A stretch of 64,000 nt of DNA, taken from assembly GCA_964508155.1 (NCBI GenBank), contig CAZDRE010000001.1, positions 69,174 to 133,173 on the forward strand, given 5' to 3'. The translations under genes were made by a program, and so were the position numbers. Positions 1 through 64,000 of the stretch are shown one piece after another (within the stretch, counting starts at the first letter, position 1; each line of letters begins with the position of its first letter). The notes below the pieces were generated by a model. That model was given only the letters and a program-made list of their open reading frames with translations, did not search any database and had not been told where the DNA came from. The stretch is from an uncultured Candidatus Bathyarchaeia archaeon (GTDB taxonomy: Archaea > Thermoproteota > Bathyarchaeia > Bathyarchaeales > DTEX01).

Positions 1-504
1 AGGCTCAGCCACCACGATCATCGCCCCTACATGCTTGGCTGTTCCACGTGCAAGATGCTCTGTTCCAGCCTCCATATCAAGTATGACTGCCTCTCTTCTC
101 CTAATGATGAGATGGCGTAGAAGCATTCGAATGAGATAATTAGCTGGGCACATACATCCGCCTGATGCTTCCCTGACGACTCCCATGACGAGGAGATCAA
201 CCCCGCATGGAGTCTTAACTGCATATCGCCTAACGATATCGTCAACCGTAAAGTTCAGTCTGAAGAGCATGCCGTAAGAGTCTGGTCTCACACCAGTCTT
301 TTCCTCTATTAGATCCCAATTCTCAGATATTGGGGTTATCCTTTCAGCCTCATCGGCACTTAGCCCTAAGGTGTATGCTAGATTTGCATTTGGATCAGCA
401 TCGACCGCTAGGACCCTAAATCCCCTTTTATGAAGAATATATGCTAGTGCCCCTGCAATCGTTGTCTTTCCAACACCTCCCTTACCTGTTACGGCGACCT
501 TCAA
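1..504 (-). CDS. CooC/MinD-family P-loop NTPase (nickel-insertion accessory type); 3' end cut by window edge
   Basis: Absent from the ORF track because it runs off the edge. My reverse-strand translation from TTG at 504-502 reads MKVAVTGKGGVGKTTIAGALAYIL..VDADPNANL..GGCMCPANYL. It has a Walker A GKGGVGKT motif and a CxC motif. The in-frame stop at 543-541 leaves TTG as the only start. Confidence 0.75.
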   Translation of the reverse strand, partial: MKVAVTGKGGVGKTTIAGALAYILHKRGFRVLAVDADPNANLAYTLGLSADEAERITPISENWDLIEEKTGVRPDSYGMLFRLNFTVDDIVRRYAVKTPCGVDLLVMGVVREASGGCMCPANYLIRMLLRHLIIRRREAVILDMEAGTEHLARGTAKHVGAMIVVAEP

Positions 505-540
505 GACGACCTCTCCACAGCATAATCCTTTAGGTTTATA

Positions 541-1323
541 CTAGCCGTATCCGGCTCTCCTCATTATCTCCTTCACTGACTTATAAGCTGGTGAGGATGA
601 CGGCAATTCCAGAAGGGACTTCCCCGAGAAGATGTAGTCCTCAACGTTCTTATCGTATTTTATCTTACCCAAATATTTCATTCCATCCATCTCTCCGCTT
701 TTAGGTTTTAGATCCTCTGGAAATCTATAACCGCCAATCACATAGAAATTTTTGAATTCTATACCGACTTCATTCACGATTCTATAGGCCCTCTTTATAT
801 GCTCAAAGGATTTCTTGGATGGATCTATAATATCAAAGAGGTCATCGACTTTAGACGTTATTTTACGATTCAGATGCTCTAGGCCCGCTGGAGAGTCTAT
901 CAGGACGTATTTGTAGGTCTTCGTTAATCTCTGAAGCGCCATCTTTAAGGCTGCATCGGGGAGACAGTAGCATCCCTCAATCCACTTAGGCCCAACTGCC
1001 ATAAAATCGAAGTATTCACCTTCATAGAGTCCCTCCTCCCAGATCCTCCATTCTATCCTATCTGACGGTGGAATTCCAACAGTTGTCCCACTGCCCTCTA
1101 TGAAAGTCTCAATTAGCAACTCTGATATTGTCTTTTTTCCCTCATCCTCCAATGATACTCCAACTGCCTCGCCTAAATTTTGATCTGGGTCGATATCTAC
1201 GAGAAGAAGAGGGGTGGCGTTAATTTCAATGAAGTATTTAGTCATTAAGGCGACGAAGCTCGTCTTTCCGCTTCCACCCCTACCCATAGAAACTATCATC
1301 TTCATATGCTTCTCCAATTTCAA
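541..1323 (-). CDS. CooC-like P-loop NTPase paralog
   Basis: 260 aa. Has a deviant Walker A GRGGSGKTS, VDIDPDQNL, and a CYC (CxC) motif in EGCYCLPDAAL. The real start is possibly the internal MKMIVSMG. Confidence 0.75.
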   Translation of the reverse strand: MKLEKHMKMIVSMGRGGSGKTSFVALMTKYFIEINATPLLLVDIDPDQNLGEAVGVSLEDEGKKTISELLIETFIEGSGTTVGIPPSDRIEWRIWEEGLYEGEYFDFMAVGPKWIEGCYCLPDAALKMALQRLTKTYKYVLIDSPAGLEHLNRKITSKVDDLFDIIDPSKKSFEHIKRAYRIVNEVGIEFKNFYVIGGYRFPEDLKPKSGEMDGMKYLGKIKYDKNVEDYIFSGKSLLELPSSSPAYKSVKEIMRRAGYG

Positions 1324-1420
1324 ACTCGCTCAAAATTAATAAATGTTGCTTAGCGTTACTCTAGCATTACGGAGAAGCAAAGATTTAAATTAGCCGCGAT
1401 ATTTAAGATTTTGAAACTCA

Positions 1421-1618
1421 ATGTGCCTACTCAAGGTTTATCTTAGAATTGAGAAAGACAAACGCAGATTAATTGCTGAAGAAATAGCCTTTGTCTCAAG
1501 GGAAGGCGATAAATTAAGGTTAAGAGATGTGAATTTTAGGGAGACGGTATTGAGCGGCGTTGATATAGCCACGATAGATGCCTTAAACTCGATTCTCCTC
1601 ATCGAGAGAAAGGGGTGA
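1421..1618 (+). CDS. cooT: CooT-like small nickel-binding protein
   Basis: 65 aa starting MCLLKVYL. The Met-Cys N-terminus, the size and the overall pattern match the CooT family. It lies 6 nt upstream of a cooC paralog. Confidence 0.65.
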   Translation: MCLLKVYLRIEKDKRRLIAEEIAFVSREGDKLRLRDVNFRETVLSGVDIATIDALNSILLIERKG

Positions 1619-1624
1619 GTAGCA

Positions 1625-2386
1625 TTGAAGATAATGATCTGCGGGAAGGGGGGAACTGGAAAATCCGTAATCTCTGTTCTAGCGGCGAGAATACTATCCA
1701 AGAAGTATAGCGTATACCTTATCGATTCAGACGAATCCAACACGTTGCTTCCAGAGATGCTTGGGGCTCCACAGCCTAAACCATTAGTTGAGTATTTAGG
1801 CGGGAGGGGAAGCATATTCAAGAGGGGAGAGATCGATATTGTCAGAGCATTATCTAAGGCGGGCAGGGGCATAGCATTAAGGGATCTGCCCAGCGAGTAT
1901 GTCTCAAAGTCGCCTGAGGGAATAAGACTCATAATCATCGGCAAAGTCAGGAATTTCGGTGAGGGATGCGCATGTCCACTAAACTACCTTACGAGGACTC
2001 TGCTTAAGAATTTAGTCCTAAATGAGGATGAAGTCGTGCTTGTTGATACTGATGCTGGAATAGAGCATGTAGGGAGGAGGGTTGAGGAGGGAACTGACGC
2101 CATCCTAGCAGTTGCGGATCCAACGGCTGAATCCCTGAAGCTGACTAGAACCTTAAGGGATCAGTTTAAGCCGCTCAATAAGAAGTTCTGGCTTGTGCTG
2201 AATAAGGCATCTCCCGAAGTAGCCGATATGATGATAGAGAAGGCCGAGGAGATGGGTCTTAAAGTAAATGGCATAATAGGCTATGATGAGGAGATCTTCA
2301 AGTCATGCCTTGAAGGCAAAGTCTTGAGGGCTGGAGAGTCCATGCTTCAAATGGAGAACCTACTGAAAGCGATCAATCTTCTTTAG
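1625..2386 (+). CDS. cooC: CooC-family nickel-insertion ATPase
   Basis: 253 aa with a TTG start preceded by GGGGTGA. Has Walker A GKGGTGKS and a CxC motif in EGCACPLNYL. MinD/ParA-like fold. Confidence 0.8.
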   Translation: MKIMICGKGGTGKSVISVLAARILSKKYSVYLIDSDESNTLLPEMLGAPQPKPLVEYLGGRGSIFKRGEIDIVRALSKAGRGIALRDLPSEYVSKSPEGIRLIIIGKVRNFGEGCACPLNYLTRTLLKNLVLNEDEVVLVDTDAGIEHVGRRVEEGTDAILAVADPTAESLKLTRTLRDQFKPLNKKFWLVLNKASPEVADMMIEKAEEMGLKVNGIIGYDEEIFKSCLEGKVLRAGESMLQMENLLKAINLL

Positions 2387-2425
2387 CATAGGAGAACGTA
2401 ATGGCTACAGATAAAGGGATGACAT

Positions 2426-3343
2426 TTGATTAAGGATCCCTATGGAAGGCCTATTAGGAGCATCCGTATCTCAGTTACTCAGAGATGCAACTTAAGATGC
2501 TTCTATTGCCACCGTGAAGGTGAAGACGCTGCCAGCGGCATTACGGAGATGACTCCAGATGAGATCAAAAGGGTAGTCAGCGTGATCTCATCCTTTGGCA
2601 TTGGAAAGATTAAACTGACCGGTGGGGAGCCCCTAATCAGAGATGATATAATCGAGATCGTGAGGAAGATAAATGAGGTGTCTGGAGTTTCGGAGGTATC
2701 AATGACTACGAATGGAACTCTTCTAGAGGATCTTGCTGAGCCATTGAAGGATGCTGGTTTAACGAGGGTTAATGTGAGCCTTGATACGCTAGATGCAGAG
2801 ACTTATAGGATGATAACTGGCGTTGACGCCTTGGAGAGCGCCATTAGAGGCGTAAGGAGCGCTGTTAAAGCAGGATTGAGACCAGTAAAGATCAATATGG
2901 TTTTGCTTAAGGGCGTAAATAGCGATGAAGTCTGGGAGATGATAGATTTCGCTAGGAAGAATAATGTAATCTTGCAGCTCATAGAGCTTGAGTCTCCAGA
3001 TGAAAGCGAATTTTTTAGGAGATATCATGTCGATATGACTGGAATAGAGGATGAATTAAGGAGGCAAGCCGTAAGAGTGACTATTCGAAGCATGCATCAC
3101 AGAAGAAAGTATCTACTGCCGAATGGCGTTGAGGTTGAGGTAGTTAAGCCCATGCATAATACTGAATTCTGCAGATACTGTAATAGGATGCGTATAACGT
3201 CTGATGGTAAATTCAAGCCATGCCTATTCAGATCAGACAATCATGTGGATTTTTTAGGTCCAATGAGGAAGGGGGCATCAGACGATTATTTGAGAAGCCT
3301 ATTTATCGAGGCTGTTAAAAGGAGGAAGCCATACTTTACATAA
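2426..3343 (+). CDS. moaA: GTP 3',8-cyclase MoaA (molybdenum cofactor biosynthesis, radical SAM)
   Basis: 305 aa. Has the CNLRCFYCH radical SAM triad, GGEPL, and the C-terminal CRYCNRMRITSDGKFKPCL auxiliary cluster motif. Confidence 0.9.
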   Translation: MIKDPYGRPIRSIRISVTQRCNLRCFYCHREGEDAASGITEMTPDEIKRVVSVISSFGIGKIKLTGGEPLIRDDIIEIVRKINEVSGVSEVSMTTNGTLLEDLAEPLKDAGLTRVNVSLDTLDAETYRMITGVDALESAIRGVRSAVKAGLRPVKINMVLLKGVNSDEVWEMIDFARKNNVILQLIELESPDESEFFRRYHVDMTGIEDELRRQAVRVTIRSMHHRRKYLLPNGVEVEVVKPMHNTEFCRYCNRMRITSDGKFKPCLFRSDNHVDFLGPMRKGASDDYLRSLFIEAVKRRKPYFT

Positions 3344-3472
3344 ATGCTCTGATCCTCCGAGACGCTATACCAAAAAATTCTCCACCATAAACTGCCTTTA
3401 AGGTCCATTTAAGTTATCAGTTAATGCTAGAGAATCCGCAGTAGTGGGTGGCGGATACTATTGTTTGGCGAA

Positions 3473-3514
3473 TTTGTTTATTTTTTAAACAAATTTGCTT
3501 ATTTTTTAAACAAA
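3473..3514. promoter_or_regulatory. Two tandem 21-bp palindromic sites (putative operator overlapping an AT-rich promoter)
   Basis: Copy 1 is tttgtttattttttaaacaaa (3473-3493). Copy 2 is tttgcttattttttaaacaaa (3494-3514). Each is TTTGYTTA-N5-TAAACAAA. They lie about 60-100 nt upstream of the NifX-like gene. Confidence 0.35.
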
Positions 3515-3564
3515 ATTATTAAATATTCCGCATAATCTAGGCGAATATCGATTAGAATTTAGAG

Positions 3565-3918
3565 GTGAATATTATGGTTAGATTGGCATTCGCATCTGAG
3601 GATGATAGCGGATTAGACAGCCGAATATCAAGTCATTTCGGCAGATGCCCCTACTATACGTTTGTGGATGTAGAGGATAGAAAGGTGAGAAAAGTTGAGG
3701 TAAAGGCAAATCCATACTTTAATACTCACATGCCGGGAGCTATACCGCGATTCATAGCAAGCGAGAAGGCGAAGGTGGTTTTTGCGGGTGGAATGGGACC
3801 TAGAGCAGTCGAATGGTTCAATAGGCTTGGCGTTCAACCAATAACTGGGGTTTCAGGAAAAGTTAGGGATATACTCAATGATTATTTATCTGGCAGACTT
3901 AGAAGAACTGAAACTTAA
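3565..3918 (+). CDS. NifX/NifB-C-terminal-like (dinitrogenase FeMo-cofactor binding domain) protein
   Basis: 117 aa. The pattern SSHFGRCPYYTFVDVE...VFAGGMGPRAVEWFNRLGV is typical of this family. The likely true start is ATG 3574, preceded by GAGGTGA. Confidence 0.75.
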   Translation: MNIMVRLAFASEDDSGLDSRISSHFGRCPYYTFVDVEDRKVRKVEVKANPYFNTHMPGAIPRFIASEKAKVVFAGGMGPRAVEWFNRLGVQPITGVSGKVRDILNDYLSGRLRRTET

Positions 3919-4083
3919 TGAAACAGGTGAACAATTAGGGTTCGTATACGTTATCCAATGCTCTTTGAATGCGGATTTCTAAGAAATCTTAGTGTTAATG
4001 ATCCCTATTTTATGGGTTACCAGAGGAGATTGATGCTGACTTATAATTCTTAATGCCTAAGACTTCTCATATGTGCTTCCTAG

Positions 4084-4512
4084 TTATTTCCAGTCCAATA
4101 TTCTCTTTTCTCCTTCGATCTTCTTGATTTGAGTTATATCTTGTGTGACTTCTAAAGTTCCTAAATACCGGCCTTCTCTATCTCGAACTGCAAAGTATCT
4201 TATATAGATCAATCTTTCATTTAGTTTAATCCAGAATTCGGCGGAGTCTCTTTCGCCTTTCTTAAATGCTTCCAGAATTCTATTCACTATATGTATGCTT
4301 CTCTGCGGGTGGCACTCTTGTACTTTCCTTCCAATCACGGCCTTAGGTCTCTTAAAGATTCTGCTTTGGGCTTTATTAAAATATCTCACTGTGTCATTTT
4401 TGTCAACGAATGTTAGATCTACAGGTAAAGATTCAAGTAAAGCTTCGACCTCTTCCTTCAACAGAGATCCATTCTCAAATATCAATTTCTTCTTGTCTTC
4501 CATATTGTTCAC
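4084..4512 (-). CDS. Stand-alone PAS domain protein (of the type found C-terminal in DUF438/hemerythrin proteins)
   Basis: 142 aa. Contains LTFVDKNDTVRYFN...AVIGRKVQECHPQRSIHIVNRILEAFKKGERDSAEFWI. Confidence 0.6.
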   Translation of the reverse strand: MNNMEDKKKLIFENGSLLKEEVEALLESLPVDLTFVDKNDTVRYFNKAQSRIFKRPKAVIGRKVQECHPQRSIHIVNRILEAFKKGERDSAEFWIKLNERLIYIRYFAVRDREGRYLGTLEVTQDITQIKKIEGEKRILDWK

Positions 4513-4910
4513 TAACCCACGCTAATTTTAGTCATTAATCGTAAAAACATTTGCTATGCCTGAGGGGTAAAGCTCAAAATTGAGGGGCAATTTGAATGGT
4601 GTTGTGGATCGTTAAATCCGTTTGAATGTCCTCATATCGTCTAGACCTTCAGCCATTAAAAGATTCATCTAAGAGCCGACATGCATAGGAGAGTCGCGTC
4701 TATGCCTGCCCGATCAATTGATATAGGGATTATTGTTGTGAGCAGGGGCTTATGCCCCATCACTTTTCATTCCATCCGTTAACTCGCATGAGAGAAGATC
4801 TGTGAGTATTAAGCGATCATTTTTGCTCCGCTCTATTAGATGTGCAGGCGAAAAATATTGGGGGCAGACCGTCTCAAAACTGAAAGGTTTTTTATGGGGC
4901 TTCAAGAGAA

Positions 4911-5267
4911 CTAGAGTAGCAGAAGCTCCGCTTCTCTGAGTGTACCCTTTACCGGGTCTACCTCAAGCCCGAAGGCCTCTAAAGCTGTTACTCCCAGCAC
5001 CGTTATGTCCTCCTCCTCGCCCATAATCACAGTGACCGTACGCCGCCTTCCCATGAGCTCAATCCCAACCTCCCCTATATCCCTCTCGATATATCCGCCG
5101 AAGGCTCTGAACTTCCTCCTTTCGAGGGGTTTAACCTCCAGCTCCTCGAGTATCTTTCGTGGAATGACGCTGTACATGGCTCCAGTATCAACGATCCCCT
5201 CCCATTCAACGCTTCCCTTCGGAGCCAGAGGATTGAAGATCCCGAACTTAACCTTGATGAGCCCCAC
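4911..5267 (-). CDS. Retropepsin-like clan AA aspartic protease
   Basis: 118 aa with a GTG start preceded by GGTGATC. Has the catalytic VDTGA motif, a small single-lobe size and a GLEVDP tail. Confidence 0.7.
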   Translation of the reverse strand: MGLIKVKFGIFNPLAPKGSVEWEGIVDTGAMYSVIPRKILEELEVKPLERRKFRAFGGYIERDIGEVGIELMGRRRTVTVIMGEEEDITVLGVTALEAFGLEVDPVKGTLREAELLLL

Positions 5268-5662
5268 GTTTGATCACCGCATCTAATAACTCCTCCGATC
5301 CAATTTAAACATTTAGAGGGGAAGCTACAACCTAAGGCTTAATACTCCCCGAATGTTATAGACATGCTTCGTGTCTCATCCTCGAAGTATGCTCCTTTAA
5401 AAGCATGAAATGCACTTCCGAGTTTAGATCGATCCACGGATGGAAACTTTGCCGCGCAGGCGCGAAGAAAAAATTTCTATATAAAGTACGCTTCCTTTTC
5501 GAAAGCCTCAATATCAGCAATCTTCACGCTGTGAAGCGAAGGGTGCTATTATGTCTGATAGATGGTCTATTTAAACACTTAAGTGTACCATGCCAACTTA
5601 CTTCTCCATCCCCTCCGAGAAAGGCTTTAATCTGTAAAGGAAAATTGAATGTTCCGGGATGA

Positions 5663-8293
5663 GTGGTTATGAGCGGATCATCTTTTCGGAGCCCTCTCGG
5701 AGATGTTGCCAAATACTTTCTTTATACGGGAAATCGATTAAGGGAGATATCTTTTCCCATAGGTGGTATAGGGACTGGCTGCATAGGCCTCGCTGGAAAT
5801 GGAAGGCTTATCGACTGGGAGATCTTTAATAGGCCGAATAAGGGGAGTGTAAATGGTCTTTCACATTTTGCCGTTAAGGCTGAGGCAAAAGGAGCAGTTC
5901 TGGATGCAAGAGTCTTAACTGGCGATTTGCCCCCTCCATATTCCGGCGAAGTTCTTGGACGGGGCTCCGAGTCATTTGGCTTCGGGCCTCCTAGAGGCTA
6001 CTTGGCTGGTTTACCCCACTTTAGGGAGGTAGAGTTCGAGGGAACCTATCCGATTGCAACTTTAAGGTTTAGGGATAGTAGATTCCCTGGAAAGGTTAAG
6101 ATGACAGCATTTAACCCGTACATTCCACTTAACGATTTAGATTCAAGCATACCGTCAGCCTTCTTTGAGATTGAGGTTCAAAACACATCAGAGGAGACTA
6201 TTACATACACAATTTGCCTTTCGGTTCAAAATCCTCTGCCTGCCGGAACCACTGTGAACACGTATGGGAAGCGTGAGGGAACCCAATTCATAAGGATGAC
6301 ATCGAATAGACTCGAGGAGGATGATGTGAAATTCGGGGAGATAACAATAGCCACCGACTCAGAGAATGTCAGCTACCAAGAATATTGGTTTAGAGGGGAA
6401 ATGTTCGATTCCATGCATGTCTATTGGAGAGACTTCACATCACCTGGCAGACTAAAGAATCGCTGTTATCCTAAGCCTATGAGGGGAATACAGGATCATT
6501 CCTCCCTAGCAGCCCACATTGAGATGAAGCCGGGAGAGAAAGGAAGAGCCAGATTCGTTATATGCTGGAGATTTCCAAATTGCTACAATTACTGGAACCC
6601 TGAAGTTAGGGGACTTGAGAAACGCAGAACATGGAAGAACTATTATGCAACCGTCTTCGGTAACTCGGTTGAGACAGCCGTTTACTGCCTCAAAAATTGG
6701 GATAGACTATATGGGGAGACGAGGAAGTTCAGAGACAGCCTGTTCTCCTCAACTTTACCTCCATTCGTGATCGATGCCATCTCAGCGAATATCTCGATTC
6801 TTAAGACCCCCACGGTCCTCCGGCTTGAAGACGGATCCCTCTATGGATTTGAGGGGTGCCGTGCAAGATCGGGATGCTGCGAAGGAAGCTGCATGCATGT
6901 ATGGAGTTATGCTTATGCTCCCGCCTTTCTATTTCCAAAGCTCGACCGCTCAATGTGGGATCTACACTACAAGTACGATCAGCTGGAGGATGGAAGGATC
7001 ATCTTCCGCCTCCAGCTGCCGCTTGGCAGGGGACAAAGGAGATCTTCACGAGCCGCAGTGGATGGACAGTTCGGCAGCGTGATAAGAGCCTACCTTTACT
7101 GGAAGCTCACTGGAGATGATGATTGGCTTAGATCGAATTGGGATTCCATAAAGAGATCTATCAAGTACGCCTGGGCCGAGACGAATGAGGATAAGTGGGA
7201 TTCAAATAAGGACGGTGTCTTGGAGGGGAGGCAGCATCACACATGCGATAGGGAGCTCTTCGGTCCTAACTCTTGGTTGAATGGCTTCTACCTAGCAGCC
7301 TTAAAAGCCGGGGCTGAGATGGCTGAGTATCTAGAAGAAGCTAAGAAGGCCAAAGAGTACCTGAACTTATTCAGTAGGGGCAAGAGGTGGGTTGACAAGA
7401 ACCTCTTTAACGGCGAATATTATCATCAACTCATCAATCTACGGAGTAGATCGATCCTAGAAAGGTTCCAGCACAAAGACCCTAATGTCATAGACGCCTA
7501 CTGGGATGATGAGCATGGAGAGATAAAGTATCAAATAGGAGAAGGCTGCGGAGTCGATCAGGTTCTGGCGCAATGGCACGCTAACATCTGCAGTTTAGGC
7601 GAGATCTTCAATAAAAAACACATTAAGAAAGCGCTAAAATCAATATACAAATACAACTTTAAGAGCATGAGGGAATTCGAGAATCCATGCCGTGTCTTCA
7701 GCCTAAATGATGAGAGAGGAGTTGTCATATGCGAATGGCCAAAAGGTAAATATAAGCCAGTCATCCCCATTCTGTACGCTGAGGAGACATGGCCAGGCTG
7801 CGAATATGCTATTGCAAGCTTGATGATACAGGAGGGACTCATAGAAGAAGGGTTAGAGATCGTTAAGGCCGTCCGTGACAGATTCGACGGAGAGAAGAGG
7901 AATCCATGGAATGAATTTGAATGTGGAAGCAACTATGCCCGTTCAATGTCCTCTTACGCGCTTCTCCTAGCACTCAGCGGATTAAAATTCGACATGGTTA
8001 ACCTCAGAATAGAGATAGATCCTCCGAGATTGATCAATGGTCATTTCAGATGCTTCTGGTGTCTAGGAACGGGCTGGGGAAACTTTGAGATAAATCGGAG
8101 CTCCATTACAATCCACGTTCAATATGGAAGATTAAAGATTAAGATTTTAAGCCTGCCCTTCCTAGAGGGCAGGGAGATTAAAGAAGTGCTTGTTGGAAGG
8201 AGAAGAGTCGATTTTGAGAGATGCAATAACGAAATAATATTTGCCAAGCCCGTCTCGATAGAAAGTGGCTCAAAACTCACCGTTCAATTCTAA
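5663..8293 (+). CDS. GH116-type beta-glucosidase / glucosylceramidase-like glycoside hydrolase
   Basis: 876 aa. The N-terminal FPIGGIGTGCIGLAGNGRLIDWEIFNRPNK motif and a long C-terminal alpha/alpha-barrel-like region are typical of the GBA2/GH116 family. Confidence 0.85.
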   Translation: MVMSGSSFRSPLGDVAKYFLYTGNRLREISFPIGGIGTGCIGLAGNGRLIDWEIFNRPNKGSVNGLSHFAVKAEAKGAVLDARVLTGDLPPPYSGEVLGRGSESFGFGPPRGYLAGLPHFREVEFEGTYPIATLRFRDSRFPGKVKMTAFNPYIPLNDLDSSIPSAFFEIEVQNTSEETITYTICLSVQNPLPAGTTVNTYGKREGTQFIRMTSNRLEEDDVKFGEITIATDSENVSYQEYWFRGEMFDSMHVYWRDFTSPGRLKNRCYPKPMRGIQDHSSLAAHIEMKPGEKGRARFVICWRFPNCYNYWNPEVRGLEKRRTWKNYYATVFGNSVETAVYCLKNWDRLYGETRKFRDSLFSSTLPPFVIDAISANISILKTPTVLRLEDGSLYGFEGCRARSGCCEGSCMHVWSYAYAPAFLFPKLDRSMWDLHYKYDQLEDGRIIFRLQLPLGRGQRRSSRAAVDGQFGSVIRAYLYWKLTGDDDWLRSNWDSIKRSIKYAWAETNEDKWDSNKDGVLEGRQHHTCDRELFGPNSWLNGFYLAALKAGAEMAEYLEEAKKAKEYLNLFSRGKRWVDKNLFNGEYYHQLINLRSRSILERFQHKDPNVIDAYWDDEHGEIKYQIGEGCGVDQVLAQWHANICSLGEIFNKKHIKKALKSIYKYNFKSMREFENPCRVFSLNDERGVVICEWPKGKYKPVIPILYAEETWPGCEYAIASLMIQEGLIEEGLEIVKAVRDRFDGEKRNPWNEFECGSNYARSMSSYALLLALSGLKFDMVNLRIEIDPPRLINGHFRCFWCLGTGWGNFEINRSSITIHVQYGRLKIKILSLPFLEGREIKEVLVGRRRVDFERCNNEIIFAKPVSIESGSKLTVQF

Positions 8294-8394
8294 CCACCTC
8301 AATTTTAAATGTAAAAATGAGATTTCCCTGAAGCCAGAGGGATATGTCAGCCATACTAGGAGGTTTCACGGCGGCTCTTTTTATCTGAGTAATT

Positions 8395-9156
8395 TTACCC
8401 TATCAAACTTATCCTCTTCATTAAAGTTTTCTCGTGAACCCTTATTGACGCAATGAGGAATATTACCGTAAAAATGGGAATCATCGCGAAGTCCAGCAAT
8501 AGTGGATAGTATCCACAATTGAGGATTAGATGCCTCGCCATATCCGTGAAGTACGTAAGCGGCGAGAATGAGGCTATTATCTTGCCCCAAGCTGGCATCT
8601 GCCTGATCGGCATGAAGACTCCACTGATGAAGATCAAAGGAAACTTAACGAGTGTAGAGAGCATCATAGCAGTTGCTGGAATATCCGAGGGGGGATAAGC
8701 CGAGAGTAGAACGCTGAGGGTGGAAAAGCAGAAGGCCGCTAAGATCAAGCCTAAAAGCAGAACTGAAAAGTTTAATATATCAACGCCTAGGATTATGGTT
8801 GAAATTAATGGAATTATGGATATTGCAAGTCCAAATATGAATGATGACAACATGTCCCCCAATAGTATCGCCCATACTGAGATTGGACAGCAGAGAAGCC
8901 TCTCCAAAGTCCTTGATCGAGTCTCCCAGGGCATTATGGATGGCCCTACTGACGTAGCCGTAAAGAATACCGTCATGCTAATTAAGCCGGGCAAAAGTTC
9001 CTTAATGGACATATTCCTCCCTACTATGTATGCTAGGAAAAGGAAGAAGGGGAGTAGCAGACCGAAGATTATCACGGGACCCTTCAAATAATATATTCTA
9101 ATATTCTTTTTTGTAACAGCAAATGACCTCTTCAGTTGAATGAATACTCGATTCAT
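8395..9156 (-). CDS. ABC-2 type exporter permease
   Basis: 253 aa with about 6 hydrophobic helices. Overlaps the upstream ATPase gene by 4 nt. Confidence 0.75.
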   Translation of the reverse strand: MNRVFIQLKRSFAVTKKNIRIYYLKGPVIIFGLLLPFFLFLAYIVGRNMSIKELLPGLISMTVFFTATSVGPSIMPWETRSRTLERLLCCPISVWAILLGDMLSSFIFGLAISIIPLISTIILGVDILNFSVLLLGLILAAFCFSTLSVLLSAYPPSDIPATAMMLSTLVKFPLIFISGVFMPIRQMPAWGKIIASFSPLTYFTDMARHLILNCGYYPLLLDFAMIPIFTVIFLIASIRVHEKTLMKRISLIG

Positions 9157-10097
9157 ACGGTTTCACCTCTATGCTGCCTCACTAATTTTAGAAAGACGTC
9201 CTCAAGCGATGGCAATAGCGTATTTAAACTGAGAATTCTCAATCCTCTTTTCTTGGCATAATCAACAGCGAACTCTATAACCGATGATGGATCCGCCGTG
9301 TAAATCTTAACCTTCCTTCCGGAGACCAATATCTTTGATATTTCGCATCCGCTCAAGAACTCTTCCGAGTCAACAGGCATATTGAAGGTTACCTCGACGC
9401 ATTGAAGCTCCATGCTTTGCGCTCTAAGCCCTTCAGGAGTATCTATCGCAGCGATCCTTCCATGATTTATTATTGCTATTCTATGACATAGCCTTTGAGC
9501 CTCATCCATATTATGCGTTGAGAGGAATATGGTCTTCCCGTTCGCATTCTCCTCGCGGATCCTATCCCATACGACCCTTCTGCTCTCAACATCCAACCCG
9601 CTTGTAGGTTCATCCAAGAATATTATCTCCGGATCGCCGATAAGCGCCATGCAAAGCAGAAGTCTCTGTTTCATCCCCCTCGAGAATCCCCTAACGATTC
9701 TATCCCGTACATCGTATAGTCCGAAATCCTTGAGTAGCCTTATAGCCCTCTCCACCCGCTCACTCTTAGGAACACCATACAATTCGCCTATGAACATCAG
9801 ATTCTCCCATGCTGAGAAATCGACGTAGGCATTAGAGACCTCGGGGACAACGCCTATATGCTCTCTGACACTTAATGGATCCTCCACAATATCGAAGCCA
9901 TTAACTATTGCTGAGCCTTCATCGGGCTTCAAAATGCCAATCAACATCCTTATCGTAGTCGTCTTTCCAGCACCATTTGGGCCTAAAAAACCGAAAACCT
10001 CGCCTCCTCTAACTTTGAAACCTATGTGATCAACGGCTAGAACATCGCCGTAGCGCTTCGTTAAGCCTCTCACATCTATCGCAACATCCATAACCAT
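9153..10097 (-). CDS. ABC transporter ATP-binding protein (DrrA/CcmA-like)
   Basis: 314 aa. Has Walker A GPNGAGKTTT, the signature SRGMKQR and Walker B IIFLDEPTSGLD. Confidence 0.9.
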   Translation of the reverse strand: MVMDVAIDVRGLTKRYGDVLAVDHIGFKVRGGEVFGFLGPNGAGKTTTIRMLIGILKPDEGSAIVNGFDIVEDPLSVREHIGVVPEVSNAYVDFSAWENLMFIGELYGVPKSERVERAIRLLKDFGLYDVRDRIVRGFSRGMKQRLLLCMALIGDPEIIFLDEPTSGLDVESRRVVWDRIREENANGKTIFLSTHNMDEAQRLCHRIAIINHGRIAAIDTPEGLRAQSMELQCVEVTFNMPVDSEEFLSGCEISKILVSGRKVKIYTADPSSVIEFAVDYAKKRGLRILSLNTLLPSLEDVFLKLVRQHRGETV

Positions 10098-10256
10098 CCA
10101 TAATTTGCAAACAAACTGAAAATATAAGCTTTTATGTGGAATGTATCATTCAGTTCTCTTCTTCTTAGCCTTTTGAAGCATTTAATGAAAAGCAAATTTA
10201 AATATTACTTTATTTTAATTGGATATGTTTAATAAATAATCACCTCGTGATTCAAG

Positions 10257-10832
10257 ATGAAGATAGACGATGTGGACAGAAAGATTATAACGGAGCTCCT
10301 AAAGGACGGAAGGTCATCGTATGTAGATTTGGGGAGGGCTATAGGCTATACGATAATGGGAGCTAAGCGGCGAGTTCAAAAGATGCTCTCCACGGGGTTG
10401 ATAAGGGTCTCGGCTGATATAAACGTCGATAAGCTCGGTCTCTATGCTGCTCTGATTCTACTTGAATTTGAAAGCCGCGAAGCGTTGAATCGGTGCCTAG
10501 AAAAATTTAAAGATTGCCCGAGAATCGTAAATATGTTTACGCTCTTTGCTGGCTATAACTTGGCCGCTTTAGTCATCGCTGAGGATAAGGATACCCTCGA
10601 GAGCGAATCGATGGAGAAGTGCAGCCTAAGATGCAGCGATGGAGTTAGGAGAACAGAATTCTACCCTATAGGAACGATCTTTTTCTCGCCGTATCTGAAG
10701 GTGCGTATGAATCTTGTAACTAAAGATAAGAAGATCACTCCATGCAGGGTTAAGTGTGATGCGTGCGAGAGATACAAGGCTGATAAATGCGTCGGATGCC
10801 CAGCTACAATATACTATAGAGGCCCTCTTTAG
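10257..10832 (+). CDS. Lrp/AsnC-family HTH protein with C-terminal Cys-rich extension
   Basis: 191 aa. The N-terminus DRKIITELLKDGRSSYVDLGRAIG is an HTH, followed by a RAM-like middle domain. The tail is CRVKCDACERYKADKCVGCP, with five Cys in 20 aa. Confidence 0.75.
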   Translation: MKIDDVDRKIITELLKDGRSSYVDLGRAIGYTIMGAKRRVQKMLSTGLIRVSADINVDKLGLYAALILLEFESREALNRCLEKFKDCPRIVNMFTLFAGYNLAALVIAEDKDTLESESMEKCSLRCSDGVRRTEFYPIGTIFFSPYLKVRMNLVTKDKKITPCRVKCDACERYKADKCVGCPATIYYRGPL

Positions 10833-11032
10833 ATAAAATTATGAAATCGCAAATCTAGCTATTTTTGGAGAAACTAATTCATCGGATATCATTGATTAAA
10901 TCTTAAACAAAAAGTTAATAAATACTGCCAAAAATTGGAGTAGAGGGGGTAAACGATTACGGAGGATTCAGACTCCGCTTCTGTTAAAACTTTCCTTTCA
11001 ATACTTGATAATCCCCTACTTCGCTTTATAAT

Positions 11033-11065
11033 CCGCTTCTCAGGAGATCACTACTTAAGAAGCGG
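11033..11065. promoter_or_regulatory. Inverted repeat just upstream of the radical SAM start
   Basis: ccgcttct (11033-11040) pairs with agaagcgg (11058-11065), an 8-bp stem with a 17-nt spacer. It ends 10 nt before TTG 11076. Confidence 0.25.
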
Positions 11066-11075
11066 AGAGAGCTAC

Positions 11076-12476
11076 TTGGAAGCCGCAATTAATGATTTTA
11101 TCGGCGAGAAGAGTGGAGATCGCTCCGTTGGCAGAATAATATTTTCGGGCCTCATCAAGAATGCAATTAGGATTGGATGTATAACATTTGATATCGATGA
11201 GGAAGAAGTCGTAAGCGCCCTTAAAGTTCCATATTTTAGGAAGGGTATAATCAACGTGCTGAACGGCATAGGGAGATATGGCGTAACAAGGCCCTATATA
11301 ACCCCAGCACCGTTTCTTGTAGTCTGGAACTATACTAATGCATGCAACCTAAAATGTAAACATTGTTATCAACGCGCTGACAAGCCGACTCCAGACGAGT
11401 TGACAACCGAGGAAAGACTCGCAATCGTGGATCAACTCGATGAGAATAATGTCTCAGCACTGGCCTTCTCCGGCGGGGAGCCATTGATGCGCAGGGACTT
11501 CTATGAAGTTGCAAAATACGCCTATGAAAAAGGAATGTATATTTCAGTCGCAACGAATGGAACGTTACTGACGAAGAAAACAATCGCGAGAATGAAGAGA
11601 TCCGGAGTTAAATATGTTGAGGTAAGTCTTGACGGAGCGACGAAGGAGACCCATGAGTCCTTCAGGGGCGTTGAAGGATGCTTCGAGAAAACCCTGCAAG
11701 GCATTAAGAATGCTGTAGAGGCTGATTTATACACGTGTATAGCCACAACTGCCACGAAGCATAATCTAAAGGAGATTCCGAGAATAATCGATCTGGCTAA
11801 GAGACTAGGCGTGAGGAGAATAATAATATTCAATTTTATACCAACAGGGAAGGGAGAGGAGATAGCCCATTTGGACCTCGCCCCCACTGAGAGGGAGAAT
11901 CTGATGAAGTATCTCTATAGAGAGCTGGTTAGCGGAGGTATAGAGGCCCTCTGCACGGCTCCCCAATTCTCGAGAGTATGCCTACAACAGTCACGGATCG
12001 AAGGGGAAGATATGCTCTCGCCAACACACTTTGCAGCACTGGAATTCCATGGGAAAGCGAAGCAACTGGCCGATTTCTTGGGAGGATGCGGAGCTGGAAG
12101 ACTCTATTGTGCGATACAGCCGAACGGCCTAGTCACCCCATGCGTCTTCATGCCCATCGTAGTAGGAGACCTTAGAAGGCAGAGTTTAAGGGAGATCTGG
12201 TTAAACTCTAAGGTTCTAAATGACCTTAGGGATCGCGACAGACTTAAAGGGAGATGCGGCCGCTGCGAATACAGGAATGTCTGCGGTGGATGCAGGGCTA
12301 GAGCCTACGCATACTTTGGGGATTATCTCGCGCCTGATCCGGGCTGTATAAGGGAGCTCGAGGAGCCAAGCACGGAGTTTGAATCGAAGTTCAACATAGA
12401 ATACATTAATCAAATATCTATACCAACTAGATCTAGAAGCGTAAGCATAAGATCTGGTATAAAAACAAGAATGTGA
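11076..12476 (+). CDS. Radical SAM/SPASM-domain enzyme (NirJ/AhbC-AhbD or cofactor-maturase-like)
   Basis: 466 aa. Has CNLKCKHCYQ, SGGEPLMRRD and a C-terminal SPASM-like stretch GCGAGRLYCAIQPNGLVTPCVF...CGRCEYRNVCGGCRARAY. The start is TTG, and the frame stays open a further 123 nt upstream. Confidence 0.85.
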   Translation: MEAAINDFIGEKSGDRSVGRIIFSGLIKNAIRIGCITFDIDEEEVVSALKVPYFRKGIINVLNGIGRYGVTRPYITPAPFLVVWNYTNACNLKCKHCYQRADKPTPDELTTEERLAIVDQLDENNVSALAFSGGEPLMRRDFYEVAKYAYEKGMYISVATNGTLLTKKTIARMKRSGVKYVEVSLDGATKETHESFRGVEGCFEKTLQGIKNAVEADLYTCIATTATKHNLKEIPRIIDLAKRLGVRRIIIFNFIPTGKGEEIAHLDLAPTERENLMKYLYRELVSGGIEALCTAPQFSRVCLQQSRIEGEDMLSPTHFAALEFHGKAKQLADFLGGCGAGRLYCAIQPNGLVTPCVFMPIVVGDLRRQSLREIWLNSKVLNDLRDRDRLKGRCGRCEYRNVCGGCRARAYAYFGDYLAPDPGCIRELEEPSTEFESKFNIEYINQISIPTRSRSVSIRSGIKTRM

Positions 12477-12533
12477 AGCTCTTTAATTCGAACTTCATGA
12501 AACTTTTGTATGAGCCGATCTAACTATAAAGTT

Positions 12534-13697
12534 TTAGGCTCCGAGAAATCCGTCTGGAGCTAGGCTTGTCGCCAGCATCACCATATTAATATCTTCATGC
12601 TCCTTCCAATTGCGGCTTTCTCTACTCGCTGGTTTAAGCCAGAACCCGTCAATCTGATCGCTCAGCCACTTATAATATGTAAGGCTTTTAACTGTTGAGC
12701 ATATCTCCTTATTCTTTGAGAATCTCGGCTCACGCATGACTAATCTCTGCAATTTAATGGCGGCCTTAAGCCCTATAGATAAGCCAAGCTCCCTAAATGC
12801 TAATCTCGTACTAGGCGGAGAACTCATTGGATCGGTTGATAAATAAAGTTCTAGGCTGAGAAGCGAAGAATCTAATATGTCCATTAGTAGATCAAGATGG
12901 TTTAAATGGCCGCTCTCGATTAATCTGGCAAGTATATAGGCATTCCAAAGTAGACATCCGATACCAAGCGGGTCGCTTGTTGTCCAGTCCATATCATCGC
13001 AGATCTCGAGTAATTCTTCAATCTCATCCCTTAGGCTCGGCCATCTTGGATCTTTCGGGGCGTACGCCTGAATCTCATTATACATGACGAAGCCGTCAAG
13101 CGGATCGTGCTGGCCCATAGAGGTTACGAGTGGACGTGAAAGATCGATGCTCATCTTCCAGTACATTCGTTTTTTGCCGTTCGGAGCCTCGTAGATGAAG
13201 GATGAATGAGCCTTCTTAGCGAGTTCAACAGCCCATAAATTATAGGTCATGTTGCCAGTTACCTGACTAACCCTATTGAGTGCATGCATCCACTTAGTTA
13301 AATAATGGTAATATTGCCCGTCCCTCTCCCACTCTAAAGCCTCGATGAACGGCTCCTCAGGTCCCCTCTCCGGCAGCCTCTTACCTATCCTCAAGCCTCC
13401 CGTCGTAGGGTGCCTCTTTCCCTCCTCCTCATCTAAGCCGCTTATCCAGCCGCTTCTAGGATCATCCTCTCGATGCCGACCCAGCACATAATGGACCTGA
13501 TCAACCAATCTCAGCGCTAAACGCTTGAATCTCTCATCGCCAGTAATGGTGAACAATCCGAGGAAATTGCATACTGCAAACGCATCAGTCCATAGGTATC
13601 TTCTAGGCTTTAGATCCGAAGAAAGCCCAGTCTTATAGGCGAATTTAACCATTAAATCCTCGGCGAAGCTTACAAATTCAAGTTTCATCCTAACCAT
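12534..13697 (-). CDS. Conserved hypothetical protein, helical repeat (alpha/alpha-toroid-like?)
   Basis: 387-aa ORF with protein-like composition (WTDAFAVCNFLGL..., DGQYYHYLTKWMHAL). I cannot assign a family. Confidence 0.55.
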   Translation of the reverse strand: MVRMKLEFVSFAEDLMVKFAYKTGLSSDLKPRRYLWTDAFAVCNFLGLFTITGDERFKRLALRLVDQVHYVLGRHREDDPRSGWISGLDEEEGKRHPTTGGLRIGKRLPERGPEEPFIEALEWERDGQYYHYLTKWMHALNRVSQVTGNMTYNLWAVELAKKAHSSFIYEAPNGKKRMYWKMSIDLSRPLVTSMGQHDPLDGFVMYNEIQAYAPKDPRWPSLRDEIEELLEICDDMDWTTSDPLGIGCLLWNAYILARLIESGHLNHLDLLMDILDSSLLSLELYLSTDPMSSPPSTRLAFRELGLSIGLKAAIKLQRLVMREPRFSKNKEICSTVKSLTYYKWLSDQIDGFWLKPASRESRNWKEHEDINMVMLATSLAPDGFLGA

Positions 13698-13976
13698 TAA
13701 GATCCAAAAAGGACCACTAAAACCTTAGCTTTAATTAATATCACACATGGCGTACCACTATCATCACAAATCAATTAGCCCTCACAGAGTTTTAAATTCT
13801 TTGGAGCCCTAGAGCGAATGCATGTTATCGTTTAAATTTCTTGGAAAAAGTAAACATTAAGGAGCTTTTATCAACTTTCGGATGAGATTAATCAAAAGTC
13901 TTCATTTATGTTCTCGTCAAGTCTCTAAAAGCCTGATTATATACAGGGCGTCTTTAGGGCTTCAGACCCGATTGAA

Positions 13977-14068
13977 TGGAGCCCCGGGCGGGATTTGAAC
14001 CCGCGACCTACGGCTCTCCATCCGCGTTGGATACAAGGCCGTTGCTCTAACCACTGAGCTACCGGGGC
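13977..14068 (-). tRNA. tRNA-Thr(UGU) with 16-nt intron at canonical 37/38 position; CCA encoded
   Basis: The reverse strand reads GCCCCGG TA GCTC AGTGGTTA GAGC A ACGGC CTTGTA[TCCAACGCGGATGGAG]A GCCGT AGGTC GCGGG TTCAAAT CCCGC CCGGGGC T CCA. This gives a full cloverleaf. Confidence 0.85.
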
Positions 14069-14170
14069 ATCGATATTATTGGTTCAATTGGGGAGACTTA
14101 TTAGTTTTGCCTAATATGCACTAAAGATATATTACTGAGGCGGCATAAAAGATTCTACATTATTTAATTT

Positions 14171-15361
14171 GTGTGGGGAGAGGGTTTGAGGGGTAAGCCC
14201 TTAGTAGCGGTTGTCTCGGCTGGACTCTCAAAGTTTGGTAGAATGGACGCTTATACCGGAAGGGATCTCTTCATCGAGGCTGTAGATGAGGCCTTCCGTA
14301 GATGTCCAAACCTAGATCCAAAGAGGGATATTGACGCTGTATTTGTTGGGATGATGAGTGAGGCATTTGAGCATCAGGGACATGTGGCTCCGATGCTCTC
14401 TCACTCGACCGGTCTCCTCCCGGCCCCCGCGATTAGGACTGAGGTTGCATGCGCATCTTCAGCCGCTGCCCTGAGACTGGGGATATTCAGCATCCTCTCT
14501 GGCACGTATGATGTCGTGTTGGTCGGGGGAGTTGAGAAGATGACTAAGAGGACAACTCCGGAGGCAACCGAGTTCCTTGGTATGGCGGCTGACTTCCCAT
14601 TTGAGCAGTGGACAGGCGTGACTTTCCCCGGATTATACGCTCTAATGGCCGTGGCGCACATGCATAAGTATGGGACAAGCGAGGAGCAGATGGGGCTGGT
14701 TGCAGTTAAGAATCATCATAATGGAGCGTTGAATCCGAAGGCTCATCTTCAGAGGGAAGTCACTTTAGATAAGGTCTTAAGTTCCAGGATGATCGCTTAT
14801 CCGCTGAAGCTATATGACTGCTCATTAATCTCGGATGGGGCGAGCTGCGCCATCATAACGAGGCCTGATATCGCCAAGAAGTTCACTGAGACGCCAGTTT
14901 ACATAATCGGTTCGGGACATGGAAGCGACGCGCTTGGATTATTTGAGAGGGATGATCTGACGAGTCTAATGGCGACGAGGAGGGCTGCTAAGGAGGCGTA
15001 TGAAATGGCCGGGTTAGAGCCTAAAGACATTGACGTCGCCGAGGTTCATGACTGCTTCACAATCGCGGAGATCATGGCCTACGAGGACCTTGGATTCTGC
15101 AAGCCAGGTGAGGGTGGAAGATTCATTGAGGATGGAACTCCAATGCTTAACGGTGAACTTCCAGTCAATACAAGCGGGGGACTGAAGGCTAAGGGTCACC
15201 CTGTCGGAGCGACTGGAATCGCGCAGATATACGAGATATATCTGCAGTTGACGGGACAGGCCGACAAGAGGCAGATTGATGGATGCAGGATCGGTTTGAC
15301 GCATAATGTGGGCGGGAGCGGAGCTTCATGCTTCGTTCATATACTTAGGGGGGAGATGTAG
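14171..15361 (+). CDS. Thiolase (acetyl-CoA C-acetyltransferase, archaeal SCP-x-like type)
   Basis: 396 aa. Contains VACASSAAALR (active-site Cys), a GSGHG region and NVGGSGASCFVH. The start may instead be the in-frame TTG at 14186 (MRGKPLVAVV). Confidence 0.85.
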   Translation: MWGEGLRGKPLVAVVSAGLSKFGRMDAYTGRDLFIEAVDEAFRRCPNLDPKRDIDAVFVGMMSEAFEHQGHVAPMLSHSTGLLPAPAIRTEVACASSAAALRLGIFSILSGTYDVVLVGGVEKMTKRTTPEATEFLGMAADFPFEQWTGVTFPGLYALMAVAHMHKYGTSEEQMGLVAVKNHHNGALNPKAHLQREVTLDKVLSSRMIAYPLKLYDCSLISDGASCAIITRPDIAKKFTETPVYIIGSGHGSDALGLFERDDLTSLMATRRAAKEAYEMAGLEPKDIDVAEVHDCFTIAEIMAYEDLGFCKPGEGGRFIEDGTPMLNGELPVNTSGGLKAKGHPVGATGIAQIYEIYLQLTGQADKRQIDGCRIGLTHNVGGSGASCFVHILRGEM

Positions 15362-15762
15362 TGGCTGAGGCTCAGCCATTCACGATCGAGCAATGGTATA
15401 GTTTTCTATCCGAGGGAAGGCTGATGGCTGTTCGATGCAGGAACTGCGGAGCAAAGTATATGCCTCCAAAACCAGTCTGCACGAACTGTTACTCGAGAAA
15501 ACTCGAGTGGATAAGTCTAAAGCCGATTGGAAGATTGGTTACGTATACAATCATTCATGTTGCTCCGGAGAGATTTCAGCAATTCGTCCCATACGCATAC
15601 GGTATAGTTGAGTTTGAGGATGGACTTCGCCTTCCAGGGATGATAAGAGATGTCGATCACGGGGAGATCCATATTGGAATGGAGCTAGAATTGTCCTTTG
15701 AGCCTGCAGTTGAGGATTGGCCTAGATGGCCAAGATACTATTTTAGGCCTGTGAAGCATTAA
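15361..15762 (+). CDS. DUF35 OB-fold/zinc-ribbon protein (thiolase partner)
   Basis: 133 aa. Has a zinc ribbon CRNCGAKYMPPKPVCTNC. Overlaps the thiolase stop by 1 nt (TAGTG). Confidence 0.8.
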   Translation: MAEAQPFTIEQWYSFLSEGRLMAVRCRNCGAKYMPPKPVCTNCYSRKLEWISLKPIGRLVTYTIIHVAPERFQQFVPYAYGIVEFEDGLRLPGMIRDVDHGEIHIGMELELSFEPAVEDWPRWPRYYFRPVKH

Positions 15763-15765
15763 GCC

Positions 15766-16077
15766 TTAAAGGTCTTCCCTCTCAAACCTTATTATGTAGA
15801 CTTTGGTTTCAGGAGTTATTCTTCCATATATCTTCTTTAATGCCCTCAAAAGTTCCTTCTTGTTTTTGAAGCCGTCCCTTCTCGCATCTTTATTGCTTAT
15901 CTCCGAGATCCTCTTTCGCACTATGCTCTTTATCCTCGCGTATCCGCAGCTCTCCCCTCCAACAACTATCTCTACTAGATCTTTAGGCTTCAAGTTGGTA
16001 TTCATCCTTATAGTCGTTAATTTTCGTCCGCTCAGCAATCTCTCCTTGTATTCCTTCTTAAAATTAAGCTGCTTCAT
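15766..16077 (-). CDS. ASCH domain protein (YqfB-like, PUA-like fold)
   Basis: 103 aa. The pattern FKKEYKERLLSGRKLTTIR...DARRDGFKNKKELLRALKKIY...VYIIRFE parallels the ASCH/YqfB architecture. The ATG lies 14 nt inside the 3' end of tmcA. Confidence 0.7.
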   Translation of the reverse strand: MKQLNFKKEYKERLLSGRKLTTIRMNTNLKPKDLVEIVVGGESCGYARIKSIVRKRISEISNKDARRDGFKNKKELLRALKKIYGRITPETKVYIIRFEREDL

Positions 16078-18406
16078 AATGGGCTACCAGCCTTCCAACA
16101 TTAACTCTTAAATCGCTCTTTACCTCAGATGGATGAGCCTTAACGATCTCAGCTGTCTTATCCCAAGATCTGCATTGTAAACATCTACAAATGAGTTCGA
16201 CTTCAGATTTAAGTTCCAATCTCAGCCTATGCCTTCCTGAGCTCAGAAAGTGCGTGAATAAGATTCGTTTGACAGCGTCACATGCACCCTCATAGGTTAA
16301 GCTTCCCTGCACATACTCCTTAAGCCTATCCCTCTGAGATTGAGTTAGTCCCGACTGCCCCAGAAAGTCTACTCCTTGAACATTTAGGAGACTTGCGGCT
16401 ACGTAGGGATCCAAGTTATAATATACGTCTGAGAGGGCCTCCAGGAATCTCACCTTGAAATCCCTATATATCTCCCAGATTATCCTCTCTGTCTTCTCAT
16501 TCAGTGGCTTAACGAGTATCACACTGAACTCTCCTGAGACCATATTTCTCATTGGACTTATATGAACTGGCACAAATCCATTCTTCAGCCAAAAGTTCAG
16601 TAGGGGCTTGTCCGCTCCAAACCCGGCTCCTATCCAGTCGAAACCCTCATTTTTAGCCTCCTCGCATAGATTCTTCAGGGCGAAGCTGCCTATTCCCCGC
16701 CTCATAAAATTCGGATGAACCGCTATCCTCACGATCCTTAATCCCGAAAGCTTCATGAAGCCCTTGTATGGCGGATAATACTTGACTATGCATGATGGGA
16801 TCATATTTCCGGAGGGAGGGTTACCCGTCAATATTAGATTTGCAAATTCATCAGGCATCCTCCCCTCCTCTGCTAGGTGCAATGCAGCTATTATCTTGCC
16901 AGTCCTTGTCTTCACGATGCGCGCTGAATGATGCGGCGCATCTCCTAATATGAGAAGGTCATCTGGTCTATTCCTATAATGCGCAAGCACGTATATCCCA
17001 ATGAACTCCCGTAATTTCTCCTCCTCTCCCCCAAACCATAAGTCCAGATCAACCTTCTCATAGGTGAGATCCTCCATTTTAACTTCTTCCTCATCGACCT
17101 CCGCAGGTTCAGCGTCGAGAAGGAGAGCCTTATAGAGCCATTCCTCAACTGGATCTCCAAGCGCATACCTTATAGGCTCCCTCAATTCGATACGATGCAG
17201 ATTGATCCCCTTATTCTCCTCAAGGGCCTTTAGGAATCTAAGGGAGAATCCTCTGCCGGCTCCTTCATAGCCATGTATCGTTGAGGCGAAGATAACCTTG
17301 CGGAATCTCTGGATGAACTTGAAGAGTAATGGGACGGGTATGCTTGCTGCCTCATCAACCATCAATACATCGGCTTTCTCTCCAAGCGCCCTATGAGGAT
17401 GCTCAAACTCTAAGACTCCGAACTTACACTTTATTCTAGACGTCCACTTTTCGCTGAATTCCCTTGAAACCTTCTCATCCATCTCCTTTAGGCTTTTCTC
17501 AGCCATCTCGAAGATCACTTGAGTCTCCTCCCTATTTGGAGCCGTAACCAGAATTCTTTTCGCCCCAAGATATAGCAGGGTTGCTGCTCCAAGCCCTAAT
17601 AGGGCAGATTTTCCCCTACCACGATTCGAGATTATCACCAGAACGCTTCTTCCCCTCTCATGGGCAACCTCCTCCAATTTTTGAAGGGCATCACACTGCT
17701 CTTGAGTGAGGGCTAGTTTATGGATCCTCCTTGGAACTCTACTCTGCCTCGGGATCTGTGGTTTCTTCCTGACGCTCTTCGGCGGATTCAGTAATTCACC
17801 CTTAATGATCCGCCATCCGTCGAGGATCCAAACTCCCCTCGTTTCGAGGAGTCTCCGAATAAAGTATCTTTCGAATCTTACGTTGATATCTTCAGGGCCG
17901 TATGGCGGAACAGTGAGCTTCTTATGGATACTAGTCTCCCAGTGCTTATCAACATTCAAACTGAGATTATATAGTATTATTAGGCCTCCTCCCTTAACGG
18001 TCTCTACTAGTCTGCCTATATCATTCGGTCTTGCTCCACGGCTCATATCTAGGATGAGAAGGTCGTTTGTCGTTCCAAGCAGACGATCACTCTCCGCATA
18101 AACGTACGATTTTAAGTTTAGATTCTTATGTGATAATCCTAACTCCTCAATCTTTTCGGTTAGGGACTTAAAGTTCGAGCTACAATTCTCATAGGTAACG
18201 TAGACCACGCTCGTCTCATTTCTGCCGCTGAGTTCACAATATGCCTGAATTAGGAACGCAACGACATCCTCTGATCCACCATTAACAGTAACAACTAGCC
18301 TTCTATGGGAGGCCCTTTTGGCCTCCTTAATCATCTCCATCAGGAGACGCATAGTTCTGATCTTCTCGTCCTGAACTGTCTTTTCCATCATCTTCTCCGA
18401 AGCCAA
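16064..18406 (-). CDS. tmcA: tRNA/RNA cytidine N4-acetyltransferase TmcA (archaeal Nat10 homolog)
   Basis: 780 aa. Has a helicase-type P-loop NRGRGKSALLG, ASTIHGYEGAGRGFSLRF, and a GNAT motif RIVRIAVHPNFMRRGIGS. Confidence 0.9.
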   Translation of the reverse strand: MASEKMMEKTVQDEKIRTMRLLMEMIKEAKRASHRRLVVTVNGGSEDVVAFLIQAYCELSGRNETSVVYVTYENCSSNFKSLTEKIEELGLSHKNLNLKSYVYAESDRLLGTTNDLLILDMSRGARPNDIGRLVETVKGGGLIILYNLSLNVDKHWETSIHKKLTVPPYGPEDINVRFERYFIRRLLETRGVWILDGWRIIKGELLNPPKSVRKKPQIPRQSRVPRRIHKLALTQEQCDALQKLEEVAHERGRSVLVIISNRGRGKSALLGLGAATLLYLGAKRILVTAPNREETQVIFEMAEKSLKEMDEKVSREFSEKWTSRIKCKFGVLEFEHPHRALGEKADVLMVDEAASIPVPLLFKFIQRFRKVIFASTIHGYEGAGRGFSLRFLKALEENKGINLHRIELREPIRYALGDPVEEWLYKALLLDAEPAEVDEEEVKMEDLTYEKVDLDLWFGGEEEKLREFIGIYVLAHYRNRPDDLLILGDAPHHSARIVKTRTGKIIAALHLAEEGRMPDEFANLILTGNPPSGNMIPSCIVKYYPPYKGFMKLSGLRIVRIAVHPNFMRRGIGSFALKNLCEEAKNEGFDWIGAGFGADKPLLNFWLKNGFVPVHISPMRNMVSGEFSVILVKPLNEKTERIIWEIYRDFKVRFLEALSDVYYNLDPYVAASLLNVQGVDFLGQSGLTQSQRDRLKEYVQGSLTYEGACDAVKRILFTHFLSSGRHRLRLELKSEVELICRCLQCRSWDKTAEIVKAHPSEVKSDLRVNVGRLVAHYEAA

Positions 18407-18524
18407 GGCTGTAAATGAAGAATCTTCAGCCCTTTTGGGCAGCTAGATAGATGATGATAGTGGTTCAATTTAAATTTATATGCCTTATATCTGAAGATTT
18501 TTCTTCAAGAACCCCATACTTAAA

Positions 18525-19172
18525 TTGATCATGAAGGAAGAATGCACGGTCTATATTAGATTTTACAGCGAGAAGACCGGGAAGTTTTATAGGCTAGTTA
18601 AAACAAAGACTTGGCCTTATCTCGAGATATCCGGGATTCGCATGCATAGGGCCGACACCGTTGATCCGAAGATGGATGCTTTATTGAAGATTAGAGCGTT
18701 GGGGAGGATCTACGGGACTATTCTGGACTCATGCACTGGATTGGGTTATACTGCGATATTAGCCGCGAGGAACAAAAACGTTAGGAGGGTTATCACGATT
18801 GAGAAGGATGAGAATGTCATATTCATCGCAAGGAAGAATCCATACTCAAGGGACCTGTTCGAGAATAAGAAGATAGAATTGATCGTTGGAGATACCTTTC
18901 AGGAAGTAAGGAAATTTAGGGATGGATACTTCAACTTTATAATCCACGATCCCCCTAGAATCTCGATTGCCCCAGAATTATACTCGCTGGAGTTTTATAG
19001 GCAGCTCCACCGCATACTCAGAGTGAATGGCAGAATCCTACATTACGTCGGCAGACCCGGCATTAGGCAGGGGAAAAGATACGTTAAGGGCATAATAAGG
19101 AGACTTAGATCCGCTGGATTTTCAAGGATAAGAAGGGATGAGCCGTCCTTAAGTCTGATAATTGAGAAGTGA
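18525..19172 (+). CDS. Class I SAM-dependent methyltransferase with DPPR motif (nucleic-acid N-methylase type)
   Basis: 215 aa. Has LDSCTGLGYTAI (motif I) and IIHDPPR (motif IV). Divergent from tmcA. Confidence 0.65.
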   Translation: MIMKEECTVYIRFYSEKTGKFYRLVKTKTWPYLEISGIRMHRADTVDPKMDALLKIRALGRIYGTILDSCTGLGYTAILAARNKNVRRVITIEKDENVIFIARKNPYSRDLFENKKIELIVGDTFQEVRKFRDGYFNFIIHDPPRISIAPELYSLEFYRQLHRILRVNGRILHYVGRPGIRQGKRYVKGIIRRLRSAGFSRIRRDEPSLSLIIEK

Positions 19173-19181
19173 GACTCTACG

Positions 19182-19997
19182 TCATCTTTTTAGGAGAAAC
19201 CGGGCTGCTCCAATCGCCGTGCAATACTCCCCATTCTCCGGTATTATCGGCTCTATCCCAAATAGTCCCATAGTATCCTCTATTATCTCTGATGCCAATT
19301 TGCTTCTGACAAGTCCGCCAGTAACGACGACGCTATTACTTAGGCCGTAGGCTTTAGCAGCCATAGCCCCGACAACCCCTATCACCTGACAGACCATATT
19401 GAAGATTCCAGCCGACACATCTTCCCTGGATGCCTCGGCCTTTATCCTCCCAAAGTTCGAGGCTGTCGCCTCAGATGGAACTATTCCGATCGGTCCTCCA
19501 ACTATATCTGAGACTTTCAGATCGACTTTACCGGGATCTCCATTGATGGCTAATTCTTCGATCTCCCGGAAATCGCATGTTCCGAGCATTCTCATCGAGA
19601 GTCCAAGCAGCGTTCCCCCTCCAACTCCTGTTCCGCCCACATGCACTATCCTCTTTCCAGTATCGTATGCTGCAACTATCGCCGTTCCAGTTCCAGCATT
19701 AACTATTAGAGCCTCCTTTCTCTTGGATAGCATTAATCCCCCAAGTCCAATAGCCTGTATCTCATCGACCTTCACTGTTGGAAGGCCTAGAAGATCACGC
19801 TTAATTTTCCTGGATCCTCCACCCGAGATCCCAACTGCCTGAACTGAGTCTGAGCGTTCATCAAGTAGGATCTTTAAGGTCTTTAGGGCTGACTTGGCCT
19901 TCTCATCCGTTACGATTGAAAATTTCTTAAGTATCTTATCATTCTCTATTAAGACGCCCTTTGTCAGATATGCACCTACATCTATCCCAACGATCAT
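19182..19997 (-). CDS. coaW: Type II pantothenate kinase (CoaW/fumble family, ASKHA fold)
   Basis: 271 aa. The blocks VGIDVGAYLTK, VNAGTGTAIV, HVGGTGVGGGTLLGLS, GDPGKVDLKVSDI and ENGEYCTAIGA align with staphylococcal CoaW as I remember it. Confidence 0.8.
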   Translation of the reverse strand: MIVGIDVGAYLTKGVLIENDKILKKFSIVTDEKAKSALKTLKILLDERSDSVQAVGISGGGSRKIKRDLLGLPTVKVDEIQAIGLGGLMLSKRKEALIVNAGTGTAIVAAYDTGKRIVHVGGTGVGGGTLLGLSMRMLGTCDFREIEELAINGDPGKVDLKVSDIVGGPIGIVPSEATASNFGRIKAEASREDVSAGIFNMVCQVIGVVGAMAAKAYGLSNSVVVTGGLVRSKLASEIIEDTMGLFGIEPIIPENGEYCTAIGAARFLLKR

Positions 19998-20833
19998 TAT
20001 TGATTCTTCCAGTGCCCTGTTATTTTTCTAGCCCTTTTTATTAGATATGCGAATGTCAATCCGGAAGCTATCGTCGCAGCTGAGCCTAACAGTAATGTTT
20101 CTGGCGGGAGTTTGCCGGCGAATATCATCCTTCCGCTAGGAATCAATGATGTTAGGCAGTATATCGCCATTAGTATCATGGCGATCGCTAAAGAGGACTT
20201 TATAATGTCCATGGGCTTCTCCCAAACCAGATCACAGTCTCCCTCAAATCCCATCCTCTCCAATGAGGGCTTAACACATCTGATTATTACTGGAACTAGG
20301 GGAACCATGAAGATTATCATGGTTACAAGCCAGAACAAGGTGAGGCCCGCTGTTATGGCAAACTTCACATTTAACGGTAGGGGAGCCCAGCTCGGAACTA
20401 TAAACCAGAAGTATGCTAGGACCCCAAGTGCCGCAACCAGATTTCCAATGAGCAGGGCGATGAAGCTACTCATTATGAATGCAGATAAACTTCTCCACTT
20501 TGAAATTAAGTATCCAAGGACGTAAAATCCAATAAGATTTCCGGGGACGCCTGCTATTAGACTTAGTAGTGGAGTTGTTAATCCGAAGAAGGAGAGGGCG
20601 AAGTCCCCTATGAAGCATCCTATTGCGGCTCCAACGCCTCCTATGAATGGACCGAAGACTACTGAAAAGAAAGCTGGAATTACGACTCCCGGACGGAAAT
20701 GCCCAACCCCCCAGGGCGTTGGGATGGGGGATGTCACGGCGATAGCAACGGCGTAAAGGGCGGCATTTACAGAGATAAGTGAGAGCTTCTTTGCCGCGGA
20801 TAATTCCATAAGGTTGTCATTTGATCCAGCCAA
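19997..20833 (-). CDS. Polytopic membrane protein, ECF S-component/QueT-like (candidate vitamin transporter)
   Basis: 278 aa with about 7 TM helices. Contains HFRPGVVIPAFFSVVFGPFIGGVGAAIGCFIGD. Its stop overlaps the PanK start (TAATG). Confidence 0.55.
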   Translation of the reverse strand: MAGSNDNLMELSAAKKLSLISVNAALYAVAIAVTSPIPTPWGVGHFRPGVVIPAFFSVVFGPFIGGVGAAIGCFIGDFALSFFGLTTPLLSLIAGVPGNLIGFYVLGYLISKWRSLSAFIMSSFIALLIGNLVAALGVLAYFWFIVPSWAPLPLNVKFAITAGLTLFWLVTMIIFMVPLVPVIIRCVKPSLERMGFEGDCDLVWEKPMDIIKSSLAIAMILMAIYCLTSLIPSGRMIFAGKLPPETLLLGSAATIASGLTFAYLIKRARKITGHWKNQ

Positions 20834-20988
20834 TCTGATCCTCTCGTCGAGATCACATTTATATCCCCTTCATTTTCTCGCAATCTATAAGAATTTTCTA
20901 TGAATTGTCCATACTTGTCAATACTGTTTAGAAGTAATTCATAAATAGAGATCTCTGCCTATCCGGTGGATAGGGCAGGAATTGACAG

Positions 20989-21468
20989 TTGAGACGTAAA
21001 TTTAGGGTAGTTGGGGTCGGCGGGACGTTCGATGAGCTGCATAAGGGGCATAAGGCCCTCCTAGAGAGGGCGTTTGAAGTCGGCGATATAGTCTGGATTG
21101 GATTGACCACCGATGAATTCGCAGCGAAGCTTGGGAAGGAGCATGAGGTATCGCCTTATCATGTGCGATTAAATATGCTTAGACGCTTCTTGAGGGAGAA
21201 AGGCCTCCTACATAGAGCTGAGATTATGCCCCTCAATGATCCATGCGGGCCAGCTGCTACAAGCCCGGAGATAGAGGCCATCGTTGTCAGCCGAGAAACT
21301 GAGGCCGGCGCTTACAAGATTAATATTCTCAGAATGAAGCGGGGTCTTCCGCCGATTAAGGTCATAGTTATAGATATGGTTCCAGCAGAGGATCACGTGC
21401 CCATATCGACTACTCGAATAAAGCGTGGGGAGATTGATCGTTGGGGCCGCCTGCTGATAAGGAGGTAA
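20989..21468 (+). CDS. coaD: Phosphopantetheine adenylyltransferase, archaeal/eukaryotic type
   Basis: 159 aa. Has the cytidylyltransferase motif GGTFDELHKGH and a C-terminal ISTTRIKRGE. Confidence 0.8.
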   Translation: MRRKFRVVGVGGTFDELHKGHKALLERAFEVGDIVWIGLTTDEFAAKLGKEHEVSPYHVRLNMLRRFLREKGLLHRAEIMPLNDPCGPAATSPEIEAIVVSRETEAGAYKINILRMKRGLPPIKVIVIDMVPAEDHVPISTTRIKRGEIDRWGRLLIRR

Positions 21469-21546
21469 ACTTGAGACATGAAAACACGCCGTAGATTCAG
21501 ATTAAATTTAAAGGTGCGGCTGCAAATCATTTATTTGTGAGACGAT

Positions 21547-22680
21547 TTGAAGAGGGCTGGATTCGCTGAGCTTCCACTGCATGGTGGGAGGGCTCCAGCA
21601 TGGCTTGTGAAGAGGATGATTAAACTAGCCAACTGCATTGTAACCGTGATAATCGACGAGTATGGAAGGGATCTATTTCTTAGGAGACTGGCCGATCCCT
21701 ACTGGTTTCAGGCTTTAGGCTGTGTTTTAGGTTATGATTGGCATTCATCAGGTTTAACGACCGTTCTTACGGGGGTTCTTAAGTCCGCAATTGACCCTTC
21801 TGAGTTTGGGTTGGCGGTTTGCGGCGGTAAGGGCAGAGTATCCAGGATGGCTCCATCAGAGATTCTCTCGGCTGGAGAGAAGCTCGGCTTATCAACCAGC
21901 AGGATCGATGAGATGGTATACGCGAGTAGGATGAGCGCTAAGGTTGATAATTCAGCCCTTCAAGATGGGTATCAACTCTATCATCATGCATTCTTTATGA
22001 CTGAGGATGGGAAGTGGACGGTCATACAGCAGGGAATGAATACTGAGGACAGAACGGCTAGGAGGTATCATTGGCTCTCAGAGAACATTAAGAGTTTTGT
22101 TGTTGAGCCTCACTCGGCGATTATTAGCGAGCATAAAATGCCATGCGTATTAGATATGACGGCGAGGGCGAGCGAAGGATGCAGAAGGACGACAGTTGAT
22201 ATTGTTAAGGAGGATCCGAGGAGGCTCTCTAGGAATCTGCGTCTCCTTCAGAGGTCAAGTCAGAGGATCCTTGATGAGTGGATGCCAATGGATGAGCCTG
22301 CCGGGAAGTTTAAGGTGAAGTTTCTTTCGATGCCTCTTCGGATAAATTGGGATGCGGTGAAGAGGGCCTATGAGTTTCAGCCTAGAAATTACGAGGAGCT
22401 ACTTGGCATAAGGGGTGTTGGACCGGCAACCGTTAGGGGGTTAGCCTTAATATCGGAGCTGATTTACGGCGAGGAACCGTCCTGGAGGGATCCTGTGAAA
22501 TACTCATTTGCGTATGGAGGAAAGGATGGGGTTCCATTTCCAGTTGATCGAAGGGCCATGGACGAGTCTATCCGCATATTGAAGCATGCAATTGAGGAGG
22601 CTAAGTTAAACGATAAGGAAAGACTTAGGTCGCTTAGAAGATTAAGGGAGCTTCTGCCCGGAAGCCCTAAAGCCCCTTAG
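21547..22680 (+). CDS. DUF763 family protein
   Basis: 377 aa. The N-terminus AELPLHGGRAPAWLVKRM...DPYWFQALGCVLGYDWHSSGLTT is as in DUF763 proteins. Confidence 0.7.
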   Translation: MKRAGFAELPLHGGRAPAWLVKRMIKLANCIVTVIIDEYGRDLFLRRLADPYWFQALGCVLGYDWHSSGLTTVLTGVLKSAIDPSEFGLAVCGGKGRVSRMAPSEILSAGEKLGLSTSRIDEMVYASRMSAKVDNSALQDGYQLYHHAFFMTEDGKWTVIQQGMNTEDRTARRYHWLSENIKSFVVEPHSAIISEHKMPCVLDMTARASEGCRRTTVDIVKEDPRRLSRNLRLLQRSSQRILDEWMPMDEPAGKFKVKFLSMPLRINWDAVKRAYEFQPRNYEELLGIRGVGPATVRGLALISELIYGEEPSWRDPVKYSFAYGGKDGVPFPVDRRAMDESIRILKHAIEEAKLNDKERLRSLRRLRELLPGSPKAP

Positions 22681-22892
22681 GACCGCCTCTTCTTCTCTGG
22701 GAATACAATTTCATAGACGGCTATTAATCCCAATGCCACGCCTGCCAGCGAGAATGAGTATGCAATGAATGAGAGCAGATAGCTCTTTTCGATCACCCCG
22801 ATAACCATTAATAAGGATACTAGGAAACTCGTTATCACGAATACTGCGCCAACGATTATCTGCATGTAAATCTTATTCTTCCGAATCTGCAT
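22677..22892 (-). CDS. Small two-TM membrane protein trailing the opp operon
   Basis: 71 aa with two hydrophobic helices. Overlaps the oppF 3' end by 20 nt. Confidence 0.4.
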   Translation of the reverse strand: MQIRKNKIYMQIIVGAVFVITSFLVSLLMVIGVIEKSYLLSFIAYSFSLAGVALGLIAVYEIVFPEKKRRS

Positions 22893-23862
22893 AGAGCCAG
22901 CAACTCACGAGATGTCCTTTTTCGGCCTCGAATTCAGGGGGCTCCTTTACGTTGCAGAGTCCCTTCTTTGCACATATGCATCTCGGATGGAATCTGCATC
23001 CGCTTGGCGGATTAACTAGGCTTGGAGGCTCTCCTGGAGGTATCTCTCTGATCACGAATCTATTCTTTGCATCCGGATCTGGAATTGCCTGCAACAGAGA
23101 CTTCGTATATGGATGTAGAGGATTCTTCAGTAGCTCTCCAGTCAGGCCCTTCTCGATTATCTTTCCAGCATACATTACGTATATCCACTCTGAGAAATAC
23201 CTCGTTGTCGAGAGGTCATGCGTGATATAGATTATGCTCAGATTATGTCTCCTCTGCAATTCTCTTAGCAACGTCAGTATCTCGATCCTCACTGATGCAT
23301 CGAGCATTGAGACGGGTTCATCGGCGATTATTAGCTTCGGATTCAGTATTATTGCCCTTGCGATCACAAGTCTTTGCTGTTGCCCGCCGCTTAGCATGTG
23401 CGGATACTTCTTCAGGTAATCCTCAACTGGAGTCAATCTTACCTCGCTTAGAGCCTTATAGATCCTCTCGCGCCTTTCCTTCTTCTCAACCTTATTTATT
23501 ATCAGCGGCTCCTCGAGTATTCTCATGACGGTCATGAATGGGGGTAGAGCGCCGAATGGATCCTGCTGGACGAATCCTGTCTGCCGCCTATACCATGCCA
23601 TGTCCTTAGGATTCATCTCAGTTACGTCCCTTCCCTCAAAGAATATCTTCCCTCCTGTTGGATGTTCAAGTCCCAGGATCGTCCTTCCAAGGGTTGTCTT
23701 GCCACTTCCGCTCTCTCCCACAAGCGATATGGCCTCCCCCCTCCTCAGGCTGAAGCTCACTCCATCAACTGCCCTAACAAACTCCGTTGCGCCGAATATT
23801 CCCCTCTTTATCTTATACCACTTCCGTAGATCCTGTAGGACTAATAGGGCATCCTCATCCAT
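22873..23862 (-). CDS. oppF: Oligo/dipeptide ABC transporter ATPase (OppF/DppF)
   Basis: 329 aa. Has GESGSGKTT, LSGGQQQR and a C-terminal oligopeptide-type extension with CRFHPRC. Confidence 0.9.
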   Translation of the reverse strand: MDEDALLVLQDLRKWYKIKRGIFGATEFVRAVDGVSFSLRRGEAISLVGESGSGKTTLGRTILGLEHPTGGKIFFEGRDVTEMNPKDMAWYRRQTGFVQQDPFGALPPFMTVMRILEEPLIINKVEKKERRERIYKALSEVRLTPVEDYLKKYPHMLSGGQQQRLVIARAIILNPKLIIADEPVSMLDASVRIEILTLLRELQRRHNLSIIYITHDLSTTRYFSEWIYVMYAGKIIEKGLTGELLKNPLHPYTKSLLQAIPDPDAKNRFVIREIPPGEPPSLVNPPSGCRFHPRCICAKKGLCNVKEPPEFEAEKGHLVSCWLYADSEE

Positions 23863-23868
23863 CTCGGA

Positions 23869-24828
23869 TCACTTCGCATACAACCAGCACTTAACAAATC
23901 CTCCCTCTTCAAGGTGGACTAATGGGGGATCCTTGGAGCATACTGGCATTTTAGATTGGCACCTATCGGCGAATCTGCATCCTTCAGGCGGATTGATGAG
24001 GCTGATCGGCGATCCGGGTATATACTCTGGAGTCCTATCCACTCTAAGAGTTGGAACGCTTGCCATAAGCTTCTGCGAGTATGGATGTAGAGGTGAACTG
24101 TAAAAGCCTTCAGCATCGTTTAACTCAACGATCTGCCCCGCATACATGACCGCTATCTTATCCGCCAATTCACTTGATAGGCCTACATCATGCGTTATGA
24201 GGATAAAGCTTATGCTCGACTCGGCCTTTATCTTCTTAAGCAGATTCATTATGTTCGCCTGCGTCAGAACGTCTAAGGCTGAGGTAGGCTCATCCAGAAT
24301 GATTATCTCGGGATTCATTATTAGGGCCATCGCTATTATCGCCCTCTGCCTCATTCCGCCGCTCAGCTCAAACGGATATCTATCTATGAAGGCATCCGGG
24401 ATCCCAACGAGGGAGAAGGTTTCCCTCGCCTTCTTCAATGCCTCCTCCTTGTTTATTCCCTTATGAACTACTAGTGGCTCGGCAACTTGCTCTCCAACTC
24501 GTATTACCGGGTTGAGCGAGTTTAGAGCTGCTTGGGCAACCATTGATATCCTCTGCCACTGAATACTCCTTCTAAATTGATCCTCATCCATCTCCATGAG
24601 GTCCTCCCCATCCAGGTATATGTGCCCCCTGAAGACCTCAACGTTCCTCGGCAATAGGCGTATCAGACACTTCGCCAGGGAGCTCTTTCCACATCCCGAC
24701 TCTCCGATCAGCGCAAGCGTTTCCCCGCGATCTAACGAGAATGATACTCCGTCAACTGCCTTAAGAGAGCCCATAGTAGTGCGATAGTACATGTATAGGT
24801 CTTTTACCTCGAGGAATGCCCCGCTCAT
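23869..24828 (-). CDS. oppD: Oligo/dipeptide ABC transporter ATPase (OppD/DppD)
   Basis: 319 aa. Has GESGCGKSS, LSGGMRQR and CRFADRC. Confidence 0.9.
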   Translation of the reverse strand: MSGAFLEVKDLYMYYRTTMGSLKAVDGVSFSLDRGETLALIGESGCGKSSLAKCLIRLLPRNVEVFRGHIYLDGEDLMEMDEDQFRRSIQWQRISMVAQAALNSLNPVIRVGEQVAEPLVVHKGINKEEALKKARETFSLVGIPDAFIDRYPFELSGGMRQRAIIAMALIMNPEIIILDEPTSALDVLTQANIMNLLKKIKAESSISFILITHDVGLSSELADKIAVMYAGQIVELNDAEGFYSSPLHPYSQKLMASVPTLRVDRTPEYIPGSPISLINPPEGCRFADRCQSKMPVCSKDPPLVHLEEGGFVKCWLYAK

Positions 24829-26231
24829 ATCTCCTTCAACCTTGGATTGAATATCTTGTCTAGGGAGAAGCCTAGAAGCGCGAATCCCAGCGCTGTTAGT
24901 ATGAGCAGGAATGATGGCTCTAGAACCCAGTAGAAGTAGCCCTTATAGAGGGCGCCGGCTGAGTATGCATCGTCTATGATCTTCCCCCACGTCGGCGCAA
25001 TTGGATCTCCAAGTCCAAGAAGAGCCATCGCCGCCTCGAGGAAGACGAAGTCTGAGACTGAAAGGACAAGGGACGGTATTATCGTAGGCAGAATCTTGGG
25101 TATTAGGTAGAGGAATATTATTCTTAGGCTTCCCGCCCCATAGGCCTTTGCGGCTTCAACGTATGGGAACTCCTTTATCTGTAGGAAGACGGCCCTGTAA
25201 GTCTTGACTCCAGAACCGAATATGCTCAGGGCGATCACGACGAGCAGGAGCATCCAAATATTAAAGCTATAAAAGACGGATAGCATTATGAGCATCGGGA
25301 GGAATGGAAGGATCATATTAACCTCAGTTACCTTCTGAATCACAAAGTCTATCTTATTTGAGTACCACGCGCTTATAGCGGCGATGATCATCTGTATCAT
25401 CGCGATCGTTACGGATGCCACCACCCCAAATGATAGGGCTATCGGCGTTCCCCAGAGCAACGCGATGCTAAGGTCTCTTCTTAAATGATCAGTTCCGGCT
25501 ACTCCATAGACCTTGCCGTAAATTATGAGCTTAACATCCACGTCAACGTTTCTCTCGAAGATTGTTCCCTCAATGAGCATCTTATATTTTCCCTTCAATG
25601 GGGATGCCGTTTCAATCTTGAGGATGGAACTGTCCTCCCTTGCGAATAATCCGATCTCTGGACTAACAGCATAATTAGGTTCCTCCCCGAATTTCCTGTA
25701 GATGTAATCATGAAGCCTCTGCGCTACCTTCTCATCGTTCGATATGTAGTATGCACCTGACTTCTTCAATGTGAGCTCCTTAAGCCTCATCTCTTCCCCT
25801 CCAGGCTTTATCCAGTAGATCGTTATGTGCGGGGATGACTTGCTGTAATTTGCAGTGTAAAAGAGGTTTATCTCGCTTGGAAAGTCATCGTAGGGATAAT
25901 TGAATTCCAGTTCTATTCTCAACTTGCTTGCCCTCTCACCGAATGGCACGATGGCCTTTGTCGCGCCTACACCTCCTTTCCGAGTATCTAATATTATCGT
26001 CTCTGGAAGCTTCTTTGAGAGGAAGAGGTTTATCCAAGAGGGCATGGCATTTCTTGGACATTCAAGCCATATTCCCTCCCCTGCCCTCCAGAGATAGGTT
26101 GCCTCTGAGTATGGTATCGCAATGACCGTGTAGATCGATATGCCTATCAGTAGAATGAGGATCCCCAAGCCCGCCACTGCACATTTATATTGAAGGATCA
26201 ACCTCAACTGATCCTTTATCCTACTGGACAA
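24825..26231 (-). CDS. oppC: Peptide ABC transporter permease (OppC/DppC) with long extracytoplasmic N-terminal insert
   Basis: 468 aa. Has a BPD-type transmembrane domain in the C-terminal half. Confidence 0.85.
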   Translation of the reverse strand: MSSRIKDQLRLILQYKCAVAGLGILILLIGISIYTVIAIPYSEATYLWRAGEGIWLECPRNAMPSWINLFLSKKLPETIILDTRKGGVGATKAIVPFGERASKLRIELEFNYPYDDFPSEINLFYTANYSKSSPHITIYWIKPGGEEMRLKELTLKKSGAYYISNDEKVAQRLHDYIYRKFGEEPNYAVSPEIGLFAREDSSILKIETASPLKGKYKMLIEGTIFERNVDVDVKLIIYGKVYGVAGTDHLRRDLSIALLWGTPIALSFGVVASVTIAMIQMIIAAISAWYSNKIDFVIQKVTEVNMILPFLPMLIMLSVFYSFNIWMLLLVVIALSIFGSGVKTYRAVFLQIKEFPYVEAAKAYGAGSLRIIFLYLIPKILPTIIPSLVLSVSDFVFLEAAMALLGLGDPIAPTWGKIIDDAYSAGALYKGYFYWVLEPSFLLILTALGFALLGFSLDKIFNPRLKEI

Positions 26232-26232
26232 T

Positions 26233-27303
26233 CTACGTCACTCCCAACCTTATGCGTGGGTCTACTATGGCGTATACTATATCGAGCACAAAGACTGTAA
26301 TCGCGAGTAGATAAGCGTAGATCACAACTTCGCCTATTATCACCGGCGAGTCGAATAGGTTCGCGGCCATGTAGAATAGTGTGCCTATCCCAGGCCAATT
26401 GAATACCCTCTCGGTTATTATCGCCCCCATCCAAGAGCTTATTAATGTAAGCGCGAAGTCCGTTATTATGGGCGGTAATGTAGGCCTCAATATGTACCTA
26501 CGCTCGATCATTCTTGGTGGGAGACCCTTAGCCCTAGCCATCTCAACGTAATCTTCACTTGAGAACATGAGGAAAAATGTTCTTCTGACGTATGTCTGTA
26601 TGAAGGCGTATCCTACTAGCCATGAGAGTATAGGTAGCACCATGTGCTTAAGCACGCTTAGGGCATAGCCAACCGTATCCTTAGGCGGGGGAACGTCGAC
26701 TAATCCCCCATAGGGGAGGACGTGGAGGATAGAGGCGAAGATTAGGATCATGAAGATGCCGTAGAACCATCCGGGTATCGACGAGAGAGGAGAGAGACCT
26801 ACGATTAGCTTGTCAAATTTGCTCTCATATTTCCTTGAGGCGTATAGTCCGCCGAAGAGCGAGATGAAGAATAGGATTAGATTTGTCGTTGTGAATAGCA
26901 GTATAGTTGCGGGGAGCCTCTCCAATATTATGTTTTTGACACTTCTTGATCCCGTGTCGCTCGTTAGGTATAGGGCTCTCCCCAACTCTAAGGTTAACGC
27001 CTGAACCAGATACTTGTAGCTTCTAAGGATGAATGGCGTATTTAAGCCAAGCCTCTTTATCTCTTTATGATAGAGCTTCTCTATCAGCTCTCCCTTCTCC
27101 CTCGGAGTTAATCCCTTATATGCGGGGTTCTGATTCACCTGCATGCCTATTCTAAAGCGAACCTCGCTCTTTATGATATTATCTACGTATCCGCCCATAT
27201 TCGCTATGAGTATCGTGATATAAACGGCGATTACAACTACTACTAACAGTGACACACCGCGCGTCAGGGAGTACTTTAAGAACCTGTATAGTTCACGCCT
27301 CAA
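26233..27303 (-). CDS. oppB: Peptide ABC transporter permease (OppB/DppB)
   Basis: 356 aa. Contains an EAA-like segment (YVEMARAKGLPPRMI). Confidence 0.85.
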   Translation of the reverse strand: MRRELYRFLKYSLTRGVSLLVVVVIAVYITILIANMGGYVDNIIKSEVRFRIGMQVNQNPAYKGLTPREKGELIEKLYHKEIKRLGLNTPFILRSYKYLVQALTLELGRALYLTSDTGSRSVKNIILERLPATILLFTTTNLILFFISLFGGLYASRKYESKFDKLIVGLSPLSSIPGWFYGIFMILIFASILHVLPYGGLVDVPPPKDTVGYALSVLKHMVLPILSWLVGYAFIQTYVRRTFFLMFSSEDYVEMARAKGLPPRMIERRYILRPTLPPIITDFALTLISSWMGAIITERVFNWPGIGTLFYMAANLFDSPVIIGEVVIYAYLLAITVFVLDIVYAIVDPRIRLGVT

Positions 27304-27381
27304 CTATTATCACTTAACTCTATTCTGAATAAATAACATTATAAAAAATATTTCGAAAAAATGTGGAGAGATATTTGTGGT

Positions 27382-30069
27382 TTACTTCTTTTTCAGTATT
27401 GCGACTAAGGCGATCACTATCGCTATTATGGATACTCCAAGTGAGGCCATGACCAACGTATTCATTCGTGAGACAGAATCTTGCAATGAGCTTACCTGGG
27501 ATTGGAGGCTACTAATTGATTTCTCAAGTGAGGCTGCCTTCGTCTCTAGTTGAGCTCGAATGCCGCTGAGCTTACCTCCAATGTAATCTTCAAGCGAGAG
27601 TGTAGTGAAGGAAGTCTCCTTCACTCCAGGAATGCTTACGAGCTTCGATGAGACTGCTACTAGCAGCTTAGCCGAGCCCGCTGCGAGGGCTGAGGTGTCA
27701 GCTGCCTCTAGATTGACTGCCCATAATCCATCTCCAAGGGGCTCAGCTGTTCTCACGGTCTTTACTGCTCCGGTAGCATCGATCACGAGATACTTGACGG
27801 ATTCGACATCAGACGTCTTGTAGGGTTCTCCTTGGTATGTAACTTTAACTATGAATCTTGATCCTAATCCGCTGATTACGGTGGCTGGACCCTCAATCTT
27901 TATCTCAGGCATCTTTGGTTTTCCGAATATTGCCCATTTATCAGCCTTGTCAGGATAGTTCCTGTTCGCCTTGATCACTATTATGTGTGCTGTTGGATCT
28001 ACACTCTCCAAGTAGAATGGTCCATCTCCAACCCAGAAGTGCCCTTTACTCTTATACCATGACTTGAGAGCCTTATATCTGGCTAGAGCCTCATCCTCAG
28101 TGATATACTTTCCAAGGACATTCTTGTATGGCACATATTTGCTCTCGATTGCGTAGTTTAGCATCTCCTCTAGAACCTTCAATGTTCCGCCGGTTATGTA
28201 GTTCAGCCTATCAACGCCCAGCGTCTTCGCCTTGTCAGCCGTGAATGCAGCCTTTCCTTTCTCTTCAGCAAGCATTCCAATGGTGACCGTGTGCCAAGGA
28301 GCTGGACCGTAAGATGCTGCAGGATAGAACCACCCGGCTACATCGCTAACTATCCACTCCGCATCCGGATAGATATTGTCAGTGTAGAATTCACATATCA
28401 GCGGGTTCTCACTTATTATCCTGAAGCCCTTAAAGTACGTTCTGAAGACCTCAAAGCTTGGGACATAAGCCTCATCATATACGGCGCTTACATTACTGGC
28501 ACGATCAAACGTGATTATGTAGTTGTATATGAAGTCTGCGAGTGATACGTTGGAGCCGTCATGCCACTTCGCAGCGAATAGGTCATCCCTAAAGTAAACC
28601 ACTACCTTCGCCTTCGCAGTTGTCCCCTTAGGAGCAGTTGTTATCTCCTGCTTTTTAGCGTCCCAACCATACCAGGCATCGGTTGGAACATTAATTTCAC
28701 TGACGAAATGCAAGGTTAGCCAGTCTAATGTTTTAGTTACTGGAATCCCCTCTTTAACGTATACTTCTGCCTTCGCAACTTTGAGAGGCCAGAATAGTCC
28801 AGTATATGGGTCTGGCATCAGAACTGGATCGAAGGTTGCCCTGTATATCATCGTGTCGTATATCCAGTCGCTTCCTCCAAGCGGGTTCCAAGGCTCAATC
28901 GGTATGCTAGCTTGCGTGACTATCTTAACCGTTCCTCCAACCTTATCTTTAAATCTCAGAGTGTACGGCCAAAGTCTTGCACCATAGAATCCTCCAGCAA
29001 GGTCGCATGCCTGCGTTACCTCTTTTCTCGCCACCCATGCAGTCACCATATTTGTAAGCCAAATCCTCACCGAATCCTTCATTGAGAGCTCTAATGCACT
29101 TGCCATGAGCTTATTTCTCTCCTCCCAAGTTGTGTAATCCTTCGTTGCGAGCTTCTTTGAGACCTCATCGAACTCCTTGCTTGGCTTATAGGCTTGCCAT
29201 AGTGGAAGCGGCAGGCCCCTCGGAGTGTAGAAGAAGTCGAAGTTGTCGGATTCATCTCTGCTTATGGCGGTTGTGATCCATCCTCCCGTATATACATGCC
29301 ATTTACCTTCAGATGGATCTCCAAAGAGCCAAAGTGGAGCCGCCTCCTTGCTCGTTTTATACTCCCTCTTCACGGTGAAGCCTAATCGTTCAAGCTGATT
29401 TGCGAAGTAGTTGCCTATCTCCTTCCTCTCATCCTCAACCCTAATTAGAATGATTATCGTAACGGGTTCTCCCTTATACTGCCATTTGCCATTAACGAGC
29501 TTCGCTCCGAGCTTCTTCATCTCCTCAGTAACTATAGCCTTGGCCTTCTCGAAGTTATAGCTGTATTGAAGCTCAATCTTCTTGCATACATCGATTAGAC
29601 GGGCGTAATCTGGAAATGACGGGGTTATAGCAACATATCTTGGAACCGCGAGGCCTCCGCAGATCTCATTAGCAATGTATTCCCTATCAACCAGATAGTT
29701 CATGGCCTCCCTGATCTTCGCGTCTGAGAAGGGATTAAGCTTTCCAGTCGCCGGAAACTCGGGTCCGACGGGGTTAAATGTTAGTTCATTATAGCTACCG
29801 TATGAAAGAGCATACCAAAGGTTCGGTGACGCCTTAACCTTCTTGAAGAGTTCAGGGTCAGTCAGCCCATAATAGTAGACATGGGCATCTCCAGCCTCGA
29901 GCATATTGATCGCTTGGGCATCATCAGTTACTGATGAAAATATGACCTCGTCGACCCATGGTCCATTGGGCACCTTCTCCGCCCAAACTGGAACGTAAAT
30001 TGCTGGCATCACAAGCGAGATCGCTAAGATAACCAGAAGAACTTCAGTTAAAATTCTTTTAGTCATCAC
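27382..30069 (-). CDS. Family-5 extracellular solute-binding protein, large archaeal form with C-terminal coiled coil and TM anchor
   Basis: 895 aa. Has an N-terminal signal/TM, an SBP_bac_5-like core and a C-terminal hydrophobic anchor LGVSIIAIVIALVAILKKK. Confidence 0.8.
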   Translation of the reverse strand: MMTKRILTEVLLVILAISLVMPAIYVPVWAEKVPNGPWVDEVIFSSVTDDAQAINMLEAGDAHVYYYGLTDPELFKKVKASPNLWYALSYGSYNELTFNPVGPEFPATGKLNPFSDAKIREAMNYLVDREYIANEICGGLAVPRYVAITPSFPDYARLIDVCKKIELQYSYNFEKAKAIVTEEMKKLGAKLVNGKWQYKGEPVTIIILIRVEDERKEIGNYFANQLERLGFTVKREYKTSKEAAPLWLFGDPSEGKWHVYTGGWITTAISRDESDNFDFFYTPRGLPLPLWQAYKPSKEFDEVSKKLATKDYTTWEERNKLMASALELSMKDSVRIWLTNMVTAWVARKEVTQACDLAGGFYGARLWPYTLRFKDKVGGTVKIVTQASIPIEPWNPLGGSDWIYDTMIYRATFDPVLMPDPYTGLFWPLKVAKAEVYVKEGIPVTKTLDWLTLHFVSEINVPTDAWYGWDAKKQEITTAPKGTTAKAKVVVYFRDDLFAAKWHDGSNVSLADFIYNYIITFDRASNVSAVYDEAYVPSFEVFRTYFKGFRIISENPLICEFYTDNIYPDAEWIVSDVAGWFYPAASYGPAPWHTVTIGMLAEEKGKAAFTADKAKTLGVDRLNYITGGTLKVLEEMLNYAIESKYVPYKNVLGKYITEDEALARYKALKSWYKSKGHFWVGDGPFYLESVDPTAHIIVIKANRNYPDKADKWAIFGKPKMPEIKIEGPATVISGLGSRFIVKVTYQGEPYKTSDVESVKYLVIDATGAVKTVRTAEPLGDGLWAVNLEAADTSALAAGSAKLLVAVSSKLVSIPGVKETSFTTLSLEDYIGGKLSGIRAQLETKAASLEKSISSLQSQVSSLQDSVSRMNTLVMASLGVSIIAIVIALVAILKKK

Positions 30070-30206
30070 TTTTCCTCCAAATTTTTTAATGAAAACATTG
30101 TATCTTTTGGCTTAAAAGAGTTTTCCCTGATTCTCTCAAAATTGAATTTTCATAACTCCATCGTGCATATTGTAACTCAAAAATATTAATGTGAGACCTT
30201 GCAGAA

Positions 30207-31025
30207 TTGAAGATGGAGGATGATTTAATGGTTAAGATCGGCATTATAGGCGGGTCTGGACTTGAGGATCCAAGGATCCTTAAGGATCAGCGGGAGATCG
30301 AATGTGACACTCCGTACGGTCGGCCCTCCTCACCGCTGATAGTAGGAAAGATAAGCGGAGTTGATGTTGTAATAATCTCTAGACATGGAAAGAAACATAC
30401 GATAATGCCGACGAATGTTCCGTATCAGGCTAATATCTATGCATTAAAGGATGCTGGTTGCACGCACGTATTAGCAACTACAGCCTGCGGCTCTTTAAGG
30501 GAGGAGATCAGGCCTGGGGAACTGGTCTTTCCGGATCAATTCATTGACAGAACCACCAAGAGGAAATCAACATTCTACGAGAAGGATGTTGTCTGTCACA
30601 TTCCGATGGCGGAGCCATTCTGTCCGAACCTTCGTAGGCTCTTATACGAGAAGGCTAGGGAGCTCGGCTTCAAATGCCATGAGCGCGGAACGGTAGTTAC
30701 GATTGAGGGACCTAGATTTTCAAGCAGGGCTGAAAGTTTAATGTTTAGGCAGTGGGGTGGAGACATAATTAATATGACAACTGTTCCGGAGGTTGTACTT
30801 GCAAGGGAGGCTGGACTGCATTATGCAGCCATAGCAATGCCAACAGACTATGACTGTTGGAAGCAGACTGAAAGGGCTGTGGATATATCAATGGTCCTTG
30901 AGACATTCAAGCGTAACGTTGAGAAGGTTAAGAGGCTCATATTGGCAGTGATCCCGGAGATAAGAGATTACGATGACTGTCCATGTAAATGGGATATTAA
31001 ATCGGCGATAGTCACGAAGCAATGA
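30207..31025 (+). CDS. mtnP: S-methyl-5'-thioadenosine phosphorylase
   Basis: 272 aa. Contains [19 protein letters not shown] and MTTVPE. Confidence 0.85.
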
Positions 31026-31139
31026 CTGTTAAGAGCAGCCGATTATAAGGCTACTCCCTTTTTTATTCCGCTGCCGTGAAAAGAATTTTTAGTTTCCTCT
31101 CATATCCTCTTGGTGATGATTCTGGGAAGTTGATGCCCT

Positions 31140-32225
31140 TTGATCGGGAAGGATGAGATCGAGAGTCTAATCGAAAGATACGATCTAAATCGCATATCTA
31201 TTGGCACGCTTGGCTCCCACTCAGCACTAAACATATTTAAGGGCGCTAAGGAGGAGGGCTTCAGAACGGTCTGCGTATGCACAAGAGACCGTGAAATAGT
31301 CTATAGGAGATTTCCAGTCGTAGATGAGTTCATCTTTGTGGATAGGTTCAGCGAGCTTTTGGATGAGAATGTTCAGGAGAGACTAAGAGAGTTAAACACC
31401 ATACTCGTCCCCCATGGATCGTTCAACGCATACATCAGCATGGAGGACATGCTTGGCAGACTCTATGTTCCAATGTTCGGTAATAGGAGGCTGTTGAGCT
31501 GGGAGATAAGCCGTGATAAGCAGAGGGAGTGGCTACTGAAGGCTGGACTCAACCTTCCAAGAGTTTACAGCAGCCCAGATGAGATAGATGGGCTTGTAAT
31601 CGCAAAGCTTCCGGGCGCTCGAGGCGGTATGGGATACTTCCTGGCGGACTCCCCAAAATCCTTCTATGAGAAGGCCGAAAAGATGGTTAGGAATGGATAT
31701 TTAAGCAGAGAAGACATAAAAAATATTCAGCTACAAGAGTATGTTTTGGGAGTTACAGCCTACTTCCAGTATTTCCGCTCGATCATCAAGGATGAGGTTG
31801 AATTGCTGGGGATGGATAGACGTTACGAGTCGGCAGTCGATGCCCTGGGCAGAATTCCAGCCAGAGACCAGATTCATATCGACTTAAACCCGACATACAC
31901 TGTAGTTGGTAATATCCCATTAACCCTAAGGGAATCTATACTTCCCGAAGTCTTGAGGATGGGTGATCGCGTAGCCAGGATAGCGGAGGAGATAGCGCCT
32001 CCGGGGATTATAGGACCATTCTGTTTAGAGGCTATAATAACCGATACCGGGAGGATATATGCCTTCGAGATCTCCGCTAGGATAGTTGCTGGAAGTAATG
32101 TTGGCATAGGAACGTCCCCATACGCTTACTTGAAGTATGGTGCTGGAATGTATATGGGTAGGAGGATAGCCCTCGAGGTAAAGTTGGGGATCGAGAAGGG
32201 GATGCTTGGGAAGATCCTTTATTAG
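31140..32225 (+). CDS. purP: FAICAR synthetase PurP (formate-dependent, ATP-grasp)
   Basis: 361 aa. Contains IGTLGSHSALNI and the ATP-grasp C-terminal half typical of archaeal PurP. Confidence 0.85.
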   Translation: MIGKDEIESLIERYDLNRISIGTLGSHSALNIFKGAKEEGFRTVCVCTRDREIVYRRFPVVDEFIFVDRFSELLDENVQERLRELNTILVPHGSFNAYISMEDMLGRLYVPMFGNRRLLSWEISRDKQREWLLKAGLNLPRVYSSPDEIDGLVIAKLPGARGGMGYFLADSPKSFYEKAEKMVRNGYLSREDIKNIQLQEYVLGVTAYFQYFRSIIKDEVELLGMDRRYESAVDALGRIPARDQIHIDLNPTYTVVGNIPLTLRESILPEVLRMGDRVARIAEEIAPPGIIGPFCLEAIITDTGRIYAFEISARIVAGSNVGIGTSPYAYLKYGAGMYMGRRIALEVKLGIEKGMLGKILY

Positions 32226-32273
32226 CATCATCCCCTTAAGGTTATAACATGCAATTTTCTGGAGGATGATGAT

Positions 32274-33446
32274 GTGGCGATCAAGAGGGAGGAGATACAG
32301 AAGATCGTCTCTTCTTATGATGCAGATTCAATAACGATCGGTGTCTTAGGCTCCCATTCAGCAGAGGAGGTTGGAGTTTCAGCGAAGATGATGGGGTTCT
32401 CAACGGCTGTCATCTGCCAAAAGGGAAGGGAATCCCTATATGCAAAGTATAACAGGCATCTATTTGATCACATCTTTATATTGGATAGGTTCTCTGACAT
32501 GGTGAATCCGGATGTCCAAGAGAAGCTGCGAGAGCTAAATACGATCTTTATTCCGAACAGATCATTCTCCGTTTATGTCGGATACGACAATATTGAGGAT
32601 AGATTGAAGATACCGCTTTATGGCAACAGGATGATCCTAAAAGCCGAGGAGAGAAACGCTCCGAGGAATCAATATTGGCTCCTAGAGAAGGCCGGCATAA
32701 AGATTCCAAAAAGATTTGACAGTCCAGATGAGATCGATAGGCTCGTAATAGTGAAGGTTCAGCAGAAGCATAAGCCGCTTGAAAGAGCATTCTTCTATGC
32801 TTCTTCACCTGAGGAGTATTATAGGAGAGCCGAGGATCTCATTAGAAAGGATGTTATCGACCGTGAGGGGCTGGAAAAGGCTAGGATAGAAGAGTATGTT
32901 CTCGGTCAGAAGTTCAATGCGAACTTTCAGGGATGGGCCATAACTGATGTTTTCGGAGACTTTGATTTCCTCGGATTCGACGATAGGAAGCAGACCAATC
33001 TGCATGGAGTCCTAAGCCTACCAGCCCGGGATCAGCTCTCCCTTGATGTTCCAATAAAAAATGAGGAGATAGGTCATTACGGCTTAACGATGAGGGAATC
33101 TCAGAAGCCTAAGGTCTATGATGCTGCTGAGAGATTCAGAAGGATATGCGAGAAGGAGTATCCTCCGGGCATGATAGGATTATTTGCGTTGCAAGGCGCC
33201 GTGGCCTATGATCAAGATGATCCATCCGGAAGGAGACTAGCCTTCTATGTCTTTGATGTAAGCCCGAGGATTCCCGGCTGTCCATGCGTCGGCCCTACAT
33301 CCCCGGAGATGCGTAGGCTAACGCTGAAGCACAGGCGCTTATTGGATAGGTATGGCCTAAAGGAGATCTCGGCTCCCATGGATCTTCCAATGCTTGAGAT
33401 CAAATATGCTGCTGAGAATGACATGCTAGACAGAATAGTTACTTAG
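32274..33446 (+). CDS. PurP paralog
   Basis: 390 aa. Contains IGVLGSHSAEEV and has the same architecture as the upstream PurP. It is clearly diverged, with insertions. Confidence 0.7.
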   Translation: MAIKREEIQKIVSSYDADSITIGVLGSHSAEEVGVSAKMMGFSTAVICQKGRESLYAKYNRHLFDHIFILDRFSDMVNPDVQEKLRELNTIFIPNRSFSVYVGYDNIEDRLKIPLYGNRMILKAEERNAPRNQYWLLEKAGIKIPKRFDSPDEIDRLVIVKVQQKHKPLERAFFYASSPEEYYRRAEDLIRKDVIDREGLEKARIEEYVLGQKFNANFQGWAITDVFGDFDFLGFDDRKQTNLHGVLSLPARDQLSLDVPIKNEEIGHYGLTMRESQKPKVYDAAERFRRICEKEYPPGMIGLFALQGAVAYDQDDPSGRRLAFYVFDVSPRIPGCPCVGPTSPEMRRLTLKHRRLLDRYGLKEISAPMDLPMLEIKYAAENDMLDRIVT

Positions 33447-33451
33447 GGCGA

Positions 33452-34606
33452 TCATTCATACAGAAATTTTCCCCATCTGCTCTTTATGACGACGATATTC
33501 TTTCCATGGCTTCTCTCGCATCTACCGATCCTTTTGGCTTGAAGCCCGAAGCTCTCGGAGATGCTTATTATCTCATCCACAGCCTCGGGCCTTGAGATTA
33601 TCTCGAATCCAACGCCCATATTGTAATTTTCGAACATGGCCTTCCACGATTCGCCTGATTCCCTCTGGATAAGCATGAAGATCGGATCTGGCTCTATGAG
33701 GTTATCCTTTATATACTTGATATTGAATCCTACTCTAAGCCCCTTCGTTAATCCCCCACCCATATTATGAACCATACCTGAAATTTCATCTCCGCATTTC
33801 TCCAGTATCTTCCTGATTACTGGTATGAAGAACCTCATGGGCGAGGTTAAAGCCTCACCTACAGTCATGCCTAATTCATCTATGTAATCTTCAACTCTGA
33901 ATCTTCCATAGTATTCTTTTCCCTCTGGATCCATTATCTCCGGATACTTCTCCTGATAATCCCTCTTTAAGAGGCAATGCCTAGCCAACGTAAGCCCATT
34001 ACACATTATTCCGCTATTCTCTCGTTTCTCATATTTGGTTCTTCCCCCGCTTCTCAGGCCAATAATCACATCTCCAGGCTGAATCTCACTTCCAGTTACG
34101 GCCTCTGACAGATCAACCCTTCCATTCACAACTCCTGAGATATCTAATGTTCTGAGTTGGTCTGGGAGATCAGCGGTCTCGCCTCCGGAAAAATAAACCT
34201 TCACGCCTAAACTCTCTAGCAGATCTAGGCACTCCCTGAATCCCTCATTTAAAACCTTTAAGAGCTCGATCTTGGGTAGCCTAAGCGGGTTTAGGGCTAT
34301 GTAATCAACGAAGTTTATGGGCTTGGCCCCGACGCATACGATGTCGTCAAGGTTCATCGCCAAAACATCTTGGGCTAAACCCTTAAACCAAGAGAGATCC
34401 CCCGTCTCCCTCCAATTCAGGTAGGCCTGAACAGGCTTGCTTCCAGCGCTGTCAGCATGAGTTACTATTCCATAACCGGGCATATCAGGATCCTGCGTTA
34501 CAACGCAGAATGCTCCTGGGAAGATATTGCTTATTATCTCGCTGAAAACCTCGATGCCCCTCTTCTTAACGTCAACGCCCGTCTCGGCATATTTGCTCCC
34601 GCTCAT
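33452..34606 (-). CDS. purM: PurM-like AIR synthase (phosphoribosylformylglycinamidine cyclo-ligase)
   Basis: 384 aa. Has an N-terminal YAETGVDVKKRG, then the DSAGSK and MNLDDIVCVGAKP motifs of the PurM superfamily. Confidence 0.7.
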   Translation of the reverse strand: MSGSKYAETGVDVKKRGIEVFSEIISNIFPGAFCVVTQDPDMPGYGIVTHADSAGSKPVQAYLNWRETGDLSWFKGLAQDVLAMNLDDIVCVGAKPINFVDYIALNPLRLPKIELLKVLNEGFRECLDLLESLGVKVYFSGGETADLPDQLRTLDISGVVNGRVDLSEAVTGSEIQPGDVIIGLRSGGRTKYEKRENSGIMCNGLTLARHCLLKRDYQEKYPEIMDPEGKEYYGRFRVEDYIDELGMTVGEALTSPMRFFIPVIRKILEKCGDEISGMVHNMGGGLTKGLRVGFNIKYIKDNLIEPDPIFMLIQRESGESWKAMFENYNMGVGFEIISRPEAVDEIISISESFGLQAKRIGRCERSHGKNIVVIKSRWGKFLYE

Positions 34607-35481
34607 CTCCGATACTTCCTCAGATCCTCTTCAAATCTCCTTCCGGTGAGCCTCTCATAGGCCTCTATGTATTTTCTGGAAGTCTCGATTATCACATTTT
34701 CAGGCAGAGATGGAGCTGGAGGTCTCTTATTCCACTTTATCGATAACAGATAGTCCCTGACATATTGCTTATCAAAGCTCCGCTGGCTCCTCCCAACCTC
34801 ATACTCATCCTTAGGCCAGAATCTAGATGAGTCTGGAGTTAAAAGCTCATCTATCAGGAGGATGTCTCCTTCGACGGTGCCAAACTCGAACTTCGTATCG
34901 GCTATTATTATGCCCCTAGACTCAGCCCTCCTTGAGGCCTCCTCATAAATCTTTAGGCTTGCCTCCTCTATCTCCTCAGCGGCATCCTCTCCAATATTCC
35001 TAATGACATCTTCTTTTGTTATCGCGACGTCATGGCCCGCCTCGGCTTTCGTAGTCGGAGTCAATATAGGCTCCGGTAGCTTTTCAGCCAAGCTAAGTCC
35101 AGATGGGAGCTTGATTCCGCAGATCTCACGATTGCGTTTGTAGCTTTCCCATGCTGAGCCATAAAGGTAACCTCTAACTATGAATTCTATCCTTATCGGC
35201 TTAGCCCTCTTGACAAGCGAGGTTCTCGAGTCAATTACTTCGATCAGATGATTTGGGAATATATGCCTCGTCTCAGTGAACCAGAATGCCGATAATAGAT
35301 TCAGAGTCTCACCCTTATATGGTATCCCATTCGGTAAGACTACATCAAAGGCTGAAATCCTGTCCGTGGAGACTATCAATAATTTTCCGTCACTCTCATA
35401 AATGTCCCTAACCTTCCCCCTCTTGAGCAGCGTATATGGGAGACTCGACTCTAACAGGACATTGTTCGGGTCTATCCTCAT
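34603..35481 (-). CDS. purC: SAICAR synthase
   Basis: 292 aa. Contains GKVRDIYE, STDRISAFD and LIDELLTPDSSRFW. Confidence 0.9.
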   Translation of the reverse strand: MRIDPNNVLLESSLPYTLLKRGKVRDIYESDGKLLIVSTDRISAFDVVLPNGIPYKGETLNLLSAFWFTETRHIFPNHLIEVIDSRTSLVKRAKPIRIEFIVRGYLYGSAWESYKRNREICGIKLPSGLSLAEKLPEPILTPTTKAEAGHDVAITKEDVIRNIGEDAAEEIEEASLKIYEEASRRAESRGIIIADTKFEFGTVEGDILLIDELLTPDSSRFWPKDEYEVGRSQRSFDKQYVRDYLLSIKWNKRPPAPSLPENVIIETSRKYIEAYERLTGRRFEEDLRKYRR

Positions 35482-36041
35482 CTTTTACCACTTATCTCCC
35501 TGTCAGCATCAATTATCTCGCATCTCTTTTTATTAATGTATTCTCTTAATTGACGCTGGAGATTTCGATCTGAAAGAGCGAGGATCTTGATTGCCGCCAG
35601 CGCTGCATTTTCAGGTCTAGCGGCAAACAAGACTGGAACTCCGGTTGGAGTCATAACTGAGGAGAATATCTTCGCCATCCCATACTTCTCAAGGTCAGGC
35701 GGACATGCTATTACTGGATATATGGATGTTCCAGCGGCCGCTCCTGAAAGGGCATCGGAGAGACCGGCGACTGTGATTATTACGGTGCTCTCACCATCCT
35801 CCTCAAAAGCCCTCAGCTTATCAACCAGAAACTCTGGGGTTTTATGGGCTGAAGAAACCGCATACTCATACTTCACATCAAAGCCCTCGTCATCTATGAA
35901 TCTACCTATTCTCATAGCAAAATCCAAGTCTCTCTTCGAACCCATCAGGATTATCAATCTACCCAAATCACATCCATCCGTGGCAACTAAAATTGTAATT
36001 AGAAGGAGAGACATATAACAATATGCCAAGCAACTTCGCAA
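35478..36041 (-). CDS. purE: PurE (AIR carboxylase / N5-CAIR mutase)
   Basis: 187 aa. Contains IILMGSKRDL, SAHKTPE and GLSDALSGAAAG. The true start is probably internal. Confidence 0.8.
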   Translation of the reverse strand: MRSCLAYCYMSLLLITILVATDGCDLGRLIILMGSKRDLDFAMRIGRFIDDEGFDVKYEYAVSSAHKTPEFLVDKLRAFEEDGESTVIITVAGLSDALSGAAAGTSIYPVIACPPDLEKYGMAKIFSSVMTPTGVPVLFAARPENAALAAIKILALSDRNLQRQLREYINKKRCEIIDADREISGKR

Positions 36042-36100
36042 CTTTTTTATCTCAGAACTTTAATGATCATATCATGAATATATAATAGGTGTAAGCTGAA

Positions 36101-36178
36101 AGCGGGGTGGGGTAGCTAGGTTAACCCGCTGGGCTCATAACCCAGAGATCGGTCGTTCAAATCGACCCCCCGCTACCA
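36101..36178 (+). tRNA. Initiator tRNA-Met(CAU), CCA encoded
   Basis: Reads AGCGGGG TG GGGT AGCTAGGTTA ACCC G CTGGG CTCATAA CCCAG AGATC GGTCG TTCAAAT CGACC CCCCGCT A CCA. The A1:U72 pair and three G:C pairs closing the anticodon loop are archaeal initiator hallmarks. Confidence 0.9.
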
Positions 36179-36282
36179 TATAATTCTCCCTTTTCTTGAA
36201 GGTCTTGATGGGGAGACCCTGCTATTTTTATAGATGTGCAGATTATATTAGGCTATTCTTGTGTTAGATTTGGTTTGGAGGG

Positions 36283-38208
36283 TTGGGTGTGCCTCGAAGT
36301 TCCCGTAAATGCATCTTGATCGGGATGGATGGTGTAAGCCCGAAATTCGTTGAGAACATGATTAAGAAGGGTGACTTGCCTGCCTTTAAGAGAATGATTA
36401 AGGAGGGAGTTTACGCTCCATACTGCCTTTCATCTGTTCCGACATCTACGCCTGAAAATTGGACTACGATAGCGACTGGAGCCTGGAATGGTACGCATCA
36501 GGTTATGTCTTTCCAGGTTTTCCAGCCTCCTGAACTGCATGGCGGGTGGATGGCGGGCTATACATCTAGAGAATGCAAGGCCGAGTTTATATGGGATGCT
36601 CTTGAGAGGGCTGGTAAGAGATGCATCCTGATAAAGTATCCAGCCTCATGGCCCCCTACAATGAAGAGGGGCATTCAGATCTGCGGTTGTCACGTTAGGC
36701 CATGCCTACACCAAATAGATGGGGCTCATTACTTCTCAACATTTGGGAAGGGAAACGCTGAGATCAGATTAAAGGAGGAAACGCGAGAGAAGAATGATCT
36801 TCCCATCCTCAGCGGAACCCTTCACTTTGAGGCTAGAGGTTTAGGAGCGAGATCTCCTGGAGAGGGGCTTGACGAGAGAAGCCGCTTATACGGCGTTCCA
36901 GACGGGAATAAGCCTCCTGAAGGCGTAAGTTTAAGCACGCCAGTCTGCAAGCTCGTCCCACCAGGCAAAAAATTCTATCTTCAAGTTTACTCATCGAATG
37001 GCGAATCCTACGATAGGTGCTTGATCTCGCGGGACAGAAGCGGCAGAGACGTATTGGCTGATCTATCTCCAGGCGAATGGTCAGACTGGATACTTGAGAC
37101 CTTCGATACCTACGATGGGCCTCGTGAGGGAACCTTTAGGTTTAAGCTTGATAAGCTTTCTCCGGATGGACGTATGATTGGCATATACGCCACTCAGATC
37201 ATGGATATTGATGGCTATACAATGCCAAGATCGGTTGGACGTGAGCTCTATGAGGCCGTAGGGCCATTCATAACGGATATTGGATGGGAGGGGCTTGGAC
37301 ATGACTGGAGGAAATCATGGTTCGGCACGGATATAATGGAGGAGCTAGCTGACTATCAGAATAGATGGCTCGCTAAAGCCCTCAAGTATCTATGTTCAAA
37401 ATACAAGTGGGACTTATGTATGCTTCAATCCCACTGCATAGATTGTGCGAATCATCATGCACTTGCCTTTGCGGATCCAGCTTACGGCGCCGAGCCTAAA
37501 CTGAGGGAGCATTATCTGGGCTTCATAGAGAACCTGCATCGAAGCCTTGACAGGATGCTTGATGAGATACTTAACTGGGTTGATGAGAACACCGTTGTAA
37601 TCCTAGTTTCGGATCATGGAGGTTTACCCGGCTATATGCGGATAGATACATTAAAGGTTCTTGAAGAAGCGGGGCTTCTAGTCCGTAGGAATGGCGCAAT
37701 CGACTGGAGCCGAACAAAGGCCTACGTTCAGAATGGAATATTCATAAACGTGAACCTTAAGGGGAGGGAACCATATGGAATAGTTCCGCCCGAAGATTAT
37801 GAGAAGGTCTGCGATGAGATCATCGCGGCACTACACGCTTATGTCGATGAGCGGACTGGACTGCATCCATACAATCTCGTGTTAAGGAGGAAGGACGCCC
37901 GCTATTTAGGGCTTTATGGGGATCCAACGTACAAGAAGATAGGCGATATAGTATTCACTTTTAAGGAGCCCTTCGGCGGGACTCACGGCGAGCAACTATC
38001 AACTGCAAGTACGAGCATAAGCTCGATCGGCTCACTATTCATCATGTGGGGAGCGGGAATACGTAGGGGAGTCGTGCTTGAGAGGAATGTCTGGCTTACG
38101 GATATAACCCCGACAATATGCTACATACTTGATGTGCCGCCTCCTAGGGATACGGAAGGAGCCATAATATATCAAGCCTTTGAAGACTTCTATATTGACG
38201 ACTATTAA
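36283..38208 (+). CDS. Alkaline-phosphatase-superfamily protein (type I phosphodiesterase/nucleotide pyrophosphatase-like)
   Basis: 641 aa. Contains ILIGMDGVSPKF near the N-terminus and VSDHGG later. Confidence 0.65.
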   Translation: MGVPRSSRKCILIGMDGVSPKFVENMIKKGDLPAFKRMIKEGVYAPYCLSSVPTSTPENWTTIATGAWNGTHQVMSFQVFQPPELHGGWMAGYTSRECKAEFIWDALERAGKRCILIKYPASWPPTMKRGIQICGCHVRPCLHQIDGAHYFSTFGKGNAEIRLKEETREKNDLPILSGTLHFEARGLGARSPGEGLDERSRLYGVPDGNKPPEGVSLSTPVCKLVPPGKKFYLQVYSSNGESYDRCLISRDRSGRDVLADLSPGEWSDWILETFDTYDGPREGTFRFKLDKLSPDGRMIGIYATQIMDIDGYTMPRSVGRELYEAVGPFITDIGWEGLGHDWRKSWFGTDIMEELADYQNRWLAKALKYLCSKYKWDLCMLQSHCIDCANHHALAFADPAYGAEPKLREHYLGFIENLHRSLDRMLDEILNWVDENTVVILVSDHGGLPGYMRIDTLKVLEEAGLLVRRNGAIDWSRTKAYVQNGIFINVNLKGREPYGIVPPEDYEKVCDEIIAALHAYVDERTGLHPYNLVLRRKDARYLGLYGDPTYKKIGDIVFTFKEPFGGTHGEQLSTASTSISSIGSLFIMWGAGIRRGVVLERNVWLTDITPTICYILDVPPPRDTEGAIIYQAFEDFYIDDY

Positions 38209-38264
38209 GGATTCTACGCAACTTTACATCTAATTGAGAGGGCTAACGAGTCCAATTTTCGGTT

Positions 38265-38717
38265 CTATCTGGCCTTTAGAATCTCTCTGCGTGCTTTTAG
38301 ATCCTTCAGCAGGCTTCGATGGACCTCCTCATCGTCATGTATCGTCTTGAACAGCCTTGAGAAGCTTGGATCTGGGAATCGCTCGGCCATTATATTGAAG
38401 TATCTCGCCGATATTGCCTCAAGCTCTTCTAGAGCATCTTCTACCTCCTCCATTGAGACCTCCTCCTTCTTCATCGTTGCCGGATCGTAATCCAGAACAT
38501 TCAGCATCACTGGCTCTGTGACCTCCTTTCCAAGGGCTCTTATTGCATGCTCAATTATGACTCTATGAACGAGGGAGTCGTTACAGATCTTCTCGTAAAC
38601 TGCCTTTGAGACGGGATCCTCTTCATATTTAGCCTTTAACTGGAAGACGTGGAATAGGGAGTATTCAATGTTGCGTTGGTCTATGAGCTTGTAGAATAAG
38701 CCTTCATTCTTACTCAA
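38265..38717 (-). CDS. Hypothetical helical protein (possibly ferritin-like four-helix bundle)
   Basis: 150 aa, predicted all-helical, with ExxH-like pairs (IIEHA, DEEVHRS). Function unknown. Confidence 0.4.
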   Translation of the reverse strand: MSKNEGLFYKLIDQRNIEYSLFHVFQLKAKYEEDPVSKAVYEKICNDSLVHRVIIEHAIRALGKEVTEPVMLNVLDYDPATMKKEEVSMEEVEDALEELEAISARYFNIMAERFPDPSFSRLFKTIHDDEEVHRSLLKDLKARREILKAR

Positions 38718-38788
38718 TAAATCACAACCTAAACTAAGCCCCTTAAGTAGGGAATACCAGATTAATATACTTTGTGGTTAATTAAGCA

Positions 38789-40156
38789 TTGAAGCGAAAT
38801 AGGAGGAGAAGAGGTTTGGTCAGGTTGGTTGTTGTAGGCGGATCTGCCGCTGGCATGGCCGCGGCTGCCAAGGCCAAGCGCGTCAACAAGGAACTTGAGG
38901 TCATCGTATTTGAGAGGAGCAGATATGTTTCTTATGCTCCCTGCGGAGTTCCCTACTACATAGAGGGGCTAGTAGGGGACATTAACGATCTGGTATATTA
39001 CTCTGTTGATTACTTCAGGACTAAGAGGAATATAGATGTGAGAGTTAGACATGAAGTTTTGGATGTCGATCCGAAAGCCAGGATCGTTACTGCAAAGAAT
39101 CTGGATGACGGCGGTATCTTCGAGATTGAGTATGATTATCTGGTCCTTGCGACTGGCGGAAGGCCACTCATACCTGAAAGTGTAAATCTAAATGTTGATG
39201 GGGTATTCACCCTGAGGACACTGGAGGATGGGGAGAGGATTAAGGCGGCTTGCGAGAAAGCTGAAAGTGTAGGCATAGTCGGCGGTGGATACACGGGCCT
39301 TGAGATGGCTGAGGCCTTCAGGTGTAGGGGTAAAAGGGTTACGCTTATTCAGAGGTCTTATCCCATGAGGAGAGCCTTGGATCCAAAGGTCTCAGATGAT
39401 ATAATTGAGGAATTACGCAGACATGATGTAGATTTGCGTTTAGGCGAGACATTCTTGGATGTTGAGGAGAGGGCTGGCTCATTACGTTTAGTCACTGATA
39501 AGGATGAGTATCCGGTTGATATGGTTATCTTGGCGATGGGCGTTAGGCCAAATGTGGATCTGGCTGAGAGGATGGGCGTTGAGCTCGGCGCTACTGGGGC
39601 TATAAGGGTGAATGAGAGAATGGAGACTTCGGTTGAGGGCGTGTATGCTGCCGGAGACAATGCCGAAACAGTTCATCTCGTCTCTGGAAGGCCCATCTAT
39701 TTCCCCTTCGCTCCAGCCGCAAACAAGATGGGCAGGGTCGCCGGGGATAATATTGCTGGGGGAAACAGCAGATTCAGAGGAGTCCTGGGAACTACTTTCA
39801 CGAAGATCTTTGACCTGCACGTTGGGAGGACGGGACTATCCGAGTGGGAGGCTAAGACTTTGGGATTCGACGTTGCAGTAGTCGATATTAACCATATAAG
39901 TAGAAGCCATTATTTTCCAGGGAGCAAGCGGATGCATATTAGATTGATAGCCGACAGGAAGAGTCATAGGATACTGGGAGGGGCTATAACTGGGAGAGAG
40001 GGGGTTGCTGGGAGGGTGAATACGCTTGCCGCAGTCCTGTGGGGCGGATTGACAGTTGAGGATTTAACCCAGCTCGATCTTGGATATGCCCCTCCATTCG
40101 CTCCTGTCTGGGACGGACTGATCATCGCGGCAAACGTAATGCTAAGGAAACTTTAA
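38789..40156 (+). CDS. CoA-disulfide reductase / NADH oxidase family flavoprotein
   Basis: 455 aa. Has GGSAAG (FAD), a single redox Cys in SYAPCGVPYYI, and a second dinucleotide fold GGGYTGLE. Confidence 0.8.
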   Translation: MKRNRRRRGLVRLVVVGGSAAGMAAAAKAKRVNKELEVIVFERSRYVSYAPCGVPYYIEGLVGDINDLVYYSVDYFRTKRNIDVRVRHEVLDVDPKARIVTAKNLDDGGIFEIEYDYLVLATGGRPLIPESVNLNVDGVFTLRTLEDGERIKAACEKAESVGIVGGGYTGLEMAEAFRCRGKRVTLIQRSYPMRRALDPKVSDDIIEELRRHDVDLRLGETFLDVEERAGSLRLVTDKDEYPVDMVILAMGVRPNVDLAERMGVELGATGAIRVNERMETSVEGVYAAGDNAETVHLVSGRPIYFPFAPAANKMGRVAGDNIAGGNSRFRGVLGTTFTKIFDLHVGRTGLSEWEAKTLGFDVAVVDINHISRSHYFPGSKRMHIRLIADRKSHRILGGAITGREGVAGRVNTLAAVLWGGLTVEDLTQLDLGYAPPFAPVWDGLIIAANVMLRKL

Positions 40157-40229
40157 CGTATCCCAATGCATTTTGGATCACACTTAAATTTCAGCGTGCT
40201 GATCATGCATTGCAATTTGAGGTGCTTTT

Positions 40230-40388
40230 ATGAGCGGTAGAGGTTACGGTAGGGGAAGAAGAGGCGCGGGAGGACCGGCCTACTGCGTATGCCCAAACTG
40301 CGGCTATAGGGTTCAGCATACTAGGGGTGTTCCATGCCTCTCGATGAGATGCCCGAACTGCGGAACTGCCATGATGCCCTCATTTTAG
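40230..40388 (+). CDS. Small Arg/Gly-rich double CPxCG zinc-ribbon protein (unlisted ORF)
   Basis: 52 aa, below the ORF-track cutoff. Sequence: MSGRGYGRGRRGAGGPAYCVCPNCGYRVQHTRGVPCLSMRCPNCGTAMMPSF. GAGGTG lies 6-8 nt upstream of the ATG. Confidence 0.55.
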   Translation: MSGRGYGRGRRGAGGPAYCVCPNCGYRVQHTRGVPCLSMRCPNCGTAMMPSF

Positions 40389-40543
40389 AGCTTCCAGTTC
40401 AGATAATCCGTTGGCCCCGTGTTCCGTCATTCCAGAAAGTCTACGACTTCTCCTCATAATCCCGTCGCTGTCTTGGCCATCATACTTGCATGCCCATTTA
40501 GATCTAGAAGGAAGAATGACGTAATATTCATATTCTTCTCTTC

Positions 40544-40891
40544 ATGAATATAGAGCGAGCGCTATTTCAGGGGTGTGCTTTTATGGTTCGATCCGATAGG
40601 GAGATTGTGGATGAGATAATATCTCGCATTTCCGAGAGTGCTGGTGTAGGTTGGTTTGAGGCTAGGAGGATGCTTCATAAGTATGTCTGTGAAGGCAAGT
40701 GTGACTGGTATAGGAGCAAGAGTAGAGAAGCCGGCTTTGACAGGCTAGATCTGACTGATGATCAGAGGGGGATTATTGAGGGGATAGTTAGGCGGCTGAT
40801 GGCTGACTCTGGGATTGAGTATGCTAAGTGGAGGATACATAATATTCTATGCCCGGGTCATCCTAGGCCTAAGCCTAAGGATTCATCTTAG
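40544..40891 (+). CDS. Hypothetical protein
   Basis: 115-aa ORF with no recognisable motif. An alternative start at M14 is possible. Confidence 0.4.
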   Translation: MNIERALFQGCAFMVRSDREIVDEIISRISESAGVGWFEARRMLHKYVCEGKCDWYRSKSREAGFDRLDLTDDQRGIIEGIVRRLMADSGIEYAKWRIHNILCPGHPRPKPKDSS

Positions 40892-41013
40892 GGGATAGAT
40901 TCCGATTGTGGGTATGTAGGAGCCGTCTGGACGTTAATTCTGTATTTCTGCGCGTCAATGCTTAAATCTCCCGTTTAATAATTTATTGCATGATACTTTT
41001 GGTGGGGTTCTGA

Positions 41014-43209
<2,196 letters not shown>

Positions 43210-43308
43210 CCAAATTTCTTCCGATACTGGGAAAAATTTGTATATATACTTGCGTGATTACGGCGGAATGCTCTTTGATTCCATCCTTTGATTTTCTGAA
43301 TGAATTTT

Positions 43309-43339
43309 GAGATCGATCTATGCGTTGATGATCGATCTC
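43309..43339. other. Perfect 10-bp stem hairpin in the cdc48/tRNA-Gly spacer
   Basis: gagatcgatc (43309-43318) pairs with gatcgatctc (43330-43339), with an 11-nt loop. Confidence 0.3.
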
Positions 43340-43418
43340 CAATCCATGAATTCTCCAAATTCGGATACGGAGATTATGTAGGTGCAGAAGCCTCTTTCAA
43401 AAAAGCAATTCAGATTTT

Positions 43419-43495
43419 TGGTGCGGCCGCCGGGATTTGAACCCGGGCTGTCGGCTCGGGAGGCCGATGTCCTAACCAGGCTAGACTACGGCCGC
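43419..43495 (-). tRNA. tRNA-Gly(CCC), CCA encoded
   Basis: The reverse strand reads GCGGCCG TA GTCT AGCCTGGTTA GGAC A TCGGC CTCCCGA GCCGA CAGCC CGGG.. TTCAAAT .. CGGCCGC A CCA. Confidence 0.9.
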
Positions 43496-43623
43496 TGATC
43501 CCGTAGCGTTTTTCTAGCTTAACTTCTTGGATGATAGATTTATTTTTTCCGCACTTCGGATGATTTTTGGAAAAGAGTATTAAGTTTCTGCTTTACCATA
43601 TATTTTTGGTTACTGGAGGATCC

Positions 43624-44338
43624 ATGTTGGGTAGGGAGTGGGATAGGCTGATCGATGATCTCATCAGGATGGGAATACTTAAGACTCCAAGAGTTATTAG
43701 GGCTATGAGGAAGGTTCCTAGAAGCCTCTTTCTCCCAGAGGAGAATAGGGCCTACGCGGCAGTCGATACTCCGCTACCGATAGGCAAGGGTCAGACCGTC
43801 TCGGCGCCACTCAGCTGATCAAACTCGATCAGCTGGGCGATACATGGTCTCAATAATGAATGAGGCATTGGAGCTCGATATTGGACATAAGGTCCTTGAG
43901 ATTGGAACCGGATGCGGATGGCACGCCTCGACAGTCGCGGAGATCGTAGCTCCAAGCAACATTGATAGGAGGAGGTGGGGCCACGTATACACGATTGAAA
44001 TAATTCCAGAATTGGCTGAGGTGGCGAGGGAGAATATAAGGCGAGCTGGATTCGATGACCGCGTAACGGTGATCTGCGGAGACGGCTCTTTAGGCCTCCC
44101 AGAGGAGGCTCCATTCGACAGGATATTCGTTACGGCAGCGGCCCCCTACGTTCCACCGCCACTAAAGAGGCAACTGAAGAACGGAGGCATACTCCTACTT
44201 CCTGTTGGATCGGTCGGATTCTACCAGACGCTTATTAGGCTCAGAAGGCTTAATGACAAGTTTGTGGAGGAGGATCTAGGCGGAGTTGCTTTCGTACCGC
44301 TGACGGGAAAGCACGGCCACAAGGTATATGGTTACTAG
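43624..44338 (+). CDS. pcm: Protein-L-isoaspartate O-methyltransferase, interrupted: join(43624..43810,43842..44338)
   Basis: ORFs 43567..43818 and 43844..44338 are the N- and C-terminal parts of PIMT in different frames. Exon 1 ends ..GQTVSAP. Exon 2 continues [28 protein letters not shown]. Joining at 43810|43842 gives SAPHMVSIM. The likely start is ATG 43624, after GGAGGA. Confidence 0.8.
43811..43841 (+). other. Putative 31-nt BHB intron within pcm
   Basis: The central 4-bp helix pairs 43805-43808 (cgcc) with 43836-43839 (ggcg). It is flanked by 3-nt bulges 43809-43811 (act) and 43840-43842 (ata). The inner 9-bp helix pairs 43812-43820 with 43827-43835 around loop aaactc. Confidence 0.7.
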
Positions 44339-44390
44339 AGCCCAAAATTTAAGTCTCAAATAAACTTATATTCTCGGATAGTTTTACTCC

Positions 44391-45116
44391 ATGATCGTTG
44401 AGGGGACTCCAGTGGATTCTACGATTTGGCTCGTACTGACAGGCATATTTGTGGTCTTATCAGTCGGCCTAGCAACGCTGCTGATAATTGAGCGTGAAAG
44501 AAGCCGAAAGAATAGGAGTTTAGGCGAGGCGAACTCCGCTCCTATCAGAATTCCATTCGCTACTGAGAGGACTATCTCGCCCAGCCTATATGAGGAGGCA
44601 AAGACGAGGCTTAGAGTGCTCGATCTGGAGAGGGAGATACTGAGCTACGCCATCCGAAGATTATATGAGGCGCATGCGGAGGGCAGAATCACGGAGGAGG
44701 AGAGGGATAGGCTCGTAGAGAAGTATAGGGTCGACCTTGAGAGGATAAAGGAGGAGATAGCAAGGGGAGAATCCATAGTTGCACTGAACGAGCTTGAGAG
44801 GATGAGGGAGGAATTCATCAGGATCTTCTCAGAGAGATTCGATGAACTGACGAGGAGGATCGAGCAGTTAAGGGCCATGACAGGTCTACCCCAGCCGGCA
44901 CCGCAACCCACAGAGGAGAGAATGGAGAAGCCAGCGGCGGGGGAGGAGAAGGAGGAGCCTAAACCACAGCCAGCGCCTAAGCCGAGGAGGAGAAAGACCC
45001 AAATTAAGCCTCCGCCTGAACCTGAAAAGCCTGATGTCGAGAAGAGAGTTGAGCAGATAGTATCCGAGGTCGAGAAGGTCCTTAAAAGGCTGGGACAGAT
45101 GGAAGTTGAGGAGTAG
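44391..45116 (+). CDS. Membrane-anchored coiled-coil protein with Pro/Glu/Lys-rich segment
   Basis: 241 aa. Has an N-terminal TM helix, heptad-rich ER/EL repeats and a PQPAPQP..KPQPAPKP stretch. Sits between pcm and rpiA. Confidence 0.5.
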   Translation: MIVEGTPVDSTIWLVLTGIFVVLSVGLATLLIIERERSRKNRSLGEANSAPIRIPFATERTISPSLYEEAKTRLRVLDLEREILSYAIRRLYEAHAEGRITEEERDRLVEKYRVDLERIKEEIARGESIVALNELERMREEFIRIFSERFDELTRRIEQLRAMTGLPQPAPQPTEERMEKPAAGEEKEEPKPQPAPKPRRRKTQIKPPPEPEKPDVEKRVEQIVSEVEKVLKRLGQMEVEE

Positions 45117-45809
45117 ATGAGCTGGCGTGAGGATGCTAAGCGTAGAGCCGCCTCTGAAGCGGCGAGATACGTTGAAGACGGATTCGTAGTTGGGCTTGGA
45201 AGCGGATCGACAGCCGCATATGCAATAAGGGAGATAGGGCGGAGAGTAAGAGAGGAGGGACTGAGAGTTCTAGGAGTTCCAACGTCATACAGCGCCTTCC
45301 TCCTCGCAGTCAAGTCTGGAATACCATTAACGACTCTTAATGAGCATCCAACACTCGACCTTGACATAGACGGTGCGGACCAGATCGACCGTCGCCTAAA
45401 CCTCATAAAGGGTATGGGAGGGGCCTTAACTAGGGAGAAGATAATCGCCGCCTCATCCAAAAAGTTCGTAGTAGTCGCGGATGAGACTAAGCTGACAAGC
45501 TCATTGGGTGAGGGTCAGCCCGTACCAGTCGAGATCCTGCCATTTGCATTGCCACTAGTCATCGACAGAATAAGGATGATCGGGGGGAGGCCGAAGCTCA
45601 GGGAGAGAAGGGATGGATCAGGACCATACATAACGGATAATGGAAACTTCATTTTAGATGTGGATTTCGGAGCCGTTAAGGAGCCGGCTAAACTGGAGAT
45701 GAGACTTAAGGGCATACCGGGAGTAATCGAGACTGGACTCTTCTTGGGAATGGCTCAAGAGGCAATCATAGGCACGAAGGATGGAATTAAAGTCGTAAGG
45801 AGGACATAA
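45117..45809 (+). CDS. rpiA: Ribose-5-phosphate isomerase A
   Basis: 230 aa. Contains GLGSGSTAAYAI, DGADQID and KGMGGALTREK. Confidence 0.9.
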   Translation: MSWREDAKRRAASEAARYVEDGFVVGLGSGSTAAYAIREIGRRVREEGLRVLGVPTSYSAFLLAVKSGIPLTTLNEHPTLDLDIDGADQIDRRLNLIKGMGGALTREKIIAASSKKFVVVADETKLTSSLGEGQPVPVEILPFALPLVIDRIRMIGGRPKLRERRDGSGPYITDNGNFILDVDFGAVKEPAKLEMRLKGIPGVIETGLFLGMAQEAIIGTKDGIKVVRRT

Positions 45810-45814
45810 CCCGC

Positions 45815-46816
45815 TTAGATTATGCCGTTTCTCAGCAGATCCTCCCACCTCAACTTTCCAAGCATAACATACGCCTCCCTCAAAGTCAGAACTGGACGTG
45901 GAAAGGCGGAGTCGGCATCCAAAGAGACCCTTGGACACGCAGTATTCACGAATGCCCCGAAACAAGTGAAGTCCTCAAGCAATTCAGGGGTTATCTCCAT
46001 CATAGCCAAGATATGAGCAGACTTCCCCATGCGAGTCAGTTCATCCCTAACCCTAAGGGCCTCCCCAAGCCTCCTCTGGCCAGGCTTCAACCCAACAATA
46101 ACGCCGATAGTCTCCGCCCTTCCAGCCTCCTCGATCTCAGCCCACCTCCTCCTGAGAAGCCTCCTAGCATCATCATCCAGCCTGTAGGCTCTGCCCGTGA
46201 ATGGATCAGCCGCTACAACTGGCTTCATAGTCGCCAAGGCTAAACCGAGAGGGTGGAAGCGCCCGCCACCTATGAAGAGGAAAGCCTCAACATTCGAGGA
46301 GATCGCCTTTGCATTAGCATAGTTGCATCCCAAGACTTGGCCTGGACGGAGCATGCCTGATGCCCCTCCAACATATACGGTCTTGCCCTCAGAGGAGAGG
46401 ATCCTCCTCGCTTCATCCAGGCTCTTTATATGCTGGATCGTCGTCGCCAATCCTATTCTACTCCAACGCTTCAGGAGACCAAGGGATCTCCTAACGGCCT
46501 TCCCCACGGGTATCCTAGCGTAGGCCTCGAAGTATACGACTGGAACATCCACGTCACTCAGCATCTTAGAGTGGCCATAATGAACTATCAAGTCGACATT
46601 CAGCTCTTTAGCTTCAGATATGGCTATGTCGCATGCTCCGTAGCATGGATCCCCAGAGATTATGGCGGTTGCCCCTGCATCCTCGATGATTGAGGCAAGC
46701 CTCATACCATGAGGCTTCAATCCCTCTGGGAGTTGCAGTAAAACCCTCCTCGCCCCACGCCTCCTAATCTCATCCCTAAGCCTATCCTCTTCTAGATCGA
46801 ATATCTCTCCTCTCAT
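45815..46816 (-). CDS. dph2: Diphthamide synthesis protein Dph2 (2-(3-amino-3-carboxypropyl)histidine synthase)
   Basis: 333 aa. Contains RVLLQLPEGLK, ISGDPCYGACD and VNTACPR. Confidence 0.85.
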   Translation of the reverse strand: MRGEIFDLEEDRLRDEIRRRGARRVLLQLPEGLKPHGMRLASIIEDAGATAIISGDPCYGACDIAISEAKELNVDLIVHYGHSKMLSDVDVPVVYFEAYARIPVGKAVRRSLGLLKRWSRIGLATTIQHIKSLDEARRILSSEGKTVYVGGASGMLRPGQVLGCNYANAKAISSNVEAFLFIGGGRFHPLGLALATMKPVVAADPFTGRAYRLDDDARRLLRRRWAEIEEAGRAETIGVIVGLKPGQRRLGEALRVRDELTRMGKSAHILAMMEITPELLEDFTCFGAFVNTACPRVSLDADSAFPRPVLTLREAYVMLGKLRWEDLLRNGII

Positions 46817-46943
46817 CCGAGACTACCCTTTCAGAATGACGGATGATCCTAAATTGAGCGTCAAGCCCTTTAAGGATTTAGATTCTAAAATTGAAATTTA
46901 TCAACTACAAAAAAATGGGTGGAGGATTATGGCTTCATCGCCT

Positions 46944-49319
46944 TCAGTCAAGCGGTATATCCAAGTCCGGGTCTTCACGCATCCCTTTGCCTAGGAGCTT
47001 TTCAAGCATTATCCTCTGCTCTATCCTAGCGACGAGCTTCCTAGTCTCCACGACCACGTCTGGATTGACTGAGATGCTGTCTATTCCGCTTCTAACCAAG
47101 AACTCTGTGAACTCTGGATATACGCTTGGAGCCTGACCGCAGATGCTCACCGTCTTGCCGTCCCTATGTGCAAGCTTGATTAGCAGTCTGATCGCCCTCT
47201 TAACGGCCAAGTCACGCTCATCGAATAGGTGGGCTACGGTCTCATTATCTCTGTCACATCCGAGAATAGTCATTGTTAAATCGTTACTTCCAATGCTGTA
47301 TCCATCAACATACTTGTTGAATTTGTCGGCTAAGAGGCAGTTGCTCGGTATCTCAGCCATAAGCCAGACCTTGAAGTCTGGGCCCCTCCGGAGGCCCTCC
47401 TCCTCGAATATCTTGTTTATCCTCACCATCTCATCGACTCTTCTGCAGAATGGTATCATAACATGCAGATTCTTTAGGCCGAACTCCTCCCTTACCTTCC
47501 TGACAGCTCTGACTTCAAGCCTGAAGGCCTCGATATACTTGGGGTCATAGTATCTCGACGCTCCCCTCCAGCCCAGCAGGGCTGATGGCTCAACAGGCTC
47601 ATACTTGTCTCCGCCCTTAAGCTCCCTATACTCGGAAGATTTGAAGTCGCTGAAGCGCATGATGACGGGCCTCGGATAGAAGGCTGCACATATCTTCCTG
47701 AATGCCTCAGCCAGGCTGTTGATTACCTTCTCGGGTCTCCCCTGCTCGATCAGGTAGAGCGGATGCTCGCCAATCTCGCTACTCCATACGAACTCCTGCC
47801 TGAGCAATCCGACTCCATCGGCTGGGAGGGCTGCGACCCTCTCGGCTATCTCAGGCTCTCCCAGATTCACATAGATCTTCGTGCCGGTAACTATGTATGG
47901 CTCCGCAACTTTAACTGCCTTTCCAGTTATGACAGCCTCAGCCGCCTCCTGCTTCTTAACTGCCTCCTCCAATGCACCCTCATAGACTACGCCGAGCTTA
48001 GCGTCAACCGTGACTATTGCTCCATTTGGCAAAGCCTCAGTCGCTGGTTTCCCACGTGATGCCGTTCCAACTATACAGGGAATTCCGAGCTCCCTCGAGA
48101 CTATAGCGGCGTGGCATGTCATGCCTCCCGAGTTAGTCACTATCGCAGCCGCCTTCCTCATCGCTGGAACCCAGTCTGGAGCGGTCATCTCAGTTACGAG
48201 TATCTCGCCCTTCTCAAACTCGTTTATCTGCTCCACGCTTGGGATTATGTGAACTCTGCCCACGGCTATTCCAGGAGATGCTGGAAGCCCCTGAACGAGC
48301 ACCTTCCTCTCAGTTGTAGTCTTGATCTCGGCTTCAGGCTTCTCCTCCTTCTTCATAGCCCAGACAGTCTCTGGCCTAGCCTGCAGGATAAAGAGCTTAT
48401 TCGTCCTCTCATCCAATGCCCACTCGATATCCATAGGCTTCTTATAGTGGTTCTCTATCATTATCGCGTATTTCGCCAGCTCCTTTATCTGCTCATCAGT
48501 TAACACTTGCTTGTCCTGCAACTCGGGCGGAACGGGCTTCTCGACTGTTCCTCCAGTCGGGGCTCTAACGAGCTGAACAGTCTTCCTCGGAACATTCTTC
48601 TTTACTATTTCGAGATCCGATTTCCTAACGAGATACTCGTCAGGCGTTATCTTCCCCTGAACAACGTACTCGCCGAGTCCATATCCAGCCTCTATAAGAA
48701 CTACGCTTCTATCACCATTCGCGACGTTAAGCGTGAACATTACTCCGCTTGCCTTACTGTAGACCATCAGCTGAACGGCGGCGCTTAATGCTATTGAGAG
48801 ATGATCGAAGCCCTTCTGTATCCTATAGAAGATCGCCCTATCAGTGAATAGGCTTGCATAGCACTTCTTAACTTTATCAACTACCTCCTGCGCTCCCTGA
48901 ACGTTCAAGTATGTCTCCTGCTGACCGGCGAAGCTTGCATCGGGAAGATCTTCAGCCGTGGCCGAGCTCCTAACAGCAACGAATGGATCCTTAACCCCAA
49001 CCTTCTCAGCCAATGCATTATATGCATTTACGATTGCCTGCTCTAGATCCTTAGGCATATCAGCCGACTCTATTAGCTCCCTTATCCTAGCTCCAACGCT
49101 CTGCAGAGTCCTAGTATCGTTTGGATCCTTTATCTCGCTGAGCAGCGCAGCCATCTTCTCATCGAGCTTATTCGCCTTAATAAAGTATCTGTATGCCTCA
49201 GCCGTTGTTGCAAATCCGTAGGGAACGGGAACTCCCGTCCTACGGGTCATCTCCCCTAGACTTGCACTCTTACCTCCAACCCTCGGGACATCTTCCATTC
49301 CGATCTCGTCGAACCACAA
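46944..49319 (-). CDS. ppsA: Phosphoenolpyruvate synthase (pyruvate, water dikinase)
   Basis: 791 aa. Has the GGKSASLGEM N-terminus, the phosphohistidine segment GGMTCHAAIVSRELGIPCIVG and a PEP-utilizer TIM domain. Confidence 0.95.
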   Translation of the reverse strand: MWFDEIGMEDVPRVGGKSASLGEMTRRTGVPVPYGFATTAEAYRYFIKANKLDEKMAALLSEIKDPNDTRTLQSVGARIRELIESADMPKDLEQAIVNAYNALAEKVGVKDPFVAVRSSATAEDLPDASFAGQQETYLNVQGAQEVVDKVKKCYASLFTDRAIFYRIQKGFDHLSIALSAAVQLMVYSKASGVMFTLNVANGDRSVVLIEAGYGLGEYVVQGKITPDEYLVRKSDLEIVKKNVPRKTVQLVRAPTGGTVEKPVPPELQDKQVLTDEQIKELAKYAIMIENHYKKPMDIEWALDERTNKLFILQARPETVWAMKKEEKPEAEIKTTTERKVLVQGLPASPGIAVGRVHIIPSVEQINEFEKGEILVTEMTAPDWVPAMRKAAAIVTNSGGMTCHAAIVSRELGIPCIVGTASRGKPATEALPNGAIVTVDAKLGVVYEGALEEAVKKQEAAEAVITGKAVKVAEPYIVTGTKIYVNLGEPEIAERVAALPADGVGLLRQEFVWSSEIGEHPLYLIEQGRPEKVINSLAEAFRKICAAFYPRPVIMRFSDFKSSEYRELKGGDKYEPVEPSALLGWRGASRYYDPKYIEAFRLEVRAVRKVREEFGLKNLHVMIPFCRRVDEMVRINKIFEEEGLRRGPDFKVWLMAEIPSNCLLADKFNKYVDGYSIGSNDLTMTILGCDRDNETVAHLFDERDLAVKRAIRLLIKLAHRDGKTVSICGQAPSVYPEFTEFLVRSGIDSISVNPDVVVETRKLVARIEQRIMLEKLLGKGMREDPDLDIPLD

Positions 49320-49332
49320 TACGAACTTCTTT

Positions 49333-49872
49333 TCAGCTGACAGTTGCCTTCACCTCCAAACTCGGGCTTTCCAGTTCCTCTATGACTATCCTACATGGAG
49401 TGGGCAGTTTCGCCCCGGCTCTCCTAAGAGCCTCCTTAGCGATCTCAACATTACTCTTATTAACGTATACCTCAGCTATGGGCTGATCAGGCTCAACCCT
49501 AGCGGCCCTACCAACGGGCTTGCCGAAAGCCCGCCTCATACCCTCCTGAAGCCTATCCGCATGCGCTCCGAAGATCATCTTGTTCTCGCGGAGTACGACA
49601 TGCGGCAATGGAAGTATCCGAAGGAAGAAGCTCTTTCCAAGGTTCTTCTGGAGGTATCTGTTGGCGGCGACCCTAGCGGCCTCTAGGGCGTTATGTCTAA
49701 TCTGAACCCTCTTCTTCGAGAGCAGAGTGACCCTATACGTATAAGAATCCGAGAGCTCCCCCATGGTATACTTGACTATCTTAGGCTGGGGAGCCCCATG
49801 AATATATTCTATCCTCGAGTATGGAACCCCCTTCACCCTACGGTAATTGTATGCCTTCATCTCGCTCAACAC
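49333..49872 (-). CDS. rpl10e: Ribosomal protein L10e (uL16)
   Basis: 179 aa. Contains YRRVKGVPYSRIEYIHG.. and LRENKM..GAHADRLQ.GMR. Confidence 0.9.
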   Translation of the reverse strand: MLSEMKAYNYRRVKGVPYSRIEYIHGAPQPKIVKYTMGELSDSYTYRVTLLSKKRVQIRHNALEAARVAANRYLQKNLGKSFFLRILPLPHVVLRENKMIFGAHADRLQEGMRRAFGKPVGRAARVEPDQPIAEVYVNKSNVEIAKEALRRAGAKLPTPCRIVIEELESPSLEVKATVS

Positions 49873-49913
49873 CTTCCTTTATCCAAAGGAACGAGATATT
49901 TAAATCTTCAGCT

Positions 49914-50435
49914 TCACTCCCTCAATGGTTTTCTGCTGAACCAGATCTTCGCAAGTTCATCGTAGTTATCGAATACCTCCCTTAATATTGGAATGTATAA
50001 CTGTATCTCCTCATCCGTCATGTATTGAAATTGATACTCGCCCGTGTATGGACATGGCTTCCCAATCCTAGTCTCAAACTCGATGTGAATCAATGGATCT
50101 CCACGCCTAATAGTTATGGGCTTCCTCTCATTACTTAAGTTCACGAGCTCCAAAGCCAGCCTCCCAACGAATCCGCTGTGAACCTTAGCGGCGTTCAGGA
50201 ATGACAGGCCAGCCCTACCATACTTGCTCTTCGCCGTCAGATGCGCGACGTATCCGGGGGGAGTGAAGACAACCTCCTTCGAGATCACATTCTTATGCTC
50301 AAGGTAATTCAACGTAACCTCATCCTTCACGGTCAAGACGTAGCTATCGCCATCCAAGAGACTCATATCAAACGGGTAAATACATTTATACTTCTCGATG
50401 AGCTCCATGAGCTTATCCTTTCCGAGTATACACAT
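49914..50435 (-). CDS. dcd: dCTP deaminase/dUTPase-superfamily protein
   Basis: 173 aa. Contains KSKYGRAGLSFLNAAKVHSGFVGRLALELVNLS, the trimeric dUTPase-fold motif. Confidence 0.7.
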   Translation of the reverse strand: MCILGKDKLMELIEKYKCIYPFDMSLLDGDSYVLTVKDEVTLNYLEHKNVISKEVVFTPPGYVAHLTAKSKYGRAGLSFLNAAKVHSGFVGRLALELVNLSNERKPITIRRGDPLIHIEFETRIGKPCPYTGEYQFQYMTDEEIQLYIPILREVFDNYDELAKIWFSRKPLRE

Positions 50436-50566
50436 CCCCCTTCACCAACCCTCAAACCCTCAAAATTTAGGATTGGGATGCTTAAAAAAATAGCTGATAT
50501 CACAATAATATCGGCAGTTTTCACCGCCAATAGGTGAATCCCTCATGCACTTTGGAGAGATGAACG

Positions 50567-51220
50567 CTAATCTACGAGGAGACAAGTCCTATCCCTCTTA
50601 TCGAACGCTACGAAGGCCTCAGCATACTTCACCCCCATCTCTAAGCCCCTGAACCTCATCATCTCCTCATGAACTGGATACCAGGATTCAGGCTTACAAT
50701 TCCTATGGCAGTATGCAGCCTCCCTCTTAAGCTCAGCATACTCCGTAACGTCAACGTATATCTCAGGAACGAAGCATCTGGACTGCTTTCCAGTCATAAC
50801 CTCATAGAAGTATAGTTTCGGGCGGCTCTCTACTGGAAGTGCCTGAATAGCCGATATAGTCATTATGCCCGTTGCTCTATGATCCGAGTGCGTATCAACA
50901 GGCCAATGAGTTAAGACTATATCAGGCTTCTCAATATGTAGAAGCCTCTTGATCACGTCTATGCCATCAGGAGTCGCATATACGCCTGCATCCCTGAAAT
51001 CTAAAATCTTCACTGATGCGCCAAGCAGCCTAAATGCCTTAACTGCCTCCTCAACATTTATCCTCTTATTCTCCTCTGGATTTCTAGCTCCAGTGCAGAG
51101 CTCACCTTTAGTTAGGCTTACGGCTAGAACCCTATGCCCCCTCGAAGTATACTTCGCGATTAGACCTCCAGCTCCGGAGTCTGGATCGTCAGGATGCGCC
51201 CCAAAGACTATCAGATACAT
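50567..51220 (-). CDS. PIG-L/LmbE-family N-acetylglucosaminyl deacetylase
   Basis: 217 aa. Has FGAHPDDPDSGAGG at the N-terminus and HSDHRA later. Confidence 0.8.
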   Translation of the reverse strand: MYLIVFGAHPDDPDSGAGGLIAKYTSRGHRVLAVSLTKGELCTGARNPEENKRINVEEAVKAFRLLGASVKILDFRDAGVYATPDGIDVIKRLLHIEKPDIVLTHWPVDTHSDHRATGIMTISAIQALPVESRPKLYFYEVMTGKQSRCFVPEIYVDVTEYAELKREAAYCHRNCKPESWYPVHEEMMRFRGLEMGVKYAEAFVAFDKRDRTCLLVD

Positions 51221-51237
51221 CTTCTCATCAGCCTCAG

Positions 51238-52026
51238 CTAAAATGTGATGGATGCTAAAACGCCATAGTGATCCGATGGGTAGTAGCCTTGAGAGTCGGG
51301 CTTATCCGCTACGAGGCGGCAATCTAGAACCTTAATTGATGGATCTACAAAGATATAGTCTATTCTCCTATCCCTATGGGTGTAGCCCTCCTCATCCGGA
51401 TTCGCTTCCTCCCATGCGTCCCGGAAGCCCAAACTACGCCCATGAATCTCCCCCTTACCCTTCATGAAAGAGACCACAGGCTCATCAGGCGTTTCATTGA
51501 AATCTCCGACTACAACTGCCGGCGACGAACGTGAGAAGCCCCGAACGAAATCCGCCAGCATTAAGGCTTCAAGAGGCCTATCCGGTTCATGCGTAGATAG
51601 ATGCGTCACGAAGAAGCATATTTCCCCGAGTGGAGACCGGATCCTAGATGCAAGGACCATTCTGGGATGAGGATTAATATGAACGCTGTATGGGAGGCTT
51701 ATATGACCCGACTCAATTATGGGATATCTGCTCATTATCGCAAGTCCAGTCTGCATGAATGGGAATTCCTCCGGCTTAACGCCTCTCGGGGGAGGATGCC
51801 TATGCAATGAACATACAAGATTGTATTTCGGAAGTGACCTCACAATCTGTTGAGCCTGATTCCTCCCATCCTCATCGAATCTTTGATCGCTATAGACCTC
51901 TTGGAGGCCCACTATATCCGGAGACTCCATCCTTACGGCATCGATTATCAGCCGCCTTCTCCTCTCCCATGAGTGACCGTATCCCCAGATGTTAAGTGTC
52001 ATAACAGTGATCTTTCTATCAGCCAA
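51238..52026 (-). CDS. Endonuclease/exonuclease/phosphatase (EEP) family protein
   Basis: 262 aa. Contains TLNIWGYG, VGLQEV, GDFN and SDHYGV. Confidence 0.75.
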   Translation of the reverse strand: MADRKITVMTLNIWGYGHSWERRRRLIIDAVRMESPDIVGLQEVYSDQRFDEDGRNQAQQIVRSLPKYNLVCSLHRHPPPRGVKPEEFPFMQTGLAIMSRYPIIESGHISLPYSVHINPHPRMVLASRIRSPLGEICFFVTHLSTHEPDRPLEALMLADFVRGFSRSSPAVVVGDFNETPDEPVVSFMKGKGEIHGRSLGFRDAWEEANPDEEGYTHRDRRIDYIFVDPSIKVLDCRLVADKPDSQGYYPSDHYGVLASITF

Positions 52027-52051
52027 TACCCATCACCTCCAAATGAGCCGA

Positions 52052-52336
52052 TCACGTCCCCCAGATCTTCACATATATTATCGGCTGATTCTTCGTTTGA
52101 ATATGCGCCTGCAATCTCCCATCATCCGCCACCGTCCACTCCTCAACCATCTTATCGAATCGCTGGAAGATCGGCCTTTCCTCGTTCGGGTCAATACTCT
52201 TCCATGGAAAGTCAACCTTAGACCAATCAACTCCGAGGCTGGGATAAAGGTGGAAGTATTCTGGATAGCAGATCCCAAAGAAGCTCTTAATGAAGCTCCG
52301 CGGAATCCTACGTTTAGGCTGAACATCCTTCACCAT
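52052..52336 (-). CDS. Hypothetical protein between GH38 and EEP genes
   Basis: 94-aa ORF, co-directional and tightly spaced with both neighbours. No motif recognised. Confidence 0.4.
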   Translation of the reverse strand: MVKDVQPKRRIPRSFIKSFFGICYPEYFHLYPSLGVDWSKVDFPWKSIDPNEERPIFQRFDKMVEEWTVADDGRLQAHIQTKNQPIIYVKIWGT

Positions 52337-52392
52337 GACAATCTCGCCATATCAACTAAAATTCTGAGAATCCATATTTTTCATTTGTGGTC

Positions 52393-55300
52393 TCAGGGAT
52401 CCCCATGCATCTTTACCCTAACAGTTGATATGCCAAACGGCCTCATCTGAACCTTTATGTGATCGGCCTCAGCCTCTATCTCTTCCATATCCTCCTCAAC
52501 TGGACTTGTCAAGTAGGCTCTTGACGCCTTGATGAATGGCAGTCTTATATTTGCCTGGGCATCCTCTCCCTCAGTCTCTATCAGCCTTAGGATTAATCCA
52601 TCTCCATCCTCAGCCCTCTTCAATGTTAGGAGAATAGCGTTCGGCTTATCTACATTGCAGAAGCCCATCTGAACGGGGAGACTTCCATTTTTTCTTCCAG
52701 TCATATAGACTGGTATTGGAGGATTATGAAACTCCCATCCGAACTTTCTAGCTTCACGGATCCCCATGTCTCCACTACTACTCGTTATTGAATACCTGAA
52801 TAGTAGATCTCTAACTTGGATAGGTTGAAAGTTCGTGCGGAAATTATTACTCATCACGTAAGAGTATATGTATCCCGTCCTGAATTCTCCGGGCTTGGCG
52901 AATTCACGTCCATACCCAGATGGAGTTATGCAGTGATGTGCCTCCGAGACGTAACTGGGCCATAACCCCCCGAACTCGACGAGAGGAGCCTCTATGCTCG
53001 AGAATGCAACTCCAAGGCGTCCATTAGATATGTATGCCCAATGCTGAATAGCATAGTAATTCGTGTTTGAGCCTGGAAACTGATCTCTTAATGGCCTGAT
53101 CACCGAATCCGATGCCTCGAATCTGATCTCCGGATCCTCTATTCCGAAGGGGAATGCAAAGTACACGTCCAGGAATGGGGTTGGATCCTTTAGAAGCCTA
53201 TTAGATATGTCTATGCGTTTAACTTGGTCATACAGGGTTATCTCTTGGATTATGTATGGGCATCCCACGCCCCTACCTTTAATGATTATGCTTCCAAGTA
53301 TCGGCCCGGATCTTCCGACGCTTACAGTAGGCTCTTCGATCGTATGCTCCTCTCCACCCTTACATGTGCGGATTATGTACTGGTTGAAGCTGTGCGGTGC
53401 ATTCTGGTCTAGGAGCTCCCTCCCCAACTCCTTATCGAGTATGCTCTTTACAAGCCCAGTCTCCCGGTCAACCTCTATCCTATAAAATCTGTTCTCCAGA
53501 ATCCCATCGGATGCTCTGATGCTCGTTTCGAACTTCGGCCTTCTCCTGCACGGCATGATCCTGTAGGCTCTGTATCCCATGGGCGGGAGATCCTCAGCCA
53601 AGAATACTATGGCCCTTGCATAGCGCCCATCAAGATGACCCATCGCATACCTGTACGCCGAGTATGGAATCGGATCGTATGGACTTGAAACCTCGATTAT
53701 CTGGTATGGAATTCTCCGACCCGTCTCCTCATCGATCAATTCGAAAGGCTCATTAATGATGGATCTTGGAAGTCTAATGATGTCTCTACCTATCGTGGAG
53801 CCGGAAACGAGTATTGGAGGCTCCTCTACAGGTGCTCCCTCCGGAGCCTCTTTGAGCTGATGTATTGGACGCCCACACGGCTCAGGCTCCCTCAAATATG
53901 CATAGACGATACCGCTCCTACTCCATGAGAGCGGATTAAAGACTATAATGTAATAGCCATCATATTCTAGCCTAATTTTATCGACTATTACGTTTAGGCT
54001 CTTTATGAGGATGTCGTGGGCTAGAGCCGAGGCCTTATAGGCGTGTAATGCCTTCTCAGCCCAATTTGCCTCCTGAGCGGGGCCTATAGGGTTTGCCTGT
54101 CCCCACGTATGCTCGTCATATAGGATCATGTGTTCATAAGCTTCTCTCAACATCTCCGCTGGATACTTGTAATCCGCTATTATGGAGGCTATCGTGCTGA
54201 ACTTCTCAGCTGAGAGCAGCGTATCATGCGTTATCCTATTTATGCCGGTCTCGTATGCCGTTGAGGATGCCCCGACAACATAATCCGTATCTGGCAGTTC
54301 ACCTCTGAATCTCGCAAGTTTAGTCCCGCATTTCTTCTCGATATACCTGAAGAACATGCTGTTCGTTGCGATTATCATCCTCGGATAAGCCCATCTGCCA
54401 TTCCATTCCCTCGCCACCTGACTAAATACGAGCGAGGGAGGAGCATTATCCCGATGAGCCTTCTGAACCCTAAATCTAACAGCATCGTATGGGTATCCAT
54501 TATCCTCAAGCTCAGCTAAGATCCCTGGGAGAATCTTATAGGCGGATTTGTATCCACTTAGGAAGTAGGTCTCGCTTACTCCATATCCCGGGCCATACCA
54601 GAATAGGACTTTACTTCCATCCGGGCCGACCCAATAGAATAGTCTGGGCATGCCTTTAGGCACAACCTTAGATTCATCCCAGAATGGATGGGCGTGCTTG
54701 AAGTATCCACGTGGCATTCCAGGAGAGAAGTATCTCACGCCGCAGTTTGATAGGATCATTGCTAATGCCCAGCTGAGCCCAGGAACATCCGTTATCTCGG
54801 CATACTCGATCGGTATTCCATACTTCCTCTTTAGGGCGAATGATGGGTATAGCAGTCTTATGAGCTCCTCATGCCCGCATAATTCGCTTATCACATTCCC
54901 GTATAGAGCCGATACCTCTATTCGCCCTTCCCTAATGAATTTCAAGAGCTTCTCCACTGACCTTACTGGCTTATGCCTAATGTAATTTATGAGTGACCAT
55001 GACTGCTCAATGCTGTATCTGAATTTTGAGTCTTCAGGCCAATCCGCCGTCTCCTCGCAGAATTTTACGGCTAAATCTATGAATTCCATCTGCTCCCTGA
55101 TGACTTTTTGGGGTAGATCGGTATAGCCAAGGTCGTGATGAGACTCTTGGACGATATATATCTTCCAATGCCTAGTTGGTCTCCATCTTAATCTCTTCTC
55201 ATCCTGCAATTCTCCGCTGAATAGAACAAATTTTACTTCGGTAGGCCTTCTTATGTCGGGGATCTCAACCTCATACTCCGCTAATCCCGGCTTTATCTCT

Positions 55301-55476
55301 CCAATCCTAACATGATAAGTCTTCGAGTCGAATTCTACTCTTAAATCAGCCTCGGCTGCGTCACCCTTATTTAAAATCTTCAACTTAACGATCTGTCTTA
55401 ACTCATCCCCCACCCTAACAAAGAAGACTGTAGGCTCGATACTCTTCAGCCTGAGATAAGCAGTCATAATCATCAC
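52393..55476 (-). CDS. GH38 alpha-mannosidase
   Basis: 1027 aa. Has IVQESHHDLGYT (the GH38 N-terminal metal/catalytic region), a middle domain and a C-terminal beta-sandwich length typical of GH38. Confidence 0.85.
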   Translation of the reverse strand: MMIMTAYLRLKSIEPTVFFVRVGDELRQIVKLKILNKGDAAEADLRVEFDSKTYHVRIGEIKPGLAEYEVEIPDIRRPTEVKFVLFSGELQDEKRLRWRPTRHWKIYIVQESHHDLGYTDLPQKVIREQMEFIDLAVKFCEETADWPEDSKFRYSIEQSWSLINYIRHKPVRSVEKLLKFIREGRIEVSALYGNVISELCGHEELIRLLYPSFALKRKYGIPIEYAEITDVPGLSWALAMILSNCGVRYFSPGMPRGYFKHAHPFWDESKVVPKGMPRLFYWVGPDGSKVLFWYGPGYGVSETYFLSGYKSAYKILPGILAELEDNGYPYDAVRFRVQKAHRDNAPPSLVFSQVAREWNGRWAYPRMIIATNSMFFRYIEKKCGTKLARFRGELPDTDYVVGASSTAYETGINRITHDTLLSAEKFSTIASIIADYKYPAEMLREAYEHMILYDEHTWGQANPIGPAQEANWAEKALHAYKASALAHDILIKSLNVIVDKIRLEYDGYYIIVFNPLSWSRSGIVYAYLREPEPCGRPIHQLKEAPEGAPVEEPPILVSGSTIGRDIIRLPRSIINEPFELIDEETGRRIPYQIIEVSSPYDPIPYSAYRYAMGHLDGRYARAIVFLAEDLPPMGYRAYRIMPCRRRPKFETSIRASDGILENRFYRIEVDRETGLVKSILDKELGRELLDQNAPHSFNQYIIRTCKGGEEHTIEEPTVSVGRSGPILGSIIIKGRGVGCPYIIQEITLYDQVKRIDISNRLLKDPTPFLDVYFAFPFGIEDPEIRFEASDSVIRPLRDQFPGSNTNYYAIQHWAYISNGRLGVAFSSIEAPLVEFGGLWPSYVSEAHHCITPSGYGREFAKPGEFRTGYIYSYVMSNNFRTNFQPIQVRDLLFRYSITSSSGDMGIREARKFGWEFHNPPIPVYMTGRKNGSLPVQMGFCNVDKPNAILLTLKRAEDGDGLILRLIETEGEDAQANIRLPFIKASRAYLTSPVEEDMEEIEAEADHIKVQMRPFGISTVRVKMHGDP

Positions 55477-55557
55477 TGGAGAATAGATCTCTCATTCAGT
55501 CGAGATTTAACTTTGACGGACGCCATTAAAATTATGAGAGGATTATGCCGTGGTCTC

Positions 55558-56433
55558 TTATCCCACGATTTGCTTAAGGAGCCCATTGGGTTTAACTCTT
55601 AGCTCATTCAATGCAAGCTCGTCAGGCTGGAGCCCCAACGCTAAGCCTAGGAGCTGAGGGTAGTGGAGCACGGGAATCCCTAATCTCAACCCGAACTTCC
55701 TCTCTATCCTAGACTGATTTAGATCATACATTATGTGGCAGAATGGGCAGACGGTTATTAATGCCTGAGCCCCCACGGCTCTTACATGCTCGAGCTTCTC
55801 CCTGGCTAATTGTAGGGGGATCTCCTCGTTAACCCCGATTATTGGGTTTCCGCAGCATTCATCCTCATCCTCATATTCGAGGCATTCGGCGCCCGTGGCT
55901 CTTATAAGCTCCTTCAGCATCTCCATGCCTCCGCTGCCACCTCGGCTTGCGTATTTCGATGGGCGTATGAGGTGGCATCCGCTGTGCTGTGCGACTTGAA
56001 TGTTCCTTAGGGGCCTTTTAATGGCCTTCTTTATCTCTTCTACGCCTATATCCTCGATTAGGACGTGAACTAGATGCTTGACTTCTATTGACCCCTTATA
56101 CTCCATGCCTATCTCTCCGAGCGCCTTATTGATCTTCTCCCTGAAGCCCCTATCCTCCTTTAGCATTCTATTCGTCTTATTCAGCGAGCTGAAGCATCCA
56201 TTACATAATGTTAGAATATCCATTTCGAGATCCTCTGCGAGGCATAGGTTGCGGGCTGCAAGTGAAGATGCCAATTCATGGTTTATGGGGTCAACGGGGA
56301 ATCCGCAGCAGTTGAAGCTCGGCATCTCCACGAGTTTAATGTCGAAGGACTCAAGTATCCTCCTAGCCGATATCTCGTAGCTCTGAAGCCTGTATGGAAT
56401 TACGCAACCTAGGAAGATCAGATACTCAGCCAT
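55558..56433 (-). CDS. hdrB: Heterodisulfide reductase subunit B
   Basis: 291 aa with two CCG domains (CCGFP, CCGNP). Confidence 0.85.
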   Translation of the reverse strand: MAEYLIFLGCVIPYRLQSYEISARRILESFDIKLVEMPSFNCCGFPVDPINHELASSLAARNLCLAEDLEMDILTLCNGCFSSLNKTNRMLKEDRGFREKINKALGEIGMEYKGSIEVKHLVHVLIEDIGVEEIKKAIKRPLRNIQVAQHSGCHLIRPSKYASRGGSGGMEMLKELIRATGAECLEYEDEDECCGNPIIGVNEEIPLQLAREKLEHVRAVGAQALITVCPFCHIMYDLNQSRIERKFGLRLGIPVLHYPQLLGLALGLQPDELALNELRVKPNGLLKQIVG

Positions 56434-56436
56434 CTC

Positions 56437-56988
56437 TTAATCCACCTTATCAAATGTTTCCGCCTTTTCCAGTATGTCTGACATATGCATGGCATCAAAG
56501 AGCTTAGCGATCTGCTTAGATTCTGACTTTGGAAGCGGCGGTAGGCCGCGTTGAATCCGCCTCTTAATCCTTAACTCAGGAATCACATATACGTAGCCTG
56601 TCTTCAGAATATTCGATAGCATCTGCTTGTATATGGCTGGCATAACCTTTCTCTCTTCCACAGTGATGTTCCTCAGCGCCCTTATGATGTATGCCATCTC
56701 AACTCCCTGTGGGCAGTTGTCAATGCATGTATAGCATGTGGTGCATAGCCAGAGGGCATTATTAGATATGAGCCTATCCTTCAATCCCAGCTGGATCATA
56801 CGGGCGATCCTTCTCGGATTATAGAAGTCGTTGAAACGTGAGATTGGACATCCAGCAGTGCATGTTCCGCACTGAAAGCATAATGAGAGCTTCTCAGCTC
56901 CATGCATCCCGCCGACCACGCGTTTAAAAGCGGGATCCACCCGATTTACGATCTCAAACTCTTCTTTCCGAGACATCGAGCAGACCAT
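56437..56988 (-). CDS. hdrC: Heterodisulfide reductase subunit C
   Basis: 183 aa. Has CFQCGTCTAGCP and CTTCYTCIDNCP. Confidence 0.85.
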   Translation of the reverse strand: MVCSMSRKEEFEIVNRVDPAFKRVVGGMHGAEKLSLCFQCGTCTAGCPISRFNDFYNPRRIARMIQLGLKDRLISNNALWLCTTCYTCIDNCPQGVEMAYIIRALRNITVEERKVMPAIYKQMLSNILKTGYVYVIPELRIKRRIQRGLPPLPKSESKQIAKLFDAMHMSDILEKAETFDKVD

Positions 56989-57141
56989 CTGGAGCCGATT
57001 TTAAATTAACACTTATAATTAGCGCTGATTAAATTAATTTTTCTGTATTTTATATTTGGGCATGATTGTTGCCTATGAAATCAGCCGAGAAGAAAAGGGA
57101 GAATTCTGCATGTCAGATGGATTAACGGGCAGCGTGGATGC

Positions 57142-59574
57142 TCATATTCCCTTTCTCGAGAGCATCCTATCCAAGATCGGCTTTAGCTTCGCATTTTCAG
57201 CCTTGATCCTCTCCTCTCCTATTTCCTCTAGCTTCTCAGCCATCTCCCGGATTACATTTGCGAATTTAACTCCCTCCGCAGCTGAGATGTATTCAACCCT
57301 GAAGCGTTCAGGCGTTAATCCGAGCTTCTGAAGCATCTTAGCCAATGCCTTCATCCTCTCAGTCATCTTCCAATTCCCATCTATGTAGTGGCAGTCGTAT
57401 GGTAGGTGGCAAGCACCTATGAGAACCATGCCCGCGCCCCTCCTGAACGCCTCGAGGACGAAGTCTCTGTCAACTCTGCCTGAGCACATAACCCTGATTA
57501 TCCTAAGGTTCGGCGGGTATTCGTGGCGGCTCGTTCCGGCCAGATCGGCGCCAGCATAGGAGCACCAGTTACAGCAGAAGCCCAGGATCTTCCGTTCCGG
57601 ATTCTCCTCTAGGGCGGCTCTGATCTGAGCGAATATCTGAGCGTCCGTGAAGTGCATCTGCGTTATTGCATCAGCTGGGCATTCAGCCACGCATGTTCCA
57701 CATCCATGGCACATTGCGGCTCTAACCTCTGCGGGCTTCCCCTCCTCTACCACGATCGCTCCATATGGGCATTTGCTCGCGCATATGCCGCACTTAACCC
57801 TAACATTCCTGCATTTCTCTGGATCCACAACGGCGATTATTGGCTCTATCTTAACTGATGGCTTAGATAGGATCGTTGCGGCCCTAGCAGCGGCTCCGCT
57901 TCCCTGAGATACGCTGTATGGTATGTCCTTCGGCCCCTGACATGCGCCAGCCAAGAATATGCCATCGACGGGCGTATCTATGGGCTTTAGTTTCGGATGG
58001 CTCTCCATGAAGAACCCATCGGATCCACGTGTGATGTTTAGGAGCCTTGCGACCTCATCTGCTCCCCTAGCTGGGATGGCCGCGGTTGCTAGGACGACCA
58101 TCTCGGCCTCTAGTTCAATTGGCTCCCCGAGAAGCGTGTCTTCGGCGTGTATTATCAGGTTCTTCTCCGGAGTCTCAGTTATCTTCGAGACCCTTCCCCT
58201 TATGAAGTTGACTCCCATCTCCCTTGCCCTAGCATAGAACTCCTCATATCCCTTGAAGTGGCTTCTTATATCCATGTAGAAGACGTAAACTTCAACATCA
58301 TCCCCGTAATGCTCCTTAAGTTGAATAGCATGCTTCAGGGTATACATGCAGCAGAATCCGGAGCAGTATGGATACTTGTTTATGTCTCTTGAGCCGACGC
58401 ATTGGATGAATGCTACAACCCTCGGTCTCTTGCCGTCTGAGGCTCTGATGACATGGCCTCCAGTAGGCCCAGCGGCTAGGATAAGCCTCTCAAACTCCAA
58501 GCTCGTTATGACATTACTGTATTTTCCATATCCGTAGATGTTCCCCTCCTCCGGCAGGTATATATCATAGCCAGTCGCAACTATTATCGCGCCGACCTCA
58601 AGTTCGATCTCCTCCGGCTGCTGACTGAAGTCTATTGCCTGACGCTCTCCACATGCCTCCACACACTTGTAGCATTCGATGCAGTAATCCCTATTTATCG
58701 TGTATACGAGTGGAACTGCCTGATCGAATGGGACTGATATTGCCTTCCTAACACCCAAGTTCATGTCCCATTCATTCGGGTATTCTATTGGGCATACGTC
58801 TCTGCATTCTCCGCATCCAGTGCAGTTCTCCTCAATGACATACCTAGGATTCTTCCTTATCCTAACCTTGAAGTTCCCAATGTACCCCTCAACGCTTAAT
58901 AGGTCAGCATACGCTATTATCTCAATGTTAGGATGCCTCGCGACATCGACCATCTTAGGCCCCTCAATACAGATGGAGCAGTCGAGCGTTGGGAACGTCT
59001 TGTCCAGCTGAGCCATATGCCCGCCTATGCTCTCCTTCTTCTCGACCAAGTATACCTTGAACCCCATCTCTGCAAGGTCTAGGGCAGCGCTTATTCCGGC
59101 TATTCCGCCTCCCAGGACTAGGGCCTTATTCGTAACTGGAACCTCTATGGGCTCAAGCGGCCTTAGAAGCCTCGCCTTCGCAACGGCCATCTTAACGAGG
59201 TCCTTGGCCTTCTCAGTCGCCTCTTTAGGCCTGCTCGGATGACACCAGGAGCAGTGCTCCCTGATATTCGCCATCTCAAGCAGATAAGGGTTTAATCCGG
59301 CCTCCGAGACTGTCCGACGGAAAGTGAATTCATGCATACGCGGAGAGCACGCCGCTATAACCACCCGATTCAACTTATGCTCCTTTATCGCCTTCCTTAT
59401 CTCCTCCTGTCCGGGATCCGAGCATGTATACCTATTATGGGTTGCGAATACGACGTTTGGGAGGGTCTTGGCGTATTCGGTTACCTCCTCGACATCTACT
59501 ACTCCAGCTATGTTCAGCCCGCAATGGCAGACGAAGACGCCGATCCTAACATCTTCAGGTTCGGATTTCTTCAT
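57142..59574 (-). CDS. hdrA: Heterodisulfide reductase subunit A fused to MvhD-like domain
   Basis: 810 aa. Has IGVFVCHCG at the N-terminus, FAD fold GGGIAGISAA and several 4Fe-4S motifs. The C-terminal ~140 aa (FCCNWCSYAGADLAG..RVMCSGRVD..GACHLPYDCHY) match the MvhD/FlpD type. Confidence 0.9.
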   Translation of the reverse strand: MKKSEPEDVRIGVFVCHCGLNIAGVVDVEEVTEYAKTLPNVVFATHNRYTCSDPGQEEIRKAIKEHKLNRVVIAACSPRMHEFTFRRTVSEAGLNPYLLEMANIREHCSWCHPSRPKEATEKAKDLVKMAVAKARLLRPLEPIEVPVTNKALVLGGGIAGISAALDLAEMGFKVYLVEKKESIGGHMAQLDKTFPTLDCSICIEGPKMVDVARHPNIEIIAYADLLSVEGYIGNFKVRIRKNPRYVIEENCTGCGECRDVCPIEYPNEWDMNLGVRKAISVPFDQAVPLVYTINRDYCIECYKCVEACGERQAIDFSQQPEEIELEVGAIIVATGYDIYLPEEGNIYGYGKYSNVITSLEFERLILAAGPTGGHVIRASDGKRPRVVAFIQCVGSRDINKYPYCSGFCCMYTLKHAIQLKEHYGDDVEVYVFYMDIRSHFKGYEEFYARAREMGVNFIRGRVSKITETPEKNLIIHAEDTLLGEPIELEAEMVVLATAAIPARGADEVARLLNITRGSDGFFMESHPKLKPIDTPVDGIFLAGACQGPKDIPYSVSQGSGAAARAATILSKPSVKIEPIIAVVDPEKCRNVRVKCGICASKCPYGAIVVEEGKPAEVRAAMCHGCGTCVAECPADAITQMHFTDAQIFAQIRAALEENPERKILGFCCNWCSYAGADLAGTSRHEYPPNLRIIRVMCSGRVDRDFVLEAFRRGAGMVLIGACHLPYDCHYIDGNWKMTERMKALAKMLQKLGLTPERFRVEYISAAEGVKFANVIREMAEKLEEIGEERIKAENAKLKPILDRMLSRKGI

Positions 59575-59587
59575 TCAAAAATCCCTC

Positions 59588-60526
59588 CTAGCTGAGTCTT
59601 CTCCTAACTGATTCAAGCGCCCTCCCCATCCTCCTACTCACCAACTCCTTAATTAAGCCCCTAGTCGAGGTTAACCTTTCGAGGGCTGAATTCCAAGCTC
59701 CGGACTGAACGGGAGCGTGGGCGATAACCGTCCTCTCCAAAACCAATGCATCTTCAACTGGGCAGACTATCCTGCATGCGCCGCAGTATATGCAGAAGTA
59801 ATCGTTAACCTCAACCCTACCATCATCGGAGACCTCGAGGACCCCAGGTATCGGACAGACATCAACGCAGTCCCTACATCCATCCGGGCACTTACTCCAG
59901 TCTATGCGGATCCTACCTGAGAATATCTTCTTGACTGTTATTGCATTCTCTGGGCATTTAGCCTCGCATAATCTACATCCAGGGCAATGATCCAGATCCA
60001 CGTCTATTCGAACCGAACCGCCGTTCCATTCGACCTTGATGAGGTCGAATGGGCATGCCTCTTGGCATTCAATGCAGTTCCTTGGACACTTAGATGAGTC
60101 TATCTCAACTCCACGCATCAATTCTGGGAAGCTTCCCTTCTCTATGACGGGGGATTTCTCCTCCCCATCAATGATCAGCTTCAAGGCTCCTACGGGGCAT
60201 ATGGTGCTACATATCCCGCAGAATGAGCATTTCTTCTCATCGATGCTGATCGATGCGTGGCTTAACCTTTCGCCCTCAACCCTTGTAGGCTTTATTATCT
60301 CTATTGCCTCCTTCGGGCATGCGGCCTTGCAGATCTCGCATCCAATACATCTACCCTTCTCGAGAATCAGAAGGTATCTTCGAGTGTAGAGTGTCCGGCT
60401 CACCTTTAGGTGCTCATCAGTCTCAGTTCGGAGTAGCTTCATCACCATACATTTATCTCTCCAAGCCGGATTTAGATAAATGAGCTCAAGCCATACATGA
60501 CGGTTTTTAAAGTATTCATTCATCAT
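59588..60526 (-). CDS. Polyferredoxin-like protein (about six 4Fe-4S motifs)
   Basis: 312 aa with repeated CxxCxxCxxxCP motifs (CIGCEICKAACP, CSFCGICSTICP, CPGCRLCEAKCP, CIYCGACRIVCP and others). Confidence 0.8.
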   Translation of the reverse strand: MMNEYFKNRHVWLELIYLNPAWRDKCMVMKLLRTETDEHLKVSRTLYTRRYLLILEKGRCIGCEICKAACPKEAIEIIKPTRVEGERLSHASISIDEKKCSFCGICSTICPVGALKLIIDGEEKSPVIEKGSFPELMRGVEIDSSKCPRNCIECQEACPFDLIKVEWNGGSVRIDVDLDHCPGCRLCEAKCPENAITVKKIFSGRIRIDWSKCPDGCRDCVDVCPIPGVLEVSDDGRVEVNDYFCIYCGACRIVCPVEDALVLERTVIAHAPVQSGAWNSALERLTSTRGLIKELVSRRMGRALESVRRRLS

Positions 60527-60695
60527 ACAGACTCATATCTTTTTTGGAAGACTCCAAAACAGCCAAAACTCGATTGGGATTCAAATCGCCAATTTATGAA
60601 CTTTATAAGGGAGGTTTTCATGGTGCCATGAAGAGATCGTCAGAATCAGAGATTTGGATTTGTGGTGGGGCCGGTCGGATTTGAACCGACGACCT

Positions 60696-60726
60696 CTACC
60701 CGATACGGGGCTTAAACCCCGCATCT
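60696..60726 (-). other. tRNA-Trp intron 3 (31 nt, 43/44 junction)
   Basis: Perfect central helix ACCC/GGGT with bulges GT|A and AG|A. The inner hairpin GATGCGGGG/CCCCGTATC is 9 bp. Confidence 0.75.
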
Positions 60727-60732
60727 ACGGGT

Positions 60733-60792
60733 TTCTTCAAGCTCCAGAACCTCATCATTCCCATGATGGGTCTGCAAACCCGTATCTGCATT
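60733..60792 (-). other. tRNA-Trp intron 2 (60 nt, canonical 37/38)
   Basis: The anticodon stem ACGGG/CCCGT serves as the outer helix. The central helix CTCC/GAAG has 3 of 4 pairs. The bulges are AG|A and AA|A. Confidence 0.7.
60737..60791 (-). ncRNA. Box C/D-like guide element embedded in tRNA-Trp intron 2
   Basis: Perfect AUGAUGA at 60752-60758. CAGA at 60771-60774 and UUGA at 60737-60740 are degenerate D'/D boxes. AUGCAGA at 60785-60791 is a weak C box. The 9-nt guides at 60776-60784 and 60741-60749 are perfectly complementary to the tRNA exons. Confidence 0.4.
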
Positions 60793-60812
60793 CTGGAGCC
60801 CGTCGTCATGCC

Positions 60813-60844
60813 GTTCCAGCAGGCCGCCGCATGGGCAAGCCGTT
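60813..60844 (-). other. tRNA-Trp intron 1 (32 nt, D-loop, after position 16)
   Basis: Helix TCTA/TGGA (one G.U) is flanked by bulges GC|A and AC|G. Removal yields D-loop AGCGGCA. Confidence 0.7.
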
Positions 60845-60886
60845 GCTAGACTACGGCCCCCAAAGAATTGTTTAATCCAGCAGCTC

Positions 60887-60897
60887 AGATATATAAG
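60887..60897 (-). promoter_or_regulatory. TATA-like box for tRNA-Trp
   Basis: The reverse strand reads CTTATATATCT, centred about 32 nt upstream of tRNA position 1 (60860). Confidence 0.35.
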
Positions 60898-60928
60898 TTA
60901 CGTTTCCCACGGAGACCTGAAACGAAAG

Positions 60929-60938
60929 ATTAAAAAAG
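60929..60938 (+). promoter_or_regulatory. TATA-like box for 5S rRNA
   Basis: ATTAAAAAAG, centred about 28 nt upstream of the 5S 5' end. Confidence 0.4.
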
Positions 60939-60960
60939 AGCGGATTCCAAATTGTGTTTC

Positions 60961-61081
60961 GGCTGCCGGCCATAGGGCGCGGGAACCACCCGAACCCATT
61001 CCGAACTCGGAAGTTAAACCGCGCTCCGTCCCTAGCGGTAGTGCAGTCTTCGGCTGCGCGAAGCTAGGGAAGCCGGCAGCC
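60961..61081 (+). rRNA. rrf: 5S ribosomal RNA
   Basis: GGCTGCCGGCCATAGGGCGCGGGAACCACCCGAACCCATTCCGAACTCGGAAGTTAAACCGCGC...GAAGCCGGCAGCC. Helix I pairs GGCTGCCGGC with GCCGGCAGCC. The loop C/E signatures CCGAAC and GAAGTTAA are present. Confidence 0.9.
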
Positions 61082-61083
61082 AC

Positions 61084-62322
61084 CTATTCTATGATCGGCT
61101 TGAACCTTCCGGTTCTCATGAATTCCTCATGGTCGTATATCCTTACGCCCCTTACAACCCTCGTTATGACTCCCTTCTCGCTTGGATTATCAGGCTTCAA
61201 GCCTAGATTTAACGATTTAAATAGAGCTAGCATCTGAGCGACTATAACGTCGACTATTGGCCTACACTTATCCGGAATGCTGAGTTTCCCTTCAGGGTCA
61301 AGCTCTATTACGTGATCAACGTATCTGCTGATCTCCTCGGTCGATCTATTACAGACCGCTATCTTCACAAGCCCTAAACGCTTAAGATGCAGATCCCTCA
61401 TGAGGTCAAGTTCATACCTCCGAGTGAACGGATCATTCGAGACGTAGAATACAAGTATTGATTTGTCGTTCACAGCGACTTCAGGTCCATGCCTCAGCCC
61501 CATATACGAGTCCGACTTGCATATGACCCTGCCAGCCGTTAACTCCTGAAGTTTTAGGCTTGACTCGACTGCGCATCCATAAAGCGAGCCGCTTCCAAGG
61601 AAAAATGCCCTATCAAAGTTCAACTCTGAGACTTCCCTGAGTAGGGCTGAGTATCTCATGATAAGGCCTTCTGCAGCCTCGGATAGGCTCCTAATTATGC
61701 CCTCGTACTCCTCTGGTTCTCTGATATACGCCAAGAACTGCGCCGTTGAGGTCATGGTAGTGAAGGATGAAGTCATGGCTAAACCCCTATCATTCGCCTC
61801 ATCTGGACATAATAGGACAAGGGAATTTTCAAGGCCACTGGCCATCTGTGCAAGCTTCCCATGCCTATTACACGAGACGATTATGTGATTCACTCCCTTA
61901 AGGAATCTATTCGCCAACAGTATTGCCCCAATGCTTTCCGGACTGTTTCCCGATCTAGAGAAAGAGATCATAGTAGTATCGAATTCGCTTAATAAGATCG
62001 ATCTCCAATCCGTGATTATCTCAGTTGATCCCCTAGTCTCAGCTATTCTCCTCCACTTACTTCTTAGGAGGCCCTCAACTGAGAGGCCTATGAATTTCGA
62101 TGTTCCAGCGCCTGAAAGTATTACTCTGACAGGGCCTTTCTCAAGGATCCTCTCCTCAATGAAACCTCTGATCTCATCCTCCATCTTCTTCAGCATCTCG
62201 AAGTTTTTCATCCATACCTTGGGCTGATGGAATATCTCCTTAGGCGTGAATTCTATCCCCAAGGATCTGCGGGTCTCCAGTGGCAGCTTAACCAATTCTT
62301 TCAGGGCTGACGAGGCGCTCAC
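61084..62322 (-). CDS. Double-SIS-domain sugar-phosphate isomerase/deaminase (AgaS/FrlB-like)
   Basis: 412 aa. The N-terminus TPKEIFHQPKVW resembles AgaS. It is followed by GAGTSKFIG and a second SIS repeat GSGSLYG. Confidence 0.75.
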   Translation of the reverse strand: MSASSALKELVKLPLETRRSLGIEFTPKEIFHQPKVWMKNFEMLKKMEDEIRGFIEERILEKGPVRVILSGAGTSKFIGLSVEGLLRSKWRRIAETRGSTEIITDWRSILLSEFDTTMISFSRSGNSPESIGAILLANRFLKGVNHIIVSCNRHGKLAQMASGLENSLVLLCPDEANDRGLAMTSSFTTMTSTAQFLAYIREPEEYEGIIRSLSEAAEGLIMRYSALLREVSELNFDRAFFLGSGSLYGCAVESSLKLQELTAGRVICKSDSYMGLRHGPEVAVNDKSILVFYVSNDPFTRRYELDLMRDLHLKRLGLVKIAVCNRSTEEISRYVDHVIELDPEGKLSIPDKCRPIVDVIVAQMLALFKSLNLGLKPDNPSEKGVITRVVRGVRIYDHEEFMRTGRFKPIIE

Positions 62323-63257
62323 CTCCCATGATGCTCACGCATAAACCTCAATACGGCTTCCTCCGTGATCTTCCCTCCAGCCCCGCCGAGATACAGGCAC
62401 GAAAGAGCCCCCATGGCATTCGCGAACCTCAATGAAACGTCAAGGCCCATATTTCTGCATAAGTAGTAGTATATGAATCCAGCGTCAAATGAGTCTCCTG
62501 CTCCAGTCGTGTCTATAGGGCTTATTCTGATAGGCTCCGCCCTGACGATCCTGCCCCCTCCCATGCCGACGGCTCCCTTCGACCCAAGCTTCACGGCTAA
62601 AACCTCAACTCTCGAGCCGATCTTTTCTATGGCCTCATTCAGGCTTGAGGCCTCAGCTATTCCCATAGCTTCCCTCTCATTTGGGAGGAAGATATCAGTG
62701 TGCTTGAGTATCTCCCATATGTGCTCGTATCTTCCAGAGGGATCATCCTGAGTGTCCAGCGATGTCGTAAGCCCCATCATCTTGGCCTCCCTAAAGATCT
62801 TAGGTATGTAACCTAGGATCCTCGGCTGAAAATATATCGAGGATATATGCACATGATCATACTCGCATAGTATCTCGGATCGTATATCTGAAGGCCTTAA
62901 GGCCCCAATGCTCCCCATGAACGTTATTAGAGCCTTATCCTCGGGGTATGTAAGCGAGATCGTAACTCCAGTTCGAATATCATCTCTGATTATCACGTGA
63001 TCCACGCCGACACCATTTGCACGCAGAGTCTCCAAGACTATTCTGCCATGATAATCATCTCCGACAACCCCCAGAATATCGACTTGAGCTCCGAGCTGAC
63101 CGAGCCTGCAAGCGAAGATCGATGTTGATCCTCCCATCACCGTCCTTACATCTTCGCAGCGGATCTCACGTCCCATCCGCGGAAACTCTTTCATGCCGCT
63201 TACAATTATGTCTACATTCAAGTCTCCGATTGCCAGGACCCTCTTCAAGCCGTCCAC
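62319..63257 (-). CDS. PfkB-family carbohydrate kinase
   Basis: 312 aa. Has GDLNVDIIV at the N-terminus and DTTGAGDSF near the C-terminus. Overlaps the SIS gene by 4 nt. Confidence 0.85.
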   Translation of the reverse strand: MDGLKRVLAIGDLNVDIIVSGMKEFPRMGREIRCEDVRTVMGGSTSIFACRLGQLGAQVDILGVVGDDYHGRIVLETLRANGVGVDHVIIRDDIRTGVTISLTYPEDKALITFMGSIGALRPSDIRSEILCEYDHVHISSIYFQPRILGYIPKIFREAKMMGLTTSLDTQDDPSGRYEHIWEILKHTDIFLPNEREAMGIAEASSLNEAIEKIGSRVEVLAVKLGSKGAVGMGGGRIVRAEPIRISPIDTTGAGDSFDAGFIYYYLCRNMGLDVSLRFANAMGALSCLYLGGAGGKITEEAVLRFMREHHGR

Positions 63258-63413
63258 CAGAGAAGACTATCCCCCTAGCCCTTAAAAATGAAATGGATTT
63301 AAATTTTAATTCCAAATCCAGAATTATTGGCTAAGACTGCCGAAGGGGACAAAGATTTATTCAGAAAATTATATCATTATGATCTTAATGGGGGGTATTT
63401 TTTGATTCATAAA

Positions 63414-64000
63414 ATGAGACGCGCCGCTATTCTAGTCATTCCTCTTTTAGTCTTAATCTCGCCGTATCTATGGGTGAAAACCTCCTATGCGCTTACAGTT
63501 AAAGTTTCAGGCAGAGTTGTAGATGAAGACGGCTGCCCATTAGAGGACGTTAAGGTTGAAGCGTACGCCTACGATGAGACGTATGGAATTGAAGTTCACA
63601 TTGGACGGGCTTGGACTGATCATAACGGCTCATTCAATATGAAATTGAGCGTCGGGAGGGAATACACGCTTAAGTTCATAAAGAGCGGATATGCCGAAGC
63701 AAGCAAGAAGATAAGCGTGGGCATATACGGAACTGGCAGAGTTGATCTGGGCAACATAACCCTTCTTAGGTCTATAAGGCTCTTCTCGACAATCCTAAGC
63801 CTATCAGCAGACTCAGGAGAGACCATCTCGCTTCCATTCCGCATTATCAATGTAGGCGGAAGAGAAGAGATTATTGAACTTGAGGTTTCCAGTCCACCGG
63901 GATGGACTACCAGAATCTTAGATCAAGCTGACCGCGAAGTTAGGAAGATAAAGATATCATCGGGTGGAAGCCTAAATCTACGATTAGAAGCTTCGATTCC
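63414..64000 (+). CDS. Secreted/surface protein with carboxypeptidase-regulatory-like Ig fold (3' end beyond window)
   Basis: Not in the ORF track because it runs off the edge. Reads MRRAAILVIPLLVLISPYLWV (signal/TM), then LTVKVSGRVVDEDGCPLEDVKVEAY..GSFNMKL..YTLKFIKSGY, then a second beta-rich repeat. An alternative in-frame TTG lies at 63402. Confidence 0.6.
   Translation, partial: MRRAAILVIPLLVLISPYLWVKTSYALTVKVSGRVVDEDGCPLEDVKVEAYAYDETYGIEVHIGRAWTDHNGSFNMKLSVGREYTLKFIKSGYAEASKKISVGIYGTGRVDLGNITLLRSIRLFSTILSLSADSGETISLPFRIINVGGREEIIELEVSSPPGWTTRILDQADREVRKIKISSGGSLNLRLEASI

Follow-up and report, generated by a model that had tools for sequence, protein, structure and literature searches.

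The pcm locus examined here raises a simple question, namely whether a protein-L-isoaspartate O-methyltransferase (PIMT) that is read in two pieces is also made in two pieces. Within the window (the whole 64,000-nucleotide stretch of Bathyarchaeia DNA analysed) the unspliced gene occupies two plus-strand ORFs in different frames, 43567..43818 and 43844..44338, as a previous sequence-only reading had reported when it proposed that the halves are separated by a 31-nt bulge-helix-bulge (BHB) intron. Blind application of the cut rule on which that proposal was based, i.e. cleavage after the second nucleotide of each bulge, removes 43811-43841 (31 nt) and does restore the frame, the message then reading GCG CCA C/AC ATG GTC (A P H M V, junction marked by the slash) within an open frame of 227 aa that contains the conserved SAPHMV motif. 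The predicted spliced junction is ..GGCGCCAC/ACATGGTC.., or ..ACCGTCTCGGCGCCAC/ACATGGTCTCAATAATGAATG.. in 40-mer form. Exon 1 would accordingly span 43624..43810 (MLGREW...GQTVSAP plus C, the first base of the His codon) and exon 2 43842..44338 (the AC of the His codon, then MVSIMNEAL...KVYGY and the stop codon). The span first given to the gene, 43567-44338, is retained at its end and revised at its start: ATG 43624 is favoured over TTG 43567 because GGAGG at 43615-19 lies 4 nt upstream of it and the starts of the homologues coincide with it.

The spliced 227-aa product is a full-length member of the protein-L-isoaspartate O-methyltransferase family, with scores above the curated cut-offs. 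It matches Pfam PCMT PF01135 at positions 4-209/210 in one stretch (E = 3e-60; 204 bits, cut-off 20.3), a domain that is covered by neither unspliced ORF alone, and for TIGR00080 and NF001453 its scores are 212 bits (cut-off 159) and 219.6 bits (cut-off 188), respectively. The alignment with the solved PIMTs 2YXE and 1JG1 runs gap-free over the junction.

Concerning the insert itself (TCAGCTGATCAAACTCGATCAGCTGGGCGAT, 43811..43841, plus strand), it is a near-perfect palindrome with an in-frame TGA at 43816-18, and every helix, bulge and loop coordinate that had been proposed for it was verified, RNAfold returning the same fold independently. A central helix H of exactly 4 bp (43805-08 with 43836-39) pairs CGCC at 43805..43808, inside the Ala-Pro codons GCG CCA, with GGCG at 43836..43839, the 3' end of the intron. 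The 5' bulge ACT (43809..43811), which holds the predicted cut 43810/43811, leads into the intronic helix h', identified from both the fold and covariation, in which CAGCTGATC (43812..43820) and GATCAGCTG (43827..43835) form a perfect 9-bp stem, where hBHBh' asks for at least 2 Watson-Crick pairs, closed by the 6-nt loop AAACTC (43821..43826). The 3' bulge ATA (43840..43842) holds the predicted cut 43841/43842, and its final A becomes the middle base of the His codon; both cut positions are deduced from the restoration of the frame. For the segment 43785-43865 the hairpin plus central helix is the minimum-energy fold (-29.7 kcal/mol, z = -3.38), and 2 of 200 shuffles fold equally well.

The exonic side is weak, as had been noted from the start. 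The closing pair consists of G43804, first base of the Ala codon, and C43843, third base of the His codon, and is the only pair that adjoins the 3' bulge; RNAfold puts the 3' splice site in a 5x4 internal loop, and a 3-nt 3' bulge needs this single pair. Beyond it the third base of the Ser codon faces the A of ATG, a G.A opposition in the window, and this Ser base is T, G, C or A among relatives. The canonical hBHBh' motif is defined by an exonic helix h of at least 2 Watson-Crick pairs (PMC7714728), and h comprises one G-C pair here. Owing to this 1-bp exonic helix the pcm motif belongs to the relaxed bulge-helix-bulge class, not to canonical hBHBh', and it shows the features of the relaxed forms (HBh' / BHL) of TACK archaea: a central helix, one well-formed bulge and an intronic helix, with the other site weakly closed. 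A distal exonic helix, AGACCGT (43793..43799) with ATGGTCT (43844..43850), occurs in the minimum-energy fold of the window sequence only. We rejected it as a conserved feature because pairing between the third bases of the Gln and Val codons, possible in 76% of the sequences, comes with no covariation, and neither column composition nor mutual information between the exon flanks revealed covariation for a longer exonic helix.

A control for such relaxed motifs is present in the same window, as a minus-strand tRNA-Trp(CCA) with three introns (60663..60860), which was identified by a T-loop motif search and manual BHB excision and is missed by ARAGORN and by Rfam at gathering thresholds. Intron 1 (30 nt, 60843..60814) lies in the D-loop, intron 2 (60 nt, about 60794..60735) in the anticodon loop and intron 3 (31 nt, 60726..60696) at position 43/44, the last being built from a 4-bp H, a 3-nt bulge and an h' of 10 bp and lacking an exonic helix. 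The sequence-only reading had stated that all three obey the cut rule exactly; the existence of the three introns and the rule for two of them hold, and once these two are cut ARAGORN calls a tRNA-Trp(CCA) with a 60-nt anticodon-loop intron, but the anticodon-loop intron itself breaks the strict rule. For this reason a brute-force search over combinations of strict-BHB introns did not recover the tRNA-Trp. Two of the three introns sit at non-canonical positions, so that the genome to which the window belongs needs splicing at non-canonical sites for its tRNA-Trp. Non-canonical tRNA introns with relaxed BHB motifs (HBh' / BHL) were reportedly described by Marck and Grosjean in 2003. Intron 3 and the pcm intron are alike in their 4-bp central helix, 3-nt 5' bulge, long intronic hairpin (9-10 bp), little or no exonic helix, length of 31 nt and cut rule, and they share no sequence similarity. 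The pcm intron differs in that its host RNA is an mRNA and in that the exonic strand of its central helix consists of codons, and is hence coding-constrained.

Is the interruption peculiar to this one genome? A metagenome pattern scan returned at least 120 loci, 5 of those listed being chance matches, and the pattern-scan loci, the window and the loci of a protein search together provide at least 119 distinct Bathyarchaeia pcm junctions. The same His codon is split in all of these, including relatives with 95%, 82% and 59-67% protein identity. A cut after the second bulge nucleotide gives an open PIMT frame with ..SAPHMV.. in 119/119 junctions among the matches listed, and excision leaves complete ORFs of about 225-253 aa on 100/100 contigs that cover the gene (again among the matches listed). 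Intron-less SAPHMV alleles, whose existence in relatives had been predicted, do occur in other Bathyarchaeia, and the insert is patchily distributed, some alleles that lack it being as much as 85% identical to alleles that carry it.

These comparisons bear directly on the suspicion that the locus is decayed or an artefact, be it an insertion-disrupted pseudogene, a misassembly or a small mobile palindrome. Such a reading can point to the near-palindromic insert and to one relative whose C-terminal fragment is labelled only 'partial' in GenBank. It is at odds with the recurrence of the insert in over 100 independent assemblies, produced by several sequencing centres, with the complete ORFs obtained after excision and with a hairpin that is single-copy in the 64-kb window, the hairpin and covariance-model searches matching the pcm site alone. 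The stem, moreover, changes in sequence between clades while its pairing is kept. Ratios of dN/dS between the window and the relative L001 amount to 0.089 for exon 1 and 0.064 for exon 2, which indicates from the aligned sequences that purifying selection acts on both exons. The earlier argument against a decaying pseudogene is therefore upheld on the values of 0.06-0.09 and on the >100 assemblies, and decay or artefact, effectively refuted by the comparative data, has in our judgement next to no probability left.

The lengths of the inserts are informative about a second alternative. Among the matches listed there are inserts of 28 (4), 29 (7), 30 (20), 31 (54), 32 (28), 33 (5) and 35 (1) nt, for the most part because the loop varies in length, and all three residues modulo 3 are represented. 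Each insert blocks translation, the unspliced reading ending within 19 codons, and those whose length is a multiple of 3 hold an in-frame stop in 25/25 cases (both among the matches listed); the stops differ in position and kind between relatives. Loop length and loop sequence vary freely, and between clades the stem is wholly different in sequence with its pairing retained. Translational recoding of an unspliced mRNA, by a frameshift, stop read-through or a hop over the hairpin as in T4 gene 60, might be considered since stable hairpins are common at recoding sites and since, in the window, the ORF2 frame is open across the whole insert, where a +1 shift before TGA 43816 would give a fusion with about 10 extra residues. 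No single shift fits the family, however, because lengths of 28-35 nt cover every residue modulo 3 among the matches listed, and inserts of 30 or 33 nt are interrupted by at least one in-frame stop. A hop lacks the paired take-off and landing codons that would restore the frame, the CAT..CAT of the ACA type landing out of frame, and read-through would load the enzyme's best-conserved motif with 9-12 residues that are themselves unconserved. Recoding thus appears very improbable.

A genuinely split pcm, in which separately translated polypeptides of about 64 aa and about 164 aa combine into a working enzyme and the RNA hairpin between the two cistrons serves, for example, stability or translational coupling, deserves more attention. 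Gene callers annotate two ORFs in every relative, ORF2 always begins with ATG, and purifying selection on both halves would be expected here too. That ATG, nevertheless, is the conserved Met of SAPHMV, and because the same Met is present in unsplit genes it is no compensating start; the pattern that was to count against an intron, relatives with the same stop and compensating starts, was not seen, the stops being variable. No Shine-Dalgarno-like motif precedes the ORF2 ATG, unlike the exon-1 ATG with its GGAGG, the C-terminal tails of ORF1 vary in length and sequence (LS, LG or HS.. before the stop, up to 17 codons), and the window type would lose the conserved His from both pieces.

A split gene would also leave the sequence constraints at the junction unexplained, i.e. 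the geometry of a 4-bp helix, 3-nt bulge and adjacent hairpin, the fixed C (5' bulge position 2) and A (3' bulge third base) that spell CAC, and the fixed synonymous sites. Among the matches listed, 117/119 keep a 5' bulge of exactly 3 nt (inner-helix pair 1 in register), and across the 119 junctions the position 1 of this bulge is always A or T, the third base of the Pro codon, its position 2 always C, the first base of the His codon, and its position 3, the first intron base, variable. The middle base of the 3' bulge, i.e. the last intron base, is T, G, A or C in relatives. It should be noted that the search pattern for most of the at least 119 junctions fixed GCGCC, GGCG and ACATGGTNTCNAT, so that invariance of the central helix in the pattern-collected set is not independent evidence, and only the 14 protein-search loci are informative on its conservation. 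In these, with no pattern imposed, the 3' strand is GGCG in 13/14 and GACG in L007. Codon usage separates the two kinds of allele: the insert-bearing alleles from the protein search use GCG for Ala in 11/11 and CAC for His in 11/11, compared with 12/21 and 11/21 (CAT also used) of the intron-less ones, and Ala GCG, Pro CCA or CCT and His CAC occur jointly in 11/11 insert-bearing against 0/21 intron-less Bathyarchaeia alleles. Of the three synonymous sites fixed in insert-bearing alleles only, one lies in the central helix, one is the first nucleotide of the bulge and one is half of the closing pair. Taken with the start codon and the tails, these constraints make a split gene improbable in our view.

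The pairing itself is maintained by compensatory change. Inner-helix pairs 1-6 are paired in 93-99% of the sequences, with 3-6 pair types each (among the matches listed). In 76 diverse sequences among the matches listed, 90.5% of the inner-helix cells pair, compared with 23-40% when the partners are slid, double-change cells number 222 versus 15-56 in the slid controls, and two-sided changes are found at all 9 pairs. None of 500 shuffles reached the observed covariation values; since the sequences are related, neither the shuffle nor the Fisher figures amount to true probabilities. The closing pair is G-C in 76/76 among the matches listed, with both bases fixed by the search pattern. RNAalifold recovers the same H, 3-nt bulge and h' as consensus, and the minimum-energy fold has the pcm topology in 110/119 sequences among the matches listed. 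The same codon and cut rule in at least 119 relatives, the covariation, the selection on both halves, the site constraints and the intron-less alleles thus support the BHB intron reading, and it is highly probable from this comparative evidence that 43811-43841 is an archaeal endonuclease-type intron of relaxed BHB form in the pcm coding sequence.

Several searches set this element in its context. A scan of the window for a central helix plus bulge plus hairpin gave about 25 matches with stems of at least 7 bp, compared with 10-33 in shuffles, and stems of at least 9 bp were limited to pcm, tRNA-Trp intron 3 and a hairpin in a purM-like ORF (34484-34512, minus strand). The last was discarded as an intron, its excision from the intact ORF being disruptive. 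A permissive scan for excisions that merge two ORFs yielded, besides pcm, only noise at gene boundaries in the window, and a scan of 20 window ORFs revealed neither an EndA nor an RtcB gene. Full-length protein-database entries stay at or below 69% identity to the spliced product of the window and at or below 85% to that of L093, so no database protein resembles the product of a spliced cDNA. A literature search combining isoaspartate, intron, archaea and splicing endonuclease found no paper, and the wider search on such mRNA introns found only cbf5 and HVO_1309.

The proposed intron would be processed as follows. In the pre-mRNA the 4-bp central helix would arise between CGCC of the Ala-Pro codons and GGCG at the intron's 3' end. 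On the 5' strand this would leave a 3-nt bulge between the helix and the 9-bp intronic hairpin, whereas the 3-nt bulge of the 3' strand would have one G-C pair as its sole closure. The tRNA-splicing endonuclease would cut after the second nucleotide of each bulge, at 43810/43811 and 43841/43842. The enzyme is presumably of the broad-specificity (alpha-beta)2 form, a type assumed from the phylum: Bathyarchaeota belong to TACK, where this form is typical (PMC7714728), and TACK (alpha-beta)2 endonucleases accept relaxed motifs and splice cbf5 pre-mRNA (PMC7714728, PMC2738675). Enzymes of broad specificity are the (alpha-beta)2 form with the crenarchaeal loop and the epsilon2 form, and the tRNA-Trp of this genome, whose introns at non-canonical positions have to be removed, lends indirect support to the presence of such an enzyme. 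An RtcB-type ligase would join the exons and probably circularise the intron, the predicted junction of the 31-nt circle being ..GGGCGAT/TCAGCTG... The ligated mRNA would encode the intact 227-aa enzyme, with the His codon of SAPHMV built across the junction, while the unspliced mRNA would give a 64-aa N-terminal fragment only, which would make PIMT production dependent on splicing. The intron may act as a brake on PIMT expression. We infer the enzyme identities, the occurrence of splicing and the regulatory role alike.

Three known systems offer a comparison. In the eukaryotic HAC1 and XBP1 mRNAs, Ire1 cleaves and a tRNA ligase or RtcB joins, and the splicing is stress-regulated. They share with the proposed pcm case the removal of a short, frame-changing mRNA intron, directed by a stem-loop and carried out without a spliceosome, and the joining of the exons by tRNA ligase, and they offer a model for an intron as expression switch; they differ in nuclease (Ire1) and recognition motif, and of the two cases only HAC1/XBP1 is known to be stress-regulated.

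The closest precedent is the cbf5 pre-mRNA intron of Crenarchaeota, which is reportedly treated in work by Watanabe et al. from 2002 and by Yoshinari et al. from 2006. That cbf5 is the only archaeal coding-sequence precedent for an endonuclease-type intron, essentially as the sequence-only reading had it, agrees with the literature (PMC7714728, PMC2738675; for Crenarchaeota, Yokobori et al. 2009, PMC2738675). The pcm intron resembles it in being short (28-35 nt; cbf5 16-44 bp) and placed inside the coding sequence, where excision is needed for the frame and a conserved motif, in its BHB-type, often relaxed motif, and in splitting a codon of the enzyme's most conserved, active-site-proximal motif. 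Both have some frame-neutral length variants whose removal is still required, a patchy distribution with intron-less alleles in related lineages, TACK hosts and a record of misannotation as two ORFs or a frameshift. On the other hand, cbf5 is an RNA pseudouridine synthase of Desulfurococcales or Sulfolobales whose splicing was seen by RT-PCR and in vitro cleavage, whereas pcm encodes a protein-repair methyltransferase of Bathyarchaeia, its intron being proposed from sequence comparison. In Haloferax volcanii, HVO_1309 has a BHB intron in the mRNA 5' UTR (Schwarz et al. 2020, PMC7714728), and in it, as is proposed for pcm, the splicing endonuclease acts on an mRNA, beyond its tRNA and rRNA targets. 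The HVO_1309 element lies in an untranslated leader, in a euryarchaeon without the (alpha-beta)2 endonuclease type of TACK, while the pcm element lies in the reading frame and would need precise removal for the protein to be made.

If the intron holds, pcm would join cbf5, so far the only archaeal protein-coding gene known to depend on splicing, and more than twenty years after that case mRNA splicing by the tRNA machinery would not be a one-off: it would extend to a different archaeal class, an uncultured lineage abundant in sediments, in which the structure is found at the identical codon across >100 related genomes. The at least 119 natural variants would outline what the endonuclease needs in an mRNA, namely a 4-bp helix, a 3-nt bulge, an intronic hairpin and C at the 5' cut, with almost no exonic helix, and the patchy distribution would provide a system for studying archaeal intron gain and loss. 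In MAGs, pcm genes called as two ORFs or as 'partial' would skew metabolic reconstructions and pseudogene counts. A further step, tentative and on balance doubtful, is that the intron is old and selectively maintained, not a neutral passenger, coupling PIMT synthesis to EndA/RtcB activity through its place in the active-site motif and its need for the tRNA-splicing machinery, and that archaeal mRNA introns are far commoner than thought, and hidden. Were this so, pcm would be an archaeal analogue of regulated unconventional splicing of the HAC1/XBP1 type, and endonuclease-type mRNA introns would be systematically masked as 'partial' or split genes in MAG annotations.

The split of the PIMT coding sequence into two ORFs, described in the sequence-only reading, holds base for base in a direct read of positions 43400-44500 and in the ORF listing, the upstream ORF ending at 43818 with the C-terminus ..GQTVSAPLS* and the downstream one starting at 43844 in the +1 frame. 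Removal of the 31 nt at 43811-43841, which that reading had proposed to restore both the frame and the SAPHMV motif, does so by joining GCG CCA C to AC ATG GTC, and yields, from ATG 43624, a predicted product of 227 amino acids. This product matches Pfam PCMT in a single stretch (positions 4-209 of 210, E = 3e-60), scores above the curated thresholds set for two NCBIfam PIMT equivalogs, and aligns gap-free across the junction with the PIMT structures 2YXE and 1JG1 (GQTVSAPHMVAIM in 1JG1). Concerning the extent earlier assigned to the gene, from 43567, the ORF stands and the start is probably another: ATG 43624 is a better start than TTG 43567, since it is preceded by GGAGG (43615-19) and homologues start at the same place. 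The gene directly downstream (44391-45116, + strand) has no Pfam match; it is conserved, with 241-250 aa, in relatives (including pcm loci L001, 1955-2680, and L003, 3569-4321), and its protein combines a hydrophobic N-terminal segment with a long charged, coiled-coil-like region. The order pcm, this gene and rpiA (ribose-5-phosphate isomerase A) is kept in relatives. The 90%-identity cluster of the rpiA product (45117-45806) has one member deposited as 'Archaeoglobales archaeon' (RLI75278.1), a label that probably reflects misbinning in the study it came from.

All elements of the predicted fold are found on the + strand as they had been described: a 4-bp central helix (CGCC 43805-08 with GGCG 43836-39), two unpaired trinucleotides on opposite strands (ACT 43809-11 and ATA 43840-42), and a perfectly complementary 9-bp inner helix (CAGCTGATC 43812-20 with GATCAGCTG 43827-35) that encloses the 6-nt loop AAACTC. 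RNAfold of 43785-43865 returns this same arrangement as minimum-energy and centroid structure (-29.7 kcal/mol, z = -3.38), and only 2 of 200 dinucleotide shuffles fold equally well. The outer helix is weak, as anticipated, consisting of one G-C pair beside the 3' bulge and a distal helix: a true 3-nt 3' bulge could be closed in the window by G43804-C43843 only, and RNAfold places the 3' site inside a 5x4 internal loop, with a distal helix of 7 bp (43793-99/43844-50) as its closing stem. A dispersed repeat is ruled out, since the hairpin occurs once in the 64-kb window and a covariance model built from the insert family has its sole window match at 43804-43854 (62.3 bits). A 4-bp helix with a 3-nt bulge and a 9-bp hairpin, of the same geometry as the pcm intron, lies at 34484-34512 (- strand) inside an intact 384-aa purM-like ORF (33452-34606); it is most likely a chance look-alike, because a 29-nt excision would break the frame.

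The top database matches to the spliced product are C-terminal fragments of 164-165 aa (95% and 82% identity); full-length matches are all from Bathyarchaeia and show at most 69% identity. The fragment of one relative bears the annotation 'PIMT, partial'. Every contig encoding those fragments carries a 63-64-aa PCMT ORF directly upstream. The insert of the 82% relatives is 30 nt long and, in the junction alignment with the window, has two hairpin pairs changed on both sides and a third turned into a wobble; the last insert base differs among the aligned junctions (T, G or A). Scanning one genome per species added further interrupted pcm genes in Bathyarchaeia MAGs, down to 59% identity (L006, L007, L019, L036, L044, L047, L048 and L050), together with many intron-less Bathyarchaeia alleles, a kind that had been expected. 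A pattern scan of metagenome contigs gave at least 120 loci, five of those listed being chance matches, so that with the window and the protein-search loci at least 119 distinct pcm junctions carry the insert. Most were gathered by a pattern in which the exon flanks and GGCG are fixed and the span between the 5' bulge and GGCG is unconstrained. Among loci found by protein search the sole deviation is in L007 (2356-2476; Bathyarchaeota MAG, PIYH01000025.1), whose central helix has GACG in place of GGCG on the 3' side; the resulting C.A mismatch could be tolerated or could stem from a sequencing error. The locus L054 (3001-3669; contig CAWDEY010000014.1, labelled as a Nitrospira MAG) holds a Bathyarchaeia-type pcm, nested inside Bathyarchaeia in the tree, with two frameshifts elsewhere in the gene; it looks like a case of misbinning and indel errors and not like an intron.

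Insert lengths of 28, 29, 30, 31, 32, 33 and 35 nt are found in 4, 7, 20, 54, 28, 5 and 1 of the 119 junctions listed, hence all three residues modulo 3 are represented. Every unspliced reading of these junctions meets a stop within 19 codons, the 25 inserts with lengths divisible by three each containing one in frame, and no frameshift, read-through or hop could restore the PIMT frame across the whole family of lengths. Cleavage after the second nucleotide of each bulge gives ..SAPHMV.. and an open PIMT frame in 119/119; contigs long enough to hold the whole gene give 100 complete ORFs, of about 225-253 aa. The alternative of a decaying pseudogene, against which the intact halves had been argued to speak, is excluded by strong purifying selection on both exons, with dN/dS against L001 of 0.089 (exon 1) and 0.064 (exon 2); pairs at greater distance have a saturated dS and a much lower dN. 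Protein-database searches revealed no protein betraying an assembled spliced pcm transcript. Taking frame restoration together with the tRNA-Trp control described below, we infer the cut sites, and the insert would be an excised element.

Of the 119 sequences listed, 93-99% form each of the inner-helix pairs 1-6 (numbered from the bulge), and several pair types occur at every one of these positions (pair 1, for example, is C-G in 58, U-A in 53, G-C in 3 and U-G in 3). When 76 diverse sequences are aligned with MAFFT, standard pairs fill 90.5% of cells, and sliding the partners by 1-3 columns lowers this to 23-40%; double-sided changes are seen in 222 cells, compared with 15-56 after sliding. 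Neither value was reached by any of 500 shuffles, the sequences being related. RNAalifold, unaided, returns the 4-bp helix, the 3-nt bulge and the inner helix, and in 110/119 sequences listed the CGCC..GGCG segment takes up this topology in its minimum-energy fold. The 5' bulge has exactly three nucleotides: among the junctions listed, the first (third base of the Pro codon) is A or U throughout, the second (first base of the His codon) is C throughout, and the third, the first intron base, is variable. Synonymous sites were compared among loci obtained by protein similarity only, free of pattern bias. Ala GCG is used in 11/11 insert-bearing against 12/21 intron-less alleles, Pro ending in A or T in 11/11 against 11/21, and His CAC in 11/11 against 11/21; the combination occurs in 11/11 against 0/21, counts that are indicative and no true probabilities because the sequences share kinship. 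These sites contribute bases to the central helix and to the closing pair, and supply the first position of the bulge.

Measured against the BHB definition, the central helix, 5' bulge and intronic helix conform, and the exonic helix departs from it. The sole exonic pair available is a G-C that links position 1 of the Ala codon with position 3 of the His codon; beyond it the Ser wobble base faces the A of ATG. Covariation between exon columns is absent from the pcm junctions, and the distal helix of the window, which about three in four relatives could form, shows none either. Since hBHBh' requires at least two Watson-Crick pairs in both h and h' (PMC7714728), the motif, with its 1-bp h, is not canonical under that definition and is of the relaxed, HBh' or bulge-helix-loop class. 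Relaxed motifs, common among cbf5 introns (PMC2738675), are processed by (alpha-beta)2 endonucleases, mainly of the TACK superphylum including Bathyarchaeota (PMC7714728). We infer the host endonuclease type from taxonomy; endonuclease and ligase genes were not found among the 20 window ORFs scanned.

The tRNA-Trp(CCA) gene of the window (60860..60663, - strand), located by T-loop motif search, excision and ARAGORN, has three introns, which had been said to obey the same cut rule. Once the rule has removed the 30-nt D-loop insert (60843..60814, - strand) and the 31-nt insert at positions 43/44 (60726..60696, - strand), ARAGORN folds the remainder as tRNA-Trp(CCA) interrupted by a 60-nt intron in the anticodon loop; the intact gene is missed by ARAGORN and by a gathering-threshold Rfam scan of the window. 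In architecture the 31-nt intron matches that of pcm: its central helix measures 4 bp and its bulge 3 nt, the intronic hairpin is 10 bp long, and an exonic helix is lacking. The genome must therefore possess an endonuclease able to use such relaxed motifs. A 5S rRNA gene (60962-61081, + strand) lies about 100 nt away. Another tRNA gene, of 92 nt (13977-14068, - strand), has an anticodon-loop intron of about 16 nt and an ambiguous anticodon, because the intron boundaries are ambiguous (tRNA-Gly(TCC) by ARAGORN default, tRNA-Ser(TGA) with -i).

A rough neighbour-joining tree built from pcm products scatters the insert-bearing genes over at least three places among intron-less Bathyarchaeia genes. 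This patchy pattern is consistent with an old intron that was repeatedly lost; more than one gain at the same site is a further possibility. Intron-less full-length products (P0012, P0021 and P0038) reach 84-85% identity to the spliced product of the intron-bearing relative L093, hence loss or gain can be evolutionarily recent. The closest precedent is the cbf5 intron, of similarly patchy distribution, which measures 16-44 bp with an often relaxed motif, splits the codon for a catalytic residue, is missing through loss from certain lineages and was mistaken for frameshifts (PMC2738675). The sequence-only reading held protein-coding BHB introns to be essentially limited to cbf5, in agreement with a 2020 study that names it as the sole other such intron reported in archaeal mRNA, besides a Haloferax 5'-UTR element (PMC7714728); a 2009 paper mentions introns predicted in other genes, none confirmed (PMC2738675). 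No mention of a pcm intron was found in the literature searched. A regulatory role for it is speculation. With cbf5 as the sole coding precedent and no report on pcm found, the insert would be a coding-sequence intron of the endonuclease type in a gene and an archaeal class that are both new for such introns.

Follow-up and report, generated by a model that had tools for sequence, protein, structure and literature searches.

The minus strand of the window, by which we mean the whole stretch of 64,000 nt that was analysed, contains at 60860-60663 what is, on the evidence of its sequence, an archaeal tRNA-Trp gene interrupted by three small protein-spliced introns. The gene and its putative promoter are laid out as follows.

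60889..60896, minus strand: TATA-like element TTATATAT, the presumed promoter, 29-36 nt upstream of tRNA nucleotide 1
60663..60860, minus strand: whole tRNA-Trp(CCA) gene, 198 nt, four exons and three introns, 3' CCA encoded
60844..60860, minus strand: exon 1, GGGGCCGTAGTCTAGCA, tRNA nucleotides 1-17 in the preferred register (ending at 60845 in the initial annotation)
60814..60843, minus strand: intron 1 in the D-loop (about position 17/17a), 30 nt in the preferred register; central helix CTAG/CTGG, bulges CAA and AAC, each cut after the second base
60813..60844, minus strand: intron 1 in the register of the initial annotation, 32 nt
60793..60813, minus strand: exon 2, CGGCATGACGACGGGCTCCAG, rest of the D arm, G26, 5' strand of the anticodon stem and the loop through G37
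60733..60792, minus strand: intron 2 at the canonical position 37/38, 60 nt; outer helix formed by the anticodon stem, central helix CTCC/GAAG (3/4 pairs), bulges AGA and AAA, each cut after the second base
60727..60732, minus strand: exon 3, ACCCGT, 6 nt, tRNA positions 38-43
60696..60726, minus strand: intron 3 at 43/44, 31 nt; central helix ACCC/GGGT (4/4 pairs), bulges GTA and AGA, each cut after the second base; 10-bp intron hairpin abutting the bulge
60663..60695, minus strand: exon 4, variable loop AGGTC, T arm, 3' acceptor strand, A73 and CCA

The sequence at 60663-60860 is as it was described in the initial annotation, and removal of 60844-60813, 60792-60733 and 60726-60696, as put forward there, does leave 75 nt that ARAGORN identifies as tRNA-Trp(CCA). 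The assertion that only these excisions yield a cloverleaf has to be given up, since ARAGORN also calls tRNA-Trp when 60843-60814 is removed instead. With either register of intron 1 the spliced sequence of the window gene gives a regular cloverleaf with a single anticodon and with the conserved nucleotides A14, G18, G19 and A21, the T-loop TTCAAAT, A73 and G1-C72 in place, as befits an archaeal tRNA gene with bulge-helix-bulge (BHB) introns. After in-silico splicing, tRNA-Trp(CCA) was also called by ARAGORN for 79 of the 79 parsed metagenomic orthologues. Unspliced, the window gene went undetected by both ARAGORN and the Rfam tRNA model, which bears out the earlier statement that default finders miss it. 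When introns were allowed, ARAGORN returned for the unspliced gene a bogus tRNA-Arg(GCG) with a 124-nt intron, a call that confirms the ends only; a weak match to the Rfam tmRNA model covers exactly 60663-60860, through the acceptor and T arms. T-arm plus acceptor candidates number only four in the window, the gene at 60663..60860 being one of them, and no second tRNA-Trp was found in its 64,000 nt with ARAGORN, the Rfam tRNA model or the T-arm plus acceptor scan.

At least some 95 orthologues with introns at the same sites are found in public genomes and metagenomes. MAGs labelled Bathyarchaeota or Bathyarchaeia have the introns at 37/38 and 43/44, the D-loop intron is also present in a further 79 parsed metagenome genes, and many genome orthologues are without it. 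An extra intron at 28/29, bringing the total to four, occurs in 'Candidatus Bathyarchaeota archaeon BA2' (LIHK01000055, L004) and in 40 metagenome genes. The genes of BA2, L144 and L214, which have 'NN' inside the gene in the stored data, were left out of the parsed genes. BA2 and the ~95 other orthologues resemble the window gene in their exons, in the D-loop intron site (AGC, then the junction, then NACG...), in the 43/44 intron and in a guide-bearing canonical intron, and many of them are paired divergently with a 5S rRNA gene; BA2 differs in having the 28/29 intron, which the window gene lacks. Such a fourth intron was considered for the window gene and rejected, GACGACGGGCTCCAG being contiguous there. 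An HdrA-like protein is encoded at 57142-59574 of the window. Synteny with the window, comprising hdrA and 5S rRNA, is seen in L107, L116 and L043. The original proposal, a single tRNA-Trp gene interrupted in the D-loop, at 37/38 and at 43/44, is strongly supported by the in-silico splicing, the ~95 orthologues, covariation and the conserved TATA-like element upstream.

At all three introns the junctions follow the second base of 3-nt bulges that flank a 4-bp helix, in strict or relaxed form. The pair counts given earlier for these helices were correct: 4/4 for intron 3 (ACCC/GGGT), 4/4 with one G.U for intron 1 in its 32-nt form (TCTA/TGGA) and 3/4 for intron 2 (CTCC/GAAG). In the 30-nt register, the helix of intron 1 (CTAG/CTGG) likewise has 4/4 pairs, one of them G.U. 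The central helix of intron 2 has 3/4 or 4/4 pairs in all 16 tabulated orthologues. The BHB motif of intron 3 appears in the unconstrained MFE fold of the transcript, and pairs 1-7 of its helix are formed in 46-52 of the 52 distinct orthologues, with 2-6 pair types each; the helices of the 28/29 introns of relatives likewise have 2-6 pair types per pair. For the 43/44 intron, pairing was assessed from end-anchored pair counts in place of RNAalifold on a plain MAFFT alignment, which recovered only three invariant C-G pairs because loop indels shift the stems out of register. Forcing the BHB of intron 2 costs ~15.6 kcal/mol relative to the MFE, because a duplex between a guide element and the anticodon region must open. 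The apparent C/D-box guide within the 60 nt of this intron, which the initial annotation had not seen, consists of the following parts.

60775..60783, minus strand: guide element ACGGGTTTG, complementary to exon 3 (A38-U43) plus flanks, with C39 opposite the fifth base upstream of the next box
60771..60774, minus strand: D'-type box CAGA (CTGA in 45 and CGGA in 24 of 71 orthologues)
60760..60770, minus strand: hairpin CCCATCATGGG, predicted by RNAalifold, between the D'-type and C'-type boxes; stem I of the putative K-turn
60752..60758, minus strand: C'-type box ATGATGA (ATGAAGA or ATGACGA in orthologues)
60740..60751, minus strand: guide element GGTTCTGGAGCT, complementary to G31-G37 and the first two intron bases, with C34 opposite the fifth base upstream of TGAA
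60736..60739, minus strand: degenerate terminal D-type box TGAA (GTGA in 33 of 71 orthologues), overlapping the BHB strand GAAG (60735-60738)

By the make-up and order of these elements, intron 2 is a derived relative of the Rfam sR3 C/D-box guide of other tRNA-Trp introns. The sR3 consensus (RF01133) holds the same two guides in the same order, and a classical version of the tRNA-Trp intron (L096) matches it with 61.9 bits, the threshold being 41. In 71 distinct orthologue introns the stretch A[C/T]GGGTTTG is nearly invariant, and TTCTGGAGC of the second guide is invariant. The boxes AUGAUGA (60758-60752) and CAGA (60774-60771) enclose a covarying hairpin, and the box pair is kept in 71 of 71 distinct introns; RNAalifold finds compensatory changes in three of the four pairs of the hairpin, and CC...GG ends are present in nearly all linkers. 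As the D'/C' pair is closed by a hairpin, it should form a K-turn rather than a K-loop. Counted from these boxes, ACGGGUUUG followed by CAGA places C39 at the fifth position, and GGUUCUGGAGCU followed by UGAA does the same for C34, provided that the box is taken to lie 12 nt beyond the C' box. The assignment of C34 depends on which 4 nt count as the box. Among the introns, the 3' box reads TGAA, GTGA, AGGA or GTCA. The guiding of Cm34 and Um39 by the tRNA-Trp intron has been established in Haloferax and Pyrococcus (PMC7714728, PMC7994747). Considering these correspondences, intron 2 of the window probably directs the 2'-O-methylation of C39 and C34, either before or after its excision.

The likeness to the guides of Haloferax volcanii, to the Pyrococcus 'sR50' and to sR3 (RF01133) comprises the use of the canonical tRNA-Trp intron, the order of the guides (the first pairing with 38-43 and targeting 39, the second pairing with 31-37 and targeting 34), guide sequences that nearly match the sR3 consensus, and guide duplexes that compete with the BHB fold. 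The window intron differs in that it has no terminal C box and a degenerate terminal D box, whereas its internal D'/C' pair has consensus boxes and is closed by the covarying hairpin; moreover, position 39 is C and not U, and the intron gives no RF01133 match. Within 60400-61200 no sR3 match was found at E<=10, let alone at the gathering threshold, and other C/D families gave only weak matches of 12-18 bits. A second, terminal C/D box pair was not found in intron 2, the 5' lead AAUGCAGAU (AACAGAA and others in relatives) being without a C box. As a functional terminal C box AAUGCAGAU was rejected: it matches at 5/7 positions, has lost the A of the first GA, is spaced by 10 instead of 12 nt and is not conserved in relatives. 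With no terminal C box and a degenerate terminal D box, the intron can form a single K-turn only.

These departures, including the D' box CAGA of the window instead of CUGA and the absence of any Rfam C/D match above threshold, could also be read to mean that the complementarities of intron 2 just shape the precursor for splicing or stability and guide no methylation. Similarly, the 10-bp helix of guide and anticodon loop extends into the intron and covaries (alignment A2, of 15 sequences, has compensatory changes at the three pairs that reach into the intron), which is the behaviour expected of a helix with a structural role alone. We nevertheless consider such a role rather unlikely. AUGAnGA and CNGA boxes on either side of a covarying stem with CC/GG closure are the hallmark of a K-turn, the two complementary stretches equal those of sR3 and follow in the same order, and the fifth-base rule leads to precisely the two positions that the intron targets in the tRNA-Trp of Haloferax and Pyrococcus (PMC7714728, PMC7994747). 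Furthermore, the BHB forms less readily, not more so, when the 5' splice site is buried in a long duplex.

With intron 2 taken as a methylation guide, the processing of the transcript may be envisaged as follows. A precursor of ~200 nt would be transcribed from the TATA element ~30 nt upstream, after which the archaeal splicing endonuclease and ligase would excise the three introns. The near-perfect BHB of intron 3 would form already in the primary transcript; intron 1 would be released through its CTAG/CTGG central helix, a relaxed motif in the window sequence, and intron 2 via the anticodon stem plus CTCC/GAAG. Intron 2 would keep its box D'-hairpin-box C' K-turn, with the two guides placing C39 and C34 at the methylation position. 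Exon 3 (ACCCGU) has three possible partners, namely the anticodon-stem strand, the GGGU of intron 3 and the guide ACGGGUUUG of intron 2; these pairings are mutually exclusive, from which we infer that processing is stepwise. The account as a whole, i.e. a functional gene that is transcribed from the TATA element, spliced at three introns and equipped with a guide-bearing intron 2, is in our view very probably correct, insofar as sequence comparison can tell.

The exact boundaries of intron 1 merit separate consideration. Its helix has compensatory changes at 7 of the 9 intron-helix pairs in 55 distinct orthologues, 92.7% of the cells are paired versus 27-46% with the partners slid, and the covariation score was reached by none of 500 shuffles. 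In the window itself the motif is relaxed and the 5' site lacks a clean 3-nt bulge; the MFE fold has a continuous 7-bp helix at this place that is ~8 kcal/mol better than either BHB register. The two registers are inseparable by structure alone because the central element TCTAGA is palindromic. In the exon structure first proposed, intron 1 spans 60844-60813 (32 nt) and the cut falls between nucleotides 16 and 17, resulting in a 75-nt tRNA with the predicted 7-nt D-loop AGCGGCA. This version likewise has a 4/4 central helix (TCTA/TGGA) and 3-nt bulges, kept in 55 of 55 orthologues, and its product is a valid ARAGORN tRNA-Trp with A14, G18, G19 and A21 in place. However, its first intron-helix pair is A.C in 55/55 and the invariant partner C of G15 is left idle, whereas in the 30-nt register the central helix is 100% paired in the 55 distinct orthologues and the intron helix abuts the bulge with a C-G pair in 54 of them. 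The product of the 32-nt register would also be 2 nt shorter than every orthologue without intron 1 (9-nt D-loop AGNCAGGNA), whereas the 77-nt product, with the predicted D-loop AGCACGGCA, is colinear and gap-free with six such orthologues (70-72 of 77 positions identical). In addition, the 32-nt intron would end in AC, as against AA or AG at the other introns, while with 30 nt all three introns begin with A and end with AA or AG; the predicted stability differs slightly in the same sense (-89.6 versus -91.5 kcal/mol). Considering the cleaner splice motif and the colinear product, intron 1 more likely corresponds to 60843-60814 than to 60844-60813, and the precise exon structure of the initial annotation is unlikely. 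Its three intron sites stand, but its product length of 75 nt probably does not: the product is more likely a tRNA of 77 nt including the encoded CCA, and would measure 75 nt if the original boundaries of intron 1 were to hold.

In the lineage of the window, which includes L224 and L236, two contigs from near-identical populations, the D-loop motif is more degenerate and the box variants are CAGA and AUGAUGA. The relaxed D-loop motif, together with the several tRNA-Trp copies and fragments on at least one related MAG contig (L055), might suggest a decaying or non-functional copy, with insertions instead of introns and a separate intact tRNA-Trp that serves the cell. We judge this to be very improbable in view of the conservation of the gene. 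The exons of 64 distinct orthologues are on average 96% identical to those of the window and every cloverleaf feature is intact, whereas the introns diverge (61% identity for the D-loop intron, 59% for the 43/44 intron and 77% for intron 2) and their helices are kept by compensatory change. Indeed, the locus is not a product of chance, because the exons are 96% identical against 59-61% for the D-loop and 43/44 introns and because the helices covary. The same interrupted layout recurs in ~95 independent contigs, and most related loci show no uninterrupted copy. Moreover, a comparison of the window with L224 shows much stronger conservation inside the gene than around it: only 2 of its 198 positions differ, while the flanking DNA is 92.8% identical over 6.3 kb.

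The putative promoter is conserved as well: of 129 distinct upstream regions of orthologues, 115 have an A/T-rich hexamer (often AACGTATATAT) that starts between -45 and -24, in most cases at -36 to -31. In G+C-rich RNA genes, a lack of stop codons is often due to chance. It is hardly conceivable that the plus-strand ORF 60654-60875 (73 aa, TTG start) encodes a protein. The window sequence does leave it open, and 30 of 68 distinct orthologues have some open antisense frame, but the entire ORF is antisense to a structured RNA gene that is conserved, the other 38 have all three of these frames closed, and among the 30 the frame that stays open (0 or 2) differs because the intron lengths vary. 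The initial annotation had likewise dismissed the ORF as an artefact.

The orthologues with the same architecture among the genome-collection matches listed are nearly all labelled Bathyarchaeota or Bathyarchaeia; the exceptions are L060 (Nitrososphaerota) and L045 (Limnocylindrales bacterium, probably mis-binned), and a Thermoproteales label is found for none of these matches. The earlier suggestion of a Thermoproteales-like lineage is thus at odds with the relatives listed, which are MAGs labelled Bathyarchaeota or Bathyarchaeia. By these matches, the window gene belongs to a Bathyarchaeia-wide family carrying two to four protein-spliced introns. As a tRNA-Trp gene with three introns it is a further member of an already known kind, the multi-intron tRNA genes as described for the Thermoproteales Pyrobaculum, Thermofilum and Caldivirga (Sugahara et al. 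2008, as reviewed in PMC4033280, PMC8450103). Like those genes, it has relaxed motifs that standard finders miss, and introns so close together that one must go before the next motif can form (PMC4033280, PMC8450103). Unlike them, it has its relatives among Bathyarchaeia MAGs, in which the number of introns reaches four, and the sites (about 17/17a, 37/38 and 43/44, with 28/29 in relatives) are stably inherited family-wide instead of resembling recent transpositions. The four introns of 40 relatives are above the literature maximum of three among the reports that we found, and the literature search returned no relevant report on Bathyarchaeota tRNA introns or on a four-intron archaeal tRNA.

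Tentatively, we would go one step further and propose, as a possibility that falls somewhat short of probable, that introns have built up stably in the family to a number above that of any tRNA gene described (four in roughly half the environmental copies recovered that bear the D-loop intron, three here), that its canonical intron is an sR3-type guide without a terminal K-turn that acts from a single internal, hairpin-closed K-turn, and that the methylation of C34 and C39 is coupled to the order of the three or four splicing events, as the 6-nt exon 3 and the anticodon loop can pair with only one partner at a time.

Bathyarchaeia, archaea that abound in sediments, are known almost solely from MAGs. 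Since standard finders miss the gene, a genome of this lineage would seem to lack tRNA-Trp, and an antisense ORF may be called in its place; completeness estimates and tRNA inventories of Bathyarchaeia hinge on the recognition of such genes. The findings extend heavy tRNA-gene fragmentation beyond the Thermoproteales and supply one gene in which two, three or four introns occur naturally, a series that is suited to the study of intron gain and loss and is relevant to the range of substrates that the splicing endonuclease accepts. In addition, the gene lends itself to asking in which order guide-directed methylation and splicing take place on a single small precursor.

Positions 60860-60663 of the minus strand (GGGGCCGTAGTCTAGC...CGGCCCCACCA) encode a tRNA-Trp(CCA) in four exons and three introns, and the gene model, its bulge-helix-bulge (BHB) splice motifs and their conservation and covariation are established here. 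The main features of the locus and its surroundings are:

57142-60526 (-): two ORFs directly downstream, one poly-ferredoxin-like (312 aa) and one HdrA-like (810 aa)
60860-60663 (-): tRNA-Trp(CCA) gene, 198 nt, with introns in the D-loop (intron 1), at 37/38 (intron 2) and at 43/44 (intron 3)
60896-60889 (-): TATA-like element TTATATAT; of 129 distinct upstream regions from orthologues, 115 have a counterpart
60962-61081 (+): 5S rRNA, divergent from the tRNA-Trp gene and 101 bp away

The initial annotation held that such genes are often missed by default finders and, indeed, neither ARAGORN nor the Rfam gathering scan of the whole window called the locus; ARAGORN reported three tRNAs and Rfam the same three plus the 5S rRNA. 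A permissive Rfam scan gave a weak match to the tmRNA model, via the acceptor and T arms, with ends at exactly 60663-60860. Scanning the window for a T arm plus acceptor yielded only four candidates, the three known tRNAs and the tRNA-Trp gene, and all four encode the 3' CCA (T arms at 14004, 36151, 43446 and 60690). Removal of the three segments originally proposed leaves 75 nt that ARAGORN calls as tRNA-Trp(CCA) with a regular cloverleaf, as had been claimed. The helix counts given earlier (4/4 for intron 3, 4/4 with one G.U for intron 1, 3/4 for intron 2) were correct, and the overlapping ORF 60654-60875, dismissed there as an artefact, is an antisense frame that we found not to be conserved. 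The unspliced RNA is unusually stable (-99.4 kcal/mol; z = -5.9 versus shuffles), and its minimum-energy fold shows the intron 3 motif along with the acceptor stem and T arm. Elsewhere in the window, the ARAGORN call of tRNA-Gly(TCC) at 13977-14068 (-) is a miscall with poor structure; its homologues in two other loci (L027 and L044) are tRNA-Thr (CGT and TGT), and the sequence reads as a tRNA-Thr(TGT) whose 37/38 intron is 16 nt long and has a weak splice motif.

With the window as reference, the mean identity of 64 distinct orthologues was 96% in the exons, 61% in the D-loop intron, 77% in the 37/38 intron and 59% in the 43/44 intron. The 4-bp central helix of the D-loop intron is paired in 55/55 distinct sequences. 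Within this set compensatory double changes occur at 7 of 9 pairs of the intron helix, 92.7% of the cells are paired versus 27-46% with slid partners, and the covariation score was reached by 0 of 500 shuffles. Pairs 1-7 of the 43/44 intron helix are formed in 46-52 of 52 distinct sequences, with 2-6 pair types each, and the 28/29 intron found in relatives behaves alike.

The core of intron 1, TCTAGA/TCTGGA, is palindromic and therefore permits two registers one base apart, each with a 4-bp helix between 3-nt bulges.

Registers of intron 1
Initial annotation: 60844-60813, 32 nt; product 75 nt, D-loop AGCGGCA
Shifted: 60843-60814, 30 nt; product 77 nt, D-loop AGCACGGCA

The first intron-helix pair is A.C in 55/55 sequences in the initial register versus C-G, abutting the bulge, in 54/55 in the shifted one. 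G15, unpaired in the former, is partnered by an invariant C in the latter, and the intron ends (...AC versus A...AA) match those of the other introns only after the shift. Constrained folding gave -89.6 and -91.5 kcal/mol, respectively. Moreover, the 77-nt product is gaplessly colinear with six orthologues that lack the D-loop intron (D-loop AGNCAGGNA; 70-72 of 77 positions identical). Because of this colinearity and the register comparison, 60843-60814 is probably the correct intron; the D-loop location, the 4/4 helix and the ARAGORN-valid product of the original proposal stand, whereas its ends probably do not. In the window's own sequence the intron 1 motif is relaxed, and it is here that the gene model is weakest: unconstrained folding favours a continuous 7-bp helix, by ~8 kcal/mol over either BHB register. 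In the homologous register 8 of 9 positions still pair.

A 3'-exon pattern retrieved at least 119 loci from the genome collection, and a pattern of exon 1 plus the D-loop intron start at least 120 further loci from the metagenome collection, both counts being samples; the latter pattern itself fixed GC-N-ACG at the 5' splice site, so that the invariance of those bases is no evidence. Nearly all genome-collection matches listed with the CCA anticodon and the same exons are labelled Bathyarchaeota or Bathyarchaeia, the exceptions being L060 (Nitrososphaerota) and L045 (Limnocylindrales bacterium), the latter probably through mis-binning. The orthologues among these matches have introns at 37/38 and 43/44; 'Candidatus Bathyarchaeota archaeon BA2' (L004) also has the D-loop intron at the window's site, and L116 instead has a third intron at 28/29. 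The hdrA neighbour is shared with L107 (Bathyarchaeota) and the divergent 5S rRNA with L116 and L043. Labels, introns and neighbours therefore indicate a Bathyarchaeia-like lineage, and the earlier description of such genes as a hallmark of Thermoproteales-like archaea does not fit this one.

Synteny around hdrA in L107 amounts to 66% nucleotide identity over 2.4 kb. The 5S rRNA/tRNA-Trp pairing recurs in L116, L043 and L224 as well as in a dozen further related loci, and appears to be a conserved arrangement of the lineage. A contig of Bathyarchaeia SPRUCE 151 (L055) carries three tRNA-Trp pieces (~889, ~1920-2110 and ~7540-7735), overlapping in AGGCAGGTATGACGAC. One is a complete gene, which has no 43/44 intron and carries its D-loop intron at another site; the second is a 5' fragment (nt 1-28), and the third lacks the first 14 nt. 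The pattern resembles that left by an element inserting into the tRNA gene, or else a gene that is split; a nearby 5' exon is likewise absent in two further loci (L093, L101).

Among the metagenome loci listed, 79 genes could be fully parsed (the window included), and all 79 yielded an ARAGORN tRNA-Trp after in-silico splicing.

Intron content of the 79 parsed genes
37: the window's three introns
40: four introns, with an extra ~29 nt at 28/29
2: D-loop, 28/29 and 37/38 introns

Of two close relatives, L224 departs from the window at just 2 of the gene's 198 positions although its flank is 92.8% identical over 6.3 kb, and L236 departs at 1. Four-intron genes (L120, L121, L129, L179 and 36 other metagenome loci; at least 40 among the matches listed) measure 218-229 nt, with introns of ~31 (D-loop), ~29 (28/29), ~60 (37/38) and ~28 nt (43/44); the central helix of the 28/29 intron is 4/4, and its hairpin covaries. 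BA2 probably belongs here too; its stored sequence, like those of L144 and L214, has NN exactly at the anticodon loop or intron end, where the exon-intron structure is unreadable.

Over 71 distinct orthologue introns, the invariant part of intron 2 comprises, in order:

A[C/T]GGGTTTG, then CNGA (CTGA in 45, CGGA in 24; CAGA confined to the window lineage)
a hairpin closed by CC...GG
[A/G]ATGA[A/C/T]GA
TTCTGGAGC, one base, then a weak NNGA

RNAalifold predicted two helices in a 15-sequence alignment: the hairpin, compensatory at 3 of 4 pairs, and a 10-bp helix of G31-G37 and the first three intron bases with the second conserved stretch, where all three pairs extending into the intron are compensatory. 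In four uncultured-archaeon contigs (L096, L038, L047 and L087) the tRNA-Trp gene is interrupted only by a canonical intron, which has textbook C, D', C' and D boxes; that of L096 (347-401, minus strand) scores 61.9 bits with Rfam sR3 (RF01133; consensus C - aCGGGUCUg - D' - C' - UUGGAGCa - D). The window's intron 2, for which the Rfam scan gave no sR3 match, shares both guides with this consensus and in matching order. It differs in lacking the terminal C box, in a degenerate terminal D box that overlaps the BHB strand GAAG, and in an internal D'/C' pair forming a stem-closed K-turn. The classical form appears to be its ancestor. The fifth-base rule predicts C39 as target of the first guide, and C34 would be that of the second, provided that the box is taken to lie 12 nt beyond the C' box; the tRNA-Trp intron guides the same two positions, 34 and 39, in Haloferax and Pyrococcus (PMC7714728, PMC7994747).

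The gene would be transcribed and the precursor trimmed at its ends; the splicing endonuclease would then cleave it at all three motifs, and the exons would be ligated. Exon 3 (ACCCGU) has alternative partners: GGGU of intron 3 (the minimum-energy state), ACGGG of the anticodon stem (needed by the intron 2 motif) and the first guide. For the intron 2 motif to form, the guide-anticodon duplex has to open, so that imposing this motif on the fold costs ~15.6 kcal/mol. Given these exclusive pairings and this cost, the steps are therefore not simultaneous; in the likeliest order, intron 3 would leave first (intron 1 independently of it), followed by guide-directed methylation, presumably at C34 and C39, and then by removal of intron 2. 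Thermoproteales tRNAs likewise require iterative intron removal (PMC8450103).

Multi-intron archaeal tRNA genes are known, with a stated maximum of three introns (PMC4033280, PMC8450103), as are C/D guides borne by tRNA-Trp introns (PMC7714728, PMC7994747). Our literature search found no description of such genes in a Bathyarchaeia-like lineage and no report of an archaeal four-intron tRNA gene. The window gene is a further case of these known kinds, in that Bathyarchaeia-like lineage. Two aspects reach further than the multi-intron finding: the four-intron relatives, which exceed the maximum of three per tRNA gene stated in those papers, and an sR3 guide rearranged so that it has a single K-turn.

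Follow-up and report, generated by a model that had tools for sequence, protein, structure and literature searches.

Background

Work attributed to Omer in 2000, Clouet d'Orval in 2001, Bortolin in 2003 and Singh in 2004 is said to have described a euryarchaeal guide carried in an intron, in Haloferax volcanii and, as sR50, in Pyrococcus. In Haloferax, the study of 2004 reportedly found that the C'/D' motif guides U39 and the C/D motif guides C34. It also reportedly placed the reaction in trans, the guide being either a second precursor molecule or the intron after its excision.

The tRNA-Trp intron C/D guide system of Haloferax has been described (PMC3326292, PMC4090602, PMC7994747). In S. 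solfataricus, the intron in tRNA-Trp is 65 nt long and very stable, and forms an abundant circle (Danan et al. 2012, PMC3326292); two short stretches of it are complementary to positions 34 and 39, and it lacks consensus C/D boxes (PMC3326292). Cm34 is present in the tRNA-Trp of S. acidocaldarius (PMC7668247). The tRNA-Trp intron goes unmentioned in the L7Ae RIP-seq paper (PMC5539422).

Two further RNAs are relevant. The engineered RNA BMG1 has an intact C'/D' motif, and its terminal C/D motif was swapped for a 4-bp stem (Wang, Yang and Ye 2022, PMC9670817). When BMG1 was combined with Sulfolobus proteins in vitro, both targets were methylated, and the authors ask whether natural BMG1-like RNAs exist (PMC9670817). 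The tRNA-Met intron of Nanoarchaeum equitans resembles the RNA described here in that it is stable and shows some of the C/D features (Randau 2012, PMC3491384), but it belongs to another tRNA, has other boxes, and no two-armed design directed at the anticodon arm has been described for it (PMC3491384).

We studied a tRNA-Trp gene located in a stretch of 64,000 nucleotides of DNA (hereafter, the window) from an uncultured Candidatus Bathyarchaeia archaeon. An initial annotation of the window had suggested that the middle intron of this gene is a self-targeting box C/D methylation guide. Our analysis indicates that the intron is probably orthologous to the box C/D guide that Haloferax and Pyrococcus carry in their intron, and is reduced to a single K-turn; we put the probability of this reading at roughly 0.7.

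The tRNA-Trp gene and its middle intron

The pre-tRNA-Trp is 198 nt long (minus strand, 60860..60663). Taking out segments of 29, 60 and 31 nt, which lie in the D loop, after position 37 and in the variable region, respectively, leaves a 78-nt RNA that ARAGORN folds into a tRNA-Trp(cca) cloverleaf. The borders of the first and third introns are ambiguous because of short repeats. ARAGORN made no call at the locus for the unspliced gene, and Rfam found neither a tRNA-Trp nor a C/D family there. The single Rfam match at the locus is weak, tmRNA-like and spurious. Rfam also places a 5S rRNA next to the tRNA-Trp gene, on the opposite strand, and a gene close by has its nearest public records in Bathyarchaeia/Bathyarchaeota MAGs from hot springs.

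Introns 1 and 3 are gained and lost among relatives, whereas the middle intron is kept. If the boundary of the middle intron is moved by one, to 38/39, the mature tRNA is identical. The features of the gene and of the middle intron are as follows.

60663..60860, minus strand: tRNA-Trp(CCA) gene with three introns and an encoded 3' ACCA, from ARAGORN on the spliced form
60793..60803, minus strand: 5' exon, tRNA positions 27-37 (ACGGG CUCCAG), from the spliced cloverleaf
60733..60792, minus strand: 60-nt middle intron, inserted at the canonical site 37/38, from the spliced cloverleaf
60785..60792, minus strand: 5' end of the intron, AAUGCAGA, a strand outside the K-turn that is variable in 100 orthologs
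60775..60784, minus strand: predicted guide 1 (D' guide), UACGGGUUUG, from pairing and covariation
60771..60774, minus strand: box D', CAGA, with G and A as its contribution to the predicted tandem sheared pairs in the K-turn
60760..60770, minus strand: C-stem, CCC (60770-60768) with GGG (60762-60760) and the loop AUCAU, from covariation
60752..60759, minus strand: box C', A-AUGAUGA, kept in the wide alignment
60741..60751, minus strand: predicted guide 2 ('D' guide), GGUUCUGGAGC, from pairing and covariation
60733..60740, minus strand: 3' tail, UUGAAGAA, BHB partner, from tail composition in the wide alignment
60740-60737, minus strand: D-like remnant, UUGA, overlapping the central helix of the BHB
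60726..60732, minus strand: 3' exon, A38 and C39-U43, from the spliced cloverleaf

The anticodon CCA is at 60796-60794, and the two predicted targets are C34 (60796) and, for guide 1, C39 (60731). A44 belongs to the 60726..60732 exon if the third intron sits 3' of it. A check against the sequence placed every box and spacer listed in the initial annotation at its assigned minus-strand coordinates, within the middle intron at 60792..60733.

The resemblance to the Haloferax/Pyrococcus system begins with the host gene and the canonical site of the intron, both of which are shared. The order of the elements (39 guide, D', C', 34 guide) is the same as well, the sequence searches here having covered Thermoproteota. 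The N+5 rule selects positions 39 and 34 alike, with position 34 of the window reached through the 12-nt register of its relatives. In both systems the duplexes include intron bases, so that the precursor would be the substrate in each. L7Ae, Nop5 and fibrillarin are encoded here too. The differences concern size and completeness. The intron is 60 nt long here, compared with ~105 nt in Haloferax; it has no terminal box C, and its box D is a mere remnant lying over the splicing helix. Moreover, position 39 is C here and U in the Haloferax/Pyrococcus system, and the host gene has two further introns, unlike its counterparts in that system.

Like BMG1, the intron has one K-turn and two spacers. 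However, BMG1 has a defined terminal stem, whereas the intron lacks a robust stem joining its ends.

Conservation and covariation

Using the tRNA-Trp gene as a BLAST query, with a searched set of 40 relatives, we found orthologs in 38/41 relatives. The anticodon arm and middle intron show 71-84% identity over 12 families of the order. Of 30 orthologs that were extracted, 28 were aligned (alignment A1) and converted into a covariance model (R1). This model has a single match per genome in 171/201 Bathyarchaeia genomes, and matches 113/121 of the Bathyarchaeia genomes of good quality. Full-length matches are present in 193/301 Thermoproteota genomes, distributed over many other classes; the positive genomes include complete genomes of cultivated size and represent many other families. 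The window's intron is itself an ordinary, expected ortholog.

Both arms are nearly invariant within the order, and covariation there is consequently uninformative, so that wider sampling was needed. We established the covariation described below in an alignment (A2) of 100 orthologous introns from across Thermoproteota, aligned to R1 after 75 distant examples had been retrieved. The introns in this alignment have a median length of 60 nt and range from 51 to 73 nt. Because the covariance model does not contain the second antisense helix, the alignment was not fitted to that helix. The covariation score for both arms over the 100 sequences is 0.199. Shuffled controls gave 0.084 +/- 0.005, with 0/500 attaining 0.199, and when the partner was slid the score was at most 0.061. 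The covariance analysis that the initial annotation had proposed as a check thus yields covariation in both antisense arms and in the D'/C' K-turn over 100 sequences.

The internal K-turn

Box D' (CAGA), the CCC/GGG stem and box C' (A-AUGAUGA) form a proper predicted K-turn. D' and C' are separated by the 12-nt segment CCCAUCAUGGGA at 60770-60759. The 3-nt bulge of the K-turn consists of A60759, A60758 and U60757, and G60756 and A60755 of C' are positioned to make sheared pairs, with A and G of D' as their respective partners. More generally, the order in the orthologs is a D' of the form NNGA, a short C-G stem, a free loop, an R-A-U bulge and G-A. The GA/UGA signature of the K-turn is present in 98/100 sequences of A2. 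The GA of the NNGA box D' is kept in 98/100, and [GA]AUGA of C' in 100/100, with [GA]AUGANGA as the common form in Bathyarchaeia.

Pairs within the K-turn also vary in a compensatory manner. Position 1 of D' and position 6 of C' form CG in 74 sequences, AU in 7, UA in 3, UG in 3 and GC in 2. Position 2 of D' and position 5 of C' covary as UA (15), CG (13), AU (11) and GC (9), and otherwise form a non-standard pair. The CC/GG C-stem is 96% paired and has compensatory UA and GC variants, whereas the loop of the K-turn is freely variable in both length and sequence. CAGA had been labelled D'-like and AUGAUGA perfect in the initial annotation, and the signature in 98/100 sequences and the covariation uphold both elements. 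An alternative raised there, in which AUGAUGA is absorbed into an 8-bp hairpin (CAUCAU/AUGAUG), is limited to the nearest relatives (L001-L003) and lacks wider conservation, and we set it aside.

The sampled introns include those of family f54, which we take to be Sulfolobaceae. They align with the window's intron along the full model and have the same core. The sequence GAGA follows the 12-nt spacer in 5/6 of these introns. Although the S. solfataricus intron was reported as boxless (PMC3326292), f54 sequences in our alignment exhibit the internal K-turn, NNGA ... RAUGA.

The genome encodes the proteins that would act on such an RNA. Matches to PF01798 and PF01269 are adjacent on contig C14 (38801-40233) and constitute a Nop5-fibrillarin operon, and matches to PF01248 on contigs C19 and C2 correspond to L7Ae. 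The genome also contains ~10 loci resembling C/D sRNAs, compared with 0 in a reversed-genome control.

The two antisense arms

The first arm, UACGGGUUU(G), is found at 60784-60775, as in the initial annotation. Bases 60784-60776 pair with 60726-60734 at 9/9 positions, and the target comprises A38-A44 and the last two intron bases. The claimed 9-bp complementarity of this spacer to positions 38-44 is therefore exact, and it is accompanied by compensatory changes. The N+1 base, G60775, is unpaired in the window, and N+1 is unpaired in 90/100 sequences. At N+5, G60779 is paired to C39 (C60731), in agreement with the earlier arithmetic, and throughout A2 the N+5 base lies opposite position 39.

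Compensatory pairs occur in both the intron and exon parts of this duplex. At i-1 there are 53 UA and 18 CG pairs, and at i-2 there are 71 UA and 7 AU pairs. The pairs with tRNA position 42 are CG (52), UG (25) and UA (6), and those with position 43 are AU (60), UA (7) and UG (7). Guide 1 is degenerate in ~29/100 lineages.

In the second arm, bases 60749-60741 pair with 60791-60799 in an exact 9-bp helix whose target is G31-G37 and the first two intron bases. A G60750.U60790 pair with the third intron base extends this helix to 10 bp, so that 60750-60741 and 60799-60790 pair at 10/10 positions in the window. The complementarity to positions 31-37 noted in the initial annotation is thus exact and one pair longer than its 9 bp. 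At least 8/10 of the positions are paired in 99/100 relatives. The pairs with i1 are AU (87), CG (9) and UA (2), and those with i2 are AU (50), GC (13), UA (11) and CG (9); i3 is paired in 63/100, and i4 is unpaired. The N+1 base forms a G.G mismatch with G30 in 55 sequences, and the base opposite A36 is mismatched in 13/100.

In the window, G60744 pairs with C34 (60796) and G60745 with C35 (60795), and position 34 is paired to the same guide G in 100/100 sequences. The spacer from C' to N+1 is 12 nt long in 81/100, and this register places C34 at N+5, which is position 8 from C'. The spacer is 11 nt long in the window; this shorter form is found in four members of the genus (L001-L004) and in L021, from another genus of the same family. 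These five read GGAGC-UUGAAGAA, and other relatives in the order are one base longer (e.g., GGAGC-U-UUGAAGAA). The 11-nt spacer of this genus makes the C34/C35 register ambiguous, and counting strictly from UUGA leads to C35.

The initial annotation had selected C35, or C34 if the D box were aligned one nucleotide downstream. Its arithmetic is correct, but C35 results from a spacer that is one nucleotide short, and relatives with 12 nt give C34. We prefer C34 because C' lies 12 nt away, because the duplex starts at G31 (N+2) and because of the homology to all other lineages, and regard it as the likely target of guide 2. Both duplexes are 9-10 bp long and start at N+2 from the boxes, which is the geometry of box C/D guides.

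Intron ends and the splicing motif

The ends of the intron do not carry a comparable pair of boxes. AUGCAGA (60791-60785), which lies within the 5' end of the intron, had been proposed as a weak C box. It has C at position 4, where the sheared A is needed, and the stretch is not conserved, so that this assignment fails. Among the 100 orthologs, there is no GA-bearing heptamer at a constant distance of 10-13 nt upstream of D' that could be a terminal box C. The C-to-D' spacer is undefinable because the C box is absent.

The proposed D box, UUGA, is ambiguous. NNGA stands immediately after the 12-nt spacer in 44/95 relatives, compared with 9-28 at other offsets. In addition, the other C/D-like loci of the genome use NUGA D boxes (AUGA, GUGA and UUGA), so UUGA falls within their range, but it has no C-box partner. 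In some relatives the D-like box stays in step with C' even where the splicing helix has moved (CGGA-G-AA versus GUGA-AG-AA), and in L022 an insertion parts GUGA from the splicing helix. However, 44/95 is an inconsistent presence, and the box overlaps the BHB helix. Some families have GUUA or GUAA in its place, and tails ending in GGAA have none. At best, UUGA is a D-like remnant overlapping the splicing helix. Box conservation in orthologs, which the initial annotation had suggested checking, is thus divided: D' and C' are kept, but terminal C is absent and D is inconsistent.

The tail sequence fits a role in splicing. GAAG (60738-60735) is the predicted partner of C32-C35 in the 4-bp central helix of the BHB, with one A x C34 mismatch. 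The 3-nt 5' bulge can be drawn with A36 and G37 and, across the splice site, A60792, and the 3-nt 3' bulge with AA and A38. Of the tetranucleotides that precede the final two intron bases, GGAG occurs in 33 sequences and GAAG in 25, with GGGG or AGAG among the others, all of them complementary or nearly so to CUCC; GGAG gives a perfect central helix in 33/100 relatives. An inner BHB helix can form between GC 60789-60788 and GC 60742-60741, and the recurrent intron start AA[AU]GC fits such a helix with the GC that ends guide 2.

We considered other ways in which the ends might be joined. A terminal stem between them is not robust: its energy is -2.07 kcal/mol, compared with -1.85 +/- 0.13 kcal/mol for permuted partners, and 11/300 permutations reach an energy as low. 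A shifted C box, CAGAUAC, which might form a K-turn with UUGA or a K-loop in the circle, was rejected. It leaves a spacer of only 7 nt, takes guide bases needed to pair G42 and U43, and has its GA at no fixed place in relatives. We also dropped a C box supplied by the exon, which would set G26-A27 of AUGACGACGG against the D-like box in cis, though it is topologically possible. In several lineages another intron separates G26-A27 from the target bases. Comparison cannot assess such a box because the tRNA body is invariant.

The fold required for splicing cannot coexist with either guide helix. Guide 2 and the 5' junction form a cis hairpin that is the predicted MFE fold and buries the 5' splice site; its predicted energy is -32.9 kcal/mol, compared with -22.4 for the BHB conformer, making the hairpin ~10 kcal/mol more stable. 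Since it is predicted to outcompete the BHB fold, proteins or pairing in trans must settle whether the RNA guides or is spliced. The Haloferax intron presents the same dilemma between guiding and splicing.

Proposed mechanism

We infer that L7Ae, Nop5 and fibrillarin bind the intron, that C34 and C39 are methylated, that the intron acts in trans, and that something substitutes for the terminal motif. L7Ae would bind the internal K-turn (D' CAGA, the CCC/GGG stem and C' AUGAUGA), and Nop5-fibrillarin would assemble on the L7Ae-bound K-turn. The 5' arm would pair with the 3' splice junction of pre-tRNA-Trp, presenting C39 at N+5 from D'. The 3' arm would pair with the 5' splice junction, from G31 to intron base 3, and would bring the wobble base C34 into the catalytic register, at position 8 of a 12-nt spacer from C', i.e., N+5 from its end. 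Because both duplexes cross splice sites, the substrate would be the unspliced precursor. A second precursor may serve as the guide, or else the intron may do so in trans once it has been excised and, probably, circularised. In place of the missing terminal C/D K-turn there are probably the BHB and anticodon helices of the precursor, or circular closure. More tentatively, and at slightly short of even odds, the intron throughout Bathyarchaeia and most Thermoproteota may be a natural guide with a single K-turn, whose terminal motif is substituted by precursor helices or the circle.

Alternative explanations

The same elements might serve only to govern how the precursor folds. The K-turn, with L7Ae, and the exon-intron helices could keep the 5' splice site hidden until other steps, such as the removal of introns 1 and 3, are complete, and could also stabilise the excised circle, and no methylation would be guided. 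The guide-2 cis hairpin, which buries the 5' splice site and is predicted to be more stable than the BHB conformer by ~10 kcal/mol, is consistent with this explanation, as is the absence of a terminal C/D motif. Covariation, moreover, proves pairing and not methylation, and purely structural helices would give an equal signal. Nonetheless, we consider control of folding alone to be unlikely, since it leaves unexplained the exact N+2 starts of the duplexes, the 12-nt spacer on the C' side (81/100) and the placement of N+5 on positions 39 and 34, the methylated sites of the Haloferax homolog. The two helices also form a mutual pseudoknot and both compete with the anticodon stem, an odd arrangement for a folding aid, and Cm34 does occur in the tRNA-Trp of a Sulfolobus species (PMC7668247).

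It is also conceivable that the intron is a decaying relic that lost its guiding function along with the terminal motif, with the rest kept by overlap with splicing signals and the tRNA body. Such decay could account for the degenerate C box, the inconsistent D box and the loss of guide 1 in ~29/100 lineages, and the Haloferax intron is dispensable for viability, according to the mention of Joardar 2008 in PMC4090602. A relic seems quite improbable to us, however, as neither the K-turn nor guide 2 is part of the BHB, yet both are kept in 98-99/100 sequences across the phylum with compensatory changes, and as a relic would not keep pairs to intron bases i1-i3. The remaining alternative is that box-like words and complementarities arose by chance in an ordinary intron. 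Motifs as short as NNGA or UGA do turn up often, and the C and D boxes of the initial annotation are weak. But among 200,000 shuffles of the intron, 0 had 9-mers complementary to both junctions (either alone occurs at ~8e-4), and conservation and covariation of the element extend over 100 genomes, so we attach a negligible probability to chance. Our preferred reading remains that of a reduced box C/D guide. The idea of a methylation guide in the initial annotation agrees with the conservation, the covariation and the spacing for positions 39 and 34, but its terminal C/D boxes do not hold.

Conclusions

Cm34 of tRNA-Trp helps to prevent the CCA anticodon from reading UGA, and marking their own tRNA is among the few known jobs for tRNA introns. 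The present analysis extends an intron device known from Euryarchaeota to Bathyarchaeia and much of Thermoproteota, in what is probably a form with one K-turn. Sequence rules are now available to annotate such introns, which are missed by ARAGORN and Rfam. If the proposed mechanism is true, the single-K-turn intron would be a natural counterpart of the engineered BMG1, and would answer the question of Wang, Yang and Ye (2022), in that archaeal guides partly without C/D motifs would exist (PMC9670817). These introns also offer natural material on which to test what share of the C/D architecture archaeal Nop5-fibrillarin requires.

Gene context and intron positions

The middle intron of the tRNA-Trp gene lies at position 37/38, a location that is constant among relatives; the positions of the other tRNA-Trp introns shift from family to family. 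An additional intron immediately 5' of G29 is found in many relatives, as follows.

Within the order: L009-L013, L015, L016, L018, L019, L021, L024 and L027-L030
In other classes: L174, L176, L178, L181, L184, L185, L190, L195 and L202

Its 3' end is strikingly constant between classes (...CGUUAA|GGGCUCCAG). The tRNA-Trp gene of the window has no intron at this site, and carries D-loop and variable-region introns instead. Divergent from this gene, and separated from it by about 100 bp, is a lone 5S rRNA gene.

60962-61081, (+): 5S rRNA gene, Rfam 79.7 bits

Predicted folding of the precursor

For the naked precursor (60725-60803, minus strand), the favoured predicted fold is a hairpin in which the 5' splice site is sequestered. 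At 37 C the predicted values are -32.9 for this hairpin versus -22.4 for the bulge-helix-bulge (BHB) splicing fold, which is about 10 kcal/mol weaker, and at 70 C they are -11.5 versus -4.2. Because the hairpin hiding the splice site outcompetes the BHB fold in these models, splicing of the middle intron should need rearrangement or help from protein.

Box C/D-like sequences in the genome

A loose C/D pattern (RUGANGA, 10-13 nt, NNGA, 2-12 nt, NUGANGN, 10-13 nt, NUGA) matches 10 loci in the whole genome that contains the window; the reversed or complemented genome, used as a control, yields no match. Box D is AUGA, GUGA or UUGA rather than CUGA in several of these loci, and only one of the 10 (contig C2, near 43344) fits the strict consensus. 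Box C/D-like strings and the ORFs that they overlap in the window are as follows.

60398-60446, (-): GUGAUGA, 12 nt, CUGA, GA, CUGAUGA, 10 nt, GUGA
59588-60526: ORF of 312 aa with the ferredoxin-type motif CIGCEICKAAC
About 63523-63585, (+): match to the loose pattern, within ORF 63327-63998

The match at 63523-63585 may be coding sequence. On the same strand as the tRNA-Trp gene and 217 nt downstream of it, the string at 60398-60446 weakly matches Rfam sR10 (18.6 bits, E 0.25). It overlaps in-frame codons (AUG GUG AUG AAG) early in ORF 59588-60526, and no such pattern turned up at the corresponding site of three congeners (L003-L005). The string may reflect chance, or may be a genome-specific sRNA that overlaps the start of a gene.

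Conservation of the two guides

Among the 100 lineages, guide 2 is universal, and guide 1 forms fewer than seven of nine pairs in 29. Introns of family f39 (L191 and L198-L200, with complete genomes of about 1.6 Mb) retain the K-turn and guide 2, here GUUUGGAGC with G.U pairs, and have no recognizable guide 1. At the guide position facing A36, 13 of the 100 introns (L139, L141-L146, L152, L153, L159, L160, L172 and L173; UUCAGGAGC, UUCCGGAGC, UUCGGGAGC) carry A, C or G, so that a conserved mismatch sits two nucleotides away from where methylation is predicted. The strongest selection seems to act on the C34 arm, guide 2, rather than on guide 1.
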